Source: Oscillospiraceae bacterium (GTDB lineage: Bacteria > Bacillota > Clostridia > Oscillospirales > SIG627). From it: a stretch of 64,000 bases of DNA. The notes below the pieces were generated by a model that was not told where the DNA came from, did no database searches, and saw only the letters and a program-made list of their open reading frames with translations. The stretch lies in contig SVTC01000007.1 of assembly GCA_015063985.1 (NCBI GenBank), positions 35,477-99,476 on the forward strand, read 5' to 3'. Below, one piece after another: positions 1-64,000 of this stretch. Numbering within the stretch: position 1 is the first letter of the stretch; each line of letters begins with the position of its first letter. The position numbers and the translations under genes are program-made.

Positions 1-96
1 GAGCTCGTCCCCGATGACGTAAAGGTCATTCCATTCAGCGCACTTAACGGCGAAAACGCCGACGAAATAAGAGAAATCCTCTTTTCTGCCGTTTAA
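1..96 (+). CDS. C-terminal fragment of a GTP-binding protein, probably ribosome-biogenesis GTPase EngB/YsxC (5' end outside window)
   Basis: Frame 1 reads ELVPDDVKVIPFSALNGENADEIREILFSAV and ends at TAA 94-96. This resembles the C-terminal tail of EngB-type GTPases. The fragment is too short for certainty. Confidence 0.4.
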   Translation, partial: ELVPDDVKVIPFSALNGENADEIREILFSAV

Positions 97-138
97 AACC
101 AAGCTTGCGTGCCATACTAAGAAAAAACGGAGGAAAGT

Positions 139-420
139 ATGGCAATAACCCTTTGCTGTCACGGCCACCCCAATGTAACCTTAGCACCCGATGCTCCCCC
201 GCAGACCCTTTGGTGTGCGATGGATCAAAAAAGCACGGTAAGCTTTTCCAGCATCGGAGAAAATAAAGCAATGCTCAGTGTAAACCGAACGGTATTTTTA
301 AAAAACTCAAAAATAGAGCAATCGGAATATCCCGTCAGTTACGACAGAAAGCTATCGGTGGAGCAAAATCTACTCAACTGCGCCGCAAAACTCATCACAG
401 AGAAAGGAAAAGAAAAATGA
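139..420 (+). CDS. hypothetical 93-aa protein, translationally coupled to the downstream helicase
   Basis: GGAGG lies 6 nt upstream of the ATG at 139. The stop overlaps the next start in an ATGA at 417-420. I recognise no motif. Confidence 0.5.
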   Translation: MAITLCCHGHPNVTLAPDAPPQTLWCAMDQKSTVSFSSIGENKAMLSVNRTVFLKNSKIEQSEYPVSYDRKLSVEQNLLNCAAKLITEKGKEK

Positions 421-2600
421 ATACACAAAAGCCCGTCTTTTCCTTCAACGCCGAGGAGCTGATCCGACTCAGCTCGGATCTTATCTTTCCGACCATAAAG
501 CCCCATACCCACGCTATGCCCAAAGCCGATAACTCATTCCCCGATGCCGCCTTGTCCTGCAAGGTGGAGCGGGGATCTTTTGTCCTTGAGCTGACCGCGG
601 TATGCGATATGGTTACCAAAACCGAATCGGGATATTGTGCGGACTACGTTTCATCACCCGAAAATCCTCTCCACCGTCTAAACGCTCTTGTCTGCGCCGC
701 GATCCTTTGCCGTTCCCGCAAGCTTGATTCTGTCACGGTCAGAGAGGCAAGCTTTAAAAACAAGCTTTGGAGCTTTAAAAGCGAAGGCTTTTCCGCATCG
801 GCTCTTTCGGAGGCGCTGGAGCGCCGCATAGATATTCTCTGTAAGCTCATTGAAAAAACAAAGCTAAAAAGCAAAGCCCCCGTATTTCCCCATCCATCTC
901 TCCGCGAAGGTCAACGGGAGCTTATGGATGCCTGCTACGATACGATAAAGTCAAAAAAGAAGCTCTTCGTTTGCGCGCCCACGGGAATGGGCAAGACCCT
1001 TTCCTTCCTCTACCCCGCACTGAAGGCAGTGGAAAGATCAAGAGCAAAGCGAGTAATATTCGTTACCCCCAAGGGCTCTACTCAGGCTCAGGTGCAAAAA
1101 AGCGCCGAAAGCCTGTGCAAGGGTGTAGTATCTATGATACTGCCTTCAAGACAAAGCCTTTGCTACCGCTCTGCCCAACGCTGTGAATGCTGCAGCTCGG
1201 GAAAGCTCAGCGCCGCCCTGGAAATGCTCTTCGATAATTCCCGTATCACTCCCTCTCATATACTCTCCGCCGCCCGCGCCTTTTCCGTATGCCCCACCGC
1301 ACTGGCGCGTACCGCATCACGGCTTTGCGATCTTATTATCTGCGATTACAATTTTCTTTTTGACCCCAAGGCAAAGCTTGATTATTTTTGCGACAAGCAA
1401 AGCATTCTGCTTATAGATGAGGCTCACAATCTTCCTGACAGAGTCAGCGCCTGCCTTTCCTCATCCATCTCCCCCGAGGATATCAGTAAGCTTAAAGAGC
1501 TCTTCCCGCCCACCTCCCTTTCAGCGCCACTGACCGATGAGCTGTCCCGCCGCTTTGAAGTCCAAGCCCGAGCACTTGAAAACGGAAAGGAGAGCATATC
1601 CTCCCAAAGCGCCGACAAGGAAGCCGAGCTATGCAACAAGATATTTGCCGCCTTCTATACCCTTGACTTACTCTCACACCCCCAAAAGGCGGAGCTTCTG
1701 TACAGATTCAAGCATTTTTATAAAACCAACAACACCTTCAGCCAAGGCTACGTAAAGGTCATAACTCCCGACGGAGGCATAAGGCTCTGTCTTGCGGATC
1801 CCTCGGAGCATATCAGAAGCTGCTGCAGTCAATTTGGCAGCGCAGTGTTCTTCAGCGCCACTCTCATTCCCGAGGAATATTTCACTTTGGCTTTGGGCGC
1901 CGACCCCTGCGACGGCTTCATCCATGGCACATCCCCCTTTGACCCGGACTCTCTCGGTCTCTTCGCCTTTCCCTTGAATACCTCCCTTTCCTGCCGCGGA
2001 CAAAGCATGATAGCCCTTTGCAAGGTCATAAAGGCATCCACCTCCCACAGGGGAAGATACATAGCCTTTTTCCCCTCCTTCGAGTACCTATACAGCGCCA
2101 AGACCGCAATTTCATCCTTTTTAAAAAACCTTAAAGTGATCACCCAAGAGCAAAATATGTCCCCTCAAAGCAGAGCTCAATTCTTCACCGAGCTGAGCCA
2201 AGGCGATACAAACAGATCCGTCCTTGCTCTCTGCGTTCTGGGCGGACTCTTCTCCGAGGGCATTGAGCTTCCCGATGCATCACTTGACGGGGTCATAGTG
2301 GTAGGCAGTGGTATGATTCCCCCATCGCCCGAGCGAGAGGCGGTGTGCTTCTATTATAACGAAAACGATTTCGACGGCAGATCCTTTGCCTACACCCTCC
2401 CCGGCTTTAACAAGGTGCTCCAGGCGATAGGCAGAGTCATCCGCAAGGAATCGGATCGCGGAATAGCAGTGCTTTGCGACCGCCATTTCGCCGACGGCTC
2501 CTTTGATACCCTCTTCCCCGAGCACCTCCCCGAGCTTCAGGTCTGTGCAACACCTAACGAGCTTCTCGCACGTATTCGCAAATTCCACACTCCCATTTAA
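417..2600 (+). CDS. Rad3/XPD/DinG-family ATP-dependent DNA helicase with a non-helicase N-terminal region of about 170 aa
   Basis: Walker A motif VCAPTGMGKTL, DEAH box LLIDEAHNL, a Cys-rich insert (CYRSAQRCECCSSGK) where XPD-type Fe-S clusters sit, and C-terminal helicase motifs (GRVIRKESDRG). Confidence 0.8.
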   Translation: MNTQKPVFSFNAEELIRLSSDLIFPTIKPHTHAMPKADNSFPDAALSCKVERGSFVLELTAVCDMVTKTESGYCADYVSSPENPLHRLNALVCAAILCRSRKLDSVTVREASFKNKLWSFKSEGFSASALSEALERRIDILCKLIEKTKLKSKAPVFPHPSLREGQRELMDACYDTIKSKKKLFVCAPTGMGKTLSFLYPALKAVERSRAKRVIFVTPKGSTQAQVQKSAESLCKGVVSMILPSRQSLCYRSAQRCECCSSGKLSAALEMLFDNSRITPSHILSAARAFSVCPTALARTASRLCDLIICDYNFLFDPKAKLDYFCDKQSILLIDEAHNLPDRVSACLSSSISPEDISKLKELFPPTSLSAPLTDELSRRFEVQARALENGKESISSQSADKEAELCNKIFAAFYTLDLLSHPQKAELLYRFKHFYKTNNTFSQGYVKVITPDGGIRLCLADPSEHIRSCCSQFGSAVFFSATLIPEEYFTLALGADPCDGFIHGTSPFDPDSLGLFAFPLNTSLSCRGQSMIALCKVIKASTSHRGRYIAFFPSFEYLYSAKTAISSFLKNLKVITQEQNMSPQSRAQFFTELSQGDTNRSVLALCVLGGLFSEGIELPDASLDGVIVVGSGMIPPSPEREAVCFYYNENDFDGRSFAYTLPGFNKVLQAIGRVIRKESDRGIAVLCDRHFADGSFDTLFPEHLPELQVCATPNELLARIRKFHTPI

Positions 2601-2620
2601 AAATGCGGACAAATTTTTTG

Positions 2621-2649
2621 TTGCAAATATGATATAGTTGTAGTATAAT
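2621..2649 (+). promoter_or_regulatory. sigma-A type promoter for glnA
   Basis: TTGCAA (2621-2626), a 17-nt spacer, then TATAAT (2644-2649). It lies about 30 nt upstream of the AGGAG RBS of glnA. Confidence 0.6.
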
Positions 2650-2679
2650 GGAAATATAATATACTAAGGAGATAACAGT

Positions 2680-4104
2680 ATGAATGAAAAAATCAAGGCC
2701 ATAATGGACCTTATCAAGACCGAAGGTATTGAAATGGTCGATTTCAAGATGGTCGACATCAACGGAGCCTTCCGCCACGTCACTGTTCCCGCACACAGCT
2801 TCAATGAAGAAATGATGACCGACGGTATCGGCTTTGACGCCTCCAACTACGGCTACGCAGTTGTTGAAAAGAGCGATATGGTATTCATTCCCGACCCCGA
2901 CACCGCTTTTATCGACCCCTTCTGCGATATCCCCACTCTGTCAATGAGCGGAAACGCAATGATAATCGACTATCCCGAAAACCGTCCCTTGGCTCAGTAT
3001 CCCAGAAATATCGTTGTTGCCGCAGAAAAATATATGCAGGATCAGGGCATAGCAGACGAGATCCTTATCCTCCCCGAGTTTGAATTCTATCTTTTCGATC
3101 AGGTAGGCTGGGAGGTAAAGCCCCATTCCATCGCAATGGATCTCGACGCCGAAGCCGCTTATTGGAACAGCGCAACAGACGGCAGCGGAAACGTGGTTCC
3201 CAAGCAGAAGAACTACCACATTGCCAAGCCCTTTGACACCTCCTACGAGATCAGAAGCGAAATGTGCCGCCTTATCGAGCAGGTGGGTATCCCCGTAAAA
3301 TATCATCATCCCGAGGTTGGCGCCGCAGGTCAGTTTGAGATCGAGCCCAAGCTTGGCAAGCTCTCCAAAATGGCAGACGGAACCATGATGATAAAGTACA
3401 TAATCAGAAATACCGCCGCAAAACACGGCAAGAGCGCAACCCTTATGCCCAAGCCCGTTATGGGCGAGGCAGGCAACGGTATGCACGTTCATATGCTTCT
3501 TATGAAGGACGGCCGGCCCGTGTTCAGCGATGACAACGGCTACGCTCACCTGAGCCGCGAAGCTCATTGGTTTATCGGCGGACTTTTGAAGCATATCAGT
3601 GCGCTCTGCGCCATCACCAATCCCAGCACCAACTCCTTCAAGCGTCTCGTTCCCGGCTTTGAGGCTCCCGTAACCGTGGGCTATGCCACAAGCAACCGCA
3701 GCGCGGTCATCCGTATCCCCGCATACGCAAAGCGTCCCGAGGAGCGCCGCTTCGAGCTGAGAAATCCCGATGCCACCTGCAACCCCTATTTCTGCTACGC
3801 CGCCATCCTTATGGCAGGTCTTGACGGAATCAAGAACAAGATCGATCCCAAGGAAAACGGCTGGGGCCCCTACGACTTTAACCTCTTCAACCTTCCCGAG
3901 GAGGAGAAAAAGAAGCTCAAGGGCTTGCCCACCTCCCTGGATGCCGCGTTGGATGCCCTCGAGGCAGATCACGACTTTCTCACCGAGGGCGGAGTATTCC
4001 CCCTGCACCTTATCGAGAAGTTCATTTCCACCAAGCGCGACGAGCTTCGCCAGATGGCAGCCATCCCCCATCCCGCAGAATTTGAAAGATACTACAACCT
4101 TTAA
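2680..4104 (+). CDS. glnA: glutamine synthetase, type I
   Basis: 474 aa with GS signatures NGMHVHMLL, SNRSAVIRIP and RFELRNPD. The RBS is AAGGAG. Confidence 0.95.
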   Translation: MNEKIKAIMDLIKTEGIEMVDFKMVDINGAFRHVTVPAHSFNEEMMTDGIGFDASNYGYAVVEKSDMVFIPDPDTAFIDPFCDIPTLSMSGNAMIIDYPENRPLAQYPRNIVVAAEKYMQDQGIADEILILPEFEFYLFDQVGWEVKPHSIAMDLDAEAAYWNSATDGSGNVVPKQKNYHIAKPFDTSYEIRSEMCRLIEQVGIPVKYHHPEVGAAGQFEIEPKLGKLSKMADGTMMIKYIIRNTAAKHGKSATLMPKPVMGEAGNGMHVHMLLMKDGRPVFSDDNGYAHLSREAHWFIGGLLKHISALCAITNPSTNSFKRLVPGFEAPVTVGYATSNRSAVIRIPAYAKRPEERRFELRNPDATCNPYFCYAAILMAGLDGIKNKIDPKENGWGPYDFNLFNLPEEEKKKLKGLPTSLDAALDALEADHDFLTEGGVFPLHLIEKFISTKRDELRQMAAIPHPAEFERYYNL

Positions 4105-4178
4105 TTAAATAATACTATTTACTTTTCGGTTTTTTTGTGGTAAAATAAGCAAAACTTCATATTTAAGGAGATAATTTT

Positions 4179-4418
4179 ATGGACATTTTGAAGAAATTAT
4201 GGCCCACAGCCTTCGCGATCAAGGCCAAAGACGTCGTTTCCTTCGTTATCCAGCTTGTGATCTTTTTGGTGGTTTGCGCAGTTGTCGGCTGGCTTATCGC
4301 AGTTCTGGCTTCCATCCCCGTTATCGGCATAATCTTCGGTATCATCGGAGCTCTGATGGAGATCTACTCCGTAGTGGGAATCATACTTTGTATTCTCAAA
4401 TTCCTGGGAATGCTGTAA
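4179..4418 (+). CDS. small integral membrane protein (two predicted TM helices), unknown function
   Basis: 79 aa, strongly hydrophobic, AAGGAG RBS, followed by a terminator hairpin. Confidence 0.6.
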   Translation: MDILKKLWPTAFAIKAKDVVSFVIQLVIFLVVCAVVGWLIAVLASIPVIGIIFGIIGALMEIYSVVGIILCILKFLGML

Positions 4419-4431
4419 AAGCAAAATTAAA

Positions 4432-4466
4432 GAGTCTGCACCCGGTGCAGGCTCTTTTTCTTTATC
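4432..4466. terminator. bidirectional intrinsic terminator between convergent genes
   Basis: GAGTCTGCAC ccg GTGCAGGCTC stem with one G-U pair, followed by TTTTTC. It is flanked by A-rich sequence on the other side. Confidence 0.6.
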
Positions 4467-5043
4467 TGAAAAGAGATGAAAAAAAGTCCAGAATGAAAAA
4501 TCTTAAATTTCTCTCATTGCCTGACGAGAACACTCCGTCTTCAAATATCTCGCCGTCCGGAGTGGATGCCGAAAGGCAGGCGGGCGGAAACATAACGCAC
4601 CACCAATTTTCTCCTTCTCCCTTCCCCAGGCTGATCCTCAGAGAAAGGTACTCCCCTGCGGGGAGACTTATCTTATCATAATGCCTCGTAGGATAATATT
4701 CCTTCCCAAAGCTCACCTCGGATAAGTATTCTGCGCCGTTTTTCTTTAAAAATACGTCGGCGAAGCACTTGATATCGGCTTTATTTCTCTCCAATACCCT
4801 TGCCGCCTCCTCAACGCTTTCGCAATCCTCCACCATCCCCTCCACGTAAAGACAAACACTGTCCTTTAAAGCCATCTTCAAGGAAATATCCTCACTTGAA
4901 TTACTGTTTGCGGGCACGTGCAGCCTTATCACCGAGGAATATATCCCGCTGTCCCGACTCAAGGGCAAGACCACGGTGTAAAGCAGTATCACCACAAGGC
5001 TTAAAACACCAATCCTCTTAAGAGCTTCCTTTGTTTTTTCCAA
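4462..5043 (-). CDS. spoIIR: stage II sporulation protein R
   Basis: N-terminal signal/TM segment and the conserved WWCVMFPPAC motif typical of SpoIIR. The size (193 aa) fits. Confidence 0.75.
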   Translation of the reverse strand: MEKTKEALKRIGVLSLVVILLYTVVLPLSRDSGIYSSVIRLHVPANSNSSEDISLKMALKDSVCLYVEGMVEDCESVEEAARVLERNKADIKCFADVFLKKNGAEYLSEVSFGKEYYPTRHYDKISLPAGEYLSLRISLGKGEGENWWCVMFPPACLSASTPDGEIFEDGVFSSGNERNLRFFILDFFSSLFR

Positions 5044-5079
5044 AATAAAAAATCGCCTCCTTTGAGACGATTTTTGACT

Positions 5080-5964
5080 TCATATAAGTGTTTTATTCAC
5101 AAACTCCACACTGTATGCGGTAATTTTTTCCTTTCTCAAGGCATCGCAACAGCTTTTTGCGCCAAGCTCATCGAAAAATACACCGAACACAGATGGGCCC
5201 GAGCCACTCATAACAGAGCATTTTGCGCCCATTGAAAGCATTTTTTCCTTCAAGATCGCAATCGCAGGCCTTTTGGGGATGCTTACCTGCTCCATAACGT
5301 TAAAAACGCTTTTACTCATCAGCTCCGGATCCCCATTCCTCAACGCCTCCACGCACTGAGAGGTCAAGGGGTGGCTCTCGTAGCTTTCAAGGGAATCGTA
5401 AAGACTGTACATCTGAGGTGTGGACAAGCCTGCAGTGTTTTTTGCTATTACCGCATAGGCGCAAAGCCTCGACTGAAAGCTCTCCATCACCTCGCCCCTG
5501 CCTCGGCATACGGCGGTACCGCCCACCGTGGTAAAGGCGACGTCCGAGCCTACCTTTGCCGATATTTTGCAAAGCTCGGCCTTGTCTCCCTTGGAGAAAT
5601 ATTTTGCCAGAAGCCTTATCACCGCACTTCCGTCGGCGCTTCCTCCTCCCAAGCCCGCACAAACGGGTATGTTCTTTGAAAGGTGGATATCAAAGCCTCT
5701 GTCCTCTATTCCAAAATAATCAAAATAGGCATTGGCTGCCTTTATGCAGATATTATCCCCATTCTTCGGAACAGAATTGCTTTCGGAGATCATCCTCAGC
5801 TCTCCGAAGGCGTTTTTTTCAATACCGACTCTGTCATACAAGCCCGTAAGCTGCATAAGGGATTCTATCTCGTGAAATCCGTCGTCCCTTTTTGAAAGGA
5901 TATCCAGAGTAAGGTTTATTTTTGCATATGCCTTTTCACTGAGCATCGTCGTCTTCTCCGTCAT
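5080..5964 (-). CDS. ispE: 4-diphosphocytidyl-2-C-methyl-D-erythritol kinase
   Basis: AKINLTLDI N-terminus and the GHMP kinase motif PVCAGLGGGSADGSA. The start may be the internal Met at 5946. Confidence 0.9.
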   Translation of the reverse strand: MTEKTTMLSEKAYAKINLTLDILSKRDDGFHEIESLMQLTGLYDRVGIEKNAFGELRMISESNSVPKNGDNICIKAANAYFDYFGIEDRGFDIHLSKNIPVCAGLGGGSADGSAVIRLLAKYFSKGDKAELCKISAKVGSDVAFTTVGGTAVCRGRGEVMESFQSRLCAYAVIAKNTAGLSTPQMYSLYDSLESYESHPLTSQCVEALRNGDPELMSKSVFNVMEQVSIPKRPAIAILKEKMLSMGAKCSVMSGSGPSVFGVFFDELGAKSCCDALRKEKITAYSVEFVNKTLI

Positions 5965-6697
5965 CCACCAGAGATCTTGGTCTTTTCTTCTCCTTGGGCT
6001 TCTCCTCAGCCTCAGGCTCCTTCTTTTCTCCGATGCGCTTTTCAGTGCCGTTCTTCAGCCTTAAGATATTGTCCTTATGCATTACGATAATAAACGCAGC
6101 TATTGCCACCGCAAACAAGGCGGTAGTGAAAAAGCTGTTGGCAGAGGTAAATTTAATGCTGATCAAAGGATACATAGCCGCGGCAGTGATGGATGCCACC
6201 GAAACGATCTTTGTGACCCAAAGCATAAGTCCCCACACCAAGGCAAGAAGCAAAAATACCACAGGATCAATTATAAGCACGGTTACCGCGGCAACCAGCA
6301 CACCCTTTCCGCCCTTGAAATTATAATAAAGTGGGAAAACGTGTCCGAATATGCAAAAGAAGCCTCCGAGATGAGCGCCGCCAAAGGCTCTTCCCACTAT
6401 CAAGGAGCTGATAAGCACCGCTATCAAAGCCTTCAAAACGTCTCCCAGCAGGGTCAGTATGCCCGCTTTTTTGCCAAAAACTCTGAACATATTGGTCATT
6501 CCCGCATTTTTTGAGCCGTAGCTTCTTATGTCCTTCTTATAAAGACCGCGGGAAACTATGATCGCGGTATTAACGCTTCCCAAAAGATAGCTCACTATAG
6601 AGGAAATGGTATATCCCACCAAAAGCATTGCTATAAAGCTTTCGCCTGCGCCGGCCTTGTATATCAAGCCTTCGTTAATCAGCTTAAGAAAAAGCAT
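5936..6697 (-). CDS. plsY: glycerol-3-phosphate acyltransferase PlsY with a charged C-terminal tail
   Basis: GSKNAGMTN and FKGGKGV motifs with multiple TM helices. The unusual Lys/Glu/Asp-rich C-terminus overlaps the ispE start. Confidence 0.9.
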   Translation of the reverse strand: MLFLKLINEGLIYKAGAGESFIAMLLVGYTISSIVSYLLGSVNTAIIVSRGLYKKDIRSYGSKNAGMTNMFRVFGKKAGILTLLGDVLKALIAVLISSLIVGRAFGGAHLGGFFCIFGHVFPLYYNFKGGKGVLVAAVTVLIIDPVVFLLLALVWGLMLWVTKIVSVASITAAAMYPLISIKFTSANSFFTTALFAVAIAAFIIVMHKDNILRLKNGTEKRIGEKKEPEAEEKPKEKKRPRSLVDDGEDDDAQ

Positions 6698-6708
6698 AAT
6701 TATCTCCT

Positions 6709-8046
6709 TTACAGCTCGGGAGCGCTTTCGCCCTTCTCACGGATCACCAAGCGAATGGGTGTTCCTCTGAAGCCGAATGCCTCTCTGAGACAGTTTTCAA
6801 TGTATCTTTGATAAGAAAAATGGAAAAGCTCAGCCTTGTTGCAGAAAATAACAAACTCCGGCGGCTGAACCCCCGTCTGAGTCATATAATATATCTTCAG
6901 CCTTCTTCCCTTATCTGTGGGAGGCTGTACACGGGAGGTCGCATCGTTAAGAAGGTCGTTGAGCATACCCGTGGTGATCCTCTTAAGGCTCTGCAGATGT
7001 ACTGCATTGATCTCCTCAAAAAGCCTGTCTATACGCTGCCCCGTCTTTGCGGAAATATATACAACGGGAGCATAGGTCATATAGGGGAACATATTATATA
7101 TCTCTTTTGTATAGTTCTTAACAGTCTCGTTATCTTTATCGATAAGATCCCACTTATTGACCGCGATAACCGATGCCTTTCCCACTTCATGGGCGATTCC
7201 GGCAATTCTTGCATCCTGGAAGGCGGTTCCGTCGGAGGCATCTATGAGAAGAACGCATACGTCGGCTCTTTCCACCGCAAGCTTCGAGCGGATAACGGAA
7301 TATTTCTCTATGGAATCATTGATCCTGGCGTTTCTCCTTATTCCCGCAGTGTCGATAAGGTTAAACACTCCGTGCTTGTTTTCCACCCTGCTGTCAACGG
7401 CATCACGGGTGGTTCCCGCAACGTCGGATACAATAAGCCTCTTTTCTCCCAGGATCTTGTTTATCAGCGAGCTTTTTCCCGCGTTGGGCCTTCCTATGAC
7501 CGCAACGTTGATAAGCTCCTTGTCATCCTCCTCATTTTCCTGAGGCGGCAACAGCTCACATACCTGATCCAGAATATCTCCCGAACCCGTTCCGTGAATG
7601 GAGCTCAGCGCAAAAGGGCCGTATTCATAGCCCAGCTCGTAAAATTCATAAAACTCCAACGGAAGCTCTCCTATGCTGTCCACCTTGTTTACCGCAAGAA
7701 TAACGGGCTTTCCGGAGCGCTTCATAAACGCCGCCAGCTCTCTGTCCTCCGCGGTAACGCCCGCACGGATGTCCGCCATATAGATTATAACGTCGGCGGT
7801 CTCCATAGCAAGCTCCGCCTGCTCCTTGATATAGGATACTATCTCATCCTGAGGACGGGATTCTATTCCTCCCGTATCTATAAGCACCATATCTCTGCCG
7901 TTCCAGCGTATCTGAAAATAGATCCTGTCCCTTGTCACACCGGGAGTATCGGCAACAATGGATATTCGCTGACCCGATATTTTATTGAAAAAGGTACTCT
8001 TTCCCACGTTGGGTCTGCCAACAATGGCAACTATCGGCTTAGCCAT
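6709..8046 (-). CDS. der: ribosome-associated GTPase Der/EngA
   Basis: Two tandem GTPase domains (GRPNVGKST and GRPNAGKSS P-loops) plus a KH-like C-terminus. Confidence 0.95.
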   Translation of the reverse strand: MAKPIVAIVGRPNVGKSTFFNKISGQRISIVADTPGVTRDRIYFQIRWNGRDMVLIDTGGIESRPQDEIVSYIKEQAELAMETADVIIYMADIRAGVTAEDRELAAFMKRSGKPVILAVNKVDSIGELPLEFYEFYELGYEYGPFALSSIHGTGSGDILDQVCELLPPQENEEDDKELINVAVIGRPNAGKSSLINKILGEKRLIVSDVAGTTRDAVDSRVENKHGVFNLIDTAGIRRNARINDSIEKYSVIRSKLAVERADVCVLLIDASDGTAFQDARIAGIAHEVGKASVIAVNKWDLIDKDNETVKNYTKEIYNMFPYMTYAPVVYISAKTGQRIDRLFEEINAVHLQSLKRITTGMLNDLLNDATSRVQPPTDKGRRLKIYYMTQTGVQPPEFVIFCNKAELFHFSYQRYIENCLREAFGFRGTPIRLVIREKGESAPEL

Positions 8047-8049
8047 ATA

Positions 8050-9357
8050 TTACTCCTTTCTCACAGTCAGTGCATCCACAAGCTCTCGGGCACTGTCCGT
8101 AAAGATTATTTTTCTGTTTAATCTTTCCTCAAGCTCCTCGGTAGTCATGGAATCCAGAAACTGATCTCCCTGACTCCTGAGCATTCTGGCAGGAAGTATT
8201 ACCCTGTCGCCAAGCTCAACACCCTTTGCCGCAGCGATAATATCGCTTCCCGTAAGAAGCCCCGCAACGGTGACCTCTCCGCCAAAGAAACGGTTCTTTG
8301 CACAGATCACCTCAAAGCTTCCCTTGGCATCGGTGCGGGCTTTTATTTTTTCCACCCAGCTCCTCATCGACTCATATGCGCTCTCTCCGGTAAAAAGAGT
8401 TACGCTTCCGCCGTAACCCTCTCCCGCATCGCAAAGAGCATCCTCCAGCTCCTCGTCCATAAGAGCAAGAGCACCCACTCCGTTATCAAGCTGAGGATAG
8501 CCCTCGTAAAAGTCGCCGTCGGGTATTTTTCTCTGCGCCTTTAAATAAAACTCGTCGGAGCAGAAAACAAAGCGGGTCATTCTTTCCTCCAGCGCCTTTT
8601 TTGCAAAGCTGTCGGTAATATCAATGACCTCCCCGGCGCTGATCTTATCATAAGGCTCTATGGGGTAAAGGCCGCTACGGTAAGCAGTCAGACCCGCAGG
8701 CACCACCGCCACGCTTTCCACCGAGTCTCCGAGCTCATACAGATCGGCAAGAGTACGCTTTAAGCTTTCTTTGTCGTTGATGCCCTTACAGAGAACTATC
8801 TGACAGTTCAGGGATATTCCCCCGTCACAAAGATACTTGAGCTTTTGCAAAACGTCACCGGCAAAGCGGTTATTGAGCATCATACACCGAAGCTCGGGAT
8901 CCGTGGTGTGCACCGAAACGTTAACGGGCGAGAGTCTCATTTTTATGATTCGGTCAAGCTCATTGTAGGATACGTTTGTAAGAGTAACGTAATTCCCCAT
9001 TAAAAAGCTCAGCCTGGTATCGTCATCCTTAAAGTAGACGGTCTCTCTCATTCCGGGAGGATTCTGGTCGATAAAGCAAAAAATACATTTATTTGTGCAT
9101 GAGCATTTTTTATCCATAAGATAAGTGTCAAACTCAAGACCTATATCGGTATATTCACCCTTGGTAAAGCTGAGAGTATATTCCTCGCCGTCTCTTTTCA
9201 GCAAAAGCTTCACTCTCTTCTCGGTAAGGTAAAATCTGTAATCAAGAACGTCCCTGATAGGGTTGGAGTTTATCTCGAGAAGCATGTCTCCCGCCTTGAT
9301 CCCCTGCCTTTGAGCTATGGAGCCCTCGGCAACGCCCGATATTGTAACCACAAGCAT
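8050..9357 (-). CDS. DUF512 / PDZ-domain radical-SAM-like protein (the family usually found upstream of der in Clostridia)
   Basis: N-terminal PDZ-like segment (GIKAGDMLLEINS), CxxxCxFC motif (CTNKCIFCF), and position directly upstream of der. The exact start is uncertain: AGGAGG abuts the ATG at 9357, and a GTG at 9351 is also possible. Confidence 0.7.
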   Translation of the reverse strand: MLVVTISGVAEGSIAQRQGIKAGDMLLEINSNPIRDVLDYRFYLTEKRVKLLLKRDGEEYTLSFTKGEYTDIGLEFDTYLMDKKCSCTNKCIFCFIDQNPPGMRETVYFKDDDTRLSFLMGNYVTLTNVSYNELDRIIKMRLSPVNVSVHTTDPELRCMMLNNRFAGDVLQKLKYLCDGGISLNCQIVLCKGINDKESLKRTLADLYELGDSVESVAVVPAGLTAYRSGLYPIEPYDKISAGEVIDITDSFAKKALEERMTRFVFCSDEFYLKAQRKIPDGDFYEGYPQLDNGVGALALMDEELEDALCDAGEGYGGSVTLFTGESAYESMRSWVEKIKARTDAKGSFEVICAKNRFFGGEVTVAGLLTGSDIIAAAKGVELGDRVILPARMLRSQGDQFLDSMTTEELEERLNRKIIFTDSARELVDALTVRKE

Positions 9358-9373
9358 CCTCCTTTCAAAAAGT

Positions 9374-9457
9374 AAAGGAAGACACGCCAAAGGCAACCGA
9401 TAACAGCCTCTTGAAATTATCGGCTGTCAGCGGTTGTCATATAGCATATCTTCCTTT
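9374..9457. repeat. AAAGGAAGA(C)/TCTTCCTTT inverted repeat enclosing a CCGATAA/TTATCGG hairpin; probable rpmF terminator
   Basis: AAAGGAAGAC at 9374-9383 and TCTTCCTTT at 9449-9457, with an inner stem at 9397-9403/9417-9423. The outer arms have the same sequence as those bounding the hairpin-ladder elements at 34.1 and 60.5 kb. Confidence 0.45.
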
Positions 9458-9482
9458 TAGTACGTCCACGGAAGGTTTTTAC

Positions 9483-9668
9483 TTATGCCTTCGCATCCAT
9501 ATTCACAACGACCTTGCCGTCATATTTGCCGCAATTGGAGCAAACTCTGTGAGGAAGGTTGTATGTGCCGCAGGAGCAAAGTGTCATTGCGGGAGCGCTA
9601 AGCTTCCAAACACTGGAACGTCTCTTGTCTCTTCTCGCTTTAGAAGTTTTTCTCTTCGGTACTGCCAT
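9483..9668 (-). CDS. rpmF: 50S ribosomal protein L32
   Basis: [18 protein letters not shown]-terminus, 61 aa. Confidence 0.95.
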
Positions 9669-9712
9669 GATCCTAACATCCTTTCAAATTTTAGCAATGA
9701 TCGCAACCGATC

Positions 9713-10225
9713 TTATTCATTAAAAAAGTCCATTAAACCTGCAAGCCTGGGATCGACCTGCTTCTTTGCACAGTCGCAGTCTTCAAGGTTTAAGTTGATG
9801 CCGCAGTGAGGACAAAGTCCCTTGCAATCCTCCGAGCACAAAAGCCTTGTGGGGAGATTTATGCCGAGGTATTCGTACACAATGGCTCCCAGATCTATCC
9901 GGGAGTCCTCCACGATGAAATAATCACCGTCTTGGTCGGGGATGCTGTCGGGCTCGAAGCCATCCAGCTCAACATTTACCTCCAGCGCTGATCTCACTGT
10001 CTCTAAGCATCTGGCGCAGGGGGATGAAAAGCCGAAGGTCAACTTACCTTCCATCCTGACAAAGCCTCCGCATTCTTTAACGACACCGGCGAATCGCACT
10101 GCTCCGTCGGGAACAATGTCCGGGTCATCAATATCAGGGTTCAGGCTTACGTCAAATTTTCTGAGCGTTTCCTCACCCGATAGGAGCGTTGATATATCAA
10201 GAAGCACAGTTTTGTCATTTGCCAT
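9713..10225 (-). CDS. DUF177 (YceD-like) protein
   Basis: 170 aa, acidic, with paired CxxC motifs (CARC, CPHC). Canonical position upstream of rpmF. Confidence 0.8.
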   Translation of the reverse strand: MANDKTVLLDISTLLSGEETLRKFDVSLNPDIDDPDIVPDGAVRFAGVVKECGGFVRMEGKLTFGFSSPCARCLETVRSALEVNVELDGFEPDSIPDQDGDYFIVEDSRIDLGAIVYEYLGINLPTRLLCSEDCKGLCPHCGINLNLEDCDCAKKQVDPRLAGLMDFFNE

Positions 10226-10280
10226 CTATATCACCTCAAAGCACGGCATTTATAAATTATAGACTAAAATCTAAGTTTTG

Positions 10281-11591
10281 TCAATACATTATGCCTAATT
10301 TTTTTAAATTTCCTTGAAGGGTCAAATTAGCCGTCACGTAATACTCCCCAAGCACGTACGCCTCCGATGAGGATTGGAACTCCACCTTAACGGGAACCGC
10401 ACTCTTTATACCCTCTGTGTCGAAGGAAGAAAGATCTATCCTAATCTTTATATCCGCAGGATTGAGGGCGGAAAGTGCGTCGGCTCTTCCTCTGAAGCTA
10501 AGATTCAATGCCTCTCTGTCAAAGCTGTAATCAAGTCCTGCGGGAGCTATAACCGTCACGTTTTCTCCGCTGAGAGGTACGGTGATCTCCGCAGAGCTGT
10601 TAAGAAGCCTCAATTCAACGTCGAAGCCGGATTTGTAAACGTCCGGATCGTTAAGCTGCACTCCCTCGGGAAGCACAAGACTGTCATAGCTTAAAGCGGT
10701 GTTTGACACAGGCGCCGACAAGAAGCTTTCATCAAAGGTCTTAAGATCAACAAACTCCAGACCGTCTATCACGTCGGGGTCGCCCTTCAGCTTGACCGTA
10801 GCCGGCGTTATCTTCACGTTGACGTCGTCCTCTCCCAGGTATCCGCTGAGAAAATCGACCTTCAAGGGCACGGATTTTGTCTTATATACTTTATAGCTGA
10901 CGGTGATCTGATTAACCGCACATTTTACGTAGGGGCTTTCGACCTTGTTTCCGTCACTATCGGTCAGCATGACTGTTCCGAGAATATCAAAGCTGTCGGT
11001 CACGTTACCCAGATCAAGGCTTACGGTGGCATTCTTCACCGTTTCGAGAAGCTTTGCGGGGCCGGTAACGTTAACGGTGGTCTGGGAAAGCACGGGGGCA
11101 GATATCTCTATATCACCGGGCTTTGTCATAGATATAACGTTTATCTTTACGGGAACGGGAACCGTGGCGCTTTCATCCGCGTATACGGTGACAGTCTGGG
11201 GATAGCAGCTCACCACGCTCATTCCGTCGGGCAATTCATACTTGACAGTCAGCTTGGTATCTCCGGCAGCGGAAACTCCGTCAAGATCCACCCAGCAAAC
11301 TATATCCGACGCCTTGAGCTTTGAAATGTCGGCTTTTCTGCCCGATACGGTTATATCGGCAGTAGCACCGTGTCCCGAAAGAACACTAAAGCCCTTATCT
11401 GACAAAAGCTTATCGGAATTTTCCAGGGCTATGGGAATATAGGTAAACTTCTTCTCTGCCATATCCGTATCCACGCCCGCAACATAGAACCACAAAAACA
11501 CCGCACAAAGAACCGCCAGGATCAAATAGAGCAGTGAAGGCTTTTTCTTCGCAACCGAGCCGGAATCAATTATCGTTTCGTTACCGTTCAC
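10281..11591 (-). CDS. cdaR: YbbR-domain protein, regulator of diadenylate cyclase
   Basis: N-terminal TM helix followed by repeated YbbR-like beta domains. It overlaps the end of cdaA by 11 nt. Confidence 0.8.
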   Translation of the reverse strand: MNGNETIIDSGSVAKKKPSLLYLILAVLCAVFLWFYVAGVDTDMAEKKFTYIPIALENSDKLLSDKGFSVLSGHGATADITVSGRKADISKLKASDIVCWVDLDGVSAAGDTKLTVKYELPDGMSVVSCYPQTVTVYADESATVPVPVKINVISMTKPGDIEISAPVLSQTTVNVTGPAKLLETVKNATVSLDLGNVTDSFDILGTVMLTDSDGNKVESPYVKCAVNQITVSYKVYKTKSVPLKVDFLSGYLGEDDVNVKITPATVKLKGDPDVIDGLEFVDLKTFDESFLSAPVSNTALSYDSLVLPEGVQLNDPDVYKSGFDVELRLLNSSAEITVPLSGENVTVIAPAGLDYSFDREALNLSFRGRADALSALNPADIKIRIDLSSFDTEGIKSAVPVKVEFQSSSEAYVLGEYYVTANLTLQGNLKKLGIMY

Positions 11592-12471
11592 CGTTCTTTC
11601 CTCCTTTTTTCTTTGTGAGAGTATACAGCTTTTTCACAGGATTTTCCTTCTTTTGGGCATCCACCTCATAAAGAAGCTTAAGCTGCTCGGCAAGACTGTG
11701 CTTATCAAAATTTCTGGTAAGCTTGCCGTCGCGGGCAACGGAGATCATTCCCGTTTCCTCGCTGACCACTATAACAAAGGCATCGCTGACCTCACTCAGA
11801 CCTATTGCGGCTCTGTGGCGGGTTCCCAGCTCCTTTATTATCTCGTGGTTGTGGCTCAGCGGCAGAAAGCAGCCGCAGGCATACACTCTCGAGTCGCGTA
11901 TTATCATTGCACCGTCGTGCAAGGGAGCCTTGTTAAAGAAGATATTGCCTATAAGATATCTGGATACGTCGGCATTTACCACAACTCCGCTCTTTATCTC
12001 ATCGCCCAGCTTGGTAATGCCCTCAATGGCGATAAGTGCGCCCGTCCTGCTCTCGCTGAGATTGGCGCAGGCCTCGCAGATCTCCTCTATAAGCGCGGTC
12101 TTTTCGGTGTTTTCCTTGTTCTCACTGAGCTTGGTAAGCCCCTTTATTGAGCTTCCGCCCATTTTTTCAAGCATACTTCTCAGCTCGGGCTGGAAGATAA
12201 CTATCAAAGCCACCATTCCGACCTGCACCACGTTTTCCAAAATAAATCCCAAAGAGCGCATAGATAGAACGTTGCTTATCATTACCGCCAACAGCAAGAA
12301 TATTACGCCGATAGCAAGCCTTCCCGCTCTTCTTTCGCGGATAAACACCAAAACGTAATAAAGCAGTATGCTCACAAGGGCTATATCCACAAAATCCACA
12401 AGCCCCATGGAGGAAAACTGATCGCAAACATATTCCCAAAGGTTTTTCAAATAGTCCAAGATCTGTCCCAT
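11581..12471 (-). CDS. cdaA: membrane-bound diadenylate cyclase (c-di-AMP synthase)
   Basis: Three N-terminal TM helices and DAC-domain motifs LHDGAMII and GTRHRAA. Confidence 0.9.
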   Translation of the reverse strand: MGQILDYLKNLWEYVCDQFSSMGLVDFVDIALVSILLYYVLVFIRERRAGRLAIGVIFLLLAVMISNVLSMRSLGFILENVVQVGMVALIVIFQPELRSMLEKMGGSSIKGLTKLSENKENTEKTALIEEICEACANLSESRTGALIAIEGITKLGDEIKSGVVVNADVSRYLIGNIFFNKAPLHDGAMIIRDSRVYACGCFLPLSHNHEIIKELGTRHRAAIGLSEVSDAFVIVVSEETGMISVARDGKLTRNFDKHSLAEQLKLLYEVDAQKKENPVKKLYTLTKKKGGKNGER

Positions 12472-12504
12472 TTTAAGACTCCGATAAAAAAGTATAGTTC
12501 AGAC

Positions 12505-14337
12505 TCAGTCGATGCTCTCCATCAATTCAAGAGTCTGGGAAATGAGCTCTCCCGTCTCGTCGGCTGTAAGCTGTCTTTGAGCCATAACCGCAAGCATATA
12601 GATCTGACGTGCAAGCTTTTTGGCGTTGTCAGGCTTTGTCTCGTTCATCTTCTCCAGCTTATCCATCAAGGGACAAGAAAGGTTAAGGCAAAGCTTCTCG
12701 CCCGCCTGAGAGGGCATATCGGGACCGCCGTTTCTTGCGGTGTAGAATTTCATCATATCATCGAAGCGTCTCTGCTCCTCGTTGAAGGTGATTATGGCAG
12801 GTGTTTTCTCGTTCTTGAGTCTTGTCATCTCGACCTGTGTACCCTCACCCACAACAGACTTGAAGAGCTCGGTAAGCTTTTCTCTGTCCTCGGCGTCACC
12901 CTCGCCCTTGAGAACACTGTCCACGTCGCCGTCTATTCTTACAAACTTCAGCTCCTTGTTCTCGTTCTCCATAAAGGTAACGAACTGAGTGTCGATGACC
13001 GCATCCAATACCGCAACGGGTATCTGCTGCTGACGGAAAAGCTCCACGTAGCTTGCCTGACGGATCACGTCGTTGGTGTAGTACACCTTCTTTTCCTCGG
13101 AGGAAAGCTCACCGAGATATTCCTCAACGGTGCGGCACTTGTCGTCGGTGCATTTGAGAAGCATCATATTCTTAGTTCTGTCAAAGAACTTTCTGTCCCT
13201 CATACAGCCGTATTCCACAAAGGGCTTAACGTCTGCCCAGAAGCCCTCCAGCATCTCACGCTGATTGTTGAAAAGTCCGTTGAGCTTGTCGCAGACCTTC
13301 TTTACTATGTGGGCACTGAGCTTTGCCACGTAGCCCGAGTTTTGCAGATAGCTTCTGGATACGTTCAAGGGAAGCTCGGGGCAATCCAGAACACCCTTCA
13401 AAAGCATAAGATATTCGGGTATTACCTCCTTGATATTGTCGGCAACGAACACCTGATTATAATAAAGCTTGACCTGACCCTCAAGGTTGGCATACTCGTG
13501 GCTGAGCTTGGGGAAATACAAAATACCCTTAAAATTCAAGGGGAAGTCCGCGTTGATATGAATGTAGAACAAGGGGTCGTTCATATCGGGGAAAAGCTTG
13601 TGATAAAAGCTCTTGTAATCCTCCTCGGTGCATTCGGAGGGATTCTTCTGCCACAGGGGCTGAGTATCGTTTACCGCCTCGGGAGCTTTTCCCTCCTCGG
13701 GGGTCTCCTCCGCATCCTCTACAAATATCTCCACCGGCATAAAGGCGCAGTACTTTTTGATAAGCCCCTCAACGGTGCTCTTTTCAAGGAAGCTCTTTTC
13801 CGCCTCGGTAACGTGCATGACCACCTTGGTCCCGCGCTCATTCAGCTCGCAAGCCTCCATGGTGTATTCTCCGCTTTCGTTGCAGCTCCAGTGAACGCCC
13901 TCTGCATCGGTATAGCTCTTTGTGAAGAGCTCAACGGTGTCACTTACCATAAAGGCACTGTAAAAGCCAAGACCGAAGTGACCGATAATACCGCCGTCAC
14001 CCTCTCCCTGATACTTTTCCACAAATTCCAATGCACCGGAAAGAGCGATCTGACAAATATACTTTGAGACCTCCTCCCCGCTCATTCCTATACCGTTGTC
14101 GGTAACGGTAAGAGTACCCAGCTTCTTGTCCACTGCCACCCTTATCTTGTAATCATCCGCTGCCTCAGCCTGAGAAAGACTGACCAGACGCTTCATTTTC
14201 GTGATCGCATCGCAGGCGTTGGAAACTATCTCTCTTAAAAAGATCTCCTTGTCCGAATAGAGCCATCTTTTTATAACAGGGAATATATGCTCCGTCTGTA
14301 CGGATATTCCACCCTTTTGAATCTTTTCTTCTGCCAT
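12505..14337 (-). CDS. htpG: molecular chaperone HtpG (Hsp90 family)
   Basis: 610 aa with GHKL ATPase motifs (REIVSNACDA, DNGIGM, HFGLGFYSAFMV). Confidence 0.95.
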   Translation of the reverse strand: MAEEKIQKGGISVQTEHIFPVIKRWLYSDKEIFLREIVSNACDAITKMKRLVSLSQAEAADDYKIRVAVDKKLGTLTVTDNGIGMSGEEVSKYICQIALSGALEFVEKYQGEGDGGIIGHFGLGFYSAFMVSDTVELFTKSYTDAEGVHWSCNESGEYTMEACELNERGTKVVMHVTEAEKSFLEKSTVEGLIKKYCAFMPVEIFVEDAEETPEEGKAPEAVNDTQPLWQKNPSECTEEDYKSFYHKLFPDMNDPLFYIHINADFPLNFKGILYFPKLSHEYANLEGQVKLYYNQVFVADNIKEVIPEYLMLLKGVLDCPELPLNVSRSYLQNSGYVAKLSAHIVKKVCDKLNGLFNNQREMLEGFWADVKPFVEYGCMRDRKFFDRTKNMMLLKCTDDKCRTVEEYLGELSSEEKKVYYTNDVIRQASYVELFRQQQIPVAVLDAVIDTQFVTFMENENKELKFVRIDGDVDSVLKGEGDAEDREKLTELFKSVVGEGTQVEMTRLKNEKTPAIITFNEEQRRFDDMMKFYTARNGGPDMPSQAGEKLCLNLSCPLMDKLEKMNETKPDNAKKLARQIYMLAVMAQRQLTADETGELISQTLELMESID

Positions 14338-14489
14338 TATTAAACCTTCATCTCCCGTTTTGCCGTAAAAACAGCCATTTTTACTTATATGTATAATTAT
14401 ATCACAGTAAAGGGCCTTATTGCAATAGTGAAAAAGTATTTTTATTGTAAATAAACTTTTAGTTTTTCTTTCCCCTCCAAGTGAAAATA

Positions 14490-14516
14490 GGGCTGATCCG
14501 AAAATCGGATCAGCCC
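14490..14516 (-). terminator. intrinsic terminator of the flippase gene
   Basis: GGGCTGATCCG / CGGATCAGCCC stem with a 5-nt loop. On the minus strand it is followed by TATTTTC. Confidence 0.6.
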
Positions 14517-14522
14517 CGGAAT

Positions 14523-15770
14523 TTATTTCTCCGCCTTTAATAGGTGCTTATTTTTCAATATCACCGCTATTCTGTAAATAAGGATAAATCCCTCCGTGCA
14601 GCTTGTGGCTATTCCCAGAGTGACTATATTAAGCACTCCCGCTAAAAACAGTATTGCAAGAGCAGCTATGTGGAATACTCCCGCAAAAACCACGGAAAGA
14701 TTTGCTTGCTTGGCAAGCCCCATAGCTCCCAAAGTGGGAAATCCCAAAAGATAGCTTGGAAGGATCATAACTCCGATAGGCAAAAGAGTTCTGAGGGAAA
14801 CACCCGCGCCCTCAAAGCCCTCTCCGAAAAACCAAAGACAAATAGGCTCTGACCATATAAACATCACCGTGCAGGCAATGATTATCACAGGCTCCAAGGC
14901 CAAAAGCACCTTTTTTATTATGGAAAAATCTCTGTGCTTTATCATATAGGGATAAACACTGTCGCTTATGGGAGATATTCCGTTTTTAGCCGTGGTCATA
15001 AGCTTATCCGCGGAGGTATAAAAGCCCGTCATCGAGCCCGCGCTGATAAGGTCGAGGACCACCGTATTTGCAAAGGTATAGGCAGTGGTGGCGATCCTGG
15101 AAAGAAAGAAGGTCGCGCTTCTTCTGAATCTGAAAAGCATATCCCGAAGGCTTATACGGCATAGCCCTATTCCAAGCCTTCGCCTCAGATCCCACACCGA
15201 TGCCAAAAGGGCACCCAGATTTCCGATCGCCTGCAAAATAGGGATAAAAACAACGTCCTCCGGTCTTTTTACAAAAACAAAGACCATAAGCGTGAAGAAC
15301 AGCTTTATTATAACGGTCCTGACGGTTATCGCCGTCATTTTTTCTATGCCGCGATACAAATAGTCGGGTATAAGACTGTTTATAGCCGTTGCCGCAAAAT
15401 AAAAGAGAAGAACGTCTCTGTTTTGGTTCCATCTGTCCACGGAAAGACACATCACAAAGATCACCGCAAAGCTTACGGCGGTCAGCAAAAGCTTGTTTGC
15501 GCTGACGGAGGTAAAGATCCTTGAAAGCATTCTCTTGTCGTCGCGGTTGTTGGCGACCTCCTCCGTAGCGGAAAGAAGAAAGCCGAAATCTATTACCAGC
15601 TGCACAAAGCCCATCAAGGCGGCGGCAACGCCCAATACTCCGTATACCTCGTCTCCCAGCACTCTCGTCTGATACGGGACCACGATAAGTCCCATAAGAT
15701 AGTTGGAAAAGGTGAGGATATAGAGCATCACCGTGTTTTTTAAAAGATTTCTTTTACCGGTATTTGCCAT
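14523..15770 (-). CDS. polysaccharide/teichoic-acid flippase (MOP/Wzx-like superfamily)
   Basis: 415 aa with about 12 TM helices. The N-terminus is typical of polysaccharide biosynthesis protein flippases, and it is adjacent to tagD. Confidence 0.7.
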   Translation of the reverse strand: MANTGKRNLLKNTVMLYILTFSNYLMGLIVVPYQTRVLGDEVYGVLGVAAALMGFVQLVIDFGFLLSATEEVANNRDDKRMLSRIFTSVSANKLLLTAVSFAVIFVMCLSVDRWNQNRDVLLFYFAATAINSLIPDYLYRGIEKMTAITVRTVIIKLFFTLMVFVFVKRPEDVVFIPILQAIGNLGALLASVWDLRRRLGIGLCRISLRDMLFRFRRSATFFLSRIATTAYTFANTVVLDLISAGSMTGFYTSADKLMTTAKNGISPISDSVYPYMIKHRDFSIIKKVLLALEPVIIIACTVMFIWSEPICLWFFGEGFEGAGVSLRTLLPIGVMILPSYLLGFPTLGAMGLAKQANLSVVFAGVFHIAALAILFLAGVLNIVTLGIATSCTEGFILIYRIAVILKNKHLLKAEK

Positions 15771-15777
15771 ATCAGCC

Positions 15778-16170
15778 TCAACCGTGAAGGTTATTTTTTA
15801 TCTGACTTGTGGATACCTCGGGAGTTCTGGAAAGGTATACCACCTCGACCCCCGTCTCCTTCAGATAATCAAACTTGCCCTTCCAATCGTCGCCGATAAC
15901 AAAAACGTCAACGTGGTATTCCTTCATATCACTGACCTTCTGCTCCCAGCTCTCCTCGGGAATAACAAGGTCAACGTATCTTATCGCCTCAAGCAAAAGC
16001 TTTCTCTGCTGATAGGAAAAATAGCAGTTCTTCTTTTTCTGCAAATAGTTAAATTCATCGGTGGAAAGACATACGATAAGGTAATCACCAAGCTCCTTTG
16101 CACGTCTTAATAAATTTATATGTCCGTAATGCAAAAGGTCAAAGGTACCGTAGGTTATGACTCTTTTCAT
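15778..16170 (-). CDS. tagD: glycerol-3-phosphate cytidylyltransferase
   Basis: MKRVITYGTFDLLHYGHINLL...GDDWKGKFD closely matches TagD. I chose the start at 16170 because GGGAGA lies 6 nt upstream; the longer ORF to 16263 is unlikely. Confidence 0.9.
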   Translation of the reverse strand: MKRVITYGTFDLLHYGHINLLRRAKELGDYLIVCLSTDEFNYLQKKKNCYFSYQQRKLLLEAIRYVDLVIPEESWEQKVSDMKEYHVDVFVIGDDWKGKFDYLKETGVEVVYLSRTPEVSTSQIKNNLHG

Positions 16171-16203
16171 TTTTTCTCCCATTTCTTCCGTTTGTTTTAC
16201 TCT

Positions 16204-16232
16204 ATCATACCACAAATTTATGCCGTTGTCAA
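16204..16232 (-). promoter_or_regulatory. sigma-A type promoter for tagD
   Basis: Minus strand reads TTGACA (16232-16227), a 17-nt spacer, then TATGAT (16209-16204). Confidence 0.6.
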
Positions 16233-16247
16233 ATTTCTTAAGAAAAG

Positions 16248-16360
16248 CAGAGGTTTTCCACATATGTGGAAAACCTCTGTGGAAAAGTTATTGTAAACCA
16301 AAATCCCTTTTTTATACTCTTTTATCGACTTTTTTCTCAGATGCTTAAAGTTATGTAAAC
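16248..16360. repeat. copy 1 of a dispersed repeat: 32-bp perfect palindrome, GTTATTGTAAACC box and TATGTAAAC box
   Basis: CAGAGGTTTTCCACATATGTGGAAAACCTCTG (16248-16279) is a perfect palindrome. The 47-nt core at 16253-16299 matches 17764-17810 at 41/47 positions. The second box, TATGTAAAC, is at 16352-16360. Confidence 0.85.
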
Positions 16361-16367
16361 CATACCC

Positions 16368-17102
16368 CTATTCTTCGGCAAAAAATTCCCTTGTTATCTT
16401 AGCGAACACGTCTCCCAGAGGAGCTCTTATTACAAGCTCCGCCTCGTTGTCAAGCGGCGTGGGAGAAAGATTGAGTATGACCAGCTTTTTCGCGCTTTGA
16501 GCAAAGGATGCCGCAGGCCACACGGTAAGAGAGGTGCCGCAGGCTATAACGAGCTCTGCTCTTTCGCATTCCGCCTCCGCCTTCTCAAGGCACTTTTTCT
16601 CCAGAGCCTCGCCGTATAGGGTGACCCGCGGTCTGACTATCCCCGCGCAGTCGCTGCAACGGCAGATCCCGTCACACTCCTCAACCTGCATCCTTGTATA
16701 GCTTCTTCCGCAACGCATACAGTAGTAATCCCTGCAGTTTCCGTGAAGCTCTATAACTCTTTCGGAGCCTGCCGCAGTATGAAGTCCGTCTATATTCTGG
16801 GTAATCACCCCATTTGCCAAGCCCGCCTTTTCAAGTCTTGCCATAGCATAATGAACCGAATTGGGCCTTGCATCGCTAAAAAGCATATTCTTTCTGAAAA
16901 ACCTATAAAACTCCTCGGGCTCTCTTACAAGACATTCCCTGCTTAAATAATACTCATTTCCCAAGCCCGAATTCTTATAAAGGCCCTTATCGCCGCGAAA
17001 ATCGGGTATTCCGCTATCGGTGGATACTCCCGCCCCGGTGAAAAACAAGCTGCCTTCGGAGTATTTTATCAGATCGCAAAGCTTTTTTATTTCTTTTTCC
17101 AT
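16368..17102 (-). CDS. NAD-dependent protein deacylase (sirtuin, CobB/SrtN type)
   Basis: GAGVSTDSGIPDFRG, the QNIDGLH motif and a Zn-ribbon (CMRC...CSDC). Confidence 0.85.
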   Translation of the reverse strand: MEKEIKKLCDLIKYSEGSLFFTGAGVSTDSGIPDFRGDKGLYKNSGLGNEYYLSRECLVREPEEFYRFFRKNMLFSDARPNSVHYAMARLEKAGLANGVITQNIDGLHTAAGSERVIELHGNCRDYYCMRCGRSYTRMQVEECDGICRCSDCAGIVRPRVTLYGEALEKKCLEKAEAECERAELVIACGTSLTVWPAASFAQSAKKLVILNLSPTPLDNEAELVIRAPLGDVFAKITREFFAEE

Positions 17103-17105
17103 AGC

Positions 17106-17657
17106 TTATTCTTTTGCCGCTTCCTTAATTGCATCTGCTACGGCCTTTGCGCAAAGCTCTATCCCCTCGGCTGAAAGATGGATAAGATCGTCGCAAATAT
17201 ATCTGTCCACGTCCTGCTTCACAAGAGCGTTCAGATCGTTTATCCTTACCCCCATCTTGGAAAGCTCCGGTACAACCGCCGCATTATATTTGTCTATGAT
17301 GGCATTATTATTGTCAGGTTTTCCCTGCCTTACGGGAGTTGTGGTGGCAAAGATCACCTTGCCGTAATTATCCTTTAATATCTTTGCTATCTTGACAGTA
17401 TTCTTAACGTACTCGTCTACGTCGGTAAAGGATTCATTGTCAAAAAGGATGCAGGTATCCCAAAGTCCCACGTTGAAATGGACTATCTCGGAGCCCTTCA
17501 TATTCTTTCTCCACTCATAGATGCCTCTGAGAGTATATTTTGCAAATCTGCAGTTCTCCTCGGGCTGAAACACCTCAAAGTCCTCACCCAAAAGCTTTTC
17601 CGTTTCCTTTCCGTATCCCAAAAGCCTTATTGAATCTCCAAGCAAGCTTATCTTCAT
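17106..17657 (-). CDS. SGNH/GDSL-family hydrolase
   Basis: The block I motif LLGDSI follows the start at 17657 (MKISLLGDSIR). The upstream extension to 17726 is unlikely. Confidence 0.65.
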   Translation of the reverse strand: MKISLLGDSIRLLGYGKETEKLLGEDFEVFQPEENCRFAKYTLRGIYEWRKNMKGSEIVHFNVGLWDTCILFDNESFTDVDEYVKNTVKIAKILKDNYGKVIFATTTPVRQGKPDNNNAIIDKYNAAVVPELSKMGVRINDLNALVKQDVDRYICDDLIHLSAEGIELCAKAVADAIKEAAKE

Positions 17658-17763
17658 TATTTCTCCTCTTTTCACTTTTTCTTTAGGTATATAATACCAC
17701 AACTTTTCCCACAATGCAATAACCAAAGCGCTTCACCGTGCAAAAAAATACACACCGCAAAAA

Positions 17764-17871
17764 GTTTTCCACACCTGGGGAAAACTCCTGTGAAAAAGTT
17801 ATTGTAAACCTCGAAAACTCCTTTTTCGGGCTTTTAAGCCATTATTTTCTCCGATAAAAAAATATGTAAAC
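17764..17871. repeat. copy 2 of the 16248-16360 repeat
   Basis: GTTTTCCACACCTGGGGAAAACTCCTGTGAAAAAGTTATTGTAAACC (17764-17810) and TATGTAAAC (17863-17871). The two boxes sit at the same 53-nt offset as in copy 1. Confidence 0.85.
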
Positions 17872-17911
17872 TCTTTTTTCACCAAGGTGATGGGGAAAAG
17901 TATTTTCGGTA

Positions 17912-17940
17912 TTGAATATTTTCCGCCGTTATGCTACAAT
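17912..17940 (+). promoter_or_regulatory. sigma-A type promoter for the 17973 gene
   Basis: TTGAAT (17912-17917), a 17-nt spacer, then TACAAT (17935-17940). Confidence 0.5.
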
Positions 17941-17972
17941 ATATTCACCGTTTTACCGAAAAGGAGACGAAA

Positions 17973-18752
17973 ATGGAATTTGGATTTTACGTCGGCTTTA
18001 ACCGACTTTTTGAAAGTATGGATCCCGTCAGCGTATTAAGCACCGCAAAAAAAATGGGATATAGCTTTTTTGAACCCCTGCATTCCTCGCGACTGTATCT
18101 GAAAAACTCGCCCGAGGCGTTAAAGGAAGCAATGGCAGAAACGGGCGTAGGCATTCATTGCTACAGCGTGGGACTTAATATCTTTACCCAAAAAGGGCTG
18201 GACACCGCCAAGGAATGTCTGAGGATCGCCTCCTTTTTAGGCGCCGAGCATCTGCACCACACAATGTGCTTTTCCCTTACCGAAAAGAATAATATAGACG
18301 ATATTATATCCCCCACCGCCAAAAACACCGCCGCTGTCTGCGATATGGCAAAGGAGCTTGGAATGAACGTGCTGGTGGAAAACCAAGGGCTGGTGTTCAA
18401 CGGTGCAGATAACTTAAGCCGTCTTTTCGAGGCGGTAAACAGAGATAATTTTTTCTTTTGCTCCGATCTGGGAAACAGCCTCTTCGTGGGAGAGGATCAC
18501 ATCCACGCCGCAAAAAGGTTTATGCATCTGACAAAGCACGTCCACGTAAAGGACTATCGCTTCACCGCCGAAGGCCCCTATCGCACCCCCGACTCAAGAG
18601 CCTTTGAGGAGGTCATTCCCGGAGAGGGAGATCTGCCCTTAAGAGAGCTTCTTGGTCTATACAAGGATAAAAGCATCCCAATCTCGGTGGAATATTCCTG
18701 CCCCGAGGCACAGTACGAAAAAGCACTTAACTGCACAAAGGCACTGCTTTAA
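17973..18752 (+). CDS. sugar phosphate isomerase/epimerase (xylose-isomerase-like TIM barrel), paralog 1
   Basis: Family-typical pattern (LVENQG, HVHVKDY). The start at MEFGF has AAGGAG 7 nt upstream. Confidence 0.65.
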   Translation: MEFGFYVGFNRLFESMDPVSVLSTAKKMGYSFFEPLHSSRLYLKNSPEALKEAMAETGVGIHCYSVGLNIFTQKGLDTAKECLRIASFLGAEHLHHTMCFSLTEKNNIDDIISPTAKNTAAVCDMAKELGMNVLVENQGLVFNGADNLSRLFEAVNRDNFFFCSDLGNSLFVGEDHIHAAKRFMHLTKHVHVKDYRFTAEGPYRTPDSRAFEEVIPGEGDLPLRELLGLYKDKSIPISVEYSCPEAQYEKALNCTKALL

Positions 18753-18811
18753 GAAATGCAAAAGCCGCCGAGCTACCCTCGGCGGCATATTTTTTATTAA
18801 AGACGGGACTC

Positions 18812-19024
18812 TCAGACTATGATAGCCGCCGCAAGCGCGGGATCTATGCTGTACCTGCCGTCCTTGATGCTTACCACGCAGCTTCCCTTACGGCGCGATA
18901 CCACGGTTATAGGCTCGCCGCTATAGCAGCCCAAAGAGAATAAAAAGCTATTAAGCTCTTCGTCGTCGGTCTCAATGCTTTTGATTATATATTCCTTTCC
19001 CTCTTGTGCATCGTTCAGATTCAT
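18812..19024 (-). CDS. FeoA-domain small protein (orphan, no feoB nearby)
   Basis: The 70-aa SH3-like FeoA pattern (KEYIIKSI...GCYSGEPITVVSR...VSIKDGRYSI). The start at 19024 has GGGAGA upstream. Confidence 0.65.
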   Translation of the reverse strand: MNLNDAQEGKEYIIKSIETDDEELNSFLFSLGCYSGEPITVVSRRKGSCVVSIKDGRYSIDPALAAAIIV

Positions 19025-19081
19025 TTTCTTCTCCCGTAAAGCAAAGTCGATTAGCAAGGACTAACTCCCGCCCACAAAAAA

Positions 19082-19137
19082 GCGGTTAGTCTACCTTAAC
19101 CGCTCATAATAATAGCACTTTATTCCTTATTTGTCAA
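19082..19137 (-). promoter_or_regulatory. promoter plus leader inverted repeat upstream of the FeoA-like gene
   Basis: Minus strand reads TTGACA (19137-19132), a 17-nt spacer, then TATTAT (19114-19109). Next comes GCGGTTA-N8-TAACCGC (19103-19082) followed by TTTTTTG. A second near-palindrome, TTAGCAAGGACTAA, is at 19051-19064. Confidence 0.5.
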
Positions 19138-19189
19138 GGTTTTTGAAGGCTTTTTTACTGTTTTTTACTGATTTTTTCATAAAAAATAA

Positions 19190-19207
19190 GGGGCTTCAAC
19201 GAGCCCC
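19190..19207 (-). terminator. intrinsic terminator of the 19213-20043 gene
   Basis: GGGGCT tcaacg AGCCCC. The minus strand is followed by TTATTTTTT. Confidence 0.55.
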
Positions 19208-19212
19208 CAAGC

Positions 19213-20043
19213 TTAGAATTTTTGTTCAAGCTCTCTTATAAGATCTCTTGCGCGGATTATATCGGATATCTGCTTTTCGCCGGAGATCTCTCTTTCAATA
19301 GTCAAGTACCCCTGATAGTCGCCTTCCTTCAAAAGCTTCACCAAAGCCTCGAAATCCACCTTGCCTTCTCCCACCGGAGTTTCCTTTCCCAGATTCTTTC
19401 CGTCCGTGGGATAAAGGCCGTCCTTGATATGCATATCCATAACGTATTTGCCGAAAATACCGAAGGCGTCCACGGGATTTGCCTTTCCGTAAAGAACGAG
19501 ATTTCCCGTATCAAAGTTTATGCCGACGTTCTCAAGGCCGATATCCTCTATTGCCCTTACAAGGGTAACGGGGGTTTCCTGACCGGTCTCAAAAAGAAAG
19601 CTCAGCCCCTTCTCCTTCATAGCTCTGCAAAGCTTTCTCAATGCACCCACAGTACCGACGTAATCGGGGTCGTTGGGATTCTCAGGCAAAAAGCCCACGT
19701 GAGTGGCAATGTTTTTTGTGCCGATAGCCTCGGCAAAGGGGATAGCCCCCTCAAGCTCCGCAAGCCTCTGACCTCTGTAAGCCGCGGGAACAAGTCCTAA
19801 GGTTACGGGACCGTAAGTGAAATTCCATTCCTTGGGACCGCTCCAGCCGGCCCAAAGGGTGGATACCCTTACGCCGCTCTTTTCCTGTGCCTCATTTATT
19901 ATTGCCGCGTTCTCCTCTGTATAGAGCTCGTTCTCCCAGACGGAGATCTGACAGCTTTGCAGACCCATATCCGCGATCTTCTGAAACTCGGCCATCATAT
20001 CGACATCCTTGGTAAGACGCACCAATACTCCTAATTTAAGCAT
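19213..20043 (-). CDS. sugar phosphate isomerase/epimerase (xylose-isomerase-like TIM barrel), paralog 2
   Basis: MLKLGVL start. Family-typical LFETGQE, INFDTGN and HIKDG motifs. Confidence 0.65.
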   Translation of the reverse strand: MLKLGVLVRLTKDVDMMAEFQKIADMGLQSCQISVWENELYTEENAAIINEAQEKSGVRVSTLWAGWSGPKEWNFTYGPVTLGLVPAAYRGQRLAELEGAIPFAEAIGTKNIATHVGFLPENPNDPDYVGTVGALRKLCRAMKEKGLSFLFETGQETPVTLVRAIEDIGLENVGINFDTGNLVLYGKANPVDAFGIFGKYVMDMHIKDGLYPTDGKNLGKETPVGEGKVDFEALVKLLKEGDYQGYLTIEREISGEKQISDIIRARDLIRELEQKF

Positions 20044-20151
20044 ACACGTTTCTCCTTGATTTTTTACCATTATACATTATTTTCACACTTTTGGCAAGTG
20101 CGATAACACATAATCATATAAAGCATCACTTTAAAAACACCTTGGCATACT

Positions 20152-20180
20152 AAAAAGGGACCGAGCTTTCGCCCGGCCCC
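20152..20180 (-). terminator. intrinsic terminator of the solute-binding protein gene
   Basis: Minus strand reads GGGGCCGGGC gaaa GCTCGGTCCC followed by TTTTTA. Confidence 0.65.
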
Positions 20181-20205
20181 TTTCGGATTTTCAGCTTAAA
20201 CCGAT

Positions 20206-21765
20206 TTATTCCTCTGTGAAGTACGAAATAACGTCGTTAAACTTATCGGTAACGTCAGTCTCTATACTGTTCCACATAGAAGCAAAGTCGTTGGAAGCGT
20301 CTCTACCGATCATATGACGGAACTTGAAGGATACGTTTCCGCAAAGGGTGGAGTAAATAAGACCGAAGTTGAAGTTGTTACCTTCAAGGATCATATCGTA
20401 GACCTTCAGATCGTAATCCTCGCTGTCCTCGGAACGGATGTAACGGTACTTCATTACCACCTCGAAGAAGTTGGGAGCAACGGTTCTGTAGCTCTCTTCG
20501 TTGAGCTTTTCAAGAACTGCACCTGCAAGATAGTCTCTGGTGGTGCTTCCGTCGCTGCAGGTGTGGTTCTCAATACCTGCGGGAATGCAGAATGCGTTGT
20601 AGCTGTCTGTCTGAGAGGTATAGTAATTGGTCTGTTTCTCGTCGAACTTGGGCATGGGGAGAAGACCGTAATCGTCCTTCATATCTCTGAATCCGTTAGC
20701 TTCACCAAGAGCAGCTGCGTGGAAGATCATGCTTCCGTTGATGAACTTATCTCTGAAGATGGGGTTGCCGCTGTTATAGTATTTGGTGTCGGAAAGAACG
20801 CCGTCGCACTCGTAAGCGAGAGTGTAGAGCTTGTTGAGAGCGTTAACGGTTCTCTCGGTGTTGTAGGTGAGGTAGGGAACGCCGTTCTCATCGTCTCTGG
20901 TGATAGGAGCATCCATGCCGTACTGGAATGCGTCGCAGGGCATAGGACCGCTCCAAAGAGAACCGAAGCCGAAGAAGTCACCCTCACTCTTCTGACCGTC
21001 GCCGTCGGAGTCTACCCACTTATCCTTAACGAGGTTTGTGAAGGCTTCCATGGTCCACTTGCCGTCGAGAACCATCTTGTAGATTCCTTCGGAACCGCCG
21101 ATGTCAGCAAAGTGCTCGTCTGCAAGACGCTTGTTGAAGAAGATACAGCCTGCTTTTTCCTTACTGGAAAGAGAAAGGTCACCAACGCAGGTGTACATCT
21201 GACCGTTAAGAGTTGCGTTCTCAACGTAGATCTGGTTCCACCAGGGCTTTTCAAAATCCAGGTAGGGGATGTCATAAAGGTTAGCATAAGTGTTTACGCA
21301 AACCATTGCGGGAAGGAAGTAGCCGTAGCCGCCGCAGATGTCATAGTCGCCGGTATCGTTAAACACCATTGCATCGATCTCGGAGGCAAAGCCGGTGCTG
21401 GCAACGCTCTGAGCGCCGGTATACTTTATGAAGTTGAGCTCTACGCCCAGATCCTCTTCTACCTTGATGTTTCTGTTGTATACGGCATCGTTGATGATGT
21501 CATCGTTAAGCTCCTCAACGGTGTAATGAGTCAATATACTTCCGTCGATAAAGAAGTTTACTGTCTCGCCGTTAAAGTTGAGGTCTGCGGGAAGAGAGGA
21601 ATCCACCTTATCTCTGCCCCATTCGTCCTTGTCGGAAGCCTGTGCGGTTCCGGTAGGCTTTTGGCTGCCTGTCTGAGGCTGTGTCTTTGCAGGATCTCCG
21701 CCGCATGCGGCAAACAAAACAAGAACCATAGAAAGAACCAGCATAAGTGTTAGCAGTTTTTTCAT
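20206..21765 (-). CDS. large extracellular solute-binding lipoprotein (ABC-type sugar binding), no adjacent permease or ATPase genes
   Basis: The signal peptide has a lipobox (LVLFAACGG). The size of about 520 aa is typical of family-1 carbohydrate binding proteins. Confidence 0.65.
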   Translation of the reverse strand: MKKLLTLMLVLSMVLVLFAACGGDPAKTQPQTGSQKPTGTAQASDKDEWGRDKVDSSLPADLNFNGETVNFFIDGSILTHYTVEELNDDIINDAVYNRNIKVEEDLGVELNFIKYTGAQSVASTGFASEIDAMVFNDTGDYDICGGYGYFLPAMVCVNTYANLYDIPYLDFEKPWWNQIYVENATLNGQMYTCVGDLSLSSKEKAGCIFFNKRLADEHFADIGGSEGIYKMVLDGKWTMEAFTNLVKDKWVDSDGDGQKSEGDFFGFGSLWSGPMPCDAFQYGMDAPITRDDENGVPYLTYNTERTVNALNKLYTLAYECDGVLSDTKYYNSGNPIFRDKFINGSMIFHAAALGEANGFRDMKDDYGLLPMPKFDEKQTNYYTSQTDSYNAFCIPAGIENHTCSDGSTTRDYLAGAVLEKLNEESYRTVAPNFFEVVMKYRYIRSEDSEDYDLKVYDMILEGNNFNFGLIYSTLCGNVSFKFRHMIGRDASNDFASMWNSIETDVTDKFNDVISYFTEE

Positions 21766-21898
21766 TTCTTTTCTCCTTTTTAATTTTCGAGATATCACCT
21801 CGTATTGGATATTTTATCACACAATAAGCAAAAAGTCAATACAATAATTTATATGCTTCTTATCTTCATAACAGCACCGTGATCGGTATTATGCCATA

Positions 21899-22753
21899 TC
21901 AAGCCTCAAAGTCTATTTGATAAACGTTGCCGTGAGAATCGCTGTAGATGCATCTTCCGTCATAAAAATCTATAAGCTCGGGCTCGACGTTTGCTCCCGC
22001 CTCCACAAGATCATAGTATCTCTCCTCGCGCTTTATCGGATCCACAATGCGAATCGCGGGTCTGTTTTTCGTATCCCTTCCGCCAAATCCCTCTGTGGAG
22101 TATATCCTTCCGCCGTAAAAGCAGGCACCCTGAAGAAAATAATGATATGAGCAATCAAAGCTCGATATAATATCACCCTCGCTCAGCACAACGCAGCTTA
22201 CACCGAGCCTTTCGTCAAAGCTTCCCTCTCCCACACGGGGCATAGCGAATTTAAAATACCTTGTGCCCAGCTCTTCGTTTCTCATTACAAAGGCGTAAAG
22301 CTCGTTATTTTCTCGGTCTATAACAAAATTTCCGTAGGGACGCTTTCCGTGCTCATCCTCGCTTGCCTTCCAGAGCCTTGCATCCTCACAAAAGCCTATC
22401 TTTATCGCCCCCACCGCCTCGGCGGAATAAGTGCCACCATCTCTCTTGAGGCGATACGCCATTACGGTCCCCATAAGCTTATCCACGGGGTCCTTGTGAT
22501 AGTTATTGTAGATATTGGAGTATAAAATGGGATATTCGTCCTCGGCAGAATACTTTTCCGCACCGAAGCACACCGAATTACTGTGAGGGATCACTCCGCT
22601 GAGGGTAAAGCTCGCCTTGGGCTTCACCTCCCCCTTTAATGAGGTGATATCGTATACCTTGCATACTCCTTCACTGTCAAATCTAAATAGCTCGTTTCCC
22701 CACACCGCGCCGTCCTGAGCTCCGTCTATCACGGCGATCTGTTCAAGCTTCAT
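21899..22753 (-). CDS. hypothetical protein
   Basis: 284-aa ORF with AAGGAG 8 nt upstream of the ATG at 22753. It is tightly packed in the operon. I recognise no motif. Confidence 0.6.
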   Translation of the reverse strand: MKLEQIAVIDGAQDGAVWGNELFRFDSEGVCKVYDITSLKGEVKPKASFTLSGVIPHSNSVCFGAEKYSAEDEYPILYSNIYNNYHKDPVDKLMGTVMAYRLKRDGGTYSAEAVGAIKIGFCEDARLWKASEDEHGKRPYGNFVIDRENNELYAFVMRNEELGTRYFKFAMPRVGEGSFDERLGVSCVVLSEGDIISSFDCSYHYFLQGACFYGGRIYSTEGFGGRDTKNRPAIRIVDPIKREERYYDLVEAGANVEPELIDFYDGRCIYSDSHGNVYQIDFEA

Positions 22754-22765
22754 TTTTATCACTCC

Positions 22766-23680
22766 TTATTCTTCAAAAATGCCGTAGGCATTAAGCATAT
22801 ATTTTGAGGTATCGTACATCATTGCTTCTATATGCCTTTGCATAAAGAGCTGAGGCTCTCTTAAAAGGTCCGAGGCTTCAAACCTCCTTCTCTTTCCCTG
22901 CCAGCAATTATAGTTTCTCAGCGAGGAATCGCACTCAAGGGTGAAATATCCCTTGAAGCCCACGTCAATAAGAGCACTTATGACCTCATCGTGGTTAAGC
23001 GTTCCCAAAAACGGAGCAACGTGCTCGTCTCCGCCGCCGCGATTATCATTGTAATGCACCGCGTAAAGCTCGTCCTTCAATGTCATTATCTCGTCGTACT
23101 GGTTGCCCTCGCAGTTGGCGTGGCCCGTGTCCCAGCAGCCGTGGATCATGGGATGGTCAACAAATTTGATAAAGTCGTACATATCCTTGCCGCAGTTTAT
23201 AAAATAGCTCTCTCCCATATTTTTGGAGGTACTGTTCTCGCAAAGCACGTTTACTCCGCAAGCCTCCATAGCGGGAAAGAGCCTTGTATAGAATTTGCGA
23301 TTTACCTCAAACCACTCGTCCTTGCCGATGCCCTTTTTAACGCCGTTGTGAACTACCGTGTTCTTAATTCCCAGCATACCGCATATCTCAATGGAGCGAA
23401 TGGTCGCCTCCAATAAAAACTCCACCTTGCCTTCATCGTCGGAAAGGGGATTTCCGCCCTGAGAATGTGCCTGAACAAAGCTCATACCAAGACTGTCTGC
23501 AAGCTCCTTTATCCTTTGAACCTCCTTTTCCCAGCCCTCGTTCATATAGACACAGTCGGGAGTAAAGGTATACATATTAAGGTCGATATACCTAAAGCCC
23601 GCTTTGTGAAGCTCTGTTATCCTTTCGCTGTCGGTCTTACAAAATCTTGAAAAGTCTCCCGTTGTCGTTGCGATCTTCAT
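22766..23680 (-). CDS. sugar phosphate isomerase/epimerase (xylose-isomerase-like TIM barrel), paralog 3
   Basis: MKIATTTGDF start with an AAAGGAGAG RBS. Motifs LCENS, GCWDTGHAN and HYNDN. Confidence 0.65.
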   Translation of the reverse strand: MKIATTTGDFSRFCKTDSERITELHKAGFRYIDLNMYTFTPDCVYMNEGWEKEVQRIKELADSLGMSFVQAHSQGGNPLSDDEGKVEFLLEATIRSIEICGMLGIKNTVVHNGVKKGIGKDEWFEVNRKFYTRLFPAMEACGVNVLCENSTSKNMGESYFINCGKDMYDFIKFVDHPMIHGCWDTGHANCEGNQYDEIMTLKDELYAVHYNDNRGGGDEHVAPFLGTLNHDEVISALIDVGFKGYFTLECDSSLRNYNCWQGKRRRFEASDLLREPQLFMQRHIEAMMYDTSKYMLNAYGIFEE

Positions 23681-23693
23681 TTTTTCTCTCCTT

Positions 23694-24785
23694 TTATTCT
23701 TTTTTTCCAAAGGTCAATAAATTTTCAAACATCGGCGCAAGCCCGGGCATTGAAGCAGGTGGCACAAGAGATGGCACGCACGCCACCTGAAAATCATCTC
23801 CGTCAACAGTGACAAGAGTGGCGCCGTTTTGCCCGGGAACGTGATAATCGTATTGCCCCGTCTTCATTCCGAACACCCATTTTATTCCCTTGTGGCTTAT
23901 GCACCCGCAGTTATTGTGGTTGTGCCCCATAAAGACTCCGTCCACACAAAGCTCCTTTAACAGCTCATAAAAGCCGTCCGTGGCTATATATCCCTCATTC
24001 TCAAGGAAAAAACCGAAATCCCCATCAAGAGCCGGGGTATCAACTCCGATAATAAAGCTCCTTTTGCCTTCCTTTAAATATCCCTTTTCCTTAGCCGCAT
24101 CAAAGAAAAGATCAACGGGAACGTGAAAAGCCATGAACGCCTTGACGTCCCTTTTCTGTGCGGTCCGTATCCTTACAGCCTTCTCCCTCATAGCCTCAAG
24201 CTGGTCGGGATAGAGCCCCGTTTTCCTTGTTACCTTAGGATCCTCTGCTTTGCAGCCGTTGGAATCCAGCATATACATTACCCTTAAAAGCTTCCCGCTT
24301 TTTGCTATTCCTACCGTGTAGTTGGAATTACCCGTCACGCCGCCTCTTTTAAAAACGCAGTATCTGCTCCTTTCAAGCTGCTCACATTGCCAATTGACAC
24401 CCAAACGGCATTCGTTATCGTGATTTCCGAAAACAGGCGCCCAAGGTATCTTAAAGGAATCCATAAGACGGCAAAACCACTCCATAACTCTGCCGCTGTC
24501 ATCAAAGGAGCCGTACACAAAATCTCCCGTTATGAATATGAGATCGGGCTTTGTTTGGTTTACTATGCTCCTTATGTGATCCCCGCACTGCTTATCGAAA
24601 TACTCGGGCAGCCATGCCGCGTACTCATCGGGTCTTAATCTGTCGGGCTTCCTTTGCTGAGTGGAATCTATGACCTGCGTATCGGTGATCTGCAAAAGCC
24701 TCAGCTTCGAATCTTTCACCTCCACCACCGCATCACAGCCGTCAAACGCCGAGCCCTGATTATCGTATATAATCCTTGCCTCCAT
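23694..24785 (-). CDS. calcineurin-like metallophosphoesterase
   Basis: Motifs ITDTQ, GDFVYG, GNHDNE and GHNHNN. Confidence 0.75.
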   Translation of the reverse strand: MEARIIYDNQGSAFDGCDAVVEVKDSKLRLLQITDTQVIDSTQQRKPDRLRPDEYAAWLPEYFDKQCGDHIRSIVNQTKPDLIFITGDFVYGSFDDSGRVMEWFCRLMDSFKIPWAPVFGNHDNECRLGVNWQCEQLERSRYCVFKRGGVTGNSNYTVGIAKSGKLLRVMYMLDSNGCKAEDPKVTRKTGLYPDQLEAMREKAVRIRTAQKRDVKAFMAFHVPVDLFFDAAKEKGYLKEGKRSFIIGVDTPALDGDFGFFLENEGYIATDGFYELLKELCVDGVFMGHNHNNCGCISHKGIKWVFGMKTGQYDYHVPGQNGATLVTVDGDDFQVACVPSLVPPASMPGLAPMFENLLTFGKKE

Positions 24786-24886
24786 ATCTTCTTCCTCAAA
24801 AAACTGTCTTTTTGCTCTTTTTTCATTTACATTCTATCACCGTTATGGTATAATTTCAATATAAATTTTGCATCTGGAGGAGAAAA

Positions 24887-25963
24887 ATGTTAAATTCTCT
24901 CACTTTGAAAAGGAATATTAAAAGCTTTTCCGTTTCACCGGAAAATCCCACGGGAGAAAAGGGAAGGGGCGGTATGGCAACTCTCGAAAATGCAAGCGCT
25001 GCAAGAGCCGCAAGAGAGCTGGGAACGGGTTGGAAGCTCAATCCGTACATTGTTCTGGATGGGCAAAAAACAGCCGTTCTTGCCGACATTAAGGGAGAGG
25101 GCGCCATTAAGCATTTCTGGATAACCGACAGCGCTCAAAGAGGAAGACACCTTATTTTGCGCATTTATTTCGATTCTCAAAGCTCCCCCGCCGTTTGTGC
25201 CCCGCTTTCCGATTTCTTCGCCAATGCAGACTACAACGACTACCGCGCCGTCAACAGCCTTGCAATGTGCTTCAACCCCAAAAAGGGAATGAATTGCTAT
25301 TTTGAAATGCCTTATTTCAAGGGCTTTCGCGTAGAGGTGGAAAACTTAAGCGAGCACCCCGCCAATATCTACTATCAGATAGACTGCGAGGAAAAAAAGC
25401 TTGATCCCGATTCTCTTTATTTTCACGCCCAATTCAGAAGAGTGAATCCCCTGCCCTATAAATCGGTCTACACTATTTTGGACAACGTTAAAGGAAAGGG
25501 CCAGTACGTGGGAACCTATCTTCATTGGGGAGTAAAATCCAACGGCTGGTGGGGAGAGGGAGAGATAAAGTTCTTCATCGACGGAGACACCCAATACCCC
25601 ACGATATGCGGCACGGGAACCGAGGATTATTTCTGCGGAGCCTATAATTTTGACGTAGGCGGAAAGTACACGGAATTCTGCACGCCCTACACGGGTCTGT
25701 CAAAGGTGGAAAGAACCGACGATCTGTACAAGGTCCAAAAGCACTTTGATATGTACCGCTGGCATATAACCGACCCCGTTTATTTTGATAAAGATATAAG
25801 GGTAACCATTCAGGCATTGGGCTGGCGAAGCGAGGGCAGATACCTCCCACTGCAGGATGACATTTCCTCGGTGGCTTATTGGTATTCCGATAATCTTTCC
25901 GATGAATATCCCCCTCTCCCCGATAACGACTCCCTTGAATTGATCGGCGGCACCAAGCTGTAA
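24887..25963 (+). CDS. DUF2961-family protein (glycoside hydrolase family 172-like)
   Basis: 358 aa with the GTGTEDYF motif and a beta-jelly-roll-like composition characteristic of DUF2961. The RBS is GGAGGAG. Confidence 0.65.
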   Translation: MLNSLTLKRNIKSFSVSPENPTGEKGRGGMATLENASAARAARELGTGWKLNPYIVLDGQKTAVLADIKGEGAIKHFWITDSAQRGRHLILRIYFDSQSSPAVCAPLSDFFANADYNDYRAVNSLAMCFNPKKGMNCYFEMPYFKGFRVEVENLSEHPANIYYQIDCEEKKLDPDSLYFHAQFRRVNPLPYKSVYTILDNVKGKGQYVGTYLHWGVKSNGWWGEGEIKFFIDGDTQYPTICGTGTEDYFCGAYNFDVGGKYTEFCTPYTGLSKVERTDDLYKVQKHFDMYRWHITDPVYFDKDIRVTIQALGWRSEGRYLPLQDDISSVAYWYSDNLSDEYPPLPDNDSLELIGGTKL

Positions 25964-25983
25964 AGGAGAATATGTAAATACAA

Positions 25984-26028
25984 AAAGCCCGATGAACTGC
26001 AGTTAGATTCTTCGGGCTTTTGCTTTTT
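25984..26028 (+). terminator. intrinsic terminator of the DUF2961 gene
   Basis: AAAGCCCGA ... TCGGGCTTT stem followed by TGCTTTTT. Confidence 0.55.
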
Positions 26029-26035
26029 GAAAAAA

Positions 26036-26059
26036 CAAGGCGCCGTGCACGGCGCCTTG
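26036..26059 (-). terminator. intrinsic terminator of the LRR lipoprotein gene
   Basis: CAAGGCGCCG tgca CGGCGCCTTG. The minus strand is followed by TTTTTTC. Confidence 0.65.
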
Positions 26060-26072
26060 GCAAATGACATTT

Positions 26073-27308
26073 TTAATAAACAGGGTCCGGATTCGGCTCG
26101 TAGTGAGAATTTATCACCGCATCTTCGTGTATAACACAGGTTTTCGGAACGTCGTTAAACTTCAGCCTGTATTGATTACTGTAATTGACTATAGCACTTT
26201 TTTCTATAAGTTCAACATTTTCGGGAAGGTTTATTTCATAAAGCAGATTAGTACCGATGAAACTATATGAGCGTATAATTTTAAGTGTGGAAGGAAGCTT
26301 GAGCGACATTATATTCCCCGAAACCTTCTCAAAAGCTCCGCCCCTTATTTCAGTTACACCCTCCGGAATCTCAACATGACCGCCAAATCCAAGATACTTT
26401 ATCAAAACTCCATCCCTTATGACAAAATTATCCGGATTGCTGTCAGTAAGCTTATATTCCGGTCTATTATCGGCATTTAAATCACAGCCAATAAGATACT
26501 GAGACACAGTTATTGGTACTGACAACGTTGAGCTATCAATTATATTCACCAAAAAGTCTTTGGGGTCAAAGTCCATTTCCATTGTTTCAAGATTGTAACA
26601 TTCTCTTATTATGTATTCGTCTATGTCCAAAATATAATTTTCGCAAACGTTATTAAGTTGAATCCTTTTAAGGGTATTGTTATACGCAAAGGCTTCTCTT
26701 TCTATACCTTGAATTAGGCTGCAATCAATAACCGCTTCCTCTATTCTTCCCATATCGTCAAAACGACATATATATCCTCCGGCAATAATACAACCGTTTT
26801 CGTATTTTATATCAAGTTGACGATTTTCTTGCTCGTTAATTATATTAATTTCATCATTAAAGTCATAGTCGGGATTTTTGGATAGATTATTTTCGATATA
26901 ATCCCCTAATAATCTGTAGTATTTTTGATTACCTAACTTTCCTCTTGCGACAATTACAGCTTCAAGCTCTTTTCCGACAAGCTTAAACTCTTTTGGACTG
27001 CCATATCCCCAATAGTCAACCAATGTATTTAATACATCTATTGCCTCTTTATAAGACATTACCTTTTTCTCGGTAATCTCTTCGGTTTTTTGAGAATCAG
27101 AGTTTTCGGAGGTTTCGGTTTTGTCTTTGGTAATTATGTCTCCGTTATCGGTTAACGGCAAGGTTTTATTTTCCGTTTTCTCAGAAGTGATCGGCTTTGT
27201 ATCCGGCAATGTCTTAGTCGGCTCACTTCCTTGACAGGAGGTAAAAACACTTAAAAGCATTACAGTGACTAAAAGTATTGATAATAATTTTTTCATTAAA
27301 TCTTTCAT
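26073..27308 (-). CDS. BspA-type leucine-rich-repeat lipoprotein in an AT-rich island
   Basis: Signal peptide plus lipobox (VFTSCQG), a Thr/Glu/Lys-rich linker, and C-terminal repeats of the IPEGVTEI..AF type. The RBS is AGGAGG. Confidence 0.7.
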   Translation of the reverse strand: MKDLMKKLLSILLVTVMLLSVFTSCQGSEPTKTLPDTKPITSEKTENKTLPLTDNGDIITKDKTETSENSDSQKTEEITEKKVMSYKEAIDVLNTLVDYWGYGSPKEFKLVGKELEAVIVARGKLGNQKYYRLLGDYIENNLSKNPDYDFNDEINIINEQENRQLDIKYENGCIIAGGYICRFDDMGRIEEAVIDCSLIQGIEREAFAYNNTLKRIQLNNVCENYILDIDEYIIRECYNLETMEMDFDPKDFLVNIIDSSTLSVPITVSQYLIGCDLNADNRPEYKLTDSNPDNFVIRDGVLIKYLGFGGHVEIPEGVTEIRGGAFEKVSGNIMSLKLPSTLKIIRSYSFIGTNLLYEINLPENVELIEKSAIVNYSNQYRLKFNDVPKTCVIHEDAVINSHYEPNPDPVY

Positions 27309-27591
27309 ATTAATATCCTCCTTTATTTAATTCTATTTTAAATCCCCAAAAACAGCTTTTATTACAAATGACCCATTGGACTATACCCTCTTTCCGGATT
27401 ACAGAAAATGTGCATTAATGAAGTTTATCACACTCTGTATTTTTATTATATTTAATTGCATCCACTTTGTCAAGGTTTTATATTGATATCAAGGTGATTT
27501 CGTATACTTCCACATTTTGTAATTGATGGAATTGTGCAGTTTTACTATAGATCTGTTTTAGTGGTAAGATGCGGTGTTTTTCAAGAGAAAT

Positions 27592-27624
27592 AAAAACCCA
27601 AGATCGCATCGGATCTTGGGCTTT
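27592..27624 (-). terminator. intrinsic terminator of the 27629-28900 gene
   Basis: CCCAAGATC gcatcg GATCTTGGG. The minus strand is followed by TTTTTATTT. Confidence 0.6.
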
Positions 27625-27628
27625 GTTA

Positions 27629-28900
27629 TTATTCTACCGTCACAAACACTCCGTCGCCCTGCTCTAAGCTTACCGTGAAAACACCGTTACAAGGCTTTAA
27701 TTCCGAGGGCTCTCCGTCGCGGTAAATGGTTATTTTCCCATTTGCCTTAAAGCTTGCGGTAGCAGTCTTGGGCTTCTGAAAATCCTGCATATTCACAAGG
27801 GTAAACGCCTTACCTTCGCCCTTTTCCTTCTCAAAGCATCCCACAAGCAAGGGGGTATCACAAGAAATGTCCCATATAGCGTCAAAATCCGTATAGGGGG
27901 TGTTCATTTCAAGATACGGGGTAGTCTCGGGGGATGAATTTACGTTGAAGGCGCCCAGATTTTTATAGCTTACAAACAACGGCGAAAGCTTCTTTAAGCC
28001 CAACGCCAATTTTTGAGCTTCAAAATAGAGAGCATTTCTTTCCCCTATGAAATCCATCAAAGCATAATCGTGTCCGGGGCGAGCGGCGAAAACGTAGTAC
28101 AAAAAGTTAGTGGTACCGTAGGAAAGGCAAGTATAAGCCTGCCATCTCAGCTCGGCGCCGTCCACGGGGCGCACGTTTTTGTACCAGGTGCAGCTCTGAA
28201 GACATATCCACAATTCCCTATTGCTCTTTCTTGCCGCATTTGCTCCGTACTCAATGTTTTTAACGTAATCGGGGTAATTATATTTAATATGCTTTACCGG
28301 ATACATATCGGGATATTCGGGATCGGGACGGCGCTTGCAGGGATATATGTCTATGCATATATAGTGGGTATCGATAAGTCTTATATATTCGTCAAGATAG
28401 GTCTTGTAGATATGGTCGTCGGAGGAATAATACTCTATGGGAGCCGCCCAAGCACCACCCTTAAGCTGCTGCTCGTTGGCATAAAGGGGCAAAAGATTAA
28501 TGAAGGCGAATTTATCGGGATATCTTTTGTTAAATTCACTTACCTCCCTGCCAAGCTCCTCGAACACTGCCATTCCGGGCTCGTCGATATAGGAATAGGA
28601 AATATATCCGGGCTCATTTTTATAGAACATCAGCTCTTCTTTATCAAAATCCAGAACCGTAGCGTGATCTCCCACCGTCTTGTTGGTCTTGGGATCGTCC
28701 ACCGCAAAATCTATGCCGTATTTGGAAAACCAGGACATAAATTCGGGGCTTATCTTATCGGGGGCAATGAGCTTAAACTCTATCACCGCAAAATCCACGC
28801 CTGCCTCGCCAAGCTCCTTAACGTGCTTTTCGTCGGGGTGTGATACGGGCATATATGCGCCAAATCTTATCCTTTTTTCAAAAGCTCTTCCTTTTTTCAT
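27629..28900 (-). CDS. hypothetical protein (possibly a glycoside-hydrolase-like TIM barrel)
   Basis: 423-aa ORF in the sugar-gene context. I have no motif I can name with confidence. Confidence 0.55.
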   Translation of the reverse strand: MKKGRAFEKRIRFGAYMPVSHPDEKHVKELGEAGVDFAVIEFKLIAPDKISPEFMSWFSKYGIDFAVDDPKTNKTVGDHATVLDFDKEELMFYKNEPGYISYSYIDEPGMAVFEELGREVSEFNKRYPDKFAFINLLPLYANEQQLKGGAWAAPIEYYSSDDHIYKTYLDEYIRLIDTHYICIDIYPCKRRPDPEYPDMYPVKHIKYNYPDYVKNIEYGANAARKSNRELWICLQSCTWYKNVRPVDGAELRWQAYTCLSYGTTNFLYYVFAARPGHDYALMDFIGERNALYFEAQKLALGLKKLSPLFVSYKNLGAFNVNSSPETTPYLEMNTPYTDFDAIWDISCDTPLLVGCFEKEKGEGKAFTLVNMQDFQKPKTATASFKANGKITIYRDGEPSELKPCNGVFTVSLEQGDGVFVTVE

Positions 28901-28914
28901 ATTAATTCTCCTTT

Positions 28915-29859
28915 TTATATCTCGGCAACTGCCTTAAAAGCTCCAACGTCGGCATCGCCGTAAAGCTCTGTGTAATCCTCTCCCAAAAAGCAGGCAAAGG
29001 TCGCCGCTTTAAAAAATCCCAGCCTTTTATATTCCGCCGCCTCAAAAAGCATAGCCGCTTCATCAAGAGCAAAGCGCTTTGGAGGCTTTTTCCAACCCGA
29101 ATAAAGAGAATTATCATACCAATACTCCAAAACCTCGGCACTTTCTCGAGGAAAACAAGCCATCAGCGGCAAAAGCATTTTTCTTTCGTTTTCAACTCTC
29201 TCGCATCTGTCATCGCCCTTAGCGGTATACTTTTCCATGGGAGCATATTGGAGAAAAACGCCGTCAGCGGGCTTTATAGCTGCGGGAGGCACAAGACTGT
29301 CATAATAAGCAAGATAAGCCGCCTTGCCATCGGGAAAGACCGACCTTATGCCCTCTGTGATCGCATTGATCGCCATCATTTGCTGATCGGAAAAGGAAAG
29401 CGAGGCGCAGCTCGGGCAATGACAGCCCAGATCCTTGCCGTCATCCATCCAAAAATAAAATCTGTGACTGCTTTTGTAAAGCCTCGAGGCAAGCTCCGCG
29501 GCTCTTTTTGAGAAGAGCGTCAGGGCGTTTTTGTCGGATACGCAAAAATTCCAATCCCCGTTCCTTTTCCCCTCGTTATCAACTCTGAAATACTCCGGAT
29601 GCTCGCCGAAAAGCTCCCTTGGCATAAGATATCCCGCGGCGTGGAGATGGTATTCTATCTCCAGCCCCTTACGGCAGGCATAATCTATAAGCTCCTTGTA
29701 TTCGTCTCTTTCAAGCAAGCTCAAAAGCTCCTTTAAGGCATCCGTGGCGTGTCTTCCGCCCTTGGGATGTAAGCCCAATACTCCAACCTTGGCTTCAAAG
29801 AGCTTATCTATCCATCTTTTGGAAAGTTCCTCGGGGTGTATCAGCATTGCGGTTTTCAT
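28915..29859 (-). CDS. hypothetical protein, possibly a DUF4838-like carbohydrate-active enzyme
   Basis: The start at 29859 has GGAGG 7 nt upstream. It contains HCPSC and the WMDDG motif. The family assignment comes from memory of the pattern only. Confidence 0.5.
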   Translation of the reverse strand: MKTAMLIHPEELSKRWIDKLFEAKVGVLGLHPKGGRHATDALKELLSLLERDEYKELIDYACRKGLEIEYHLHAAGYLMPRELFGEHPEYFRVDNEGKRNGDWNFCVSDKNALTLFSKRAAELASRLYKSSHRFYFWMDDGKDLGCHCPSCASLSFSDQQMMAINAITEGIRSVFPDGKAAYLAYYDSLVPPAAIKPADGVFLQYAPMEKYTAKGDDRCERVENERKMLLPLMACFPRESAEVLEYWYDNSLYSGWKKPPKRFALDEAAMLFEAAEYKRLGFFKAATFACFLGEDYTELYGDADVGAFKAVAEI

Positions 29860-29928
29860 TATTAACCTCCATAGCTCGGGATCGTAAAATAATGATACCC
29901 CCAAATAGGTTTTATTGCAAGAGCTTTT

Positions 29929-30993
29929 TCAATTTTTATATTTTTTTATACTGCAAATCCCGCTTGAAAGGATCAGCCTTCTCAGAAAGGGAGAAAACAA
30001 AACGTGCATCTTCAATATCTTTAAGCCAAGCTTTAATCTTAGCTTCATTGTCTTTTTTCTGTAGCTTTTCAGTATTTTATCAGCCCCGTCCTCGCAAAAG
30101 GAATCGGCAAGCTGCTTTGCGCTCAGAAAGGCACTGCTTATACCCTCAAAGGAGCTGGAGCTGATCAAGCCCGCCGCTTCTCCGATAAGAAACACTCCGT
30201 CCCTTCCCAAAACAAAATCACCGAGGCTCAAGGGAGCGGTCACAAGGCAAGCCTCCCTGAAAAGAGGCTCTCCGAGACTCTTTTTCATATGGTCCTCCAA
30301 GCGGCTCCTTTGCCTTTGGAAGGCCTCCTTGCAGCCCTTTGGCTCAAAGGCGCCGCCGAATATCATCCTGCCGTTTTTTCTTATAATCCACGAGCAGGCC
30401 TTGGAGGTAACGGGATCGAAAACGCAGGAGTAATTTGCCATATCTTCTCCCTTGTCGGGATAATGCTCCTGAATAGCAAGGTACTGCCTCTTTGGCATTT
30501 TGAAAAAGCTTCTCCTGACGACAGATGCAGCGCCGTCCGCTCCCACAAGGTAACGGCAGGAAAGCTCCGATTCTCCCTCCGCTCCCTTCAGCCGAGCCCA
30601 ATAAGTGCCCTCCGAGGCACCTACGGCAACACAGATCCCGCGGATGATATCAACACCCTCGGGTATAAGGCTCAACAGCCAACGGTCAAAATCACCCCTT
30701 GTCATATTCAGATAGTGTCGCTGATAATGCCGCTCCTTGCCGAGGGGAATATCTATAGTCTTAACGTCAAATATCTGCAGTCGGGCAAGAAGCTCCTTGG
30801 GAAGAGTCAGGTCAAACTGAGCCATGACCTTTTGTGCATCGGGCGAAAGAAGCCCGCCGCATACCTTGCTTGAGCCTTCCGCCATACCGTCCACAAGAGC
30901 GATACTCTTACTCGGACAAAGCTTTTTAACCTCTCTTGCAAAAGTCGCACCTGCAGGTCCGCCGCCTATTATGACAATATCATAGCTCTTCAT
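29929..30993 (-). CDS. FAD-dependent oxidoreductase (geranylgeranyl-reductase-like family)
   Basis: The dinucleotide-binding motif YDIVIIGGGPAGA follows the start at 30993, which overlaps the end of the upstream XRE gene. Confidence 0.7.
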   Translation of the reverse strand: MKSYDIVIIGGGPAGATFAREVKKLCPSKSIALVDGMAEGSSKVCGGLLSPDAQKVMAQFDLTLPKELLARLQIFDVKTIDIPLGKERHYQRHYLNMTRGDFDRWLLSLIPEGVDIIRGICVAVGASEGTYWARLKGAEGESELSCRYLVGADGAASVVRRSFFKMPKRQYLAIQEHYPDKGEDMANYSCVFDPVTSKACSWIIRKNGRMIFGGAFEPKGCKEAFQRQRSRLEDHMKKSLGEPLFREACLVTAPLSLGDFVLGRDGVFLIGEAAGLISSSSFEGISSAFLSAKQLADSFCEDGADKILKSYRKKTMKLRLKLGLKILKMHVLFSPFLRRLILSSGICSIKKYKN

Positions 30994-31201
30994 CTTCGGC
31001 TCCCTCAACGTATTCAAGCAGATCCGCGGGCTGACATTCCAGCACACGGCAAAGCTTATCCAGTGTGGATATTTTAAAAGCCTTTATTTTTCCGTTTTTC
31101 AAAAGTGAAATGTTTGCCATAGTAAAGCCCACCCTTTCGGCAAGCTCGGTAACGCTCATCTTTCTTTTGGCGAGCATAACGTCGATGTTTATTCTTATCA
31201 T
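30980..31201 (-). CDS. XRE/Cro-family helix-turn-helix transcriptional regulator (YozG-like)
   Basis: 73 aa; MSVTELAERVGFTMANISLLKNGK is a classic HTH. Confidence 0.8.
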   Translation of the reverse strand: MIRINIDVMLAKRKMSVTELAERVGFTMANISLLKNGKIKAFKISTLDKLCRVLECQPADLLEYVEGAEDEEL

Positions 31202-31659
31202 AAGGTAGCCTCCGATTCCTCTTTAAGGATCGCCGCTCTTTTTATATAGTCCGAAAGAATGAAAAGAGCGCAGTCCACCAAAAATCCCATAAGTCCGATA
31301 AATCCCAAGGCGGGCGCGAGAATATACTCCCCGAGGGCAATAAGCACCGCCGCTGCCATAAATACCACAAGACAGTCGCAGAACAAAAGCACAGATACAA
31401 GCCTTACCCTCCGCGATACCTCAATGCTGAATACCGTATCCTTTTCTATATCCTTAACAAAGGAAAAGCCTATAGCGAGAATAACAAATATCGGTAACGC
31501 CGCAATAACAAACAGGGTGTATATCACCGCCTCGGGCACAAAAAGACATTCCGTAAGATAGGTCGCAGCACGGGGGATCCATAGGATGCACAGCAGTGCG
31601 CAAATAAGTATTACCGCGAGCATTCCCGGCTTTATCAGCTTTATAATATTTCTTTTCAT
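31198..31659 (-). CDS. DUF2975-like membrane protein
   Basis: Four TM helices. It overlaps the XRE gene start by 4 nt, which is the common DUF2975 + small HTH gene pair. Confidence 0.6.
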   Translation of the reverse strand: MKRNIIKLIKPGMLAVILICALLCILWIPRAATYLTECLFVPEAVIYTLFVIAALPIFVILAIGFSFVKDIEKDTVFSIEVSRRVRLVSVLLFCDCLVVFMAAAVLIALGEYILAPALGFIGLMGFLVDCALFILSDYIKRAAILKEESEATL

Positions 31660-31679
31660 AAAAATCACCTCTTTTCTTC

Positions 31680-31721
31680 ATTATACTCGAATATTTCGCA
31701 TTTGTCAATAAATATTTATTG
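31680..31721 (-). promoter_or_regulatory. consensus sigma-A promoter overlapped by a 16-bp perfect palindrome (candidate XRE operator)
   Basis: Minus strand reads TTGACA (31708-31703), a 17-nt spacer, then TATAAT (31685-31680). The palindrome CAATAAATATTTATTG (31706-31721) overlaps the -35 box. Confidence 0.65.
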
Positions 31722-31748
31722 CAACACGATAATTTTTTACCGTAAAAA

Positions 31749-31770
31749 GCGCTTGTCAATTGACAAGCGC
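31749..31770 (-). terminator. intrinsic terminator of the MFS gene
   Basis: GCGCTTGTCAATTGACAAGCGC is a perfect palindrome. The minus strand is followed by TTTTTA. Confidence 0.65.
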
Positions 31771-31777
31771 CTGAATT

Positions 31778-33013
31778 TTATTGATCGGTCACTTTATTTT
31801 TTTCAATGATGCGGATTATCCTCAAAAGAGCGATCAACGCAACAAGCATAAGAGCGCAGAACACGAAGAGAATAATATCGTAGCTTCCCAGAATATCAAA
31901 GCAGGCGTTGGCAATGGGACCGCCAACTGCATATCCCGCGGTATTTACAGAGGCAATGATACCCAAGGCGGTGTTAAAATACTTCTCTCCGAAAAGCTCA
32001 CGGGCATAGATCGGAAGCATAACCGTTTCAAGGGGCAAAGCCAGATCGCGAAAGAGTCCGCATGCCGTGGCGATAATTGCGCTTCCGCTACGGCTGACCC
32101 ATACAAGAAGCAAAAGTGAGATCACTGCGGAAAAATAGCAGATAGAGGAGGTAAACCTTACTCCCCTTTTATCGTATATAAAACCCACCGCAAGCTTTGT
32201 AACGGAGAGAAATACAGAGGTCACGCTTACGATATTTGCTATGGAAAGAGCATCTATTCCCGCATCGGAATAAATCGGCACTGCCACGCCGCTCACTCCC
32301 TGAAGCACTGCACCCGCGATAAAGATACAACCCAGCGCCACGAAAAATTCCGGCTTTGAGAGCAGCTTTTTCAAATCGTCGGGAGAAGCTTTTTTCTTTT
32401 GAGGCGATTGATCGGCAGTCTGCGAATCCTTGTTTTTGAAAAACAAAAGGATCAATACAAATAATACCGCCAGTATAAGGACTGTAAGTCTGTAGGCATC
32501 TCTGAAGCCGCCTGATCCGCCGTTCAGAACGGGAGTCAGAATATGTACCGCAAGGGCTCCGCCTATGCCGTTTGATGCAAGGATCACACCCATGATCGTG
32601 CCCTTATTCTCCTTGCACCAGAGATTGACCACAAAGCCCACCATGGTGGTGGTCGTCCATGCAATACCCAGACCCAAAAATATACTGCTTATATACAAGC
32701 TCGGCGCATTTTGGGCAAGGGAGGCTATCAATGAAGAAAGCATAAGCGAGCCGATTCCCAATAGAATAAGAAGCTTTGCCCCCAAGCGCCGTATCAGCAC
32801 CGAAAAAAACACGTTGATGATCGCCGTGGATACGTATCTGAAGCTGTCGGAAACCGAAAACTCAGTTCTGCTTATATCAAGTCCCTCGCATACGGGCAGG
32901 ATAAAAATACTTTTGCTTGAGCTGCAAAAGCCAAGGCAGGTAAAGGTCATAAGAAAGCACAGTGCAATTATTATCCATTTGTAGTTGATCCTTTTCTTTC
33001 CCGACTCGCTCAT
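31778..33013 (-). CDS. MFS transporter
   Basis: 411 aa, 12 predicted TM helices with a central charged loop. Confidence 0.8.
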   Translation of the reverse strand: MSESGKKRINYKWIIIALCFLMTFTCLGFCSSSKSIFILPVCEGLDISRTEFSVSDSFRYVSTAIINVFFSVLIRRLGAKLLILLGIGSLMLSSLIASLAQNAPSLYISSIFLGLGIAWTTTTMVGFVVNLWCKENKGTIMGVILASNGIGGALAVHILTPVLNGGSGGFRDAYRLTVLILAVLFVLILLFFKNKDSQTADQSPQKKKASPDDLKKLLSKPEFFVALGCIFIAGAVLQGVSGVAVPIYSDAGIDALSIANIVSVTSVFLSVTKLAVGFIYDKRGVRFTSSICYFSAVISLLLLVWVSRSGSAIIATACGLFRDLALPLETVMLPIYARELFGEKYFNTALGIIASVNTAGYAVGGPIANACFDILGSYDIILFVFCALMLVALIALLRIIRIIEKNKVTDQ

Positions 33014-33125
33014 AAGCTCCTCCGTTTATTGACATTACGATTTTAATATTATATAATATTTTTTGCGGAAAATAAAGGAAGAATAAACAAAAAATATCAA
33101 AATCGATCACATTAAGGAGCCTCTT

Positions 33126-33980
33126 ATGTCCGGAAGTGCGCTTTGGGAAACACAATCTATCGACGAAAAGCTTATAAAGGTCGACTATATGAACACCCAC
33201 ATTACCCCCGATAAAACCAACAAGCTCCACTGTCATCCCTTTTTCGAGCTTATCATAATCGATCGCGGGGAGGTAAAATATACTAAAAATAACAGTATGA
33301 CCGAGATAAAAAACAAAGCCGTCGTGTTTAACAGGATATACGATATTCACAACCCCTTCGTCAGCTATTCGCCTTTGTATAAAAGAATAAAGATACAGTT
33401 CTCCCATAAGCTTCTGGAGAAGTATATAAAGCCGTCCGCGGAGTTAGAGCTTGCCCTGGGAGCATCATACATCAAAAGCCTTAACGACGTTGATTTTGAA
33501 AGGATCTTCTCCCTTTCAAAGAGCATTTTTCAACTGTGCGGCAACGGTGAAGAAGAGCTTGAAAAAACGAGAGTCTGCCTTTATCTTGCTACGCTTATCC
33601 TTAATTGCTACGATGCTGCTCCGCTGCCTGCTGACAGCAGGCAAAGCTACGTAAACGGCGTAAGAGAATATATTATCGCCAATCTTTCCCGCCGACTTAC
33701 CATAGAGGACATAGCCGGCACCTTTTTCGTGAGTAAAACAAAGCTGATTTGCGATTTTAAAAGGTATAGCAATCTGAGTGTTTTGCAGTTTATCACCGCC
33801 GAAAGGGTAAAAGCTGCCCAAAGGCTTCTTTTGAAGGGCTATTCCGTTAGCTCCACTGCCGAAAAATGCGGCTTCTCAAGCCCCAGCTATTTTATTAAGG
33901 TATTTTCCCAAACAATGGGAATCACCCCTCTTAAATACACCTCTCTTCGACTCGAAGGCTCCGACACAAACCGCTTCTGA
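33126..33980 (+). CDS. AraC-family transcriptional regulator
   Basis: N-terminal cupin-like domain and a C-terminal double HTH (GFSSPSYFIKVFSQTMGITP). Confidence 0.85.
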   Translation: MSGSALWETQSIDEKLIKVDYMNTHITPDKTNKLHCHPFFELIIIDRGEVKYTKNNSMTEIKNKAVVFNRIYDIHNPFVSYSPLYKRIKIQFSHKLLEKYIKPSAELELALGASYIKSLNDVDFERIFSLSKSIFQLCGNGEEELEKTRVCLYLATLILNCYDAAPLPADSRQSYVNGVREYIIANLSRRLTIEDIAGTFFVSKTKLICDFKRYSNLSVLQFITAERVKAAQRLLLKGYSVSSTAEKCGFSSPSYFIKVFSQTMGITPLKYTSLRLEGSDTNRF

Positions 33981-34029
33981 CTTTTTTCCTTATACTATTA
34001 TTCACTAAAAGCAAACAATCGATAATTTA

Positions 34030-34106
34030 TTTACATAACATTGTTTACATTAGTATTATGTAAATCATTAAATTTACATAAGTTATAATATCTGTATTTA
34101 TGTAAA
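34030..34106. repeat. cluster of TTTACATAA / TTATGTAAA boxes
   Basis: TTTACATAA at 34030-38 and 34073-81, TTTACAT at 34044-50, and TTATGTAAA at 34056-64 and 34098-106. Confidence 0.8.
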
Positions 34107-34120
34107 CAATTTTCAAGAAT

Positions 34121-34506
34121 AAAGGAAGGCTTTTTAGCGTAGTGCCCTTAAGGACACTACGCGTCGATATAGATCCGCTTGCGCGGATCTTCGATATACG
34201 CTGACACGTTCGATATGATGTTTGCTACGCAAACACTCGATATGCTCACCGCGTGAGCGCGGATCTATATCATATCAAGCTTGAGTGTAGCGAAAGCATA
34301 TCGAATTTGCCGCAAGGCAAATATATCGAGCCGAGCGAAGCGACGGCATATCGACAAATAGCATCTGTGGACACAGATGCAGTGCTTGCAAAGAAAAGAG
34401 GACAGAGAGTGTAAAAACATTCTCTGTCCTCTTCCTGTCGGTGGGTGCTATTTCTATTGAATCTAAAACTATCCTTAAGAGTACGTCTCTTTAGAGTCTT
34501 CCTTTT
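34121..34506 (-). repeat. hairpin-ladder element, copy A (TIR-bounded; orientation given relative to copy B)
   Basis: AAAGGAAGGC (34121-30) pairs with GTCTTCCTTT (34496-505). Inside, TCGATAT occurs 4 times and then ATATCGA 3 times, interleaved with perfect hairpins without spare nucleotides. A terminator-like hairpin is at 34398-34431. Confidence 0.85.
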
Positions 34507-34517
34507 TACACCATTAA

Positions 34518-34550
34518 GTTTACATAACACACCAAATTCCAAGTTATGTA
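34518..34550. repeat. TTTACATAA-N16-TTATGTA inverted repeat
   Basis: GTTTACATAA at 34518-27 and TTATGTA at 34544-50. Confidence 0.75.
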
Positions 34551-34562
34551 TTTGTGACCCTA

Positions 34563-34734
34563 AACACCATCGAGCACTGTATTTGCGTGAACTATGTCGT
34601 CATTGAAGGTTTTTTGCCTACTTTTTTTCAAAGCTCACGTCCCTATCAGTACTAATATGACCTTCGAGCACTGTGTTTGTACTGACTTTACCGACATTGA
34701 AAGTTTTTTGCCTACTTTTTTTCAAAAAAGTAGG
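34563..34734 (-). repeat. stop-codon-abutting hairpin plus two tandem units of about 94 bp (locus A)
   Basis: The palindromic hairpin CCTAC T7 C A6 GTAGG (34711-34734) starts at the nucleotide after the TAA of the oxidoreductase gene. The unit core is GCAAAAAAC..TTCAATGTCG..AACACAGTGCTCGA. Confidence 0.85.
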
Positions 34735-35772
34735 TTATGCTTTGGGATATTTGATCTTAACGGGCATACCGGTCTTGGTGGACTCAACGGTAGCGGTGCA
34801 GACAGCCACGGTGCTTGCGCCCTCAAGACTGCTTACGGGGAGGGGAGTGTTGTTAACAAGGGCGTTGACAAAGGCATCGATTTCCGCGGTAATATTGTGG
34901 TTGTTGATCTCGATGGGTATCTCCTTGCCCTTGGTGAAGCTGCTTTTGCCGTTTTCCAGAGGACCGACGTCTTCAAAGAGCGTCATTGTGGGAGAGGTGT
35001 TGTCGCAGATTATGGTACCGTTGGTGCCGTAGAAAACACTTCTCATTGTGTAATCTCTCTTGCATCCGATGGAGGTGAACACCTTACCTGCAACGTTGTT
35101 GGGGAACTTGTAGATGGCAACTGCACAGTCGTCTGTGGGCCAGGTCGTGAGACACTTGTGGTTAGCAATGGCATATACCTCGCCGGGGTTGCCCGCGATC
35201 CATCTGAGAAGATCAACTGCGTGGCATCCGCCGCCGATAAAGCCGTGTCTTTCGGGTGTTACTCTCCAATCGTCCACACCTCTTGCCTTGGCATAGCTGT
35301 GAGCGTATTCGCTTTCAACAAAGAAAAGCTCGCCGATCTTGCCCTCCTCGATGAGCTTCTTTGCCTGCAAAAAGGCGGGGGTGCAACGGCATACCTGACC
35401 GATCATAAGTCTTCTGCCGGACTCCTTTTCGGCATCGATCATTCTCTGACACTGCTCCATATCAAGAGCCATAGGCTTTTCGCAAAGAACGTCCTTGCCG
35501 GCTCTGAGGAATGCTTCGGTCATTTCCAGATGGTACTGGTCGGGTGTAACGATAACCGCCGCATCAACCTTGGGATCGTTTACAAATTCTCTGTAATCGG
35601 TCACCGCCTTTTCAACGTCAGGGAAGCCCTCAAGCCTCTTTTTGAGAATGTCCTCGTGCTTGTCGCATATTCCGTAAAGCTTTGCGCCTTCCTTTGCAAC
35701 AACTCCGTCCATGTGACGTCTTGCCATATCACTGCATCCGATAACTACAATGTTTAAAACTTTATTTTCCAT
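34735..35772 (-). CDS. Gfo/Idh/MocA-family NAD(P)-dependent oxidoreductase
   Basis: N-terminal Rossmann motif (NIVVIGCSDMARRH) and the EKPM motif (CEKPMAL). 345 aa. Confidence 0.85.
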   Translation of the reverse strand: MENKVLNIVVIGCSDMARRHMDGVVAKEGAKLYGICDKHEDILKKRLEGFPDVEKAVTDYREFVNDPKVDAAVIVTPDQYHLEMTEAFLRAGKDVLCEKPMALDMEQCQRMIDAEKESGRRLMIGQVCRCTPAFLQAKKLIEEGKIGELFFVESEYAHSYAKARGVDDWRVTPERHGFIGGGCHAVDLLRWIAGNPGEVYAIANHKCLTTWPTDDCAVAIYKFPNNVAGKVFTSIGCKRDYTMRSVFYGTNGTIICDNTSPTMTLFEDVGPLENGKSSFTKGKEIPIEINNHNITAEIDAFVNALVNNTPLPVSSLEGASTVAVCTATVESTKTGMPVKIKYPKA

Positions 35773-35875
35773 TTCTATTGACCTTCCTTTCTGTTTGTGA
35801 TACTATTATATCAAGCTAATTGTTGGAATACAAGAATATTTTGTTGGTTTTTATCCTCATTTTGTTGGAGGTTTT

Positions 35876-36712
35876 ATGAATATCAAAAAAACTGATAACG
35901 TAAAAATAGAAAAGCTGAAAAACCGCGACCTATTTTCTCCCGATGACGTTACCTTATATTACTGCGGAATAGATAAAGATCTCAGCCCGGGAGCACGTTA
36001 CGGCCCGGTTATAAGAGAATGCTATATTCTGGAGGTATGCACCGGAGGGAGGGGCTCGGTTATTATAAACGGAACGGAATTCGAGGTAAAGGCAGGGGAC
36101 GTATATTTGCTTTTTCCCGGAGATACCGTGGTGCATACTGCAGATACCGTCTGCCCCCGAGAGGGATATTTTTGCGGTTTTTGGGGAATGCACGTTGCCC
36201 ATTGGCTGTCTCCGTCTCCTATCAGCTCCCGCCGCCCCTTTGCTGAGGCGAAGGCATTTGAGCCGATTTTAAAGCTTATTAAGGAGCTTTACCGATGCGG
36301 GCAGGATAAGAGCGCGGGGGTAAATCTGAAGATCAAGGGCTTGATATGCCTGATGCTTTCTCAGCTTATCGGCGATATTCCCCCTCAGCAGGAGGTTTCG
36401 GATCCGATAAACAACGCGCTGAAGCTTATGGAGCAAAGATACCACGATCCTTTGACGGTTTCTCAGATAGCCGCCGCATCGGGCTTGGAAAGAAGCTATT
36501 TTTCCACTCTTTTTAAGGAGCGAACAAAGCTCAGCCCCTACGATCATCTCTGCCGACTGAGGATAAATAAGGCTTGCGCTCTTTTGAAGGACCGCCGTTG
36601 CTCGGTGAACGTTGCCGCAACGAGCTGCGGGATAGAGCCTCATAATTTCGCCCGCCTTTTTAAAAAGTATCTGGGCACTACCCCCGCAAAATGGCTGGAG
36701 TCAATTAAATAA
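35876..36712 (+). CDS. AraC-family transcriptional regulator
   Basis: Cupin-like N-terminal domain and a C-terminal double HTH. Confidence 0.85.
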   Translation: MNIKKTDNVKIEKLKNRDLFSPDDVTLYYCGIDKDLSPGARYGPVIRECYILEVCTGGRGSVIINGTEFEVKAGDVYLLFPGDTVVHTADTVCPREGYFCGFWGMHVAHWLSPSPISSRRPFAEAKAFEPILKLIKELYRCGQDKSAGVNLKIKGLICLMLSQLIGDIPPQQEVSDPINNALKLMEQRYHDPLTVSQIAAASGLERSYFSTLFKERTKLSPYDHLCRLRINKACALLKDRRCSVNVAATSCGIEPHNFARLFKKYLGTTPAKWLESIK

Positions 36713-36726
36713 ACCAATATAAAAAT

Positions 36727-36772
36727 ACATCCACCGCTATGACATAAATAATCATTGCGATGGATGTTTTTG
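36727..36772. terminator. terminator-like hairpin after the AraC gene
   Basis: ACATCCA ... TGGATGT stem flanked by AAAAAT and TTTTTG. Confidence 0.45.
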
Positions 36773-36810
36773 CTTTATGAATATTTAAAACCTTCAAAAA
36801 ACACCGGGAT

Positions 36811-37085
36811 TATGTAAACCAAAAGCTTTCGAGCACTGTGTTTGCATTGATGTGATCGACATTGAAAGTTTTTGCCTGCTTTTTTTCAAAACTCACGTCC
36901 CTATCAGCGCTAATATGACCTTCAAGCACTGTGTTTGCACTGACTTTACCGACGTTGAAGGTTTTTTGCCTGCTTTTTTCAAAACTTCCATTAAAGTTGG
37001 CACTGATATCGCCATCGAGCACTGTGTTTGTGCTGACTCTGTCGACATTGAAAGTTTTTTGCCTACTTTTTTTCAAAAAAGTAGG
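36811..37085 (-). repeat. stop-codon-abutting hairpin plus three 93-bp tandem units ending in GGTTTACATAA (locus C); open in frame with the upstream gene
   Basis: The hairpin at 37062-37085 starts right after TGA (37086-88). GCACTGTG recurs at 36833, 36926 and 37019, giving a 93-nt period. The minus-strand frame is open for 91 codons up to the TAA inside the TTTACATAA box. Confidence 0.85.
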
Positions 37086-38429
37086 TCAGAACAGCTTTTC
37101 GCAGAATTCCTCGATGAGACCCAGATCCCAAGCCAAACGGCTTGCAACATACTTGTCGCGGATATCCTTGGTTGCCTTGAAGGAATCCTTGAGGCAATCG
37201 GGACAGATACCGATCTCCTCAACCGCCTTGGGTGCACCGATAAGGTCCATAAGATCCTCAACGGTCTTAGCATCGGGGAGCTCTTCTGCCATGATCTTCT
37301 TGATCTCGTCCCAATTATCGATGATCTTTTCAAGACGTGCGGCGTGCTTTTCGAGATTGTATTTGCCGGCGCCTGCCTCTGCCTCGATCATAGTCTCTGC
37401 GGCAGTGCCCAGAAGCTTTCTCAGATCCTCGCTCCAAGCCTCGAAGGAGAAGCTCTTAACGTAGCTGAGAGCCTTTTCTCTGTCGGGAGTTGCCGCCTTA
37501 AGAAGATCGTATACCTTAAGGCTGAGAAGCGTACCTATGCCAACCTGAATACCGTGAAGATCCACGGGAGTTCCAAGCTCAAGACCTCTCATATCCCAAA
37601 CGTGGGAGAAGTAGTGCTCCATACCGGAAGCGGGACGGCTCATACCGGCGTAGTTCATACCGATGCCCGCAATGAGCATACCCTCCATAACACTCTTTAC
37701 GCTTTCGGGGTCGCGCTTGATAAGACCCGCAGCGCCGTCAACAACGCGCTTAAGTGCGGTACGTACAAGACCTGCAACGTTTTCGCAGTAGTACTCTCCG
37801 ATGAGAAGGCTTGCTATTCTCCATTCGCAAATGGAAATGTACTTTGCAAGCATATCGCCAACGCCGGCCTGGAGCATTTTCATGGGAGCATTGCAAAGAA
37901 TATCAAGATCGCCGATAACTACCTGAGGGCAGGTGGAATCAAGAGAGACCTTAAGGCCGTCTCTTGCCATAGAAGAGGTCGCAGATGCGTAACCGTCCAT
38001 ACTGGGTGCAGTTCCAACGATAAAATAAGGGTGACCCGTGATCTTGGAAAGGATCTTTCCCAGATCGTTGATAACACCGCCGCCAACGCCGACGATAAGA
38101 TCGCAGCTGTGGTCGTAGTGCATCACGGCACTGCCAACAGCCCACTCATCGGGCTCAAGATGCTCTTTTCTGAAGGCGTAACGGCTGTGGGGGATCCCCG
38201 CAGCGTCAAGCTCTGCCTCGCAAAGCTCTCCTGCCGCCTTGTAGGTGTTAGTGTCGCAAAGGATAAACACCTTCTTGCCGCCGTACTTTTTAACCAGCTC
38301 GGCAAGCTTTTTTACAGCACCCTTCTCAATGTATGCTTCCTTTACCATTGCAAAATGCTTTTTGCCGCAATCGCACAGTGCGCCGTCGTTGGCAAGAAGC
38401 TCCGCAACGGTTGCTTTTGTCATATCCAT
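37086..38429 (-). CDS. iron-containing alcohol dehydrogenase family protein (glycerol-1-phosphate dehydrogenase/AraM-like)
   Basis: Family-typical GGGVINDLGK and polyol-dehydrogenase His motifs. The start at 38429 (MDMTKA) has GGAGG 8 nt upstream. Confidence 0.7.
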   Translation of the reverse strand: MDMTKATVAELLANDGALCDCGKKHFAMVKEAYIEKGAVKKLAELVKKYGGKKVFILCDTNTYKAAGELCEAELDAAGIPHSRYAFRKEHLEPDEWAVGSAVMHYDHSCDLIVGVGGGVINDLGKILSKITGHPYFIVGTAPSMDGYASATSSMARDGLKVSLDSTCPQVVIGDLDILCNAPMKMLQAGVGDMLAKYISICEWRIASLLIGEYYCENVAGLVRTALKRVVDGAAGLIKRDPESVKSVMEGMLIAGIGMNYAGMSRPASGMEHYFSHVWDMRGLELGTPVDLHGIQVGIGTLLSLKVYDLLKAATPDREKALSYVKSFSFEAWSEDLRKLLGTAAETMIEAEAGAGKYNLEKHAARLEKIIDNWDEIKKIMAEELPDAKTVEDLMDLIGAPKAVEEIGICPDCLKDSFKATKDIRDKYVASRLAWDLGLIEEFCEKLF

Positions 38430-38496
38430 ATTATTTACCTCCAAATCAATCTCTTACACTATTATATTATATCAACGCTCTTTCGTCAAGAGGCGT

Positions 38497-39798
38497 TCAT
38501 TTCACTTTCGGCAGAAAATACATAACCAAAACGGAATCCTTTTTCACCACTCCGTCAAAGAAGCATCTTGACATCGTCTTCTTTTCGCTTATCTCCTCGC
38601 AAAGATAAAGCTCATAAGGGGTATCTATCTCCAGCTCTATATCATTATCGGTGGGGTTTGCCACAACGATGACCTCGTCCTTCTCGCCCCTTGCGCAAAC
38701 GGCATACAGGCCTTCCTTATCGCCCTTAAGAGCAAGCTTTTCGCCTCTTTTGTAGAGCTCGTTAAAGGCAACGAAGGACCAGTAGGTCTTGTAGGGCTCC
38801 GCGCTTGCGGGATCAAAGAGCGAGCCGTAAATACTGACTCCGTAGCGTGCATCGTAGAACATGGCACTGTCCACGGGAAGATCCTCAAAGGAAAGCATCA
38901 TAGCGGCGGTAACCGCGGCATGCTTTGCCGTACCTCGCAGATTTACCAGACTGTTCCACTCGTTTACCGAGATATGAACGTCCTTGTAGCCTGCTTCATC
39001 GAGGGTGTCTCTGGCGTATTTTGCATATACCGCATTGTTTTCAACTGTATCGTAGCTGTGCCAGGAGAAGAAGTCCAGCGGACATTTGTGAAGAGTGATA
39101 TACTCAAGAAAGCGCTTGAAGAATACTATAAAATATTCCTTTCTTGGGGAGCTGTTGGCATTTGCAACAAAGCTCTTTTTCAGATCGTAGAAGCCGCAGG
39201 ATGCATAACCGCCTATCATCAGATGAGGGAATCTACCCTTCAGATGCTTGCTGGCAACGTCATAGAGCTCAAAGTATTCCTCCATATCGCCGCGCCACAT
39301 CTGATTTTCCATAGGATCCTCGTAGTTGTCGGGCTCGTTCCAGATCTCCCAAAAGCGGATATTGTATTTAAAGCCCTTTGCCCAACCCTCGGTATAGTGG
39401 CGGATTATACCCTCGCATATCTTCGCCCATTTAAGCTTGTCCTTAGGCGGGTATATATCGTACGCCTTTACGGCACAGTAGTTTTCTATAGACACACCGA
39501 GACGGATAAAGGGCTCAACGCCGTTTTCCACAAGAGCGCTTATCAAAAGATCCGCAAAACTAAAGTCGTATGCGCTCTCATCCTCGGGATCCCTGGCCCC
39601 GTCCTTGAATATGTAAGGTATGTCCAGGAAGCGACCGTAAAAGAAGCCTACGTCGTGAAGACGGGAAAAGGGAATACCTGCGTCCTTTAAGTAACTAATC
39701 ATCGAAAAGTCAATACCCTTATAGGGGGGCTGACCGACGCCGTGCATAGGCTTGATCCTACCGGTTGAAGCCGATCTGTCCACTGTAAGCTTTGCCAT
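38497..39798 (-). CDS. clan GH-A glycoside hydrolase (GH39-like)
   Basis: The WEIWNEPD catalytic-acid motif in a TIM-barrel-sized protein. The start at 39798 has GGAGAA upstream. Confidence 0.6.
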   Translation of the reverse strand: MAKLTVDRSASTGRIKPMHGVGQPPYKGIDFSMISYLKDAGIPFSRLHDVGFFYGRFLDIPYIFKDGARDPEDESAYDFSFADLLISALVENGVEPFIRLGVSIENYCAVKAYDIYPPKDKLKWAKICEGIIRHYTEGWAKGFKYNIRFWEIWNEPDNYEDPMENQMWRGDMEEYFELYDVASKHLKGRFPHLMIGGYASCGFYDLKKSFVANANSSPRKEYFIVFFKRFLEYITLHKCPLDFFSWHSYDTVENNAVYAKYARDTLDEAGYKDVHISVNEWNSLVNLRGTAKHAAVTAAMMLSFEDLPVDSAMFYDARYGVSIYGSLFDPASAEPYKTYWSFVAFNELYKRGEKLALKGDKEGLYAVCARGEKDEVIVVANPTDNDIELEIDTPYELYLCEEISEKKTMSRCFFDGVVKKDSVLVMYFLPKVK

Positions 39799-39800
39799 TA

Positions 39801-41432
39801 TTATTTCTCCTTGTCTTTCCAATACTTCCTTACGACCTTGCTTACCGCAAGATAGTTGTTTGTGAGGATGGTATCGATGCCCATCTTGGCATAGTTCAGT
39901 GCTTTATCGGGACTGTCCGCCCAGAAGAGATTGCAGATAATGCCGTTTTTGTGAGCCTCGTCGATGGTGTTCTGATCAAAATAGGGTCTGAAGAGCTGGA
40001 TCTTCTTTATTCCCAGAGCCAGGGCTCTGTTGACCATACTCATCTTGTCCTCGTTGCCGTCCCATCCTACACACACCGCAATGTCGGGAGCATATTCCAT
40101 TGCCATTTTCAGCATTTTATCGCTGGTGGTCATAAAGTAGCAGTGCTTTGCGCAGTCATATTTTCTGATAAGCGCCACTATCTCCTCCAGCTTGTGATCC
40201 TCAAATTCAGCATCCCATATCTTTACGTGGATATTCATAACCACTCTGGAGGCAAATTTTTGCAAAATTTCCTCAAAGGTGCAGATACCGAGACCCGCAA
40301 AGCTCTCGGAGTGCTTGGAACCAAAGTCCAGATCCTTAAGCTCATCAAAGGTCTTTTCATATATCTTTCCGCTGCCGTTTGATACTCTGTCCAGCGTGGG
40401 ATCGTGACAGCTTACCAGCACGCCGTCAAGAGTTGACCATATGTCAAATTCTATCTCCTCGGCTCCCAAAGCCACCGCCGCCCCGAAGGCAGGCATTGTG
40501 TTTTCGGGACAAGCCACACTGAATCCTCTGTGAGCGCATATTCTCGGATAGGGCATTACGTCCTCAAAAGCAACGACACCGGGACCGCCGTTGCGGTAAA
40601 GCCAAGGTCTTCTGCCCTCCTCGATGTATTCGTAATGGCTCTTTTCCTTCCCCTTGAAGCCCGCGGCTTTATAATACTTCTTTTTCGGATCTATTTCACA
40701 GATACCGAGACCTATTCTGCTCTTCATATCCACGAGGACCTTGGAATCCGGAGCAATAACGCAGCTGCATCCGCAAATATCGCTGTCCTCTCCCAGGCTG
40801 ACCGCAGACCTTATAAGATAGGCATTGGTATTGTAGCACAAAAAGCGATTTATCAACTCAAGAGCGCTGTGACTGTCCGTCCTTTGATGACTGCAGCCTA
40901 TCACCACGTCCACACCCTCTCTTGCCAACGCCGCAAAGGACTCGTAGAAATAGAAATCGTAGCAGGTCATAAAGCCGTATTTCACGCCCTCGATCTCCAC
41001 GGTATATGGCTTGGCAAAGCTATAGCTGTAGCTTACGTCCAGCTCGTTTCCGCCCTGAGCGGCTGTCTTTACCTCGCTGGGCGCAGGGTGTGCCTTGTAG
41101 TATTTTCCAACCGTATTGCCCTTTCTGTCAATGGCGTGAGTGCAGTTTACGTAGCCGTTGGGGCTTTTGTCGGCGGCGTTTACGAATACTATGGCGTTGC
41201 ATCTTATCGCCGCCTCCCTTGCCTTTGTCATAACGGTTTGATTATACTTTTCTATTGACTTATGGAACTCCTCCTTGGAGGGCTGATCGGCAGGAACGTC
41301 GGAATACTCCGGCATTACGATAAGATCCAGACTGTCATCGCAGGAATCCAAAAGCGCGATCATTTCATCAAAGCATTTTTGGGTATCCGCTCCGTCAAAG
41401 GAATAGTATGGCTGAATAACGCAAACCTTCAT
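39801..41432 (-). CDS. fusion protein: carbon-nitrogen hydrolase (nitrilase superfamily) domain plus glycerophosphodiester phosphodiesterase domain
   Basis: The N-terminal half (VCVIQP...VMPEYS...MTCYDF) is CN-hydrolase-like. The C-terminal half (CAHRGFS..PENT..EFDI..CHD) is GDPD-like. Confidence 0.65.
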   Translation of the reverse strand: MKVCVIQPYYSFDGADTQKCFDEMIALLDSCDDSLDLIVMPEYSDVPADQPSKEEFHKSIEKYNQTVMTKAREAAIRCNAIVFVNAADKSPNGYVNCTHAIDRKGNTVGKYYKAHPAPSEVKTAAQGGNELDVSYSYSFAKPYTVEIEGVKYGFMTCYDFYFYESFAALAREGVDVVIGCSHQRTDSHSALELINRFLCYNTNAYLIRSAVSLGEDSDICGCSCVIAPDSKVLVDMKSRIGLGICEIDPKKKYYKAAGFKGKEKSHYEYIEEGRRPWLYRNGGPGVVAFEDVMPYPRICAHRGFSVACPENTMPAFGAAVALGAEEIEFDIWSTLDGVLVSCHDPTLDRVSNGSGKIYEKTFDELKDLDFGSKHSESFAGLGICTFEEILQKFASRVVMNIHVKIWDAEFEDHKLEEIVALIRKYDCAKHCYFMTTSDKMLKMAMEYAPDIAVCVGWDGNEDKMSMVNRALALGIKKIQLFRPYFDQNTIDEAHKNGIICNLFWADSPDKALNYAKMGIDTILTNNYLAVSKVVRKYWKDKEK

Positions 41433-42553
41433 TATTTATCCTCCTTCTTATCGAAAGCCTCAGATGCTCTTTCCAAATTCTTTATTATCTCCAGATGCTG
41501 GGGACATATAGCCTCGCAGGCTCCGCATTTTAAGCAATCCTTTGCTTTTCCCTTTCCGTGGGTGGCAACCGAATAATAATATTTGCTGTTCCAGCCCTTC
41601 AGTGCATTGTACTTATTGTAGCAGCTGAACACGTCGGGAATGGGGATGTTTGCTGGACAGCCGTCGGTGCAATATCTGCAGGCGGTACAGGATACAAGGT
41701 CAAGGCTTTTAAAATACGCAACCACGTTATTTACCGCCTCTCTTTCCTTTTCGTCAAGAGGCTTAAAAGCCTTCAGGCTGGCAATGTTATCTCTCAGCAT
41801 CGCCTCGTCTCCCATACCGGAGAGCACACTGACCACGCCTTCAAAGCCTGCGGCAAAACGGATGGCATAGCTTGCTGCCGAGGCAGAGCCCAGCCTTTTA
41901 AAATGCTCTGCAGCTTCATCGGGAAGATTTGCAAGGCTGCCTCCCTTTACGGGCTCCATTACAAAAACGGGAATATTCCTTTCCCTGCAAAGCTCGTAGC
42001 ATTTTCTCGACTGGATGGCGTCATCCTCGTAATCAAGATAGTTAAACTGAAGCTGTACCACCTCTATCTGAGGATAAGCGTCGAGAATGGTCTTGAGCAT
42101 ATCGGCGTTATCGTGGAAGGAGATTCCGAAATGCTTTATCCTGCCCTCCTTCAAAAACTCCAGCGCAGTCTCGTAAGCACGGCAGGCTTTATATTTTTCA
42201 AAAAGCTTTTTCTCCTGGGCGTGCATAAGATAAAAATCAAAATACTCTACTCCGCAGGCATCAAGCTGTCTTTGAAAATAAGGTCTTATGTCCTCATTCT
42301 TTTCAAAGAAGGGAGTGGAGAGCTTATTTGTAAGAAGGTATGACTCTCTGGGGTATCTGTCGGTAAGACATTTCTTTAAAGCCGTCTCGCTCTTTCCCGA
42401 AAGATAGCCCGTTGCAGTGTCAAAATAGTTAAAGCCCTCTGCCAAAAATATATCCACCAAAGCACTGAAGGCATCGTGATCCACCTCGTCATCCTTCATG
42501 GGAAGCCTCATGCATCCAAATCCCAATTTGCCCTTTATACTGTCAAAGCTCAT
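41432..42553 (-). CDS. aldo/keto reductase with a C-terminal 4Fe-4S ferredoxin-type domain
   Basis: AKR N-terminus (GFGCMRLP), then CTACRYCTDGCP and CLKCGACEAICP cluster motifs. Confidence 0.75.
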   Translation of the reverse strand: MSFDSIKGKLGFGCMRLPMKDDEVDHDAFSALVDIFLAEGFNYFDTATGYLSGKSETALKKCLTDRYPRESYLLTNKLSTPFFEKNEDIRPYFQRQLDACGVEYFDFYLMHAQEKKLFEKYKACRAYETALEFLKEGRIKHFGISFHDNADMLKTILDAYPQIEVVQLQFNYLDYEDDAIQSRKCYELCRERNIPVFVMEPVKGGSLANLPDEAAEHFKRLGSASAASYAIRFAAGFEGVVSVLSGMGDEAMLRDNIASLKAFKPLDEKEREAVNNVVAYFKSLDLVSCTACRYCTDGCPANIPIPDVFSCYNKYNALKGWNSKYYYSVATHGKGKAKDCLKCGACEAICPQHLEIIKNLERASEAFDKKEDK

Positions 42554-43950
42554 TCTTTTTCCCCCGCCTTACGTATTACCTTCAGCCATTTTCCGCTTTT
42601 CAGTCGGAAAAAGCACCAAATGCATTTAATTACCTCATCTATTTTCAGACAAACGAATATCCAGAAGGGAGGCCAGTGGAACACAAGCCCCGCCAGAGCA
42701 CCGAGAGGTATGCTTGCAACCCACAAGAACAAAATATCTCCCATCATCAGAAATCTCGTATCTCCGCCTGCTCTGAGCACTCCCTTTGTAAGGATAGAAT
42801 TCATAGACATAAAGATCACTATAAAGCCAATGGCCTTTAAAAGCTCTCCCGCTATCTGCTTTGCCTCTGATGAAATATCGTAGAATGCCACCACCGGCGC
42901 CTTTATAATAAGGATCACGACGCTGGCAAAAACGCCGATCATTCCCGCCATTATCAAAAAGGTATAGCCCTGCTTCTGCGCCTTTTCAAACTTACCCTCT
43001 CCCATGGTGTGGCCGGTGATTATTCCCGAGGCGTTGCTGATTCCGGTGGTAAGCACCGTGGAAAGCTGCTGTACGACCACTGCAACGGCGTTGGCGGCTA
43101 CAAAGCTCTCTCCGATACGCCCCATTATCATTCCCACAGCGTTATTACCTATGGCAAGAAGGCCGTCGCTGACAAGCACGGGAATGGATACCTTTATATA
43201 CTCCCTTACAAGATCGCGGCATTTCATAAAGAAATCCTTTATTCTGTACGCCGCCCTCTTATCAATAAAGAAGAAGTATCCGCAAATAAACACAAGCTCG
43301 AAAATTCTGGCAATAAGAGTACCCAAGGCGGCACCCTCGATCTCCATTCGCGGCATACCGAGCTTACCGAAAATGAACACCCAGTTGCTGAACACGTTTA
43401 CAAAGAAAGCGATCACGGAACAGACAAGAGGGATCTTGACCTGCCCGATGGTCCTGAGAACTATGGTAAGAGTCAGGCTCAGCCCCATGCAGAAGTAGGT
43501 AGGGACCATCCACTTCAGATACCTTATTCCGTAGCCGATTATTACTTCCTCTCCGGTATATATTCTCATAACCAGCTCAGGTGCAACGGCTGTAAAGATG
43601 GTAAATACCGATGCAAACACAACGGTGACCCTGAGCATTATGGTTATAGCCTTCTTAAGGCTGTTCTTATCTCCCATGCCCCAGAAGCGGCTGGTAAGCA
43701 CCGAGGCTCCCATTCCGATACCCATACAGAAGATCATAAACAGAGTTATAAACTGCGCCGCAAGGCTTGATGCGGAAAGCTGGCTGTCCCCCATGCCGCT
43801 GAGCATTATAGTATCCATAAGGTTTATGCCCACCGTAATAAGAGATTGCAGTGACACCGGCACGGCTATTCTCGCCATTTTTTTGTAAAGCTCCTTGGAG
43901 CCCAGGTATTCCTTTATTCTGACCATTTTCCCTCCGGTTATTTTCTCCAC
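42550..43950 (-). CDS. MATE-family efflux transporter
   Basis: 466 aa, 12 TM helices, N-terminal pattern of MATE proteins (PVSLQSLITVGINLMDTIM). Confidence 0.8.
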   Translation of the reverse strand: MEKITGGKMVRIKEYLGSKELYKKMARIAVPVSLQSLITVGINLMDTIMLSGMGDSQLSASSLAAQFITLFMIFCMGIGMGASVLTSRFWGMGDKNSLKKAITIMLRVTVVFASVFTIFTAVAPELVMRIYTGEEVIIGYGIRYLKWMVPTYFCMGLSLTLTIVLRTIGQVKIPLVCSVIAFFVNVFSNWVFIFGKLGMPRMEIEGAALGTLIARIFELVFICGYFFFIDKRAAYRIKDFFMKCRDLVREYIKVSIPVLVSDGLLAIGNNAVGMIMGRIGESFVAANAVAVVVQQLSTVLTTGISNASGIITGHTMGEGKFEKAQKQGYTFLIMAGMIGVFASVVILIIKAPVVAFYDISSEAKQIAGELLKAIGFIVIFMSMNSILTKGVLRAGGDTRFLMMGDILFLWVASIPLGALAGLVFHWPPFWIFVCLKIDEVIKCIWCFFRLKSGKWLKVIRKAGEKE

Positions 43951-45377
43951 GCGCCGGGATACAAAAGACTGAGCATCGGGAACAGCTCCAGTCTTCCCGC
44001 AAGCATATCAAAGCTTAAAACAAGCTTACTGAGCACCGACATATCGGCATAATTTCCCATAGGACCAACCGTTTCAAGACCGGGACCTATGTTATTAAGA
44101 CAAGCAGCGACCGAGGTAAAGGACGTCACCATAGAAAAGCTGTCTAAGCTGATTATCGCCAAAGACACGACGAAAACGCAGATATATACCGTCAGATATC
44201 CCATTATTCCGCTCTGCAAAGACGAATCCACAAGCTTCTTTTCAAACTTTACAGTCTGAACACTTCTTGGAGAGACCTGCTTTTTGACCTGCGCTATGGC
44301 TGTCTTTATCATTATAACTATTCTTGAAACCTTGATACCGCCGCCGGTAGAGCCCGAGCAGGCTCCGATAAACATCAAGCCCACCAAAATGACCTTGGAA
44401 AAGTCCGGCCAAAGATCAAAATTCGCCGTGGCAAAGCCCGTGGTCGATATAAGACTGGCAACAGAGAAGGATACGTCTCTGAAGGCGTGAGAAAGACTGT
44501 CGTACAAAGGAAGGACGTTTATGGTAACGGAAATCACGGCGAAGACCACGATCCTGCCGAACCATTTAAGCTCCTCACTTTTAAGAGCCTCTCGCCAGGA
44601 GCCTATAAGAATAAAGTAATAAAGGTTGAAATTTATGCTGAATAAAAGCATAAATACCGTTATGACCCATTCAGCCCAAACGCTTTGATACTGACCTATG
44701 CCGAGATTTTTAATTCCGAAGCCGCCCGTTCCCGCGGTCGCAAAGGAGTTGAGCATAGAATCGAAAATATCCATTCCGCCAAAGACCAAAAGCACAAACT
44801 CCACAACTGTCAGGGATACGTAGATAAGATACAGAATTCTTGAATTCACCTGCATCTTGCTCACAAGCTTTCCTGCCTGATGCCCCGGCACCTCCGCACG
44901 CATAATGTGCATACTGCGGCTGTCATTGAAGGAAAGGATAGCCATAACGAAGACCAAAACGCCCATTCCACCTATCCAATGGGTAAAGCTGCGCCAGAAC
45001 ATAGTGCAGTGGCAAAGTGTTTCCACCTCTCGAAAGATAGTGGCACCGGTGGTGGTAAAGCCGCTTACGATCTCAAAAAAAGCATCAATATAGTTTGCCT
45101 CGGAACAAAGCGTGAGAGGCAAAGCTCCGAAAAGACTTACCGCTATCCATCCGAGTCCCGCTATTGCAAGTCCCTCTCTTGCTCTGAGAATCTTGCTTTG
45201 AGGCTTGAAGACAAAGCTCAGCGCCCCCGTGGCGACAAGCCCAACGGCTGTCATAAAATAATTCAGCGACTGAAAATATTCACCGTATATAAGTCCCACC
45301 AAAGCCGAAGGGACCAAAAGCAAGCCCTCGATAAAAATCAGCTTGCCCAATATCCAAAAAACAAATCCTACGTTCAT
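43938..45377 (-). CDS. trkH: TrkH/KtrB-family potassium uptake membrane subunit
   Basis: 479 aa polytopic protein with repeated GFTTTGA/ATAGTGGF selectivity-filter-like motifs. It is adjacent to trkA. Confidence 0.85.
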   Translation of the reverse strand: MNVGFVFWILGKLIFIEGLLLVPSALVGLIYGEYFQSLNYFMTAVGLVATGALSFVFKPQSKILRAREGLAIAGLGWIAVSLFGALPLTLCSEANYIDAFFEIVSGFTTTGATIFREVETLCHCTMFWRSFTHWIGGMGVLVFVMAILSFNDSRSMHIMRAEVPGHQAGKLVSKMQVNSRILYLIYVSLTVVEFVLLVFGGMDIFDSMLNSFATAGTGGFGIKNLGIGQYQSVWAEWVITVFMLLFSINFNLYYFILIGSWREALKSEELKWFGRIVVFAVISVTINVLPLYDSLSHAFRDVSFSVASLISTTGFATANFDLWPDFSKVILVGLMFIGACSGSTGGGIKVSRIVIMIKTAIAQVKKQVSPRSVQTVKFEKKLVDSSLQSGIMGYLTVYICVFVVSLAIISLDSFSMVTSFTSVAACLNNIGPGLETVGPMGNYADMSVLSKLVLSFDMLAGRLELFPMLSLLYPGAWRK

Positions 45378-45378
45378 A

Positions 45379-46734
45379 TCAGCTCAGAATATCATCAAGG
45401 GTGGAGAGCTTTTCACTGCGCACAGCCACCACTACGTTGTCGCCCGCACGAATAACGTCGTTACCACCGGGAATAATGATGTTATTGTCTCTTATTATAC
45501 AGCAAATAAGAAGATCCTTCTTCAATTCCAGCTTAAAAAGAGGAATATTTACGGCTCTGCTGTCCTCCGAGGCATGAAATTCCACCGCCTCGACTCTGTC
45601 ATCGGCAAGCCTGCACACCGTAAGCACCTCTCCGCCTCTCGCACTCTTCATAGCACGGATATATCTGAGTATCATATTCTCCGTAAGAGTCTTGGGGCTT
45701 ACCACGCTGTCCAGTCCCACCGCACGGAACATATCACCCAAATGGGTCTTACTTACCTTTATTACCGATTTTTCTATGCCCTCACGCTTTGCATACATTC
45801 CGACTATGATATTCTCCTCGTCCCTGCCCGTTACGGCAATGCAAACGTCGGTATCGGAAAAATTCTCCTCGTCAAGAAGCTCCATATCCGTTCCGTCGCC
45901 GCAGATTATATGCGCCTTGGGCAAAAGCTCGCAAAGCTCGAGGCATCTCTTTTCGTCTATCTCCACCACCTTGACGCTTACACCCGTATCACAAAGCATA
46001 CTTGCAAGGTAATAGGCTATCCTGCCGCCGCCGATTATAAACGCATTCTTCAGCCTTGTTCTGAACACGCCCATCTCCCTGAAAAAGGCACTGAGTTGAT
46101 CGTGGCTTGAGGTAAAGAATATCCTATCGTCTGCATAAATGGAGCTTTCGCCGTTAGGGATGATAAGCTCATCGCCGCGCAAGATCGCACAGATAAGCAC
46201 TCGGGCATCCAGCTTTTTGGAAAGATTCTTCATTTTCACCCCGTCAAGAGGAGAGCCCTCGGGCACTCTCATCTCCGCCACGTCCACCTTACCTTTTGCA
46301 AAGCTGTTTAAGGCTATGGCAGAGGGATAGCGGATAAGCTTTGATATCTCCCTTGCGGTGGCAAACTCGGGATTGACCGCCAGATCAAGTCCCATCTTAT
46401 CAAGCAGAGTTATAAAGTTCTTGGAATACTCGGGGTCTCTTATTCTGGCTACGGTCCTTCTGACTCCCAGCTTTTTCGCCACAAGACAGCAAAGCATATT
46501 GATCTCGTCGGAGGAGGTGGTGGCAATCACCACGTCCGCGTGACCGACTCCCGCCTCGCTCTGCACGGAATAGTTTACTCCGTTTCCCGCAATGCCGTTT
46601 ACGTCAAAGCTGTTAAGCGCCGCATCTATCACGGCCTGATCCGTATCAATAAGAGTAAGATCGTGACCCTCGGCGCTGAGCGATCCCGCAAGGGCAAGAC
46701 CTATCTTTCCTACACCGATTATTACTATTTTCAT
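45379..46734 (-). CDS. trkA: Trk system potassium uptake protein TrkA (two RCK/NAD-binding domains)
   Basis: MKIVIIGVGKIG and a second IIGGGRIA Rossmann motif. 451 aa. Confidence 0.9.
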   Translation of the reverse strand: MKIVIIGVGKIGLALAGSLSAEGHDLTLIDTDQAVIDAALNSFDVNGIAGNGVNYSVQSEAGVGHADVVIATTSSDEINMLCCLVAKKLGVRRTVARIRDPEYSKNFITLLDKMGLDLAVNPEFATAREISKLIRYPSAIALNSFAKGKVDVAEMRVPEGSPLDGVKMKNLSKKLDARVLICAILRGDELIIPNGESSIYADDRIFFTSSHDQLSAFFREMGVFRTRLKNAFIIGGGRIAYYLASMLCDTGVSVKVVEIDEKRCLELCELLPKAHIICGDGTDMELLDEENFSDTDVCIAVTGRDEENIIVGMYAKREGIEKSVIKVSKTHLGDMFRAVGLDSVVSPKTLTENMILRYIRAMKSARGGEVLTVCRLADDRVEAVEFHASEDSRAVNIPLFKLELKKDLLICCIIRDNNIIIPGGNDVIRAGDNVVVAVRSEKLSTLDDILS

Positions 46735-46758
46735 TTTCCGTCCCTCTGTTTTGCATTC

Positions 46759-47568
46759 TCAGCAGGTTATCAGCTGATCGCCGTCCTTGATAACGTAGTG
46801 CTCCTTGACTCCCATTTTCTCCATCCAGCCTCTGACTATAACAGTCTTGAAGCTTGCGGTATTAAATCCGCCGCCTCTGTCGTTATCCCAAAGCCAATCG
46901 GGAGCGCACCACAAGCAGGTCTTGCACTCGGTGGCGTTGTAAAAGGCCTCGTCAACACCCTCCTGGCCGTGATGTGCCATCTGAACGGTGTCGCACTTTA
47001 TTGCCTCGGGCATATTTCTCATCAGCACGTGACCGCCCTCAACACCAAGATCACCCAAAAACAGCACCCTTCTGTCTCCGAGGGTCATTTTAAACACGGT
47101 GGACGAGTTATTGCACCAGTTATCGTTTATCGTTGTATCCGCGGTGTAAAGCACCTCGAATTTTGCCTCGCCTATTTGGTAAACGTCTCCCACGCTTACC
47201 GTTACGACCTTATGGTATATCCTTCCCTGAAGATCGTAAAACTTCTGAAGGGTAGCAGCTCCGTCAAGAGCAAGGTACTGCTTGGAGGGGAAATTACAGT
47301 AGATCTTATCAAAGCTGAAGCAATCAAGGTATTTATCGTAAAGCTCGTAAAAGGCGTGAACGTGATCGCTGTGAGCGTGAGTAAAGAACCATGCGTCAAC
47401 GTGCGGCTTTTTCTGACCGGTCAGCTCTCTGAGTCTCTGCAAAAGATAAGGCGCGTCAAGAGTATTTCCGCCGTCTATTACTATCACCTTTCCGCTCTTG
47501 TCGAGAATAACAAAGCTCATCATCTGTGTATGTGTATTATTCTTAAGCATCCAAATGCAGTTTTCCAT
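46759..47568 (-). CDS. MBL-fold metallo-hydrolase
   Basis: HAHSDH (HxHxDH) motif. 269 aa. Confidence 0.75.
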   Translation of the reverse strand: MENCIWMLKNNTHTQMMSFVILDKSGKVIVIDGGNTLDAPYLLQRLRELTGQKKPHVDAWFFTHAHSDHVHAFYELYDKYLDCFSFDKIYCNFPSKQYLALDGAATLQKFYDLQGRIYHKVVTVSVGDVYQIGEAKFEVLYTADTTINDNWCNNSSTVFKMTLGDRRVLFLGDLGVEGGHVLMRNMPEAIKCDTVQMAHHGQEGVDEAFYNATECKTCLWCAPDWLWDNDRGGGFNTASFKTVIVRGWMEKMGVKEHYVIKDGDQLITC

Positions 47569-47764
47569 TTTCCTTCTCCTTTTTGAAAAAGCTTATCATT
47601 GTAATTATACTTCAGCCCCAATGCTTTGTCAATAAGTACGCTTAAAATATGACTGTTTATATCATAAAAACAGTCCGCACAAATTCTTGATTTTACGTTG
47701 TTTGTATTGACATAAAGAAAAAAATATGGTAAAGTTCAAATAAAAAAATCTCAGGAGCAGCAAT

Positions 47765-49840
47765 ATGAACATTCCGCTTCCCTCAATAGGCGCCAAAGCC
47801 ATTAATTATCCTCACTTTCCGTCCCGTCAGCAAGAATTCATCTTCCGCTCCCATGAATTTGCCACTCCCTTGCAGATGGCAAAGCTTTTAAAAACCGACG
47901 AAAAGACCGTCCTTGAAGCAATGGATGCAATGGGCATAAAGCCCGGAGAATACTGCGCTCAAATGATGGCAAAAAGCTACATTACCTTGATCAAGCAGCT
48001 CTGGCACGTTTTAAACTACGATCAGCTCCTTGAATTTTTGGGAATGACCTCCGACGAGCTCGCCATCACCTTAAGAGAAGAGGATTTTCTTGATGTAAAG
48101 CTCAAGGCAAAGCCCGACTGCGATCCCCTTTTCTGGGAGGAGCTCAGCCCCGAACAGATCAAAGCCACAAAGCTTATCAAAGAAGCAATGGCAGACGTTT
48201 CCCTCTCGGGAAAGGCCCCCTTTGATTTTGAATACAACGTCACTCCTCTGCAATTCTCAGGCAAGGCAAGCTTCGATCTTCGCATCCTCTACTTTTTCTC
48301 GGGGCTTTTCCAGCACGCCTTCGACGTTGACAGTGAAGAATACCTGCCCGATTCTATGCTCCAAGCCTACCAAAGCATAGGGATAAACGGTCTCTGGACC
48401 CAAGGCATACTCTATCAGCTCTGCCCCTTCCCCTTTGAGCCAAAGCTATCCGAGGGCTGGGAAAAGCGAATGGAAAACCTTAAAAAGCTCGTTGGCAGAA
48501 TGAAAAAATACGGCATCAAGCTCTATCTCTACCTCAACGAGCCCCGTTCTATGCCCGCCGCCTTCTACGAAAAATATCCCCATCTCAGAGGACACGAGGC
48601 ACAAAAGGAAAAGATCTGCCTTTGCACGTCCACTCCCGACGTACAAAAATACCTCACTGACAGCGTGGAGCTTATCTGCCGCGAGGTACCCGACATCGGC
48701 GGCTTCTTCTCGATAACCCGCTCCGAAAATCCTTCCAACTGCTACTCCCACTCCAATCCCGAGACCTGCACCTGTCCCCGTTGCTCTAAGCGCCCCTTAC
48801 CCGAGGTAATAGGAGAATACTTCTCCCTTCTTCGCCGCGGCGCAGACAGAGTCAGCTCCGGTATAAAGGTAATGGCTTGGAGCTGGGGTTGGAACACCCG
48901 CAATCTTGACATTATCCGCGCTCTGCCTCAAAACGTGATCCTACTCAGCCAAAGCGAGCTTGACATCCCCTACACCATCGGCGGAGTCAGCGGCAACGTT
49001 TTAGACTATTCCATAAGCATTCTCGGCCCCGGCGAAAGAGCTCTCAAGGAATGGGAGGTGGCCAAGGAGTGCGGTCTGGAGTTGGGAGCAAAGGTGCAAA
49101 TAAACACCTCCTGGGAGTGCTCCACTGTTCCCGCCATCCCCGTCTACGATCTCATCGAGGAGCATATAAAGCGTCTTCGCGATCTCAACATCAAAAACCT
49201 TCTTCTCAGCTGGACTCTCGGCGGCTTCCCATCAAGAAACGTAATGCGAATAGCTCAGTATTTCCACGAAGGCTTGGATAATCCCGAAGCCATTTCCTTG
49301 ACCCCCGCAGAGAAAAAGGCATCCGCCCTCTTTTGCGAGGCGTTTAAAAACTTCCCCTTCAGCTGCAGCGTTCTCTATTCAGGACCCCAGAACGGCGGAC
49401 CTTCCAATCTTCTCTACGCCGAGCCCTCAGGCTACAAGGCAACGATGACCTGCTTTGCCTACGATGATCTCAACGGCTGGAGAAGCCGTTATCCGGTGCC
49501 CGTTTTCTACGATCAGTTCTCCAAGATCTGCGACATATGGAAGCAGGGGCTTGAGCTTATCCAAAACGACAGCGGCGAAATGGCAACTATGGCAAAAGCA
49601 GCTTATCTCGTCTTCTCCTCCTGCCGCGATCAGATAGCCTTCTACGTCGCCCGCGAGAAAAACGACACCGCCTCAATGGCCGAGCTGGCAAAAAAAGAAG
49701 AGCAGACCGCAAGAGCTATGCTTAAGCTTATGAACGAGAACGCTTCCATCGGCTTTGAAGCGGCAAATCAATACTACTATTCCCGCTCCGTCTTAGCCGA
49801 AAAGATCATAAACTGCCGCTACATCTCTTCCCTTTTTTAA
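47765..49840 (+). CDS. hypothetical 691-aa protein (likely carbohydrate-active; family not recognised)
   Basis: Long uninterrupted ORF with an AGGAG RBS and a CTCPRC motif. It sits among sugar-utilisation genes. Confidence 0.6.
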   Translation: MNIPLPSIGAKAINYPHFPSRQQEFIFRSHEFATPLQMAKLLKTDEKTVLEAMDAMGIKPGEYCAQMMAKSYITLIKQLWHVLNYDQLLEFLGMTSDELAITLREEDFLDVKLKAKPDCDPLFWEELSPEQIKATKLIKEAMADVSLSGKAPFDFEYNVTPLQFSGKASFDLRILYFFSGLFQHAFDVDSEEYLPDSMLQAYQSIGINGLWTQGILYQLCPFPFEPKLSEGWEKRMENLKKLVGRMKKYGIKLYLYLNEPRSMPAAFYEKYPHLRGHEAQKEKICLCTSTPDVQKYLTDSVELICREVPDIGGFFSITRSENPSNCYSHSNPETCTCPRCSKRPLPEVIGEYFSLLRRGADRVSSGIKVMAWSWGWNTRNLDIIRALPQNVILLSQSELDIPYTIGGVSGNVLDYSISILGPGERALKEWEVAKECGLELGAKVQINTSWECSTVPAIPVYDLIEEHIKRLRDLNIKNLLLSWTLGGFPSRNVMRIAQYFHEGLDNPEAISLTPAEKKASALFCEAFKNFPFSCSVLYSGPQNGGPSNLLYAEPSGYKATMTCFAYDDLNGWRSRYPVPVFYDQFSKICDIWKQGLELIQNDSGEMATMAKAAYLVFSSCRDQIAFYVAREKNDTASMAELAKKEEQTARAMLKLMNENASIGFEAANQYYYSRSVLAEKIINCRYISSLF

Positions 49841-50018
49841 CACACCTTTTTGAAAAAAGGTGTGCCAAAAACTTTTATTGTCGATAAAGTCAGCATAAAC
49901 AAAGCAATCGATGGTTTTCTCGGCCCGAAACCATACTTTCCTTTTTGAAAAAAGGTGTGCCAAATACCTTTATTGTCGATAAAGTCAGTGCACACGGTAC
50001 TCTATTCATTTATTTACA
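49841..50018 (+). repeat. stop-codon-abutting hairpin plus two tandem units of about 95 bp (locus D), variant hairpin sequence
   Basis: CACACC T5 G A6 GGTGTG (49841-49864) starts right after TAA (49838-40). The conserved core is CCAAAAACTTTTATTGTCGATAAAGTCAG, and the array ends near TTTACA at 50013-18. Confidence 0.8.
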
Positions 50019-50025
50019 GCTTTTA

Positions 50026-50064
50026 CAAGATCAGCAGAAAATCCTTCTGCTGATCTTGCATTTT
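50026..50064 (+). terminator. intrinsic terminator downstream of locus D
   Basis: A 14-bp stem, CAAGATCAGCAGAA / TTCTGCTGATCTTG, with a 5-nt loop, followed by CATTTT. Confidence 0.6.
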
Positions 50065-50265
50065 AGCGAGACAGACAACAATAATAATCGTTTTTCGAAG
50101 AGAAATTATTCCGCAGATCACAGGCCATCAAAAAACATAACCAAAAAAATCAACATTTTTCACTTTTTTCACTCTCGCCACCCCCTTGCATATCAAAAAA
50201 CAAGAGAGTTTTTTGTGCAACTTTCACAAAAATTCAATATTTTTTTCTACAGTGTAAAAAAACAC

Positions 50266-50294
50266 TTGACTTTTTTGTTGAAATTTGCTAAAAT
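50266..50294 (+). promoter_or_regulatory. strong sigma-A type promoter with an A/T-rich upstream region
   Basis: TTGACT (50266-71), a 17-nt spacer, then TAAAAT (50289-94). Confidence 0.65.
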
Positions 50295-50300
50295 ATATAC

Positions 50301-50514
50301 GTAAACAACAAGAGCGGTTATTTCTTCGGAAATGCCGCCATTAAATATAGCTTACTTCACATCGCTCAGTTTTTTCTCCTCTCTCTTTCTTTTCTGAGCG
50401 AATTTGTTTTTTGGGGTCCCCTCCCCAAACATTGATTACTTGAGCCTTGGAACACAGGCATTATCGTACATAGATCCCCTTTTTAAAAAACGCTTCCTTC
50501 GGGAAGCGTTTTTG
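50301..50514 (+). ncRNA. candidate standalone small RNA of about 214 nt (family unknown)
   Basis: It is bounded by the promoter above and by the terminator CGCTTCC ttcg GGAAGCG + TTTTT (50491-50513). Internal hairpins are at 50314-38 (UUCG loop), 50363-50400 (24-nt all-pyrimidine loop) and 50410-29. There is no downstream same-strand gene. Confidence 0.5.
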
Positions 50515-50524
50515 CGTTAAAAAG

Positions 50525-50553
50525 CATCCCCCGCAAAAGATTTGCGGGGGATG
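50525..50553 (-). terminator. intrinsic terminator of the 50567-52651 gene
   Basis: A 13-bp stem, CATCCCCCGCAAA / TTTGCGGGGGATG. The minus strand is followed by CTTTTTAA. Confidence 0.65.
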
Positions 50554-50566
50554 TGAAATTTAAATA

Positions 50567-52651
50567 CTACTTTTTGACAACGACCACGCCATAGGGCGGC
50601 AAAACAAAGCTATTGCTTTCACAAAGGGAAATAAAACGGTCCTCGAAGGGCTCATAAACGCTTTCCGGCGTAAATCCAAGCGTAATACTCTTTTCCATTG
50701 AGGTGCTGTTGGCAAGATAAAGACTTGAGGCGGTGTGCATACTAACAACTCCCCTTGCGTCCCCATCGGTAACAGACGAAAATTCCGCCTGCAGCTCCCG
50801 CGCACCTTCTATGGATATAACCCCTTTCGGCAATGGCTTGGCACCATTAACGGCGTATATCCTCCATCCCTTTTTCAAAAGCTCGGGTATCATTTCAAAA
50901 AGCTCGGACTCCACAGCGTCCGCATATATCACAAGACTGCGCGGCTCTGCATCCGCCAAGGAAGGAGTATCTATAAAGCCAAAGGAGATCTGCCTGTCCA
51001 TCAAGGCAAACATACATTCCTCCATTTGGCTTTGTATTGCCAAAGCCCGTTGACTTGAGGCATCCTCCACCAAAGGATCCAAGGAAAGCTTCTTTTTCAG
51101 GTCCTTGCGATCCAGAGGATAGGGCAAGCTATATTCATTGAGTATACTGTCGTAAACAGTTGCCACGTCCACGGGATTTACGGTATTTGCCATCACACCT
51201 TCAATGGGATAATGCAAAAAAACATCATAAGGCAAGGCCTCCTCGGTGCTTTTCAGCAAGCGGGAAAACGCCTTAAGTGTGCTTTCTCCGGCAAAGGTGG
51301 GGGCGCAAATGGGATCCACACCATCCATATAATAGGAGTGAAATACACTCACACCCAAGAAATGCTGCATGGCAAGGGAGGTAAAGAGCTGACGGGCAGA
51401 GACCTTGATGCCGTATTTATTTTGGAAATGGCAGGATACCTCATCCATCACGTCTCCCTCTCTGTGCAAACGGGAAACAGACGAAACCAAAAGAGGAGTA
51501 AATGCCTTTTTCCAAATACGCTCCGGCAAGGAGTCCAGCATATCCATTCCCGGGACGTGCATAGTCTTCAATATGGAAAAGAAGCTGCCTTGATATCGGG
51601 GATGATCCGTTATCCTCTCCTCCAGCAAAATATGCCCGGATGATAAGACGCCGTAGCTTTCACAGCATTTGGCAATAGGCAAAAAGAAATTCCTTCTTGC
51701 AAGCTCCGTAAGAAGCATATAAAACCTTTTGCGAAGCTTTTCGGCTCGCTCTCCCTCGGAGAAAAACAAAAAGGGAAGCTGATCCATAAGGGAGTCGCCG
51801 TAGGCATCCTCAAACCTATCCTCCAATCCGTCACTCCAGTTTACCATAGCATAAAGGGGAAGCTTGGGATCGGGAATGTGGTTTACCACGCGGGGTATTT
51901 TCTCTAAATTAAAATAAACCGCCATATAGGAGGGCTCATCCATAAAAAACGCCTCCACGGTGCCGTCCTTAATGTAAGGCAACAGACGGCGGCAATATGG
52001 CTCGTAGGTATTTTTCACAAAGGCTTCTCCCGCCTTGGGATGAGACAAATCGATATATCTCCTTTGCGAGGCAGCATTATGCTGGCAATGAGTGCCCTCA
52101 AAGGCAGGCTTTGTGAAAAACGCAAGACAGAGCAGCTTCTTGTCGCCCTCGTTAACAAAATGATATCCATTCTTGCCGTAATCGGGGCGCAGAGGCTCTG
52201 CACAAAGATCACTTTGTGTAACCTTGTCATCGCCAAAGTAATATGCAAATGCCCCCATAGGCTGAATATGCCCGTAAGGCAAGGGTATATCCCCACTCTC
52301 TCCCGGCATAAGGACCTTATGGACAGCAACGAGAGCCTTTGCCTCAAGAGAAGGATCGTCACTGAGGGTCTTAACGCCTGCGGCTCCGCTGGGATACCAC
52401 TTTTCATCGTATATCCAAAGCCTCAATCCGTGCTTCTTGCAAAGACGCGCCTTCTCCTCCACCAAACGCCAATTGGCTTCGTTTTCTATATAACCATCGG
52501 TGAAATCAACGTTCAGCACAACACCGTCGTACCCCGCCTCTTTTATATTGACCAAATGGGTTTCTGACACCGCCACCTTGGTCTCAAAGGGGGCATCGTC
52601 GGCATAGGGAAAGCCGTGCACCAGCTTAAAAATACCTTTTTTCAGTTTCAT
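50567..52651 (-). CDS. hypothetical protein of about 694 aa (glycoside-hydrolase-like context)
   Basis: Long ORF. I prefer the ATG at 52651 over the TTG at 52690. I recognise no named motif. Confidence 0.55.
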   Translation of the reverse strand: MKLKKGIFKLVHGFPYADDAPFETKVAVSETHLVNIKEAGYDGVVLNVDFTDGYIENEANWRLVEEKARLCKKHGLRLWIYDEKWYPSGAAGVKTLSDDPSLEAKALVAVHKVLMPGESGDIPLPYGHIQPMGAFAYYFGDDKVTQSDLCAEPLRPDYGKNGYHFVNEGDKKLLCLAFFTKPAFEGTHCQHNAASQRRYIDLSHPKAGEAFVKNTYEPYCRRLLPYIKDGTVEAFFMDEPSYMAVYFNLEKIPRVVNHIPDPKLPLYAMVNWSDGLEDRFEDAYGDSLMDQLPFLFFSEGERAEKLRKRFYMLLTELARRNFFLPIAKCCESYGVLSSGHILLEERITDHPRYQGSFFSILKTMHVPGMDMLDSLPERIWKKAFTPLLVSSVSRLHREGDVMDEVSCHFQNKYGIKVSARQLFTSLAMQHFLGVSVFHSYYMDGVDPICAPTFAGESTLKAFSRLLKSTEEALPYDVFLHYPIEGVMANTVNPVDVATVYDSILNEYSLPYPLDRKDLKKKLSLDPLVEDASSQRALAIQSQMEECMFALMDRQISFGFIDTPSLADAEPRSLVIYADAVESELFEMIPELLKKGWRIYAVNGAKPLPKGVISIEGARELQAEFSSVTDGDARGVVSMHTASSLYLANSTSMEKSITLGFTPESVYEPFEDRFISLCESNSFVLPPYGVVVVKK

Positions 52652-52682
52652 TTTATGTTCTCTCGCTAATAGATTATCAAGC

Positions 52683-53591
52683 TCAGTCAAGCTGTTTTTT
52701 CATAAACTCTCTCACAAAAGCAAGATTTTCCTTTTGCTTTTTCTTGTTTTCGGGATAAGCCCTTGCCAAAGAGAGGAAATAATCCTTATGGGGAGCTTCA
52801 TCGGGATCGTCTCTGTATGCGCAGATCGCCGCCATCCTTTCCTCGTCGGTCTTTGTAAAATCATCGTTTAAAAGAAAGTGCTCCGTCGCTACCGCATCTC
52901 TCAGAGAGGAAACAGCCCTGCGCCAAGGATCCAGCTCGGGGCTGATAGCTCTGTCACAAAGCTCCAAGCCCTGGAACTGAAGAAAGCACTTTGCCATATA
53001 AAAATGGCCTTCCTTGGTGGGATGAACTCTGTCGGCTCCGTAAAGCACCTCTTCGCTTGCACTGAGAAGCCTTGTAAGGTAAGAATGGTAATCGCAAATA
53101 GGATAGGAGTTTTCCTTTGCAAACTGCTTAAGATATTCACTGTAGCCAAGCATCAGAGCAGAACAGCCGCGAAGAGGCTCTACACTGCTTTCAATATACT
53201 CGGCATAGGGCGCCGGTGTACAAAGGATAAGCTCTGCACCGATATCCCCGATCCGTTTTACAAAGATATCAAGATCCTTCTTATATTGGCAAAACGCCTC
53301 CTCCAACGCATCGTATCTGTCCGGGCTTCCGGAATTAAGAAGTGTTCTTTTGGAATCGTTTATACCTATCATTAAAACCGCGTGGGTGGGCTCCCAGGGA
53401 AGGATATCCTCATCAAACACACTAAGAGCGGTCCCAAGCCTTCCGCCGGCAATCCCGCAGTTATAAAACTCCACTCCCGAATCGGGGAAATTTTTTCGAT
53501 AGTAGTCTACTATATGAGAAACAAAGTGATTGGTGTGGGTGATGCTGTCGCCCACAAAGCATACTCTCGATCCGTCGCTAAATCTTCCCAT
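52683..53591 (-). CDS. SGNH/GDSL-family hydrolase
   Basis: FVGDSITH block I and GINDS block III. The start at 53591 has GGAGGA 8 nt upstream. Confidence 0.7.
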   Translation of the reverse strand: MGRFSDGSRVCFVGDSITHTNHFVSHIVDYYRKNFPDSGVEFYNCGIAGGRLGTALSVFDEDILPWEPTHAVLMIGINDSKRTLLNSGSPDRYDALEEAFCQYKKDLDIFVKRIGDIGAELILCTPAPYAEYIESSVEPLRGCSALMLGYSEYLKQFAKENSYPICDYHSYLTRLLSASEEVLYGADRVHPTKEGHFYMAKCFLQFQGLELCDRAISPELDPWRRAVSSLRDAVATEHFLLNDDFTKTDEERMAAICAYRDDPDEAPHKDYFLSLARAYPENKKKQKENLAFVREFMKKQLD

Positions 53592-53733
53592 TTTATGATC
53601 CTCCACCAATTTTATTTTTTTCATTATATCATGGGCAAGCGTTTTTTTCAATAAAAACTTCTTCCAAAATTATTGAAACTGTGTTATAATGACCTTAGCC
53701 TTAAAATTTCAAACTTTCCCTTGGAGAAGCCTT

Positions 53734-55731
53734 ATGATAATCGAAAACAAAAGCTTTAAAATAGACATCTGTGACAAAACGGGCGCCACCTCGGCGATCA
53801 TTTCCCTTGAAAACGGTTTTAATTGGGTCCTTTCCGATTCCAATTGGGGGCTGGTCGAAGGATTTGAGACCCAAAGCGTCGTTTCAGAGGCTAACTGCGT
53901 TAAAGTAAACACCTTTAACAGCGAAAGAAACGTTCAGATCACAATCGAAAAAAGCCTTGATGAAAGCGACTATTTTGAAAGCTACAAGATCACAAACCAT
54001 CACGTCTCCGACGTTTTTCTCACAAAAGATAATTTCGGCATCCCCTTTTCTTATGATTGCCTCTATGACAAAAGGCGGGACTTTATGAACGAGTGTTGCA
54101 TCAGCCACCTTTGGTGCGGAGGCGACTGTGCGTGGATCTATTCGGTCAGATGCTCCGGCGAAGCTCCCTATCTGGTCATGAATCTGACCGAGGGCGCGAT
54201 CGACGATTACAGCATCAGCTACGATATTTCCAGAACCAAAAACGCTTCATTCTACAGAGGCGCCTTTTTGCTCCACCCCCGCAATCTTTTTCTTTTACCA
54301 AAGGAAACCAAAACTCTCACCTTCCGCTACAGACTTCAAAACCAAAAGCCCGAAAGCGCCCCTCTTGATCATGCGGGTGCCATCAGATTCACGGCGGATA
54401 AATATACCGTCAAAAGGGATGAAGAAATTTCCCTTCTCTTTGAAAGCGCATCACGCTTTGAAAATCTGAAGCTCTCCTGCGAGGATAAGTCCATCCCCTT
54501 TGAAAGCTCCGAAAACCGTGCCCGCGCAAAAATCAAATTCCAAACCACAGGCGAGCGCCTTATCACCGCAGAGGCAGACGGAAAAGTTACTCATCTTAAA
54601 ATAAACGTTATTTTGCCGATAGGCGAGCTTTTACAAAGAAGAGCCCGCTTTATCTGCGAAAAACAGCAATATCTGAAGGAGGACAGCAATCTTTTCGGAG
54701 CATATCTGGTCTATGACGACGAAACAAAAAGCCTTTATTACGACAGCGCTTGGCAGGACTACAACGCGGGAAACGAGCGTATCGGCATGGGAGTTTTGGT
54801 CTGCAAGGCACTGCAGGAAAAATTCGACCAAAAACTCTTTCAATCCTTGAAGCTCCACCGAAGCTTTGTGGAAAGAGAGCTTTTCGACAGCGAAAGCGGC
54901 ATGGTCTACGACAACGTCGCAGTAAAAAAGGACTTCCCCAGGATCTATAACTTCCCCTGGGTCTCCACCTATTATCTTGAATGGTATAATCTCAGCGGCG
55001 AAGTAAAATGCTTGGAAAACTCCGCAAAGATCCTCATAAAATTCTATGAAAACACCCACTGCAAGCTGGGCGCACAGTGTATCGAAGCCTATAAGATCCT
55101 GACAGCCTTGAAAAAAGAGGGCTTGGATTCTCTTTACAACAAGCTTTTGGAGCTGTTTTTATGCTATATCGAAAAGATAGATGCAGAGATAGTTGAGCAC
55201 GAGGGTCACACCAACGAAACCTCCTACGTCAGCGAGATCCCAAACCAAACCCTTTCCTATTTCTCTCAGGCAGCCCTTTTAACGGGAAAGGAAAAATATC
55301 TGCAATATGCCCGCGACAGCTTGAAAAAGAGCCAATGCTTTTTTGCAAATCAGCCCGATTTCCACCTTAACTGCGTAAACGTTCGTTATTGGGACAGATA
55401 TTGGTTCGGAAAGATAAAATCCTACGGCGACGTTTTCCCCCACTATTGGAGCACTCTTGCCGCTTGGGGAATGTATTGGTATAACAAAGCGACAAACAGC
55501 AGCCAAACCGAGGAAATGATCTATAATAACCTCACGGGCAACCTTTGCATCTACCGAGAGGACGGCTTTGCTCACAACAATTACCTCTACCCCTATAAGG
55601 TCATCCAATATTCCGCAAACCCCGAAAAGCAAAATAAATATCTCACCCCCGGGGTTTTCTACGGTAAATCCTACGACGCCTTCGCAAACGACCAGGACTG
55701 GGCGCTTTATTACGCAAGCTCTATTCTTTAA
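53734..55731 (+). CDS. hypothetical 665-aa protein
   Basis: Long ORF. The start at 53734 has GGAGAA 6 nt upstream. I recognise no motif. Confidence 0.55.
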   Translation: MIIENKSFKIDICDKTGATSAIISLENGFNWVLSDSNWGLVEGFETQSVVSEANCVKVNTFNSERNVQITIEKSLDESDYFESYKITNHHVSDVFLTKDNFGIPFSYDCLYDKRRDFMNECCISHLWCGGDCAWIYSVRCSGEAPYLVMNLTEGAIDDYSISYDISRTKNASFYRGAFLLHPRNLFLLPKETKTLTFRYRLQNQKPESAPLDHAGAIRFTADKYTVKRDEEISLLFESASRFENLKLSCEDKSIPFESSENRARAKIKFQTTGERLITAEADGKVTHLKINVILPIGELLQRRARFICEKQQYLKEDSNLFGAYLVYDDETKSLYYDSAWQDYNAGNERIGMGVLVCKALQEKFDQKLFQSLKLHRSFVERELFDSESGMVYDNVAVKKDFPRIYNFPWVSTYYLEWYNLSGEVKCLENSAKILIKFYENTHCKLGAQCIEAYKILTALKKEGLDSLYNKLLELFLCYIEKIDAEIVEHEGHTNETSYVSEIPNQTLSYFSQAALLTGKEKYLQYARDSLKKSQCFFANQPDFHLNCVNVRYWDRYWFGKIKSYGDVFPHYWSTLAAWGMYWYNKATNSSQTEEMIYNNLTGNLCIYREDGFAHNNYLYPYKVIQYSANPEKQNKYLTPGVFYGKSYDAFANDQDWALYYASSIL

Positions 55732-55743
55732 ACTTGGTTTTAA

Positions 55744-55778
55744 TTTACATAATTTGCCGCATTATAATATTATGTAAA
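55744..55778. repeat. TTTACATAA-N17-TTATGTAAA inverted repeat in a convergent intergenic region
   Basis: TTTACATAA at 55744-52 and TTATGTAAA at 55770-78. Confidence 0.8.
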
Positions 55779-55793
55779 CATAATACACATATT

Positions 55794-55829
55794 AAAAGAC
55801 GCTCAGGGAATTTTCCGAAAGCGTCTTTT
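55794..55829. terminator. bidirectional terminator
   Basis: AAAAGACGC ... GCGTCTTTT stem with an 18-nt loop, between convergent genes. Confidence 0.55.
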
Positions 55830-55840
55830 TAGTTTATATT

Positions 55841-56650
55841 TTAAATTTCCTCGTCGCCGTGTTTTGCCATCCATTCCAAAGCCACGTCGTAAGCTTCGTA
55901 ATCCAAGTCAGCCATGGTGTTGGTGTGGAGCACAACTCCCTCTGCCTCGCCCGCAAGGATCTTTTCGCGGTAGAAATCCAACTGCCACTTCACAGATTCG
56001 CCCGTGGCTTGCTTGCTCTCTCCGAAATTATAGAGATAACAGCCAAACATACGGCGCTGGTTGGGAGTGAGCTTTTTCAAGATCTCGAACTTTTCGGGTA
56101 TCTGAGGCGCATTCTTTTCCTCCCAGTTCCACATAATAATTCCGTTAAAGGGATCCATATATTTTTTAAAGGCAAGATCCGATTCCGGCTTCACGCCGAA
56201 TTCGTGGGTATAGAGCACCATCCACATATCTATCTTTCGCACGGGGTTATTGTTAAGCCTTTCTCTGACTTCCCAAAGCTTCTTTTCGTCAACGGGCGGC
56301 AAGCCTTTTTTCTCCAAATATTTTGCTTTAACTCTGAAATCGTCAAAAACCGCCGCGGTAATATTGGGAAATTCCTTTGATTCTTCGATTATCTGCTCAA
56401 CCTTTTCGGGATGCGCATCAGCACCGAAACATTCCCAGCCCACCGCAGAAAGAGTTTTGAAGGATTTGTTATACTGTCTGCGATTCACGTCCACGCCCAC
56501 GGGCACCATAAAGGTCTTGCTTATTCCCATATACAAACAGCCCTCCATGGGAGTCATTCTGGACACCGCAAAGTTGCCGTAATTATCCGCGTTATTGTTA
56601 TAGCGTCCCTCGGGATGTCCCCACTGCCAAAAGGTATCTCTTAATTTCAT
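55841..56650 (-). CDS. hypothetical 269-aa protein
   Basis: Uninterrupted ORF with coding-like composition. I recognise no motif. Confidence 0.55.
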   Translation of the reverse strand: MKLRDTFWQWGHPEGRYNNNADNYGNFAVSRMTPMEGCLYMGISKTFMVPVGVDVNRRQYNKSFKTLSAVGWECFGADAHPEKVEQIIEESKEFPNITAAVFDDFRVKAKYLEKKGLPPVDEKKLWEVRERLNNNPVRKIDMWMVLYTHEFGVKPESDLAFKKYMDPFNGIIMWNWEEKNAPQIPEKFEILKKLTPNQRRMFGCYLYNFGESKQATGESVKWQLDFYREKILAGEAEGVVLHTNTMADLDYEAYDVALEWMAKHGDEEI

Positions 56651-56764
56651 AGCTTTATCTCCTGAAAAAATATTGATTTTTCGCTAAAAGGATGTATAAT
56701 AATTATATATAATTAAGCCACATCAAGGAATATAAAAACGGTTTAAAAATATGGAGTTTTGGCT

Positions 56765-57526
56765 ATGAACAAAATTTCTCTTCAGCTCACTCATTCAGGC
56801 AGGCGCCTCACAGACAAAAGCTTTAAGGGCACGGTTATCTCTCCCACGGAATCAAGGCTTTATTTCATTCTCAGCGGAAGCTTCGTTATCGTCTCGCCAA
56901 ACAATGAAAAAACTGTCCTTTCCCAAGGAAATTCCTATCTGATCCCCTCGGGCTATTCCTTCGACTACTATTGCCCCGACGAAATGGATCACGTCTTTTT
57001 CCACGTCACTCTCACCGCTTTCGACGGCTTGGATCTTTTAAGAAGCGTTGAGCGCCCCATCTCCCGACCCTTTGAAAGCATTCCCGAGGACGTCTTTCGC
57101 TTCAAAACAATAGTCGAAAGCTTAAAAACCGAAGCCTTTATCATTGCTTCTCTCCACGCCCTGCTTTTGGAAAACAATATGAATTTAGACACAAATCCAT
57201 ATTCCAAAGAGGTAAAAAAGGCAATGGAATACGTTCAAAGGAATTTATCGGTTCAACTAAGCGTTAAAGACATCGCAAAAAACGCATTCACCGCCCCCAG
57301 CACCCTTTCCAGAAAATTCAGAAAGGAAACCTCAATGAGCCCGGGGGAATATCTTGACAGTATGGTTTTTCGGGAAGCAAAGCGCCTTTTAAAATCGGGC
57401 AAGCACTCAATTCTGGAAATAAGCGAGCGTTTGGGCTTTTCCGATCAGTTCTATTTTTCCCGCCGATTCACCGAAAAATACGGCGTTTCCCCATCGAAAT
57501 ACCGCCGAAGCCATTTGGATATATAA
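56765..57526 (+). CDS. AraC-family transcriptional regulator
   Basis: C-terminal double HTH (GFSDQFYFSRRFTEKYGVSP). I prefer the ATG at 56765 over the TTG at 56759. Confidence 0.85.
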   Translation: MNKISLQLTHSGRRLTDKSFKGTVISPTESRLYFILSGSFVIVSPNNEKTVLSQGNSYLIPSGYSFDYYCPDEMDHVFFHVTLTAFDGLDLLRSVERPISRPFESIPEDVFRFKTIVESLKTEAFIIASLHALLLENNMNLDTNPYSKEVKKAMEYVQRNLSVQLSVKDIAKNAFTAPSTLSRKFRKETSMSPGEYLDSMVFREAKRLLKSGKHSILEISERLGFSDQFYFSRRFTEKYGVSPSKYRRSHLDI

Positions 57527-57598
57527 GTTGCTTTTAGTATAAGGATATGGTATAATAAAAAGCATTCCGCTTAACAATAAAACGAAAGGAGCGAGAAT

Positions 57599-59560
57599 AT
57601 GCCCGACAAGTTTATTTTACATTCAAATTACAAGCCCACAGGGGATCAGCCCGAGGCCATCGAAAAGCTTACCGAAGGCTTGGAAAACGGCTTAAAGGAG
57701 CAGGTTTTACTTGGCGTAACAGGATCGGGAAAAACCTTCACAATGGCAAACGTCATCGAAAAAGCCAACCGCCCCACCCTTGTTTTAGCTCACAACAAGA
57801 CCCTTGCCGGACAGCTCTACACCGAATTCAAGGAATTTTTCCCCGACAATGCGGTGGAATACTTCGTTAGCTATTACGATTACTACCAGCCCGAAGCCTA
57901 CATACCCGGCAGAGACATATACATCGAAAAGGATTCCGCCATCAACGACGACATTGACCGGATGCGCCACAGTGCCACATCCGCTCTCTTTGAACGCAGA
58001 GACGTTATAATAGTCGCCAGTGTAAGCTGCATCTACACCCTTGGCGATCCCGAGGAATACAAAAGCATGGTGTTGAGTCTGCGCCCCGGTATGGAAATGT
58101 CAATAGAAGAGCTGACAAGAAGGCTTGTGGACATCCAATATCAGCGCAACGACTTTTCCCTTGAAAGAGGAAAGTTCAGAGTCAGGGGCGACACCGTGGA
58201 CATCTACGCCGCCTCAGGCAGCGACGAGGCAATAAGAGTTGAGTTTTTCGGCGACGAAATAGACCGCATCTTCCTTATACACACCGTCACCGCCCAGCTT
58301 CTGGGAAAGCTCAGCCACGCCGCCATCTACCCCGCCACCCACTACGTCACGGGGGATGAAAAGCGCGAGGAGGCCATTGAACGCATAGAAAAGGAAATGA
58401 CCGACAGAGTCATATTCTTCAAAAACGAGGGCAAGCTCCTTGAGGCACAGCGTTTGGAGGAAAGAGTCCGCTACGATATGGAAATGCTCAGGGAAATAGG
58501 CTACTGCTCGGGTATAGAAAACTACTCCGCAGTCTTTGCGGGAAAGGCGCCCGGGAGCCCCCCTTTCACTCTTTTGGACTATTTCCCCGACGATTTTCTT
58601 TTGATCGTGGACGAAAGCCACGTAAGTCTGCCACAGGTCAAGGGAATGAGCGCAGGCGACCGCGCACGCAAAAAGAATCTTATCGACTACGGCTTCCGTC
58701 TCCCCAGCGCCTACGACAATCGCCCCCTTACCTTCGACGAATTTGATGCAAAGCTGGGTCAGATAATCTACGTAAGCGCCACCCCCGGCCCCCTTGAAAT
58801 GGATCGCGCCGATCAAGTAGTACAACAGCTAATCCGTCCCACCGGCCTCCTTGATCCTATCATCGAGCTCTGTCCCGTGGAAGGACAGATAGACGACCTC
58901 ATAGGAAGGATCAACGACACCGTCGACAAGGGTCAACGCGCCCTTGTGGTAACTCTCACAAAGAAAATGGCCGAGGATCTCACGGATCATCTATCCCAAA
59001 ACGGCATCAAGGTCAGATATATGCATCACGCCACCGAAACGGTAGAGCGTGCAGAGCTTCTCAGAAAGCTTCGCGAGGGCGATTTCGACGTCCTGGTCGG
59101 CATAAACCTCCTAAGAGAAGGTCTCGACCTACCCGAGGTATCCCTTATCGCCATTCTGGATGCCGACAAGGAAGGCTTTTTAAGGTCTCAGCGCTCCCTT
59201 ATTCAGATAATCGGACGAGCCGCAAGGCATGTTGAGGGCAAGGTTGTTATGTACGCCGACAGCATCACCGATTCAATGAAGGGCGCCATCGACGAGACCA
59301 ACCGCCGCCGTGCCATCCAGGAGGAGTACAACAAAGCCAACGGCATTACTCCCCGTTCGGTAAGCTCTCAGATCAAAAAGCTCACCCTAACCCGAGAAGA
59401 AGAAGCCCCCGAGACGACCCAAGCACCCGCAGAGCTCCCCTCACCCGAGGAACAGATCTCCCTTCTTACCGACGCAATGAAAAAAGCCGCCGCAGAGCTC
59501 AATTTCGAAAGGGCGGCAGAGCTCCGCGACAAAATAAAAGAACTGGAAAAGGAGCTATAA
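57599..59560 (+). CDS. uvrB: excinuclease ABC subunit B
   Basis: [21 protein letters not shown] and a C-terminal UVR domain. 653 aa. Confidence 0.97.
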
Positions 59561-59564
59561 ATAT

Positions 59565-60260
59565 ATGTACAACTCAAAGCTCAAAGCCCTCACCTTCAGC
59601 TTTGATGACGGCGTCACTCAGGATCAACGTCTTATCAAGCTATTGGACAAATATCACCTGCGCTCCACCTTCAACATAAATTCCGCAAGGCTGGATCAGG
59701 CCAAGATCCTCCTCGTAGGCGACGTGACGGTCAGCCACTGCAAGCCCCGTCCCTGCGAGATCAAGGCGATCTACCAAAACCACGAGGTGGCAGGCCACAC
59801 CCTCAGCCACCCCTGTCTGACCACCCGCAGTGACGACGAAATAGTCCGCGAGGTGGAGCAGGACCGTCTTGCTCTCTCCCAACTCTGCCAATACGAGGTG
59901 GTAGGCTTTGCCTATCCCGGAGGCTCCCAATACGTGGACGACAGAGTCATAAGCGCCGTAAGGACCCGCACCGGTGTTAAATACGCACGCAACGCCTGCA
60001 CCTCCGGCAGCTTCGATCCGCCCACCGATCTTTTCAACGTGATCCCCACCGCCTCCTTTCTTGACGGCAATATTTTGGAGCTTGCAAAAGAGTTTATCGC
60101 CATCTCTCCCCATTCCCCCAAGCTATTCTTCATCTACGGACACGCCTACGAGCCCGACGGCTACTCCGACGGCTGGGAAAGAGTGGAAAAACTCTTCTCT
60201 CTCATCTCGCACAAGGATGACGTCTTCTACGGCACCAACAAAGAATGCCTACTTTTTTGA
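59565..60260 (+). CDS. polysaccharide deacetylase (CE4 / NodB-homology domain)
   Basis: The LTFSFDDG and GHTLSHP motifs. The last 13 nt, including the TGA, lie inside the repeat hairpin at 60248-60271. Confidence 0.8.
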   Translation: MYNSKLKALTFSFDDGVTQDQRLIKLLDKYHLRSTFNINSARLDQAKILLVGDVTVSHCKPRPCEIKAIYQNHEVAGHTLSHPCLTTRSDDEIVREVEQDRLALSQLCQYEVVGFAYPGGSQYVDDRVISAVRTRTGVKYARNACTSGSFDPPTDLFNVIPTASFLDGNILELAKEFIAISPHSPKLFFIYGHAYEPDGYSDGWERVEKLFSLISHKDDVFYGTNKECLLF

Positions 60261-60506
60261 AAAAAAGTAGGCAAAAAACTTTTATTGTCGATAGACTCAG
60301 CACGAACACAGTGCTCGATGCTTTGCTTTTCGGGAACAACCCTTTTTAAAAGCAGGCAAAAAGCTTTTATTGTCGATGGAGTCGGCACGAACACAGTTCT
60401 CGATGCTTTGCTTTTCGGGAACAACCCTTTTTAAAAACAGGCAAAAAACTTTTATTGTCGATAGAGTCGGCACGAACACAGTGCTCAATGCTTTAACTTT
60501 ACATAA
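60248..60506 (+). repeat. hairpin plus three 85-bp tandem units ending in TTTACATAA (locus B)
   Basis: CCTAC T6 G A7 GTAGG is at 60248-60271. GGCAAAAA recurs at 60270, 60355 and 60440, giving an 85-nt period. TTTACATAA is at 60498-60506. Confidence 0.85.
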
Positions 60507-60545
60507 TTCGCATTTACAAATGTTATGTAGATCAAACAGAGCTAA

Positions 60546-60906
60546 AAAAGGAAGACCGACAAGAGGCACACTTCCTTACGGAGTGTGCCTCAATTTTCTT
60601 TTTATATAAAATTTGACACTTTCTGTTTGAAAGTGTCATAGTGGGTTACATACTTTGAAATATTACCTATCTCAAAGATAAAAATAATAAGTGATATTGT
60701 GAGACAGGTCTCACAGTGATATTTTTGATAAATCAAAAGTGATATTAAAACCTTGCGGTTTTAGTGATATTTTATTCGCCCCTAAACTCGCAAAGCGAAT
60801 AACACTCGGCTATAGCCGAATATAACTGCGAAGCAATACAACTCGCCTTTGGCGAATAAAACTGAGGCACACTTCCTTACGGAGTGTGCCTCAAGGTCTT
60901 CCTTTT
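60546..60906 (+). repeat. hairpin-ladder element, copy B (TIR-bounded)
   Basis: AAAAGGAAGACC (60546-57) pairs with GGTCTTCCTTTT (60895-906). An identical 31-nt hairpin unit occurs at 60563-93 and 60864-94. GTGATAT occurs 4 times and then ATAnnAC 4 times, interleaved with perfect hairpins. Confidence 0.85.
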
Positions 60907-60910
60907 GCTT

Positions 60911-62425
60911 TTAATAAATATTTATCGCGGATTCGTCCACCTTATCGAGAACAATGTCCACATCCTCGCGGCTTACCTTTTTTCCGTTGAGATAAAGCCC
61001 CTCTACAGTCACGCCGTCCATTCGGCTGGTGGGAATAAAGTTTTTCATCTTCACCTTGAGACATTTTGTTCCAAGCTTCTCAAGGATCTTCTCATCGCAA
61101 TAAACGAAAATATCCTTAAGCTTAATATCCGTCACTGACGCATAGCGCTCATCACCCAAGGTGATCTTACTCTTGGATTCCCCAAGATTAAGAAAAGCAT
61201 AGCTTTCGCGGAAGCGCTTATTCCTGATACTGAGAACACCGGCAACCTCCATCTCATCCTTATTCGAATACTTCCCATCATCGCTCTTCTGAAGCTGACA
61301 CCCGGTGTAGAAGCTTTCCAGCTCCAATCTGATATTTTCAAATCTGATATTCTTGACCCGAGCATAGTCACCGTTCTGAATATCGCAAGCGGTATTACCG
61401 CCTCTTAAAATATCGCAGTCGTAAAATACTATATCGTCGTACTCATCCGCCGATGTCTCCAGGCCTATCTCACAGGTCTTACCCCAATCGCACCAAAGCA
61501 CACAGCCCTCGATCCTTATCCTGCGATTATCGGTCCGGCAGTATCTGTCTATCCCCTTAACGGTTACGGTATCGTCAAAGGAATGGATAAAAGAACCCTT
61601 GATAAGCACGTCTTGGCAATTCACCACGTCTACACCGTCGGTATTATATCTCCACTGGCCGAATACGTTTATCCTATCCAGCAACACGTCTTTACAATGG
61701 AAAAGATTGATGCACCATATCGCAGAATTCATAAAGCCAACGCCCTCAACGCTGACATTACTGCAATCGTAAAGCTTAAAGTTGCCGTTTGCATACGGCT
61801 CATAGCAATGCTGAGAAAACCTTTCCTCACCGCTGTCATCAAATATTCCGTTTCCGAAAATGCGAATATTCTCGGCGTTTTCGGCATAAATGCATCCGTA
61901 TACCAATGCATCCTTATCCACGTACACGCTCTCGTTGGACTTCAGAGTGATCTTGCCGGGAAAATGCACTCCCCTTCCGAAATAATAGCTGACCTTCTCG
62001 GGCTCCTCGCAAACCACGGGCTTATTATTAAAGATGTATAAAAGGCCGTGATAATCGTCTATCTCCAGAACGTATGCGCCGTTTTCCTTCAAGGTGAACT
62101 TAAGCTTACCATCACGCTTCTCGGGTACTACCTTCTTGGAGTAAGGCTTTAGCATAACTCTGCCGTCAATACTCTTGGTCAAGGACTCTACCTCAAGCTC
62201 CACGTCCTCGTCGGAGACAAGATTTACGTAAGACACCTTACAGCTCTGCTCCACAGGCCTCTGAAAGCCCGGCCACCATCTGTTAAAGGGATAATCCGAT
62301 ATCCTGCAGGTATAAACGGGTATCCTTTCGCCACGTGCGTAAACTCTGTAATTCCCGGACTCCTCCACCTCAATGGGAAAAGCGGACAGCTTCCAATCGT
62401 GTTTAAATCGGGAATAAGAAAACAT
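60911..62425 (-). CDS. right-handed beta-helix glycoside hydrolase (GH28-like)
   Basis: The NTDGVD and SFDDTVTVKG motifs are characteristic of GH28/pectin-lyase-fold enzymes. 504 aa. Confidence 0.55.
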   Translation of the reverse strand: MFSYSRFKHDWKLSAFPIEVEESGNYRVYARGERIPVYTCRISDYPFNRWWPGFQRPVEQSCKVSYVNLVSDEDVELEVESLTKSIDGRVMLKPYSKKVVPEKRDGKLKFTLKENGAYVLEIDDYHGLLYIFNNKPVVCEEPEKVSYYFGRGVHFPGKITLKSNESVYVDKDALVYGCIYAENAENIRIFGNGIFDDSGEERFSQHCYEPYANGNFKLYDCSNVSVEGVGFMNSAIWCINLFHCKDVLLDRINVFGQWRYNTDGVDVVNCQDVLIKGSFIHSFDDTVTVKGIDRYCRTDNRRIRIEGCVLWCDWGKTCEIGLETSADEYDDIVFYDCDILRGGNTACDIQNGDYARVKNIRFENIRLELESFYTGCQLQKSDDGKYSNKDEMEVAGVLSIRNKRFRESYAFLNLGESKSKITLGDERYASVTDIKLKDIFVYCDEKILEKLGTKCLKVKMKNFIPTSRMDGVTVEGLYLNGKKVSREDVDIVLDKVDESAINIY

Positions 62426-62512
62426 ATCAGTACCTCCAACCCTTCATCACAAATTCTTTACGTATACCAATATTAACGCCGCGCAAAGCTTCTTCCAAGC
62501 TAAGTCATTTCC

Positions 62513-63910
62513 TTATTGGCATTCTTCCTTTATAAACTGCAAAACGCCCGCCGACCAGCCGTGGCAAAGGCTATGCCTGAAGCCCTTATAGCAGAAGGCT
62601 CCGAAATCACCGTGAACGTCCTTTTGCCCCTTTTGGGGAAGACGGTCGATCCTCGAGGAATCTTGTGCCCACAGTATATCGTAATCCTCCCAAAAGGTGG
62701 TGGCTCCCTTATCAAGCATCGAGCCGTAATATTCCTTCATCATCTCAACGGCGGCCTTCTTATCAAAGGATGCCACTGCAGTTAAGATATAATAGCTCAT
62801 AAAGGTGGACATTCCCTCGGCTCCGCCCCTTACCAAAAGCTCCCTATCGCAATCATCAAGTCCCACTGCCCAATGCTTAAGACCTGCAACCTGCTTGCTC
62901 TTTTTCACCTCTATTTTCTTTAAGAGCAGGCGATCAAGGGTGGTTTTTGCCTTAACTGTGCTTCTTTTGTACATTTCAAGCAAAAACATTGCCTTCTTCA
63001 TTGCAATTATATTTATCGCCCTTACTCCGCCAAGCTCATCCTCCGTTCCGCTGCTGGGCCAATCCACAAAATAAGAGGGATAATCAAGGCTTCCGTCCTC
63101 CTTGACACAAGGCGCCATCATCTCCACCAGAGCCTCAAGGTAATCTATCTGCTTATCAAGATAGTCCTTTGACTTGGTCTTTTCGTAGTAGTCGGCAAGA
63201 ATTATTATCCACCACATGGAATACATGGGTATTCTATTCATCCATGCGGGAAGGGGCGTCTTTTCCCTGACGTAATCCAAGGATCTTTCTATAACGGATA
63301 ATCTGCCGTAAAGAGTTGTCAAGGCAAGCATTTCCGGATGTATATCTCCGATCCACACCAGCCTGTCACGCTTTACTCCGTCCCACAGATAATCTCCCGC
63401 GGCGCAAAGATCCACCGTACGCTTTGCGGTAAGATATATGCGTTTTATCAGCTTGTCATCTCCCGTATAGGAATAAAGGCATCTTTTTCTCAGTATGTTG
63501 TTTTGCGCCACCACGGTTTTTATGGTAATATCGCCGTAAAAATCCAGCCTCACAAAACGAAATCCCGTGTTGGCAAAGCTCATATCGGAATAATTCTGAA
63601 GCTCGGCATAAAAATCCCTGAGGGCGTGATCATTGGTGGCGTTCTGCTCTCCGTAAAGCTCGGAGCAGCACTCGCTGAGGCTCTCTCCGAAGCGTATTCT
63701 CACCTTGACCCTTTTCCCCTTGTGAACAAGGATCCTTATCCCGCCGTTCATTTCCTTACCGAAATCCAAAATAACGTACCCGCCCTCAAGGCACTTGGCA
63801 CATTTTTCCTCCGTAAGACCTATCTGCAGCTCCTGCTTTATCAAAAGGTTTTCTCCGTCGCTGACAAAACGGCTATCCTTGACTCTTTTTGCAAATACAA
63901 TCTCTTTCAT
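62513..63910 (-). CDS. six-hairpin glycosidase-like protein (GH78 alpha-L-rhamnosidase-like, short form)
   Basis: The C-terminal HGWSAG motif and (alpha/alpha)6-like composition. It is shorter than typical GH78 enzymes, so the assignment is tentative. Confidence 0.4.
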   Translation of the reverse strand: MKEIVFAKRVKDSRFVSDGENLLIKQELQIGLTEEKCAKCLEGGYVILDFGKEMNGGIRILVHKGKRVKVRIRFGESLSECCSELYGEQNATNDHALRDFYAELQNYSDMSFANTGFRFVRLDFYGDITIKTVVAQNNILRKRCLYSYTGDDKLIKRIYLTAKRTVDLCAAGDYLWDGVKRDRLVWIGDIHPEMLALTTLYGRLSVIERSLDYVREKTPLPAWMNRIPMYSMWWIIILADYYEKTKSKDYLDKQIDYLEALVEMMAPCVKEDGSLDYPSYFVDWPSSGTEDELGGVRAINIIAMKKAMFLLEMYKRSTVKAKTTLDRLLLKKIEVKKSKQVAGLKHWAVGLDDCDRELLVRGGAEGMSTFMSYYILTAVASFDKKAAVEMMKEYYGSMLDKGATTFWEDYDILWAQDSSRIDRLPQKGQKDVHGDFGAFCYKGFRHSLCHGWSAGVLQFIKEECQ

Positions 63911-64000
63911 TTTTTACCTCCCAAGACTTTTTTCGATTATATCACATTCTTTTGCGTTTTTCAATAAAGAAATAAATAAACGGCTTGTTTAAGTTATTTT

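Follow-up and report, generated by a model that had tools for sequence, protein, structure and literature searches.

A previously uncatalogued family of predicted small RNAs with a strongly conserved 24-nt pyrimidine loop in uncultured gut Clostridia

The window, by which we mean the whole stretch of 64,000 nucleotides that was analysed, belongs to an uncultured, spore-forming Clostridium-class bacterium whose own contigs come from metagenomes and whose closest relatives are herbivore-gut Clostridia; spoIIR is present in it. The locus studied here is an intergenic gap of 726 nt between a 691-aa gene on the plus strand (47765-49840) and a convergent 707-aa gene on the minus strand (50567-52690). 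Contigs that match it exactly or almost exactly are present in at least 10 metagenome samples, the intergenic region being 99-100% identical among them. A 119-aa ORF (49945-50304) is called as a gene in metagenome records, and we treated it as spurious because it is without a Pfam match, lies in a region of ~30-37% G+C and spans the conserved candidate operator and promoter described below.

The gap also holds a terminator-like element at 50026-50058, consisting of a perfect 14-bp hairpin (CAAGATCAGCAGAA/TTCTGCTGATCTTG) followed by GCATTTT, which lies past a set of tandem repeats and ~240 nt upstream of the RNA promoter. Such tandem intergenic repeats, made of 85-95-nt units, are found just downstream of genes at 49845-49988, 60263-60517 and, on the opposite strand, 36828-37078. 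Each unit carries a terminator-like hairpin (CCTTTTTgaAAAAAGG type) and then the box CTTTTATTGTCGATA(A/G)AGTC, with two to three units per site, and the repeats have no match in Rfam. A separate repeat region at 60545-60905 contains identical 31-nt hairpin-forming repeats (GAGGCACACTTCCTTACGGAGTGTGCCTCAA) at 60563-93 and 60864-94, enclosed by inverted AAAAGGAAGACC/GGTCTTCCTTTT; the ~270 nt between them include four AGTGATATT repeats and several CGAATAA-like repeats, so that the region looks like iterons or an origin, or a small mobile cassette.

In the second half of the gap, a sigma-A-type promoter is found on the plus strand at 50266-50294, with a -35 box TTGACT (50266-71), a 17-nt spacer and a -10 box TAAAAT (50289-94), the latter extended by a TG at 50286-87, two bases ahead of TAAAAT. 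It is preceded by an A/T-rich, UP-element-like tract (50230-50265, plus strand) and, scoring 10/12, is the top promoter-like site of the region. Matches of this quality are not rare, however, with 47 in the 64-kb window, 11 of them having the TG, so promoter and terminator signals alone are no proof of a gene and the weight of the RNA promoter rests on its conservation in homologues. The same arrangement with the same hexamers (TTGACT-17-TAAAAT with TG) recurs at 21839 on the minus strand, upstream of the minus-strand gene at 20206-21798.

Transcription would start at a G seven nt past the -10 box and produce a predicted transcript of ~214 nt (50301-50514, plus strand). It would end at an intrinsic terminator (50486-50513, plus strand) composed of A5, CGCUUCC, UUCG, GGAAGCG and U5, which corresponds in the DNA to CGCTTCC at 50491-97, the loop TTCG, GGAAGCG at 50502-08 and T5 at 50509-13. 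As the hairpin lies within a perfect 12-nt A5/T5 inverted repeat, it can terminate transcription in both directions; a simple terminator scan missed 50491-50513, probably because the stem runs into the T run. On the minus strand, the convergent 707-aa gene has a terminator of its own (50525-50553; 13 pairs and then a T run), which bounds the RNA without being part of it. An earlier note on this DNA, made from the letters alone, had proposed a standalone unit with a near-consensus promoter at 50266-94, a terminator at 50491-513 and a neighbour on the opposite strand with its own terminator, and all of these elements are present, the last as a 13-bp terminator at 50553-50525.

For the predicted transcript (50301-50514, plus strand), the fold z-score is -4.68, and none of 200 shuffled sequences folds as stably; the opposite strand has a z-score of -2.39. 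The three hairpins that the earlier note had named are present in both the minimum-free-energy and the centroid folds of 50301-50514. The first, here called the 5' hairpin (50314-50338, plus strand), has the sequence GCGGU-UAUUUC-UUCG-GAAAU-GCCGC. A single-stranded lead-in at 50350-50362 on the plus strand (GCUUACUUCACAU in the window, GAUUNCUUCCCGU in the consensus of the family described below) leads to the second, the P1 stem-loop (50363-50400, plus strand), in which the stem CGCTCAG/CTGAGCG (50363-69/50394-400) presents the loop UUUUUUCUCCUCUCUCUUUCUUUU (50370-50393, plus strand); the 24 nt of this loop are all pyrimidine, as had been claimed. The third, P2 (50410-50429, plus strand), reads UUUGGGG-UCCCCU-CCCCAAA, with a core of GGGG (50413-16) and CCCC (50423-26). 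A fourth hairpin, P3 (50444-50459, plus strand), which is conserved and was absent from the earlier list, has the form GCCU-UGGAACAC-AGGC (GCCT/AGGC at 50444-47/50456-59) and is followed by a U-rich AUUAUCG.

Searches against known RNAs returned no match. With Rfam 15 at gathering scores, a set that includes 6S, SRP, tmRNA, RNase P, RsaE/RoxS and the Clostridiales motifs, there was none anywhere in the 64-kb window; the earlier note, too, had not recognised the RNA as 6S, SRP, tmRNA or RNase P RNA. Relaxing the threshold to E<=10 over 49800-50620 yielded terminator-driven noise only, with 25 bits for the best hit, whose family has a gathering score of 54. The RNA of two homologues (L148 and L123, see below) had no Rfam 15 match either, and a literature search with the loop sequence matched no paper. 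Apart from a resemblance over 40 nt to A/T-rich promoter sequence in plasmids of Campylobacter, phage and plasmid collections gave no match. Pattern matches in viral contigs numbered 0 and 3, the 3 being without extended similarity.

Flanking-gene synteny did not lead to a related RNA copy either through the 707-aa or through the 691-aa gene. The nearest relatives of the 707-aa gene are at most 75% identical (47% for the best match in a scan of a genome collection), and the locus of the 75% relative, L091, lacks the RNA and has another gene in the convergent position. For the 691-aa gene, the identity of relatives falls from 98% to 58% with none in between. When the RNA was searched with nhmmer against 90 loci, same-species copies were the only matches.

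Homologues were found by two routes. In a metagenome scan, a 20-mer of the loop matched 64 loci, among which L148 and L123 proved to be true homologues across the whole unit (nhmmer E-values of 5.5e-22 and 6.6e-8, respectively). The second route used as bait a small protein encoded beside the RNA in these homologues and is independent of the RNA sequence; it yielded three more distinct homologues, L163, L164 and L166 (L167 is identical to L166), and the RNA was present on every contig from this route with enough upstream sequence. The family thus comprises six distinct sequences, namely the window copy, L148, L123, L163, L164 and L166, with homologue RNA lengths of 197-241 nt. A covariance model, R1, built from the five homologues with the window copy left out, recovers that copy with a score of 78.3 bits (E ~7e-17), and a scan with R1 over 65 sources (~0.5 Mb) found no members beyond the known ones.

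Conservation within the family is concentrated in P1 and its loop. Mean pairwise identity is 97% for the 38-nt P1 stem-loop, compared to 52% for the 5' region (40-60 nt), 78% for the lead-in and 63% for the 3' region; between the window and the five homologues, P1 with its loop is 95-100% identical and the flanking RNA 51-64%. The 24-nt loop is identical in L148, L123, L163 and L166 and has one C fewer in L164. As L148 and L123 were chosen via 20 of the 24 loop bases, their loop identity is partly by construction, but L163, L164 and L166 were selected without use of the loop sequence. The loop is the element under the strongest selection. Furthermore, it has an unpaired probability of ~1.00 in independent single-sequence folds of all six members, and no ensemble fold predicts pairing within the molecule between the loop and the purine-rich 5' element (CAAGAG or CAGGAGG).

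Outside the loop, it is structure that is kept. Independent single-sequence folds of the six members all predict P1, P2 and P3. The GGGG/CCCC stem of P2 is found in 6/6 members, closed by an A-U pair in five of them and by U-A in the window, around a variable loop of 6-7 nt with unrelated sequences. In P3, the stem GCCU/AGGC is exchanged in a compensatory manner for GCCC/GGGC (GCCY/RGGC family-wide), and the loop is UGGAACAC in half of the members, the other half having a GNRA tetraloop. P1 itself carries a compensatory change from A-U to G-C in L166 (CGCTCGG/CCGAGCG). Structural tests were run on a model-based alignment fitted to R1, since the MAFFT alignments A6 and A7 misalign P2 of the window. 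In this model-fitted alignment, standard pairs occupy 99.1% of pair cells, compared to 21-53% when the partners are slid, three pairs are changed on both sides, and 0 of 500 shuffles reach the covariation score; these values come from only six sequences and from an alignment biased towards the model. A G-U pair in L163 is compatible with the sense strand only. Together, the compensatory changes, the G-U pair and the strand-specific folding argue for selection acting on an RNA.

Of the elements that the earlier note had named, P1 with its loop and the stem of P2 are kept outside this genome, and the UUCG-capped 5' hairpin is confined to this species. Some 5' hairpin is folded in every member, with unrelated sequences and weakly in L123 and L166. 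For P2, likewise, only the GGGG/CCCC stem is conserved and not the CCCC of the loop, and the lead-in reads CUUCCC in the homologues as opposed to CUUCAC in the window.

The signals that bound the transcript are shared by the family as well. The promoter blocks TTGACTTT and TAAAAT are invariant in 6/6 members, the GT at the predicted start is retained in 5/6, and the A/T-rich tract is partly kept (TTTTTTTCTACAnnGTAAAAAA) in L148, L166 and the window, L123, L163 and L164 being T-rich there. Every homologue has its own G+C-rich 3' hairpin, of differing sequence, followed by a U run that is clear in the window, L148, L123 and L166, weak in L163 and cut by the contig end in L164. The next gene is convergent in the window and L123; in L163 the adjacent gene is convergent and ~535 nt off, and in L148 the RNA is followed by repeats and a tRNA. 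A riboswitch or other cis-acting leader was therefore rejected, there being no co-oriented downstream gene at these loci, and the promoter, core structure and terminator are kept across differing genomic contexts, in line with the earlier view that the unit is not a 5' leader. All six members display the layout generic to trans-acting sRNAs, i.e. an own promoter and a Rho-independent terminator without a co-oriented downstream gene, together with a conserved, accessible single-stranded seed, a structure supported by covariation and the lack of a conserved ORF. On this comparative evidence, 50301-50514 is predicted to be a self-contained gene for a ~214-nt non-coding RNA, which belongs to a putative sRNA family of uncultured gut Clostridia that is absent from Rfam 15 and previously uncatalogued.

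Upstream of the promoter, the family shares a palindrome, TTGTGCAAnnTTCACAA, which is followed by an A-run and ends exactly 36 bp before the -35 box in 6/6 members. In the window this operator-like site spans 17 bp (50213-50229, TTGTGCAA-C-TTTCACAA, not assigned to a strand), is centred at about -79.5 and is the single perfect match in the 64 kb. No member shows a change in the TTGTGCA half or in the A-run, the right half has a one-base change in L166 (TTAACAA), and L123, L163 and L164 have a second copy of the palindrome 33 bp further upstream. The half-sites of TTGTGCAA-N-TTTCACAA are Rex- or CRP-like, but the site is 17 bp long and centred near -79.5, and the Rex consensus is 18 bp (TTGTGAA-N4-TTCACAA). 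A dimeric transcription factor bound to the palindrome would control expression of the sRNA.

In 5/5 homologues, the RNA is divergent from, and head to head with, the gene of the 63-64-aa protein that served as bait, with the palindrome lying between the two. This protein is weakly similar to the Pfam entries Se_S_carrier and DUF2007 and follows the pattern MxxIKxSSMTNAxxxxSALR..IEKGxxGGCA. Wherever the downstream gene could be identified (L148 and L163), it encodes a class V aminotransferase. No operon of a Se/S-carrier-like gene and an aminotransferase gene was found within the 64 kb of the window. The position of the RNA beside a cysteine-desulfurase-like operon, with a shared operator region in most members, suggests a sulfur, selenium or redox cue.

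Variation within the species is seen in the contig L003. L003 and the window differ at six positions in 8,699 nt, and all six fall within 50401-50456 (L003:5260-5315), for which, by our own estimate, the chance under uniform mutation is ~1e-10. The substitutions break P2 and the closing pair of P3, and one of the changes, A to C at 50456, is shared by L009. As both P2 and P3 are damaged in L003, the 3' domain may be dispensable here. A hotspot might account for the cluster, as might a conversion tract, recombination involving a diverged allele, an assembly chimera, or selection on the 3' domain that is either relaxed or diversifying.

With regard to function, we consider it most likely, with moderate confidence, that the RNA is a trans-acting sRNA with its own promoter and terminator, controlled by a transcription factor and working via a pyrimidine loop that is left unpaired in every fold and that probably pairs with ribosome-binding regions rich in purines. 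The exposed CU-rich loop would act in trans on long purine-rich stretches, such as Shine-Dalgarno regions, and the pairing would block ribosome binding on several mRNAs, a mode of action like that of the C-rich loops in RoxS/RsaE or of the long GU-rich R1 region in GcvB. P2, P3 and the terminator would then be modules for scaffolding, for stability or for a chaperone. The complement of the loop, AAAAGAAAGAGAGAGGAGAAAAAA, resembles an idealised Gram-positive ribosome-binding region, and the loop includes CUCCUC, a good complement to GGAG-type ribosome-binding sites.

Duplex scans of the window and of the conserved neighbour gene gave no target above the ordinary background of ribosome-binding sites. 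The loop duplex with the ribosome-binding site of the neighbour gene reaches -9.6 to -12.8 kcal/mol, which equals background (mean of -11.1 for 49 window sites), and the best duplex that the window offers, at -26.3 kcal/mol, is with a site within the coding sequence of spoIIR that specifies the residues GKGEGEN. An exact complement to a 20-mer of the loop, AAAAGAAAGAGAGAGGAGAA, occurs in 11 metagenome contigs (L109, L116, L117, L120, L122, L126, L129, L132, L145, L155 and L156), at the end of a small ORF, where it encodes a KRKRERR C-terminus, and overlaps the ribosome-binding site of the gene that follows (MGRKMDLENWVIEQGMECQ...). We take the small ORF and this following gene to be a widespread mobile-element gene pair and judged the match most likely to be a coincidence in low-complexity sequence, so these loci were not counted as sRNA targets.

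The invariance of the loop at 24/24 positions, without a single C/U exchange, is stricter than generic, wobble-tolerant Shine-Dalgarno pairing needs. The lack of C/U exchanges argues for a partner more exacting than generic Shine-Dalgarno sites and leaves the protein-sponge model as a serious rival, to which we would give a clearly smaller but real chance. According to this model, the loop would bind a pyrimidine-binding protein, such as a cold-shock protein, ribosomal protein S1, Hfq or Rho, and titrate or deliver this protein rather than pair with mRNAs. Sequence-specific recognition by a protein fits better with a loop that is invariant even in members found without its sequence, in RNAs whose flanks are ~50-60% identical, and the duplex scans gave no specific mRNA partner. 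Tight binding to pyrimidine-rich tracts of 6-7 nt (UCUUU type) is known for Bacillus cold-shock proteins, and there would be room for three or four such tracts in the loop. On the other hand, long conserved single-stranded seeds are also known from multi-target pairing RNAs such as GcvB, and the good complementarity of CUCCUC to GGAG-type ribosome-binding sites speaks for pairing. A broader and more speculative version, which we think rather unlikely, is that the loop is not an ordinary seed but a decoy mimicking an extended anti-Shine-Dalgarno or a pyrimidine-tract ligand. It would then either titrate a protein that binds RNA globally (cold-shock protein, S1, Hfq or Rho) or bind to ribosome-binding sites rich in purines across the whole genome. 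If this were true, the RNA would be a global translation modulator, switched by a factor that also controls a sulfur/selenium-mobilising operon.

It seems improbable that the function of the conserved block lies in cis or in the DNA itself and that the RNA is a by-product. In such a case the block might regulate or insulate the divergent aminotransferase operon, or be a bidirectional terminator module or a triplex-prone polypyrimidine tract. The head-to-head arrangement with the Se/S-carrier-like and aminotransferase genes in 5/5 homologues, with the palindrome in between, and the bidirectional terminator of the window would be compatible with such a role, but palindrome, promoter and RNA are all kept in the window, where there is no such operon within 64 kb. 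Moreover, the invariant promoter points into the RNA, and the compensatory changes, the G-U pair and the strand-specific folding point to selection at the RNA level.

Hardly any weight can be given to the idea that the unit is an mRNA for the small hydrophobic peptide MPPLNIAYFTSLSFFSSLFLF, e.g. a type I toxin with its start codon sequestered in the 5' hairpin and an antisense RNA from a weak promoter-like site on the minus strand (50487-50460): the 21-codon ORF does exist at 50332-50397 and, as the earlier note had recorded, is hydrophobic and has no Shine-Dalgarno sequence before its ATG, and the minus-strand site scores 9/12, but no ORF is kept across the loop in the homologues, the start codon of this frame is absent in L148 and L163, the frame is shifted by the 1-nt loop deletion in L164 and the stop is lost through the covarying stem pair in L166. 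Very short hydrophobic type I toxins are known, such as Ibs with 19 aa, but hydrophobicity is automatic for any translated U/C tract, and conservation tracks the RNA structure, with its compensatory pairs, and not codons. With start, frame and stop unconserved and no Shine-Dalgarno sequence, both the type I toxin and the small-protein readings are effectively refuted.

The transcription-factor-controlled sRNA acting through its loop is the preferred reading. A single-stranded tract of 24 bases that is free of substitutions in RNAs that are about half diverged indicates unusually strong selection and points to a precise partner. Hardly any regulatory RNAs have been mapped in the uncultured Clostridia of herbivore guts, and the consensus structure, the covariance model, the conserved promoter and the candidate operator make this family searchable in any genome or metatranscriptome.

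Among known regulators, the closest likeness is to RoxS/RsaE (RF01820), which, like the window RNA, is a standalone gene of 100-200 nt with pyrimidine-rich loop motifs complementary to G-rich Shine-Dalgarno regions. RoxS pairs its C-rich regions with G-rich target sites and is repressed by the transcription factor Rex (PMC5419742), which has a half-site of the TGTG/CACA type; the upstream palindrome is a candidate parallel here. There is no sequence or covariance-model similarity between the two RNAs, however, and RoxS has four short CCC(C) motifs whereas the window RNA has one 24-nt CU tract. Membership in RoxS/RsaE, for which at least two conserved C-rich motifs (UCCC/CCCC) would be expected, was rejected, as none of the five homologues has the lone CCCC loop motif (50418-21) in its P2 loop. 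Furthermore, the Rex box of RoxS lies downstream of its promoter, whereas the palindrome of the window lies at about -80 and, with 17 bp, is one bp shorter than the Rex consensus.

Other RNAs resemble the family in single traits. Staphylococcal Rsa RNAs and RNAIII occlude Shine-Dalgarno sequences with C-rich hairpin loops carrying a UCCC motif; they show a short UCCC in several loops, whereas there is one long loop here, in which U is kept as strictly as C. The R1 region of GcvB, an Hfq-dependent RNA of Proteobacteria, is a long, strictly conserved, single-stranded, low-complexity and G/U-rich seed that targets C/A-rich elements. The likeness lies in a conserved single-stranded seed of ~25-30 nt able to address many mRNAs via one compositional class of site, although there is no homology and R1 is G/U-rich. 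Sponges of the CsrB/RsmZ type similarly show a conserved, repeated, low-complexity single-stranded motif on a stem, but CsrB-type RNAs present many GGA loops to CsrA, whereas the window RNA has a single loop without GGA. By analogy with these systems, we would place the RNA as a probable new family within the Firmicute regulators with CU- or C-rich loops, distinguished from them by a single invariant 24-nt polypyrimidine loop and a conserved upstream candidate operator.

Follow-up and report, generated by a model that had tools for sequence, protein, structure and literature searches.

Deacetylase gene end and head hairpin

The window (the whole 64,000-nt stretch of DNA analyzed here) carries on its forward strand a CE4 polysaccharide deacetylase gene (59565..60260; Pfam PF01522, E = 2e-17), whose 231-aa product ends in ...NKECLLF*. 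As originally predicted, the 3′ end of the ORF reads ...AAA GAA TGC CTA CTT TTT TGA, and its last 13 nt, stop included, overlap a hairpin composed of CCTAC (60248-52), T6 (60253-58), G (60259), A7 (60260-66), and GTAGG (60267-71). This hairpin had been described as spanning 60248-71, which holds for these parts, but the palindrome is longer: TGCCTAC-T6-G-A7-GTAGGCA occupies 60246..60273 of the forward strand, with seven perfect flanking pairs in a perfect 12-bp stem. Its left arm consists of the last codons of the gene, and the deacetylase TGA (60258..60260, forward strand) falls, as claimed, in the apex loop, which is a 4-nt UGAA in minimum-free-energy structures. Folded as RNA, this head hairpin (H module) gave -14.2 kcal/mol (z = -5.3), and none of 200 shuffled sequences was as good. 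The H module was rejected as an intrinsic terminator: on the sense strand the stem is followed by CAAAAAAC rather than a U tract, and the true terminators lie 190-320 nt further on.

The original prediction held that the repeat module had replaced the native 3′ end of the gene. A protein search with the deacetylase yielded 4671 homologs, and the best 120, which were 231-246 aa long with coverage of 100% or nearly 100%, were examined for their C-terminus. At the position of the window's CLL, 111 of these 120 had [VCI]LL; the codons TGC CTA CTT, which form the left hairpin arm, are therefore the family's own conserved C-L-L. The C-terminus fell exactly at LL in 37 of the 120, and the others had 1-6 variable extra residues. 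Since the homologs keep [VCI]LL and 37 of them stop there, the repeat can have supplied no more than the final Phe and the stop codon; its contribution is thus plausibly limited to TTT TGA, and no functional part of the deacetylase was replaced. An ortholog without the repeat (L003; 75% aa identity) ends in CLLES*, with an ordinary terminator directly 3′. Replacement of the native end applies to no more than the final one or two codons together with the stop. Judged by these alignments, the overlap with the hairpin is a harmless accident and the enzyme C-terminus is normal.

An 87% aa-identical ortholog (L002) had the identical fused gene end with a decayed right hairpin arm, and the junction sequence was the same in 10 of 10 assemblies, which indicates that the gene-repeat fusion is old and stable. 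In a 99%-identical strain (L001), a separate hairpin lies 1 nt past the stop, an arrangement that may be compatible with either fusion first or duplication first.

Anatomy of the repeat units and arrays

The array at this locus (locus B; 60248-60505, forward strand) was detected by nhmmer as three units. The exact 85-nt period claimed for them was found, with GGC anchors at 60270, 60355, and 60440, and Tandem Repeats Finder reported a period of 85, 2.7 copies, 92% matches, and 0 indels. Unit 1 (60248..60332; nhmmer E = 1.6e-23) has the full hairpin, a core running from CAAAAAACTTTTATTGTCGAT to GAACACAGTGCTCGATGC, and a linker; unit 2 (60333..60417; E = 1.4e-20) lacks the left hairpin arm; and unit 3 (60418..60499; E = 6.9e-20) has a complete core with a tail in place of the linker, all on the forward strand. 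A tail hairpin, TACATAA...TTATGTA (60500..60529, forward strand; paired in the minimum-free-energy fold), follows. This motif closes the arrays of the repeat; it also occurs after those at 34560-34737 and 36817-37085, and three times in a region of the same genome about 4-5 kb upstream of the window (L064). The terminator scan placed an intrinsic terminator, GAGGCACACTTCC..GGAGTGTGCCTC plus a T tract, at 60563..60601 of the forward strand (-21.6 kcal/mol, z = -6.8). As this terminator lies past the array, the locus B array is predicted to be in the 3′ UTR.

In general, a repeat unit consists of a hairpin whose T5-7-G-A6-7 centre is constant and whose stem varies, then a core of ~50 nt with the consensus CAAAAAAC-TTTYAWTGTCGAT-N-RAACACAG-N-TCGATG, and finally a linker. 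Unit length in the window arrays is 85-95 nt, and the periods found in the window and relatives together were 85, 93, 94, 95, 111, and 121 nt. The H module is an extragenic palindrome of 24-28 nt, seen in 14 intact copies: 14 of 24 T-G-A centres have at least five perfect Watson-Crick flanking pairs, in eight different stem sequences. Some of these stems start with GTA (GTAGG, GTATG, GTAAG) and others do not (GGTGTG, GAGGG, GGTGG, GGTAA). Solo hairpins and a second, GC-rich module are also present, giving a mosaic architecture.

Stems were either perfectly Watson-Crick paired or absent, with no G-U pairs in intact hairpins, which fits a DNA-level palindrome or template-switch correction as well as an RNA stem. 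Both strands folded alike (z = -5.7 vs -5.5), and the energies are therefore no pointer to a sense-strand RNA. A second hairpin showed a double compensatory change between orthologous units (AGCAC/GTGCT vs AGCGC/GCGCT), and its wobble pairs favoured the sense strand, by only three independent events against one.

Position and orientation of the arrays

Ten units were found at four places in the window (nhmmer E 1e-16 to 1e-24). Besides locus B, an array of three units with a 93-nt period (36817..37085, reverse strand) directly follows the TGA of an Fe-ADH gene, one of two units with a 94-nt period (34560..34737, reverse strand) directly follows the TAA of a GFO/IDH/MocA oxidoreductase gene, and one of two units with a 95-nt period (49841..50010, forward strand; hairpin stem CACACC/GGTGTG) directly follows the TAA of a 691-aa gene; each was identified by nhmmer and has a terminator downstream. 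L064 contains two further arrays, making six within about 86 kb of the source genome, and arrays also occur in the relatives L001, L002, L048, and L049.

All four window arrays lie in sense orientation between a stop codon and the intrinsic terminator of that gene; the strong hairpin and U tract past each array, on the same strand, scored -21.6 to -26.8 kcal/mol (z -5.9 to -6.8). Convergent genes flank each window array. Measured from the last base of the stop codon before it, the head hairpin begins at -10 to +3 nt in 8 of 10 arrays, those not abutting a stop being L048 and the lon side of L064, and array orientation agrees with that of the upstream gene in all 10. Within any array the units are direct copies, none alternating. 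The suggestion that insertion or recombination targets gene ends is thus sustained as a positional pattern (8 of 10 arrays) but not as a mechanism.

Loci have linkers in common; TCATATTAG..GATAGGGACGTGAG, for instance, occurs at 34560-34737 as well as at 36817-37085. A CRISPR array was rejected on these repeated linkers and because no cas genes were seen. We also discarded a type III toxin-antitoxin locus, as no non-repeat sense ORF lies between array and convergent gene, and a diversity-generating retroelement, as no reverse transcriptase is nearby, the units lie outside an ORF, and their differences are not adenine-specific. Elsewhere in the window, a replication origin near 16-18 kb, where TTTTCCACA-type boxes occur, was dismissed because the neighbours are NAD-related enzymes, not dnaA.

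Reading frames across the arrays

The original prediction drew attention to a second frame at locus B carrying a conserved peptide. As claimed, this frame begins at C60248, is -1 relative to the deacetylase, and reads PTFLKKSRQKTFIVDRLSTNTVLDALLFGNNPF followed by TAA (60347-49). Each unit was said to close with its own TAA, which is true of units 1 and 2; unit 3 has no in-frame TAA, and its equivalent frame is open to 60609 (ORF 60370..60609). Differences between the locus B units do fall mostly at codon position 1 (5 of 6 variable sites in the 53-nt shared core), with none at position 2.

A -1 slip had been proposed, speculatively, to join the two frames. Such programmed recoding, by a ribosomal slip with tRNA-Phe on UUU and UGA in the A site or by transcriptional slippage on T6/A7, would give a longer isoform with the expected tail peptide LKKSRQKTFIVDR..., and the site invites the idea: slippage could plausibly occur at C UUU UUU G with a stop after it, 30 codons of the -1 frame are free of stops, and the 15-nt difference in L001 preserves the -1 phase relation. 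The predicted tail is not conserved, however; it reads LKKSRQKTF...NNPF* in the window and LKKQANPFNSPYFFEKKYAKNF* in the 87%-identical ortholog L002, the two being unrelated after LKK. At the three other window loci this frame shares the phase of the gene (0 instead of -1), and the frame of relatives contains stops and 1-nt indels. The T6/A7 runs are shorter than those usually needed for efficient transcriptional slippage, and their lengths were identical in 10 independent assemblies. The proposed joining of frames is not borne out by these comparisons, and we consider recoding at this site highly improbable.

Real small proteins encoded by the arrays, or C-terminal extensions made by stop-codon readthrough, would account for a frame that at three loci is uninterrupted and shares the phase of the upstream gene, and that runs open through three 93-nt units at 36817-37085. 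The phase agreement arises because the hairpin begins right after the stop. Gene callers do place ORFs on the arrays (P0121-P0123), but these were the only three matches when the peptide was searched against 5.8 billion proteins, and all are spurious ORFs over arrays. The fraction of single-nucleotide differences that are synonymous in the peptide frame (177/442) exceeds that in the other two frames, in a count over non-independent unit pairs. On the other side, no start codon with a ribosome-binding site was found, the frame is interrupted by stops in units of L002 (L002_1, L002_2) and L049 (L049_1), most array periods are not multiples of 3, and core lengths of 49, 50, or 51 nt reveal 1-nt indels. 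Pairwise differences between units across loci and relatives were spread almost equally over the codon positions (3.5, 3.6, and 4.65), without third-position excess. Periods, core indels, stops, and codon-position spread together largely refute the small-protein reading, to which we give next to no credence. The earlier remark that the units do not look translated was therefore well founded, whereas the conserved peptide as a product was not. The open frame is best read as an untranslated by-product of an A/T-rich repeat that starts at stop codons.

Conservation, distribution, and non-coding alternatives

One strain (L045) has two units at locus B vs three in the window, unit 2 being absent, and this comparison shows that array copy number changes by slippage or unequal exchange. 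Between unit 1 and its L002 ortholog, identity was 90%, whereas that at 4-fold sites of the adjacent gene was 62%; by this measure, the repeat sequence is held well above the neutral level, presumably by selection or by homogenization between copies.

We scanned sequence collections with GCAAAAAACYTTYAWTGTCG and checked candidate matches with nhmmer. Single matches numbered 16 among 185,579 species genomes and 17 among JGI metagenome contigs, viral contigs gave 0, and nhmmer recognized none of the matches as a real unit; at this stringency, the repeat is therefore missing from those collections. A blastn search against plasmids and phages returned only a 31-nt A/T-run match in a Mycoplasmopsis plasmid. 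Rfam gave no gathering-level matches on the window and none with E below 1 on the arrays. In these searches the repeat family is lineage-restricted, and it appears to be undescribed so far. From sample numbers, our guess is that the bacterium inhabits goat, rumen, or gut-type consortia.

The terminator past each window array and the conservation above the neutral level would also suit an array of sRNA genes, or one repeat-containing sRNA, transcribed from a promoter within the head hairpin and ended by the downstream terminator. The hairpin loop contains a TTGAAA hexamer, and most head units have a T-rich hexamer (TTTTAT/TTCAAT/TTTAAT) after a 17-18-nt spacer. None of these candidate -10 hexamers has the A that is nearly invariant at position 2, however, and the promoter scan found no promoter at these sites. 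The core is kept in units that have no -35 element, namely those internal to locus B (CCCTTTTTAAAAGC) and the third unit of L048, which has a different GC hairpin. A sigma-70 promoter in each unit was rejected on the missing A2 and on the absence of a -35 in several core-bearing units. With no Rfam family matched either, an sRNA origin of the arrays seems improbable.

The arrays could instead be DNA-level elements, either palindromic binding or recombination sites for a dimeric DNA-binding protein, a recombinase, or a transposase, or a selfish MITE-like repeat that does nothing for its host, and their position at stops would reflect insertion preference. Stems that are perfectly paired or absent, without wobble, and the equal folding of both strands agree with this, as do the variable copy number, the narrow taxonomic range, and the mosaic with solo hairpins and a GC-rich second module, which resembles BIME/BOX clusters (PMC3049150, PMC3733652). 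Against it, we could define neither terminal inverted repeats nor target-site duplications: head and tail are not linked by any convincing inverted repeat, and the only empty site (L003) is too diverged for borders. No transposase adjoins any array in the gene tables of the window and flanks (64 kb plus flanks). The 90% unit identity vs 62% at neutral sites is unlike a dead insertion unless the copies are homogenized, and an orientation that follows the upstream gene in 10 of 10 arrays fits an RNA or translation-linked role better than it fits symmetric DNA binding. We therefore regard a purely DNA-level element as unlikely.

Interpretation of locus B

Locus B probably represents the head of a tandem repeat that is mosaic, non-coding, and specific to this lineage, with a merged gene end and a putative 3′-UTR role. 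In this account, the left arm CCTACTTTTTTGA has coalesced with the final codons of the gene itself, TGC CTN CTN, likely through deletion or illegitimate recombination at the microhomology CCTNCT. The enzyme keeps ...CLL, gains one Phe, and terminates at the TGA that chance placed in the hairpin loop. As the array lies in sense orientation between the stop and an intrinsic terminator, it is expected to be transcribed as part of the 3′ UTR; this transcription, and any effect on the mRNA, we infer from position.

A more far-reaching reading is that the hairpin-plus-core repeat represents an element of a new kind, with a function linked to the termination of translation. It might be a 3′-UTR RNA switch that senses whether the upstream ORF is translated, through melting of its head hairpin by the ribosome at termination, or a mobile element with specific insertion at stop codons. 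We keep this reading open because the head overlaps a stop or starts within 0-3 nt of it in 8 of 10 arrays and invariably runs in gene sense, because the stems co-vary perfectly, and because of the 90% vs 62% identity; even so, it is quite doubtful.

The locus also carries a caution. An ORF that ended in a repeat hairpin beside an open frame mimicked recoding or gene-end replacement, and the actual case is a neutral fusion that altered at most the final residue. In annotation, the arrays yield spurious gene calls, with public ORFs of 70, 77, 90, and 119 aa lying over them, and short-read assemblies are broken or mis-joined by them. Two traits make the repeat family unusual: a head hairpin exactly at stop codons and units conserved well above the neutral level.

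Comparison with known repeat systems

Type III toxin-antitoxin loci contain ToxI-type tandem RNA repeats and are common in Clostridia (Blower et al. 2012, PMC3401426); they share with the arrays a direct tandem arrangement followed by an intrinsic terminator (PMC3401426). Here, in contrast, no ToxN/AbiQ-like toxin ORF lies past the terminator, the next gene being convergent, the units measure 85-95 nt as against about 36 nt, and the gene at whose stop codon the array starts is an unrelated metabolic one.

A repeat that adds codons to a host protein without destroying it recalls the Rickettsia palindromic elements (RPE), which Ogata et al. in 2000 reportedly described as inserted in frame in protein genes. 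At locus B, in contrast, only the final codon and the stop are added, at the extreme 3′ end, and the rest of the array is outside the ORF.

Repetitive extragenic palindromes (REP/BIME), with GTAG- and CGTC-tagged families (Di Nocera et al. 2013, PMC3733652), are closer. These are short palindromes 3′ of coding regions, mostly between convergent or co-directional ORFs, that form mosaic clusters, in some copies extend into genes, and are plausibly transcribed and act as RNA hairpins, the last point being drawn here from position only (PMC3733652). The H module falls within the 20-40-bp palindrome size of such elements and is likewise extragenic and present in many copies, and the commonest stem reads GTAGG/CCTAC. 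The GTAG is here paired in the stem, however, and not an unpaired tag, and other stems (GGTGTG, GAGGG, GGTGG, GGTAA) lack it. The units are direct tandem copies rather than alternating ones, each hairpin is coupled to a ~50-nt non-palindromic core, and the host is an uncultured member of the Clostridia and not a Proteobacterium. RAYT-associated REPs accompany and flank a Y1 transposase gene; beside the present arrays, the gene tables showed no transposase.

The BOX elements of Streptococcus pneumoniae, boxA-boxB(n)-boxC, were described together with RUP and SPRITE (Croucher et al. 2011, PMC3049150). In architecture, the basis of our comparison, both are small modular intergenic repeats of a Firmicute host with an internal module in tandem and variable in copy number, here as head, two to three units, and tail (PMC3049150). 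Both are predicted to form stem-loops if transcribed, co-transcription with neighbouring genes is a shared trait (predicted for the present arrays), and both include lone modules, clusters of different repeat modules, accidental ORFs on large elements, and a narrow species range (PMC3049150). They differ in unit length (85-95 nt vs 45 nt for boxB), in that no terminal inverted repeats or target duplications were identified here, and in the placement of the head hairpin, which lies precisely at the stop of the gene before it and invariably in the sense of that gene, a feature not described for BOX. The most likely role of the arrays would be that of a structured 3′-UTR element of the REP or BOX type, which would affect mRNA 3′-end stability or termination or be a tolerated selfish repeat.

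Structure of the deacetylase gene end at locus B

Locus B (60248-60505, plus strand) comprises the 3′ end of a deacetylase gene and a three-unit repeat array. As originally predicted, the ORF for this 231-aa CE4 polysaccharide deacetylase (59565..60260, plus strand; Pfam PF01522, E = 2e-17) ends in TGC CTA CTT TTT TGA, and its end lies in the palindrome CCTAC-T6-G-A7-GTAGG (60248-60271). The palindrome is in fact longer (TGCCTAC...GTAGGCA, 60246-60273). Folded as RNA, this head hairpin has a 12-bp stem (-14.2 kcal/mol, z = -5.3), and none of 200 shuffles folded equally well. Its apex loop, UGAA, consists of the TGA stop codon and one A. Relative to the deacetylase gene, the frame that begins at C60248 is shifted by -1; it reads PTFLKKSRQKTFIVDRLSTNTVLDALLFGNNPF before a TAA. 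The 85-nt period was also recovered by Tandem Repeats Finder (2.7 copies, no indels), and five of the six variable sites in the core shared by the locus B units fall at codon position 1 of the -1 frame. These observations were thus confirmed save for one detail: units 1 and 2 close with their own TAA as claimed, but unit 3 has no in-frame TAA and its frame stays open to 60609.

Comparison of the deacetylase C-terminus with homologs

The module had been proposed to replace the native 3′ end of the gene. Of 4671 homologs, the best 120 have lengths of 231-246 aa and essentially full coverage, and 111 of these 120 carry the tail x-x-[VCI]-L-L after the motif YGTN; 37 end exactly at LL, and the others extend by 1-6 variable residues. 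The window protein ends in KECLLF. Since [VCI]-L-L is conserved in the homologs, the left-arm codons TGC CTA CTT encode the family's own residues, and only Phe and TGA lie past the common family end. Replacement holds for the last one or two codons and the stop, but not for the conserved CLL, which stays. The fusion is neutral for the protein, and the gene-end replacement has no functional weight.

The ortholog in L003, a relative's locus (75% amino acid identity), lacks the repeat and ends in TGC CTC TTG GAA TCA TAA (CLLES*), followed by an ordinary terminator. The fused end TGC CTA CTT TTT TGA is identical in the L002 ortholog (87%), where the right arm of the hairpin has decayed (AAAAAACAAGCAAA) and intact units follow downstream. 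In a third relative, L001 (99%), the sequence is TGC CTT CTT TTT TGA A CCTAC-T7-G-A7-GTAGGC; that is, the protein ends as in the window and a separate intact hairpin begins 1 nt past the stop. The locus B junction, including T6 and A7, was invariant in 10 independent metagenome assemblies carrying the exact protein.

The Cys-Leu-Leu codons TGC CTN CTN in themselves resemble the left arm CCTACTT. A repeat head that first lay just 3′ of the stop may have fused to the gene end at this microhomology, by deletion or illegitimate recombination, which would have swapped out the stop and one or two terminal codons that are not conserved. As L002 is also fused, this event probably predates the split of the window and L002 species. 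If fusion came first, the L001 state would represent a later 15-nt duplication; the reverse order is also possible.

Organization of the repeat family

The repeat unit occurs in 10 copies at four window sites: 34560-34737 (minus strand, two units, 94-nt period), 36817-37085 (minus, three units, 93 nt), 49841-50010 (plus, two units, 95 nt), and locus B (three units). Two further arrays face each other between mntP and lon ca. 4-5 kb upstream of the window in the same genome (L064), and related arrays were found on short contigs of close relatives (L001, L002, L048, and L049). Each unit consists of an H hairpin with a constant centre (T5-7-G-A6-7) and a 5-7-bp flanking stem of variable sequence, a core of ca. 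50 nt (CAAAAAAC TTTYAWTGTCGAT ... RAACACAG ... TCGATG), and a 20-45-nt linker; a TACATAA...TTATGTA hairpin closes the arrays. Since solo H hairpins and a GC-rich ATGGGGCGCTGCCCCATGCCCC repeat occur among the units, the family is mosaic.

ATGGGGCGCTGCCCCATGCCCC, a second short repeat that forms a GC hairpin, lies interspersed among the H-plus-core units. L064 has four copies spaced at a period of ca. 43 nt (5895-6020), and others lie at L002 975-1000, L048 250-275, and L049 665-690. This repeat usually comes before units with the CCCTC/GAGGG stem. The conserved loop motif in the repeat core and the intrinsic terminator ending the lon-side array (GCGAACACATTCC-TTTAA-GGGTGTGTTCGC plus T6; L064 6340-6385, minus strand) have GCGAACACA in common, a hint that a terminator arm may have given rise to part of the core.

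Placement of the arrays at stop codons

Each of the four window arrays separates a pair of convergent genes and is oriented like one of them; in every array of the family the orientation is that of the upstream gene. On the same strand, each window array is followed by a strong GC stem-loop and a U tract (-21.6 to -26.8 kcal/mol, z -5.9 to -6.8); therefore, these arrays lie in the 3′ UTR that runs from stop codon to intrinsic terminator. The head hairpin begins 0 nt past the stop in four arrays (34737, TAA; 37085, TGA; 49841, TAA; and mntP in L064, TAA), 1 nt past it in L001, and 3 nt past it in L049; at locus B and in L002 it overlaps the ORF by the 10 nt that precede the stop codon. The only exceptions are L048, whose array lies 3′ of a terminator, and the lon side of L064 (ca. 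30-85 nt past the stop). Given intergenic regions of several hundred bases, 8 of 10 arrays at a stop is far from random.

Just downstream of array 49841-50010, the segment 50266-50515 (plus strand) contains an orphan strong promoter-like site (TTGACT, 17-nt spacer, TG-TAAAAT) and, ca. 200 nt further, a hairpin with a T tract (AAACGCTTCCTTCGGGAAGCGTTTTT, ca. 50489-50513). No ORF or Rfam match was found in this segment, which is a candidate small RNA.

Coding potential of the repeat

The repeat unit is non-coding, and the conserved peptide noted in the original prediction is not real. In relatives its frame is interrupted by a TAG in L002 unit 1, by two stops in L002 unit 2, and by a TAA in L049 unit 1. 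The core measures 49, 50, or 51 nt, array periods vary among 85, 93, 94, 95, 111, and 121 nt, and pairwise differences average 3.5, 3.6, and 4.65 at codon positions 1, 2, and 3, which is almost flat. Phase with the upstream gene at three loci is automatic because the hairpin begins right after the stop. The 91-aa translation of array 36817-37085 matched only three entries among 5.8 billion predicted proteins, all of them ORFs called over arrays. Genes of 70, 77, 90, and 119 aa called over arrays in public annotations are artefacts due to the repeat. Long spurious ORFs beginning in or crossing arrays were seen on both strands of the window (36852-38525, plus; 60297-60569, minus), and likewise in public assemblies (L039 381-740 and L041 2623-2856).

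A -1 slip had also been suggested to join the two frames at locus B. Mechanically, tRNA-Phe could slip along the U run while UGA occupies the A site, but this has no support, and the resulting tail is unconserved (LKKSRQKTF...NNPF* in the window vs LKKQANPFNSPYFFEKKYAKNF* in L002).

Hairpin structure, conservation, and copy number

The H hairpin stems co-vary. At least five perfect Watson-Crick flanking pairs surround 14 of the 24 T-G-A centres in the family, with eight stems in the intact hairpins (CCTAC/GTAGG, CCTACC/GGTAGG, CACACC/GGTGTG, CATAC/GTATG, CCCTC/GAGGG, CCACC/GGTGG, CTTAC/GTAAG, and TTACC/GGTAA); the remaining 10 centres have at most three pairs. No wobble pair was found in the 14 intact stems. 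This all-or-nothing pattern fits selection for the hairpin and template-switch correction of quasi-palindromes equally well. Both arms of a second hairpin, AGCAC-GAACACA-GTGCT, differ by compensatory changes in the orthologous L002 unit (AGCGC...GCGCT). Folding energies did not discriminate between the array strands.

Conservation of the unit exceeds the neutral level: an alignment of 87 columns gives 90% identity between unit 1 in the window and its L002 ortholog, against 62% at the 4-fold degenerate sites of the deacetylase gene. The unit is therefore maintained by selection or by homogenisation between copies. Array copy number varies in the population, as one strain (L045, a public assembly of the locus B region) has two units instead of three, with unit 2 precisely absent (L045 749-911 vs window 60248-60505).

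Other elements in the window

Downstream of locus B, two perfect copies of a 31-nt terminator hairpin (GAGGCACACTTCCTTACGGAGTGTGCCTCAA; 60563-93 and 60864-94) bound an AT-rich cassette of ca. 300 nt (60594-60894, core 60689-60864) with a promoter-like site (TTGACA, 18-nt spacer, TG-CATAGT; 60613-42). Two matches to the Rfam Gut-1 RNA (RF01706) fell below its gathering score of 50, at 60689-60775 (plus strand, 30.8 bits, E = 2e-4) and 60794-60864 (minus strand, 34.7 bits, E = 2e-5). Each has three hairpins with the repeated heptamer AGUGAUAUU or GUUNUAU between them, and the cassette may be a diverged Gut-1-like RNA pair. In public assemblies, three different contexts join exactly after the second hairpin copy (ca. 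60894 onward): GH28 (window, L045, and L067), an AMP-binding enzyme gene (L038 and L041), and transketolase (L040). In sample 3300031555, contigs break within the cassette, which probably exists in several copies or is a site of rearrangement; the join that the window shows 3′ of it could therefore be strain-specific or an assembly choice. AAAAGGAAGACC and GGTCTTCCTTTT, inverted copies at 60547-60558 and 60897-60908, flank both hairpin copies and, without the cassette, would form the outer stem of one long terminator, bidirectional and lying between the deacetylase and GH28 genes. Such an arrangement suggests that the cassette entered this terminator by insertion or else duplicated it.

A 47-nt sequence repeated at 16253-16299 and 17764-17810 (87% identity) holds a perfect 22-bp palindrome (GTTTTCCACATATGTGGAAAAC) and precedes two transcription units on the minus strand. 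One of these encodes a cytidylyltransferase-like enzyme, the other a GDSL-like protein together with a SIR2 deacetylase. The 47-nt sequence probably serves an NAD-related regulon as a shared operator rather than marking a replication origin.

Possible role and relation to known repeat families

The array is presumably co-transcribed with the upstream gene and would then act in a REP- or BOX-like manner, as structured RNA affecting 3′-end stability or termination; alternatively, it may be a selfish repeat that the host tolerates. A ribosome terminating at the stop codon, where the head hairpin begins, would cover the left arm of the hairpin and unwind it; at locus B the ribosome would have to open the whole stem before reaching the stop. 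That the repeat is tied to translation termination, either as a ribosome-melted 3′-UTR RNA switch or as a stop-codon-specific mobile element, seems to us unlikely.

No Rfam family matched the arrays, no match to the repeat was found in plasmid and phage sequences, and only chance hits resulted when 185,579 species genomes, JGI metagenome contigs, and viral contigs were scanned for the repeat pattern. As far as these searches reach, the family appears confined to a few uncultured Clostridia, the carriers' taxon names being taken from more distant deacetylase homologs. Tests for CRISPR, type III toxin-antitoxin, terminator, frameshift, and coding-repeat identities failed, and we therefore place the family among small interspersed or mosaic intergenic repeats, in no named family. 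As for MITE features, no convincing terminal inverted repeat joins head and tail of an array, and L003, the sole empty site, is too diverged to fix the borders. Its novelty is modest and stems mainly from the stop-codon placement; the gene-end finding itself is of little import. Second in likeness are REP/BIME, palindromes 3′ of ORFs that often lie between convergent genes, plausibly act as RNA, and sometimes reach into genes (PMC3733652), although their defining unpaired GTAG or CGTC tag and alternating orientation are both absent from this family. The closest architecture is that of pneumococcal BOX, which is modular and co-transcribed, with an internal module in tandem, lone modules, and accidental ORFs (PMC3049150).

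Follow-up and report, generated by a model that had tools for sequence, protein, structure and literature searches.

Element B occupies positions 60546-60906 of the 64-kb window (the whole stretch of DNA analysed here), between a deacetylase gene (59565-60260) and a GH28 gene on the minus strand (60911-62425). It is bounded by a 12-nt inverted-repeat pair, AAAAGGAAGACC/GGTCTTCCTTTT. One arm (60895-60906, minus strand), which forms the 5' end in family orientation, reads AAAAGGAAGACC on that strand and lies 5 nt downstream of the GH28 stop codon; the other (60546-60557) reads AAAAGGAAGACC on the plus strand. The 11-mer AAAGGAAGRCY had four exact matches in the window, and these were the four ends of element B and of its sister, element A (34121-34506), only. 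A palindrome, TTACATAA-N16-TTATGTA, was located ~14-17 nt outside the B repeat arm (60499-60529), and the same module lay equally far outside element A at each end. The inverted-repeat boundaries and the second copy, both reported in a preliminary description of this DNA, were confirmed, and the layout of the two elements was identical.

Read 5' to 3' on the minus strand, element B begins with the repeat arm and H0 (60864-60894), a 10-bp GC-rich hairpin followed by AGTTTTATT, which is terminator-like for the GH28 transcript. Next comes a core (60794-60864), whose first heptamer is 1 nt away from H0 and in which four AU-rich heptamers (GTTTTAT, GTTGTAT, GTTATAT, and GTGTTAT) alternate with three perfect hairpins of 5, 3, and 5 bp (TCGCC/GGCGA, TGC/GCA, and TCGGC/GCCGA) without a spare base. 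The apical hairpin H4 (60788-60798, minus strand, TCGC-ttt-GCGA) and segment X (60771-60787, GTTTAGGGGCGAATAAA on the minus strand) come next, and then the mirror half (60689-60775), in which four copies of ATATCAC, or GTGATAT on the plus strand, alternate with three more perfect hairpins. The element closes with an AU-rich spacer, a 10-bp hairpin (TGACACTTTC/GAAAGTGTCA, 60614-60638) followed on the minus strand by AATTTTATAT and terminator-like in family orientation, a second copy of H0 (60563-60593), and the other repeat arm. The two H0 copies form a 31-nt perfect direct repeat (hairpin GAGGCACACTTCCTTACGGAGTGTGCCTCAA, at 60563 and 60864) that had been missed before; the second copy, followed on the plus strand by AATTTTCTTTTT, is terminator-like for the deacetylase gene.

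The regularity of the ladder was far from random. GTGATAT starts at 60691, 60716, 60739, and 60764, and in-register triplets of this heptamer had an expectation of 0.00, being absent from 100 of 100 shuffles of the window. The gaps between heptamers are occupied end to end by perfect hairpins at 60698-715 (7 bp with a 4-nt loop), 60723-38 (6 bp), and 60746-63 (7 bp), and between the degenerate heptamers at 60806-19 (5 bp), 60827-35 (3 bp), and 60843-55 (5 bp, loop TTT). Shuffling each spacer gave P values of 1e-4 to 1e-2 per hairpin, with a product of ~1e-18. The degenerate heptamers, which read ATAACAC, ATATAAC, ATACAAC, and ATAAAAC on the plus strand, agreed with the reverse complement of GTGATAT at 6, 6, 5, and 5 of 7 positions, and all stems were Watson-Crick. 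On these points the preliminary description held, including the anatomy, the positions of the heptamers, and the lack of G-U pairs, with two corrections of detail: the stem at 60698-715 has 7 bp (8 bp would leave a 2-nt loop), and the loop at 60843-55 is TTT rather than TTTG.

Element A carries the same layout on the plus strand in family orientation: repeat arms at 34121-31 and 34495-505, H0 at 34137-62, a 5' half (34164-34258) with TCGATAT four times and hairpins H1-H4, an X segment (34259-71) pairing over 13 bp with 34166-78, and a 3' half (34272-34354) with ATATCAA, three copies of ATATCGA, and hairpins H5-H7. A and B share the inverted-repeat arm and the architecture, with no primary sequence alike beyond the ends, so that recent mobility in this genome is unsupported. 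They lie in opposite orientations within one replichore, GC skew being negative across the whole window, which disfavours a role specific to one replication strand. Strain SNPs in element A fell in loops or extended a stem.

Element B is related to the Gut-1 motif

The preliminary description knew of no family with this architecture. Both halves of element B nevertheless matched the full-length Gut-1 model of Rfam (RF01706, 77 nt), the core with 34.7 bits on the minus strand (E = 2e-5) and the mirror half with 30.8 bits on the plus strand (E = 2e-4), both below the gathering score of 50 bits. At gathering thresholds Rfam returned nothing in the window, and Gut-1 surfaced in E-value mode only; element A had no Rfam match. 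The minus strand of B was collinear with the Gut-1 seeds BAAZ01000095 and BAAZ01025322 from H0 through X to the last ATATCAC, with a mean column identity of 64%, and the alignment extended over flanks outside the Rfam model. These seed flanks contained a preceding hairpin, an H4 hairpin (UGCC-ugc-GGCA), an X segment, and a mirror half with four copies of ATATCAC; the hairpin preceding Gut-1 in BAAZ01000095 was near-identical to H0 of B. The Gut-1 ladder rule (four GUGAWAU-like heptamers, three short hairpins, no spare bases) was obeyed by B on both strands. A terminator-like H0 ahead of the ladder was present in B and in 3 of 5 seeds examined, and a terminator-like hairpin after it in B and one seed. 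The 2010 seed set also contained tandem copies 240 nt apart. Among the relatives, one (L179, 58.2 bits) scored above gathering and seven others scored 31-45 bits.

Gut-1 was described as a structured RNA motif with no function assigned, was known from the human gut only, and was judged to be an RNA unattached to mRNAs (Weinberg et al. 2010, PMC2864571); its Rfam type is 'Gene; sRNA'. From the match and its continuation into the flanks, element B is very probably a diverged member of this family. The family is dispersed and non-coding, and its repeats occur in Firmicutes of the gut and rumen and in the phages of these bacteria. In B the sense strand is the minus strand, co-directional with GH28. 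The features beyond the Rfam model are an optional mirror half, the X pairing, a leading terminator-like hairpin, and a near-absence of G·U pairs, and the full-length architecture is ~4 times the size of the model.

Folding, covariation, and base-pair composition

Element B folded far better than its shuffled controls on both strands (plus strand, z = -12; minus strand, z = -17). The fold proposed in the preliminary description, a fishbone in which the two sets of heptamers pair into stacked four-way junctions, fared differently among the elements. In B it reached -36.4 kcal/mol against a minimum free energy (MFE) of -54.0 kcal/mol as RNA, ~18 kcal/mol worse, and as DNA the deficit was 12 kcal/mol. 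Instead, the MFE fold of B contained the X pairing, an 11-bp helix between 60770-60780 (TTTTATTCGCC) and 60850-60860 (GGCGAATAAAA) in plus-strand bases, which had gone unnoticed and which on the minus strand joins X to heptamer 1 and the 5' arm of hairpin 1. In element A the fishbone was the MFE fold, and in several phage copies it was the MFE or near-MFE fold. The stacked four-way-junction fold thus fits the family (A and phage copies) as a model and does not fit B.

The hairpins of the ladder, which had been taken to be of unrelated sequence, proved to be homologous positions among relatives that diverge by paired changes. Across 18 elements, 476 Watson-Crick pairs were counted in stems of differing sequence, and all 8 predicted consensus pairs of H1 and H2 showed double changes. 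The heptamers of the two halves changed together (TCGATAT/ATATCGA, GCGATAT/ATATCGC, GTGAAAT/ATTTCAC, and GTnnTAT/ATATCAC), and in 11 of 11 elements X was complementary, element-specifically, to heptamer 1 and the 5' arm of hairpin 1. G·U pairs made up 2 of 478 (0.4%) in the ladders compared to 24 of 321 (7.5%) in terminator-like hairpins of the same loci, which were called heuristically (P = 2e-8). The few non-Watson-Crick pairs showed no strand asymmetry, with 2 G·T versus 3 C·A. The depletion of G·U raises doubt that selection acts on RNA. Heptamers were spaced 16-27 bp centre to centre, irregularly and as dictated by hairpin length, with no helical phasing, and the core between the four direct and four inverted heptamers measured 26-28 nt.

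Distribution of ladder relatives

Relatives of the ladder were found in the head modules of gut and rumen phages, between terminase and portal, between portal and Prp, and upstream or downstream of the major capsid gene; several copies adjoin terminase genes. A single phage carried three near-identical copies, at terL|portal, at portal|Prp, and after the capsid gene, and related phages had a copy present or absent at the same junction. Truncated copies exist, and homology between L456 and L483 stopped exactly after H4. Most copies, including all six half-only ones, were co-directional with transcription, and one phage copy ran directly into an RBS and start codon. The L437 phage copy has the orientation opposite to transcription, which counts against the REP/BIME-like reading discussed below. 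Heptamers varied inside one phage, with TCGATAT and GCGATAT in L264 and GTGAAGT and TCGATAT in L251. Ladders also lie behind stop codons, between convergent genes, and another bacterial chromosome contained a further linker variant.

Just upstream of terS, L251 carries a rolling-circle HUH Rep gene (PF23343, HHHLII motif) with a ladder on either side. Tblastn found this G2P-type Rep in that phage only, on a single contig, so a general association with the ladder was rejected, and the surroundings of A, B, and the remaining phage copies contained no HUH or transposase gene. Searches for further copies added little. AAAGGAAGRCY-N335-365-RGYCTTCCTTT in 185,579 genomes gave 21 matches, which is chance level, and the two Clostridiales matches examined were coding sequence. 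The TTACATAA palindrome together with AAGGAAG had 74 matches in metagenome contigs, none with a ladder, and blastn of B and one phage copy against GenBank phages returned no match. An apex scan (CGATAT-N22-TMTATCATATC) returned already-known copies only. For an empty-site comparison, the nearest GH28 homologues were of no use, being 66% identical and non-syntenic. Metagenome assemblers break within ladder elements.

Discussion

Gut-1 has been an orphan motif since 2010, known from human-gut reads alone, without host, context, or function. This window, together with the relatives, supplies a host context on a chromosome and a clear link to phage head-gene operons. We tentatively read element B as a REP/BIME-like dispersed repeat that acts single-stranded and whose transcribed form would be an exonuclease-blocking or processing module at gene 3' ends and between cistrons. 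The ladder would behave as an extragenic palindromic repeat that is gained, lost, truncated, and duplicated in intergenic gaps. Because its hairpins are perfectly Watson-Crick on both strands, the constraint or homogenising mechanism would act on DNA that folds when single-stranded. Once transcribed, which would be unavoidable within phage late operons and would happen to B by read-through as a 3' tail of GH28, the ladder would present its very stable mini-hairpins in a row and leave the AU-rich heptamers exposed. Such an RNA would form a barrier and processing module at a 3' end or between cistrons, and an endonuclease cutting in the linkers would release exonuclease-resistant products capped by hairpins. 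Globally, B would fold into the X helix and independent hairpins, and the two halves of A and of the phage copies could zip into stacked four-way junctions.

Several observations count against this REP/BIME-like reading. The terminator-like H0 ahead of the ladder would limit its transcription, and neither a target-site duplication nor a transposase was found. Nor does the stabiliser model account for the identity of the four heptamers within an element or for the conservation of X. Taken as a whole, family identity and proposed working together, our explanation is plausible at a level of confidence that stays below even.

The ladder might work purely as single-stranded or cruciform DNA, its RNA being incidental. 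It could form the ends or the core of a small mobile element, mobilised by an enzyme of the HUH type that recognises hairpins, or be a phage site for recombination, replication (single-strand origin), or packaging. The scarcity of G·U without strand asymmetry, the pseudo-dyad symmetry with a Gut-1 match on both strands of B, the bounding repeat arms, the homology breakpoint at the apex in L456/L483, the L251 Rep gene between ladders, and the copies next to terminase genes all agree with it. Ladders also contain many C-GNA-G triloops, which form very stable DNA mini-hairpins. However, enzyme genes of this type were missing beside A, B, and the other phage copies, the target duplication was absent, up to three copies occurred in one phage, which does not suit an ori, pac, or cos site present once, A and B were opposed within one replichore of uniform skew, and the orientation of most copies, with all six half-only ones, followed transcription. 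We consider a purely DNA-level role possible and rather unlikely. The wider proposal that Gut-1 itself is a DNA-level palindromic ladder element and not an RNA gene, common to gut Firmicutes and phages, is similarly doubtful. In that proposal the mini-hairpins, identical heptamers, and competing pairing of X with hairpin 1 would serve single-stranded DNA mobility, recombination, or priming. As an alternative that is equally doubtful, the two halves would zip into a rod of stacked, perfectly abutted four-way junctions, for which no natural precedent is known to have been described.

A free-standing sRNA with its own promoter and terminator appears improbable. Its exposed heptamers, four to eight in number and held between hairpins, would act by titrating an RNA-binding protein or by base-pairing to targets. 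Repeated identical single-stranded motifs are reminiscent of CsrB-type sponge RNAs, and the terminator-like hairpin behind the ladder in B (60614-38, minus strand) and in one seed would suit such a gene. The verdict of the 2010 authors (PMC2864571) favours it as well. But the single nucleotide between H0 and heptamer 1 leaves no promoter space, the phage copies are intercistronic, with one leading straight into an RBS, and an RNA gene would not usually be depleted of G·U. The heptamers also differ among copies of one phage (L264, L251), which makes a single protein partner unlikely.

The more specific model of the preliminary description, a plus-strand RNA starting at ~60649 from a TTGACA/TGTCATAGT promoter and folding as a fishbone, is very improbable for B. 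The hexamers match at 10 of 12 positions with a TG extension, one plus-strand half of B is Gut-1-like, and the fishbone is the MFE fold of element A. Yet the promoter hexamers TTGACA and CATAGT lie inside the 10-bp hairpin that is terminator-like on the minus strand, such matches occurred at chance (2 found versus 1.7 expected), the seeds align with B on the minus strand, and the fishbone pays its 18 kcal/mol in B. The same description had left the strand and the choice between DNA and RNA undecided, a reserve that was upheld.

Least probable, to the point of being barely tenable, is a double-stranded protein-binding array of the iteron, centromere, or pac type, in which a core would lie among four direct and four inverted heptamers. 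P1 pac has 4+3 hexamers, the 4+4 arrangement about a 26-28-nt core resembles it, and some copies lie near terminase or Rep genes; against this stand the irregular spacing without iteron- or pac-type phasing, spacers constrained as hairpins, for which a duplex site has no need, the unlike heptamers between copies in one phage, and the several copies per genome. Further candidates were rejected: a retron ncRNA (no reverse transcriptase nearby), a CRISPR array (repeats of 7 nt versus 23-50 nt, and palindromic 'spacers'), a tRNA-like RNA or riboswitch (unsupported by Rfam and ARAGORN), type III antitoxin repeats (units non-identical), and a unique phage pac, cos, or ori site (a phage can have up to three copies).

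The near-lack of G·U thus gives a statistical ground to doubt RNA-level selection on Gut-1, and the alternatives for Gut-1 (an RNA module, a mobile DNA repeat, or the two combined) can now be put to the test.

Comparison with known systems

The ladder shares features with several known systems. It resembles MITEs (Correia/NEMIS, ERIC, BOX, and RUP) in its size (150-400 bp), its place between genes, its terminal inverted repeats (12 nt), its pieces of terminator or promoter, and a probable co-transcription with neighbouring genes. Unlike them, it showed no target-site duplication, with no direct repeat in the flanks of B (GAGCTAA/GCTTTTA) or of A (TCAAGAAT/TTACACC), no set of near-identical copies or transposase (A and B in the window and the pattern scan of 185,579 genomes), and a layout without counterpart among MITEs. 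PeSL cassettes of T4-type phages are mobile regulatory units with an early promoter and one stem-loop. They too are short repeats containing a stem-loop in phage intergenic gaps, vary in presence among relatives, and mark mosaic borders, yet neither a heptamer ladder nor a mirror half is known from them. Single-strand origins and the Ff intergenic region of rolling-circle replicons, functional only in single-stranded DNA, resemble the ladder in their rows of hairpins and in adjoining an HUH Rep, as in L251. The other ladder copies lack an adjacent Rep, several copies occur per genome, and ladders showed neither a recognisable conserved nick site nor a CS-6-type motif.

REP/BIMEs of enterobacteria stabilise mRNA 3' ends and are thought to spread as single-stranded hairpins. 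Like the ladder, they are mosaics of hairpins and short conserved linkers, vary in copy content, and are confined to gene 3' ends, convergent-gene gaps, and intercistronic gaps. In REP the hairpin is conserved and carries a GTAG tag read by RAYT transposases, whereas in the ladder the linkers are conserved and the hairpins vary freely; no RAYT-like gene was found, the only HUH gene being the G2P-type Rep of L251.

The closest relative remains Gut-1. Element B differs from it in its scores (34.7 and 30.8 versus 50 bits), in the degenerate heptamers of its sense strand (GTTnTAT), and in its place on a bacterial chromosomal contig, and the published description of Gut-1 is without the mirror half, X pairing, inverted-repeat arms, phage location, and G·U depletion. 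What unites the two is the location behind stop codons and between convergent genes, and the ladder itself, built from four GUGAAAU-like heptamers in exact alternation with three short hairpins that vary in sequence.

Anatomy and neighbourhood of element B

The window (46.7% GC) comes from a bacterial chromosome, and its genes include uvrB, AraC-type regulators, and glycoside hydrolases; its GC skew was negative throughout, so the window lies within one replichore. Element B (60546-60906) was located between two convergent genes: a polysaccharide deacetylase gene on the plus strand (59565-60260) and, on the minus strand, a GH28-family gene (60911-62425) with its stop codon only 5 nt away. The preliminary description of this hairpin ladder was borne out in every detail, its hairpins included, except one loop, which is TTT instead of TTTG, and one stem length. 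It had overlooked a GC-rich hairpin that recurs as a perfect 31-nt direct repeat (60563 and 60864) and an 11-bp pairing of 60770-80 with 60850-60. At least three in-register GTGATAT copies were never obtained in shuffles, the six inter-heptamer spacers of B were end-to-end perfect hairpins (joint shuffle probability ~1e-18), and both strands folded 12-17 standard deviations better than shuffles. The second copy claimed earlier proved to be a sister element, A (34121-34506), with the same inverted-repeat ends: AAAGGAAGRCY, taken from the 12-nt inverted repeat, had only four exact matches in the window, which were the ends of B and A. Element B is a real and statistically solid finding.

A and B form part of a mosaic that also includes two other families of repeats. 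Four genes had tandem arrays of two to three 85-93-nt units starting at their stop codons (34567-34740, 36826-37085, 49845-49995, and 60252-60517), all oriented alike with respect to the gene upstream. Every unit opened with a terminator-like palindrome such as TGCCTACTTTTTTTCAAAAAAGTAGGCA, and the arrays beside A and B were mutually inverted. Palindromes of the form TTACATAA-N15/16-TTATGTA were found eight times versus zero expected, including those at 34031-34063, 34074-34105, 34520-34550, 55745-55777, and 60499-60529. One was solitary between convergent genes, and three lay ~14-17 nt outside the inverted-repeat arms of A or B, so that they may be part of the elements or mark insertion sites. 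Elsewhere in the window, a 47-nt intergenic segment containing the palindrome GTTTTCCACAnnTGTGGAAAAC occurred twice, 1.5 kb apart (16253-16299 and 17764-17810), and looks like an operator.

Contigs carrying the genes that flank the elements came from the same strain. B was unchanged in them, with one fewer 85-nt unit in the upstream tandem array of one contig (L009), and A differed by three SNPs, two in loops and the third adding a base pair to a 3-bp stem. Ten assemblies broke inside B; of ten independent metagenome assemblies with the GH28 gene (L001-L010), nine stopped 72-273 nt into it. Short-read assembly is broken by its hairpin ladder and 31-nt repeat. IMG/VR also lists the B locus, together with the adjoining glycoside-hydrolase genes, among its viral contigs (IMGVR_UViG_3300018495_002688, 1478-1555; contig of 4.2 kb), probably a misclassification.

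Relationship to the Gut-1 RNA motif

Two pattern scans of genome and metagenome collections returned chance-level matches only. Scanning IMG/VR for three in-register TCGATAT or GTGATAT copies, followed by a ladder-detector filter, recovered true relatives. In an E-value scan of Rfam, every half-ladder matched RF01706 (Gut-1 RNA), and element A had no Rfam match. One phage contig (L179) scored 58.2 bits, over the 50-bit cut-off, seven other copies scored 31-45 bits, and B scored 34.7 bits on its minus strand and 30.8 bits on its plus strand, under that cut-off. The 2010 report of Gut-1 drew on 43 human-gut metagenome sequences and judged it a non-cis-regulatory RNA, with no function assigned (PMC2864571); no later paper in the literature collection searched refers to it.

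The flanks of the published Gut-1 seed alignment had the same full layout as the minus strand of B. They began with a GC-rich hairpin, GAGGCGCACUccgaaaggaAGUGCGCCUC, a predicted terminator whose counterpart in B is GAGGCACACUccguaaggaAGUGUGCCUC, continued with four heptamers and hairpins, the apical hairpin H4, and a segment containing GGCGAAUAUAA, and ended with four AUAUCAC copies with hairpins. The minus strand of B aligned collinearly with two Gut-1 seeds over ~240 nt. Given the RF01706 matches, the shared layout, and this alignment, the earlier statement that no such family had been described was wrong. B is very probably a sub-threshold, diverged member of the Gut-1 family; it is not a new class but a new diverged member of a known orphan family. 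Element A, with TCGATAT linkers, is a more distant variant linked to the family via the phage copies: it shares the H6 stem ATTTGCC/GGCAAAT and the apex layout with one of them (L264-2). The finding is valuable for its chromosomal and phage settings, for the architecture seen over the full length, and for the doubt that it casts on the "RNA gene" label.

Full-length architecture

Parsing 18 elements gave a common layout: a leading terminator-like hairpin (H0), four heptamer-hairpin units, a segment X, three units of complementary heptamer and hairpin, and a final complementary heptamer. Heptamers were near-identical inside one element and varied among elements (GTGAAAT, GTGAAGT, GTGATAT, GCGATAT, and TCGATAT). 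The second-half heptamers were always the reverse complement of the first-half ones at 5-7 of 7 positions, and the two halves thus covary. The 3' half is optional, being missing in L407-1, L407-2, L179, L251b, and L456. X follows H4 and precedes the fifth heptamer; heptamers 4 and 5 are 26-28 nt apart. In 11/11 elements, 7-13 nt of X were complementary to a stretch comprising the 3' part of heptamer 1 and the 5' arm of hairpin 1, and at least five unrelated sequence versions of X were seen. X is thus a conserved alternative partner of hairpin 1. For A, L264-2, L251, and L483, the stacked four-way junctions (fishbone) proposed earlier were either the MFE fold or only a few kcal/mol above it. 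For B the proposal failed: the fishbone lies 18 kcal/mol above the MFE fold for RNA and 12 kcal/mol above it for DNA, and the MFE fold is the X helix with free-standing hairpins.

Phage and chromosomal contexts

The IMG/VR relatives were located in phage head modules (gene calls by PHROGs and Pfam). L264 carried two ladders, one in the large terminase/portal gap and one ahead of the major head gene. L407 carried three near-identical copies, H0 included: after terL (5' half only), in the portal/Prp protease gap (5' half and X, running directly into the RBS), and after the capsid gene. L408 and L270 had one copy ahead of the capsid gene, L179 had half-ladders at portal/Prp and Prp/next gene, and L437 had one copy upstream of terL, inverted relative to transcription. 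In L251 and L364, two ladders surrounded a rolling-circle HUH Rep gene directly upstream of terS and terL. Outside this head-module group, L456 and L483 had a copy that followed a tRNA-like 3' end and its terminator.

The Rep of L251 (237 aa, PF23343, HHHLII motif) lay between ladders at 5142-5310 and 6071-6138 (identical in L364) whose heptamers differ, being GTGAAGT in the upstream ladder and TCGATAT in the downstream one; rolling-circle replication together with tailed-phage packaging genes is an unusual mix. At L456 9650-9900 and L483 250-520 (reverse strand), the tRNA-like end (GGTTCGAGTCCAACAGGGGGAGCCA), not called by ARAGORN, preceded a strong terminator and the ladder, with three tRNA genes nearby on the opposite strand; the site may be an integration junction. 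A second intergenic module in the same phages (L407 8793-8945 and 10200-10420; L408 3380-3560; L437 5250-5420) consisted of short tandem repeats (e.g. CAGTTGA/CACAGTT, AATTAAAAATT, and CTATCTG) in inverted blocks around a small hairpin and promoter-like hexamers. A neighbouring species carries a chromosomal variant of the ladder (L551, 900-1100): CATCATT x3, a centre, and AATGATG x3 come after a gene terminator, and the perfect hairpins have C-TTC-G loops. This variant shows that the architecture reaches past Gut-1-type heptamers.

At the same junction, the ladder was present in some related phages and absent in others. Portal and Prp, which overlap in L264, have a ladder between them in L407 and L179; the terL/portal gap held a ladder in L264 and L407 and a different repeat module in L408. 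L407-3 had lost one hairpin unit via deletion between similar arms, L456 and L483 were homologous through H4 and unrelated beyond, and the 2010 seed set includes tandem copies 240 nt apart. For A and B, no target duplication, transposase, or near-identical copies were found in the window.

RNA versus DNA constraint and possible mechanism

Tentatively, and with less than even confidence, we read the element as a REP/BIME-like dispersed palindromic repeat acting single-stranded. An RNA level is supported by strong covariation, with double changes at each of the eight consensus pairs in H1 and H2, and by the co-orientation of nearly all copies with the upstream gene; the phage copies must be transcribed, because one directly precedes an RBS. 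Against a purely RNA-level constraint, many loops were C-GNA-G triloops, H0 with the U-rich first heptamer resembles a terminator ahead of the ladder (in B and 3/5 seeds read), and the L437 copy was inverted. Moreover, the ladder stems contained 476 Watson-Crick pairs, 2 G·T, and 3 C·A, versus 297 Watson-Crick and 24 G·U pairs (7.5%) in terminator-like hairpins of the same loci (Fisher P = 2e-8), and the alignment held only one one-sided change. The stems are thus kept complementary on both strands, which points to single-stranded DNA folding or template-switch homogenisation. Alternatively, an element between convergent genes could have to fold whichever side it is transcribed from.

The strongest rival, rated slightly below the REP/BIME-like reading, is a purely DNA-level element, which the scarcity of G·U pairs favours. 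A and B are oppositely oriented in one replichore, each co-directional with its own upstream gene, which speaks for the RNA level and against a function specific to one replication strand. A free-standing sRNA or protein sponge is improbable; so few G·U pairs would be unusual for an RNA gene. The plus-strand fishbone RNA of the preliminary description, which the MFE fold of A favours and the energy cost in B opposes, is very improbable. An array of protein sites in duplex DNA fits the inverted arrangement of the heptamers but would not require hairpin spacers, and is hardly credible.

As a REP/BIME-like repeat at the DNA level, the element would maintain its hairpins and be duplicated, truncated, and exchanged among intergenic gaps of phages and hosts. 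X and the mirror half are left unexplained by this mechanism; they may serve as a conformational switch or zip the element into a compact rod. As RNA, it would form a row of very stable mini-hairpins with AU-rich heptamers between them, which would block exonucleases, offer endonuclease sites, and insulate adjacent cistrons, in the manner of E. coli REP elements and T7 RNase III sites.
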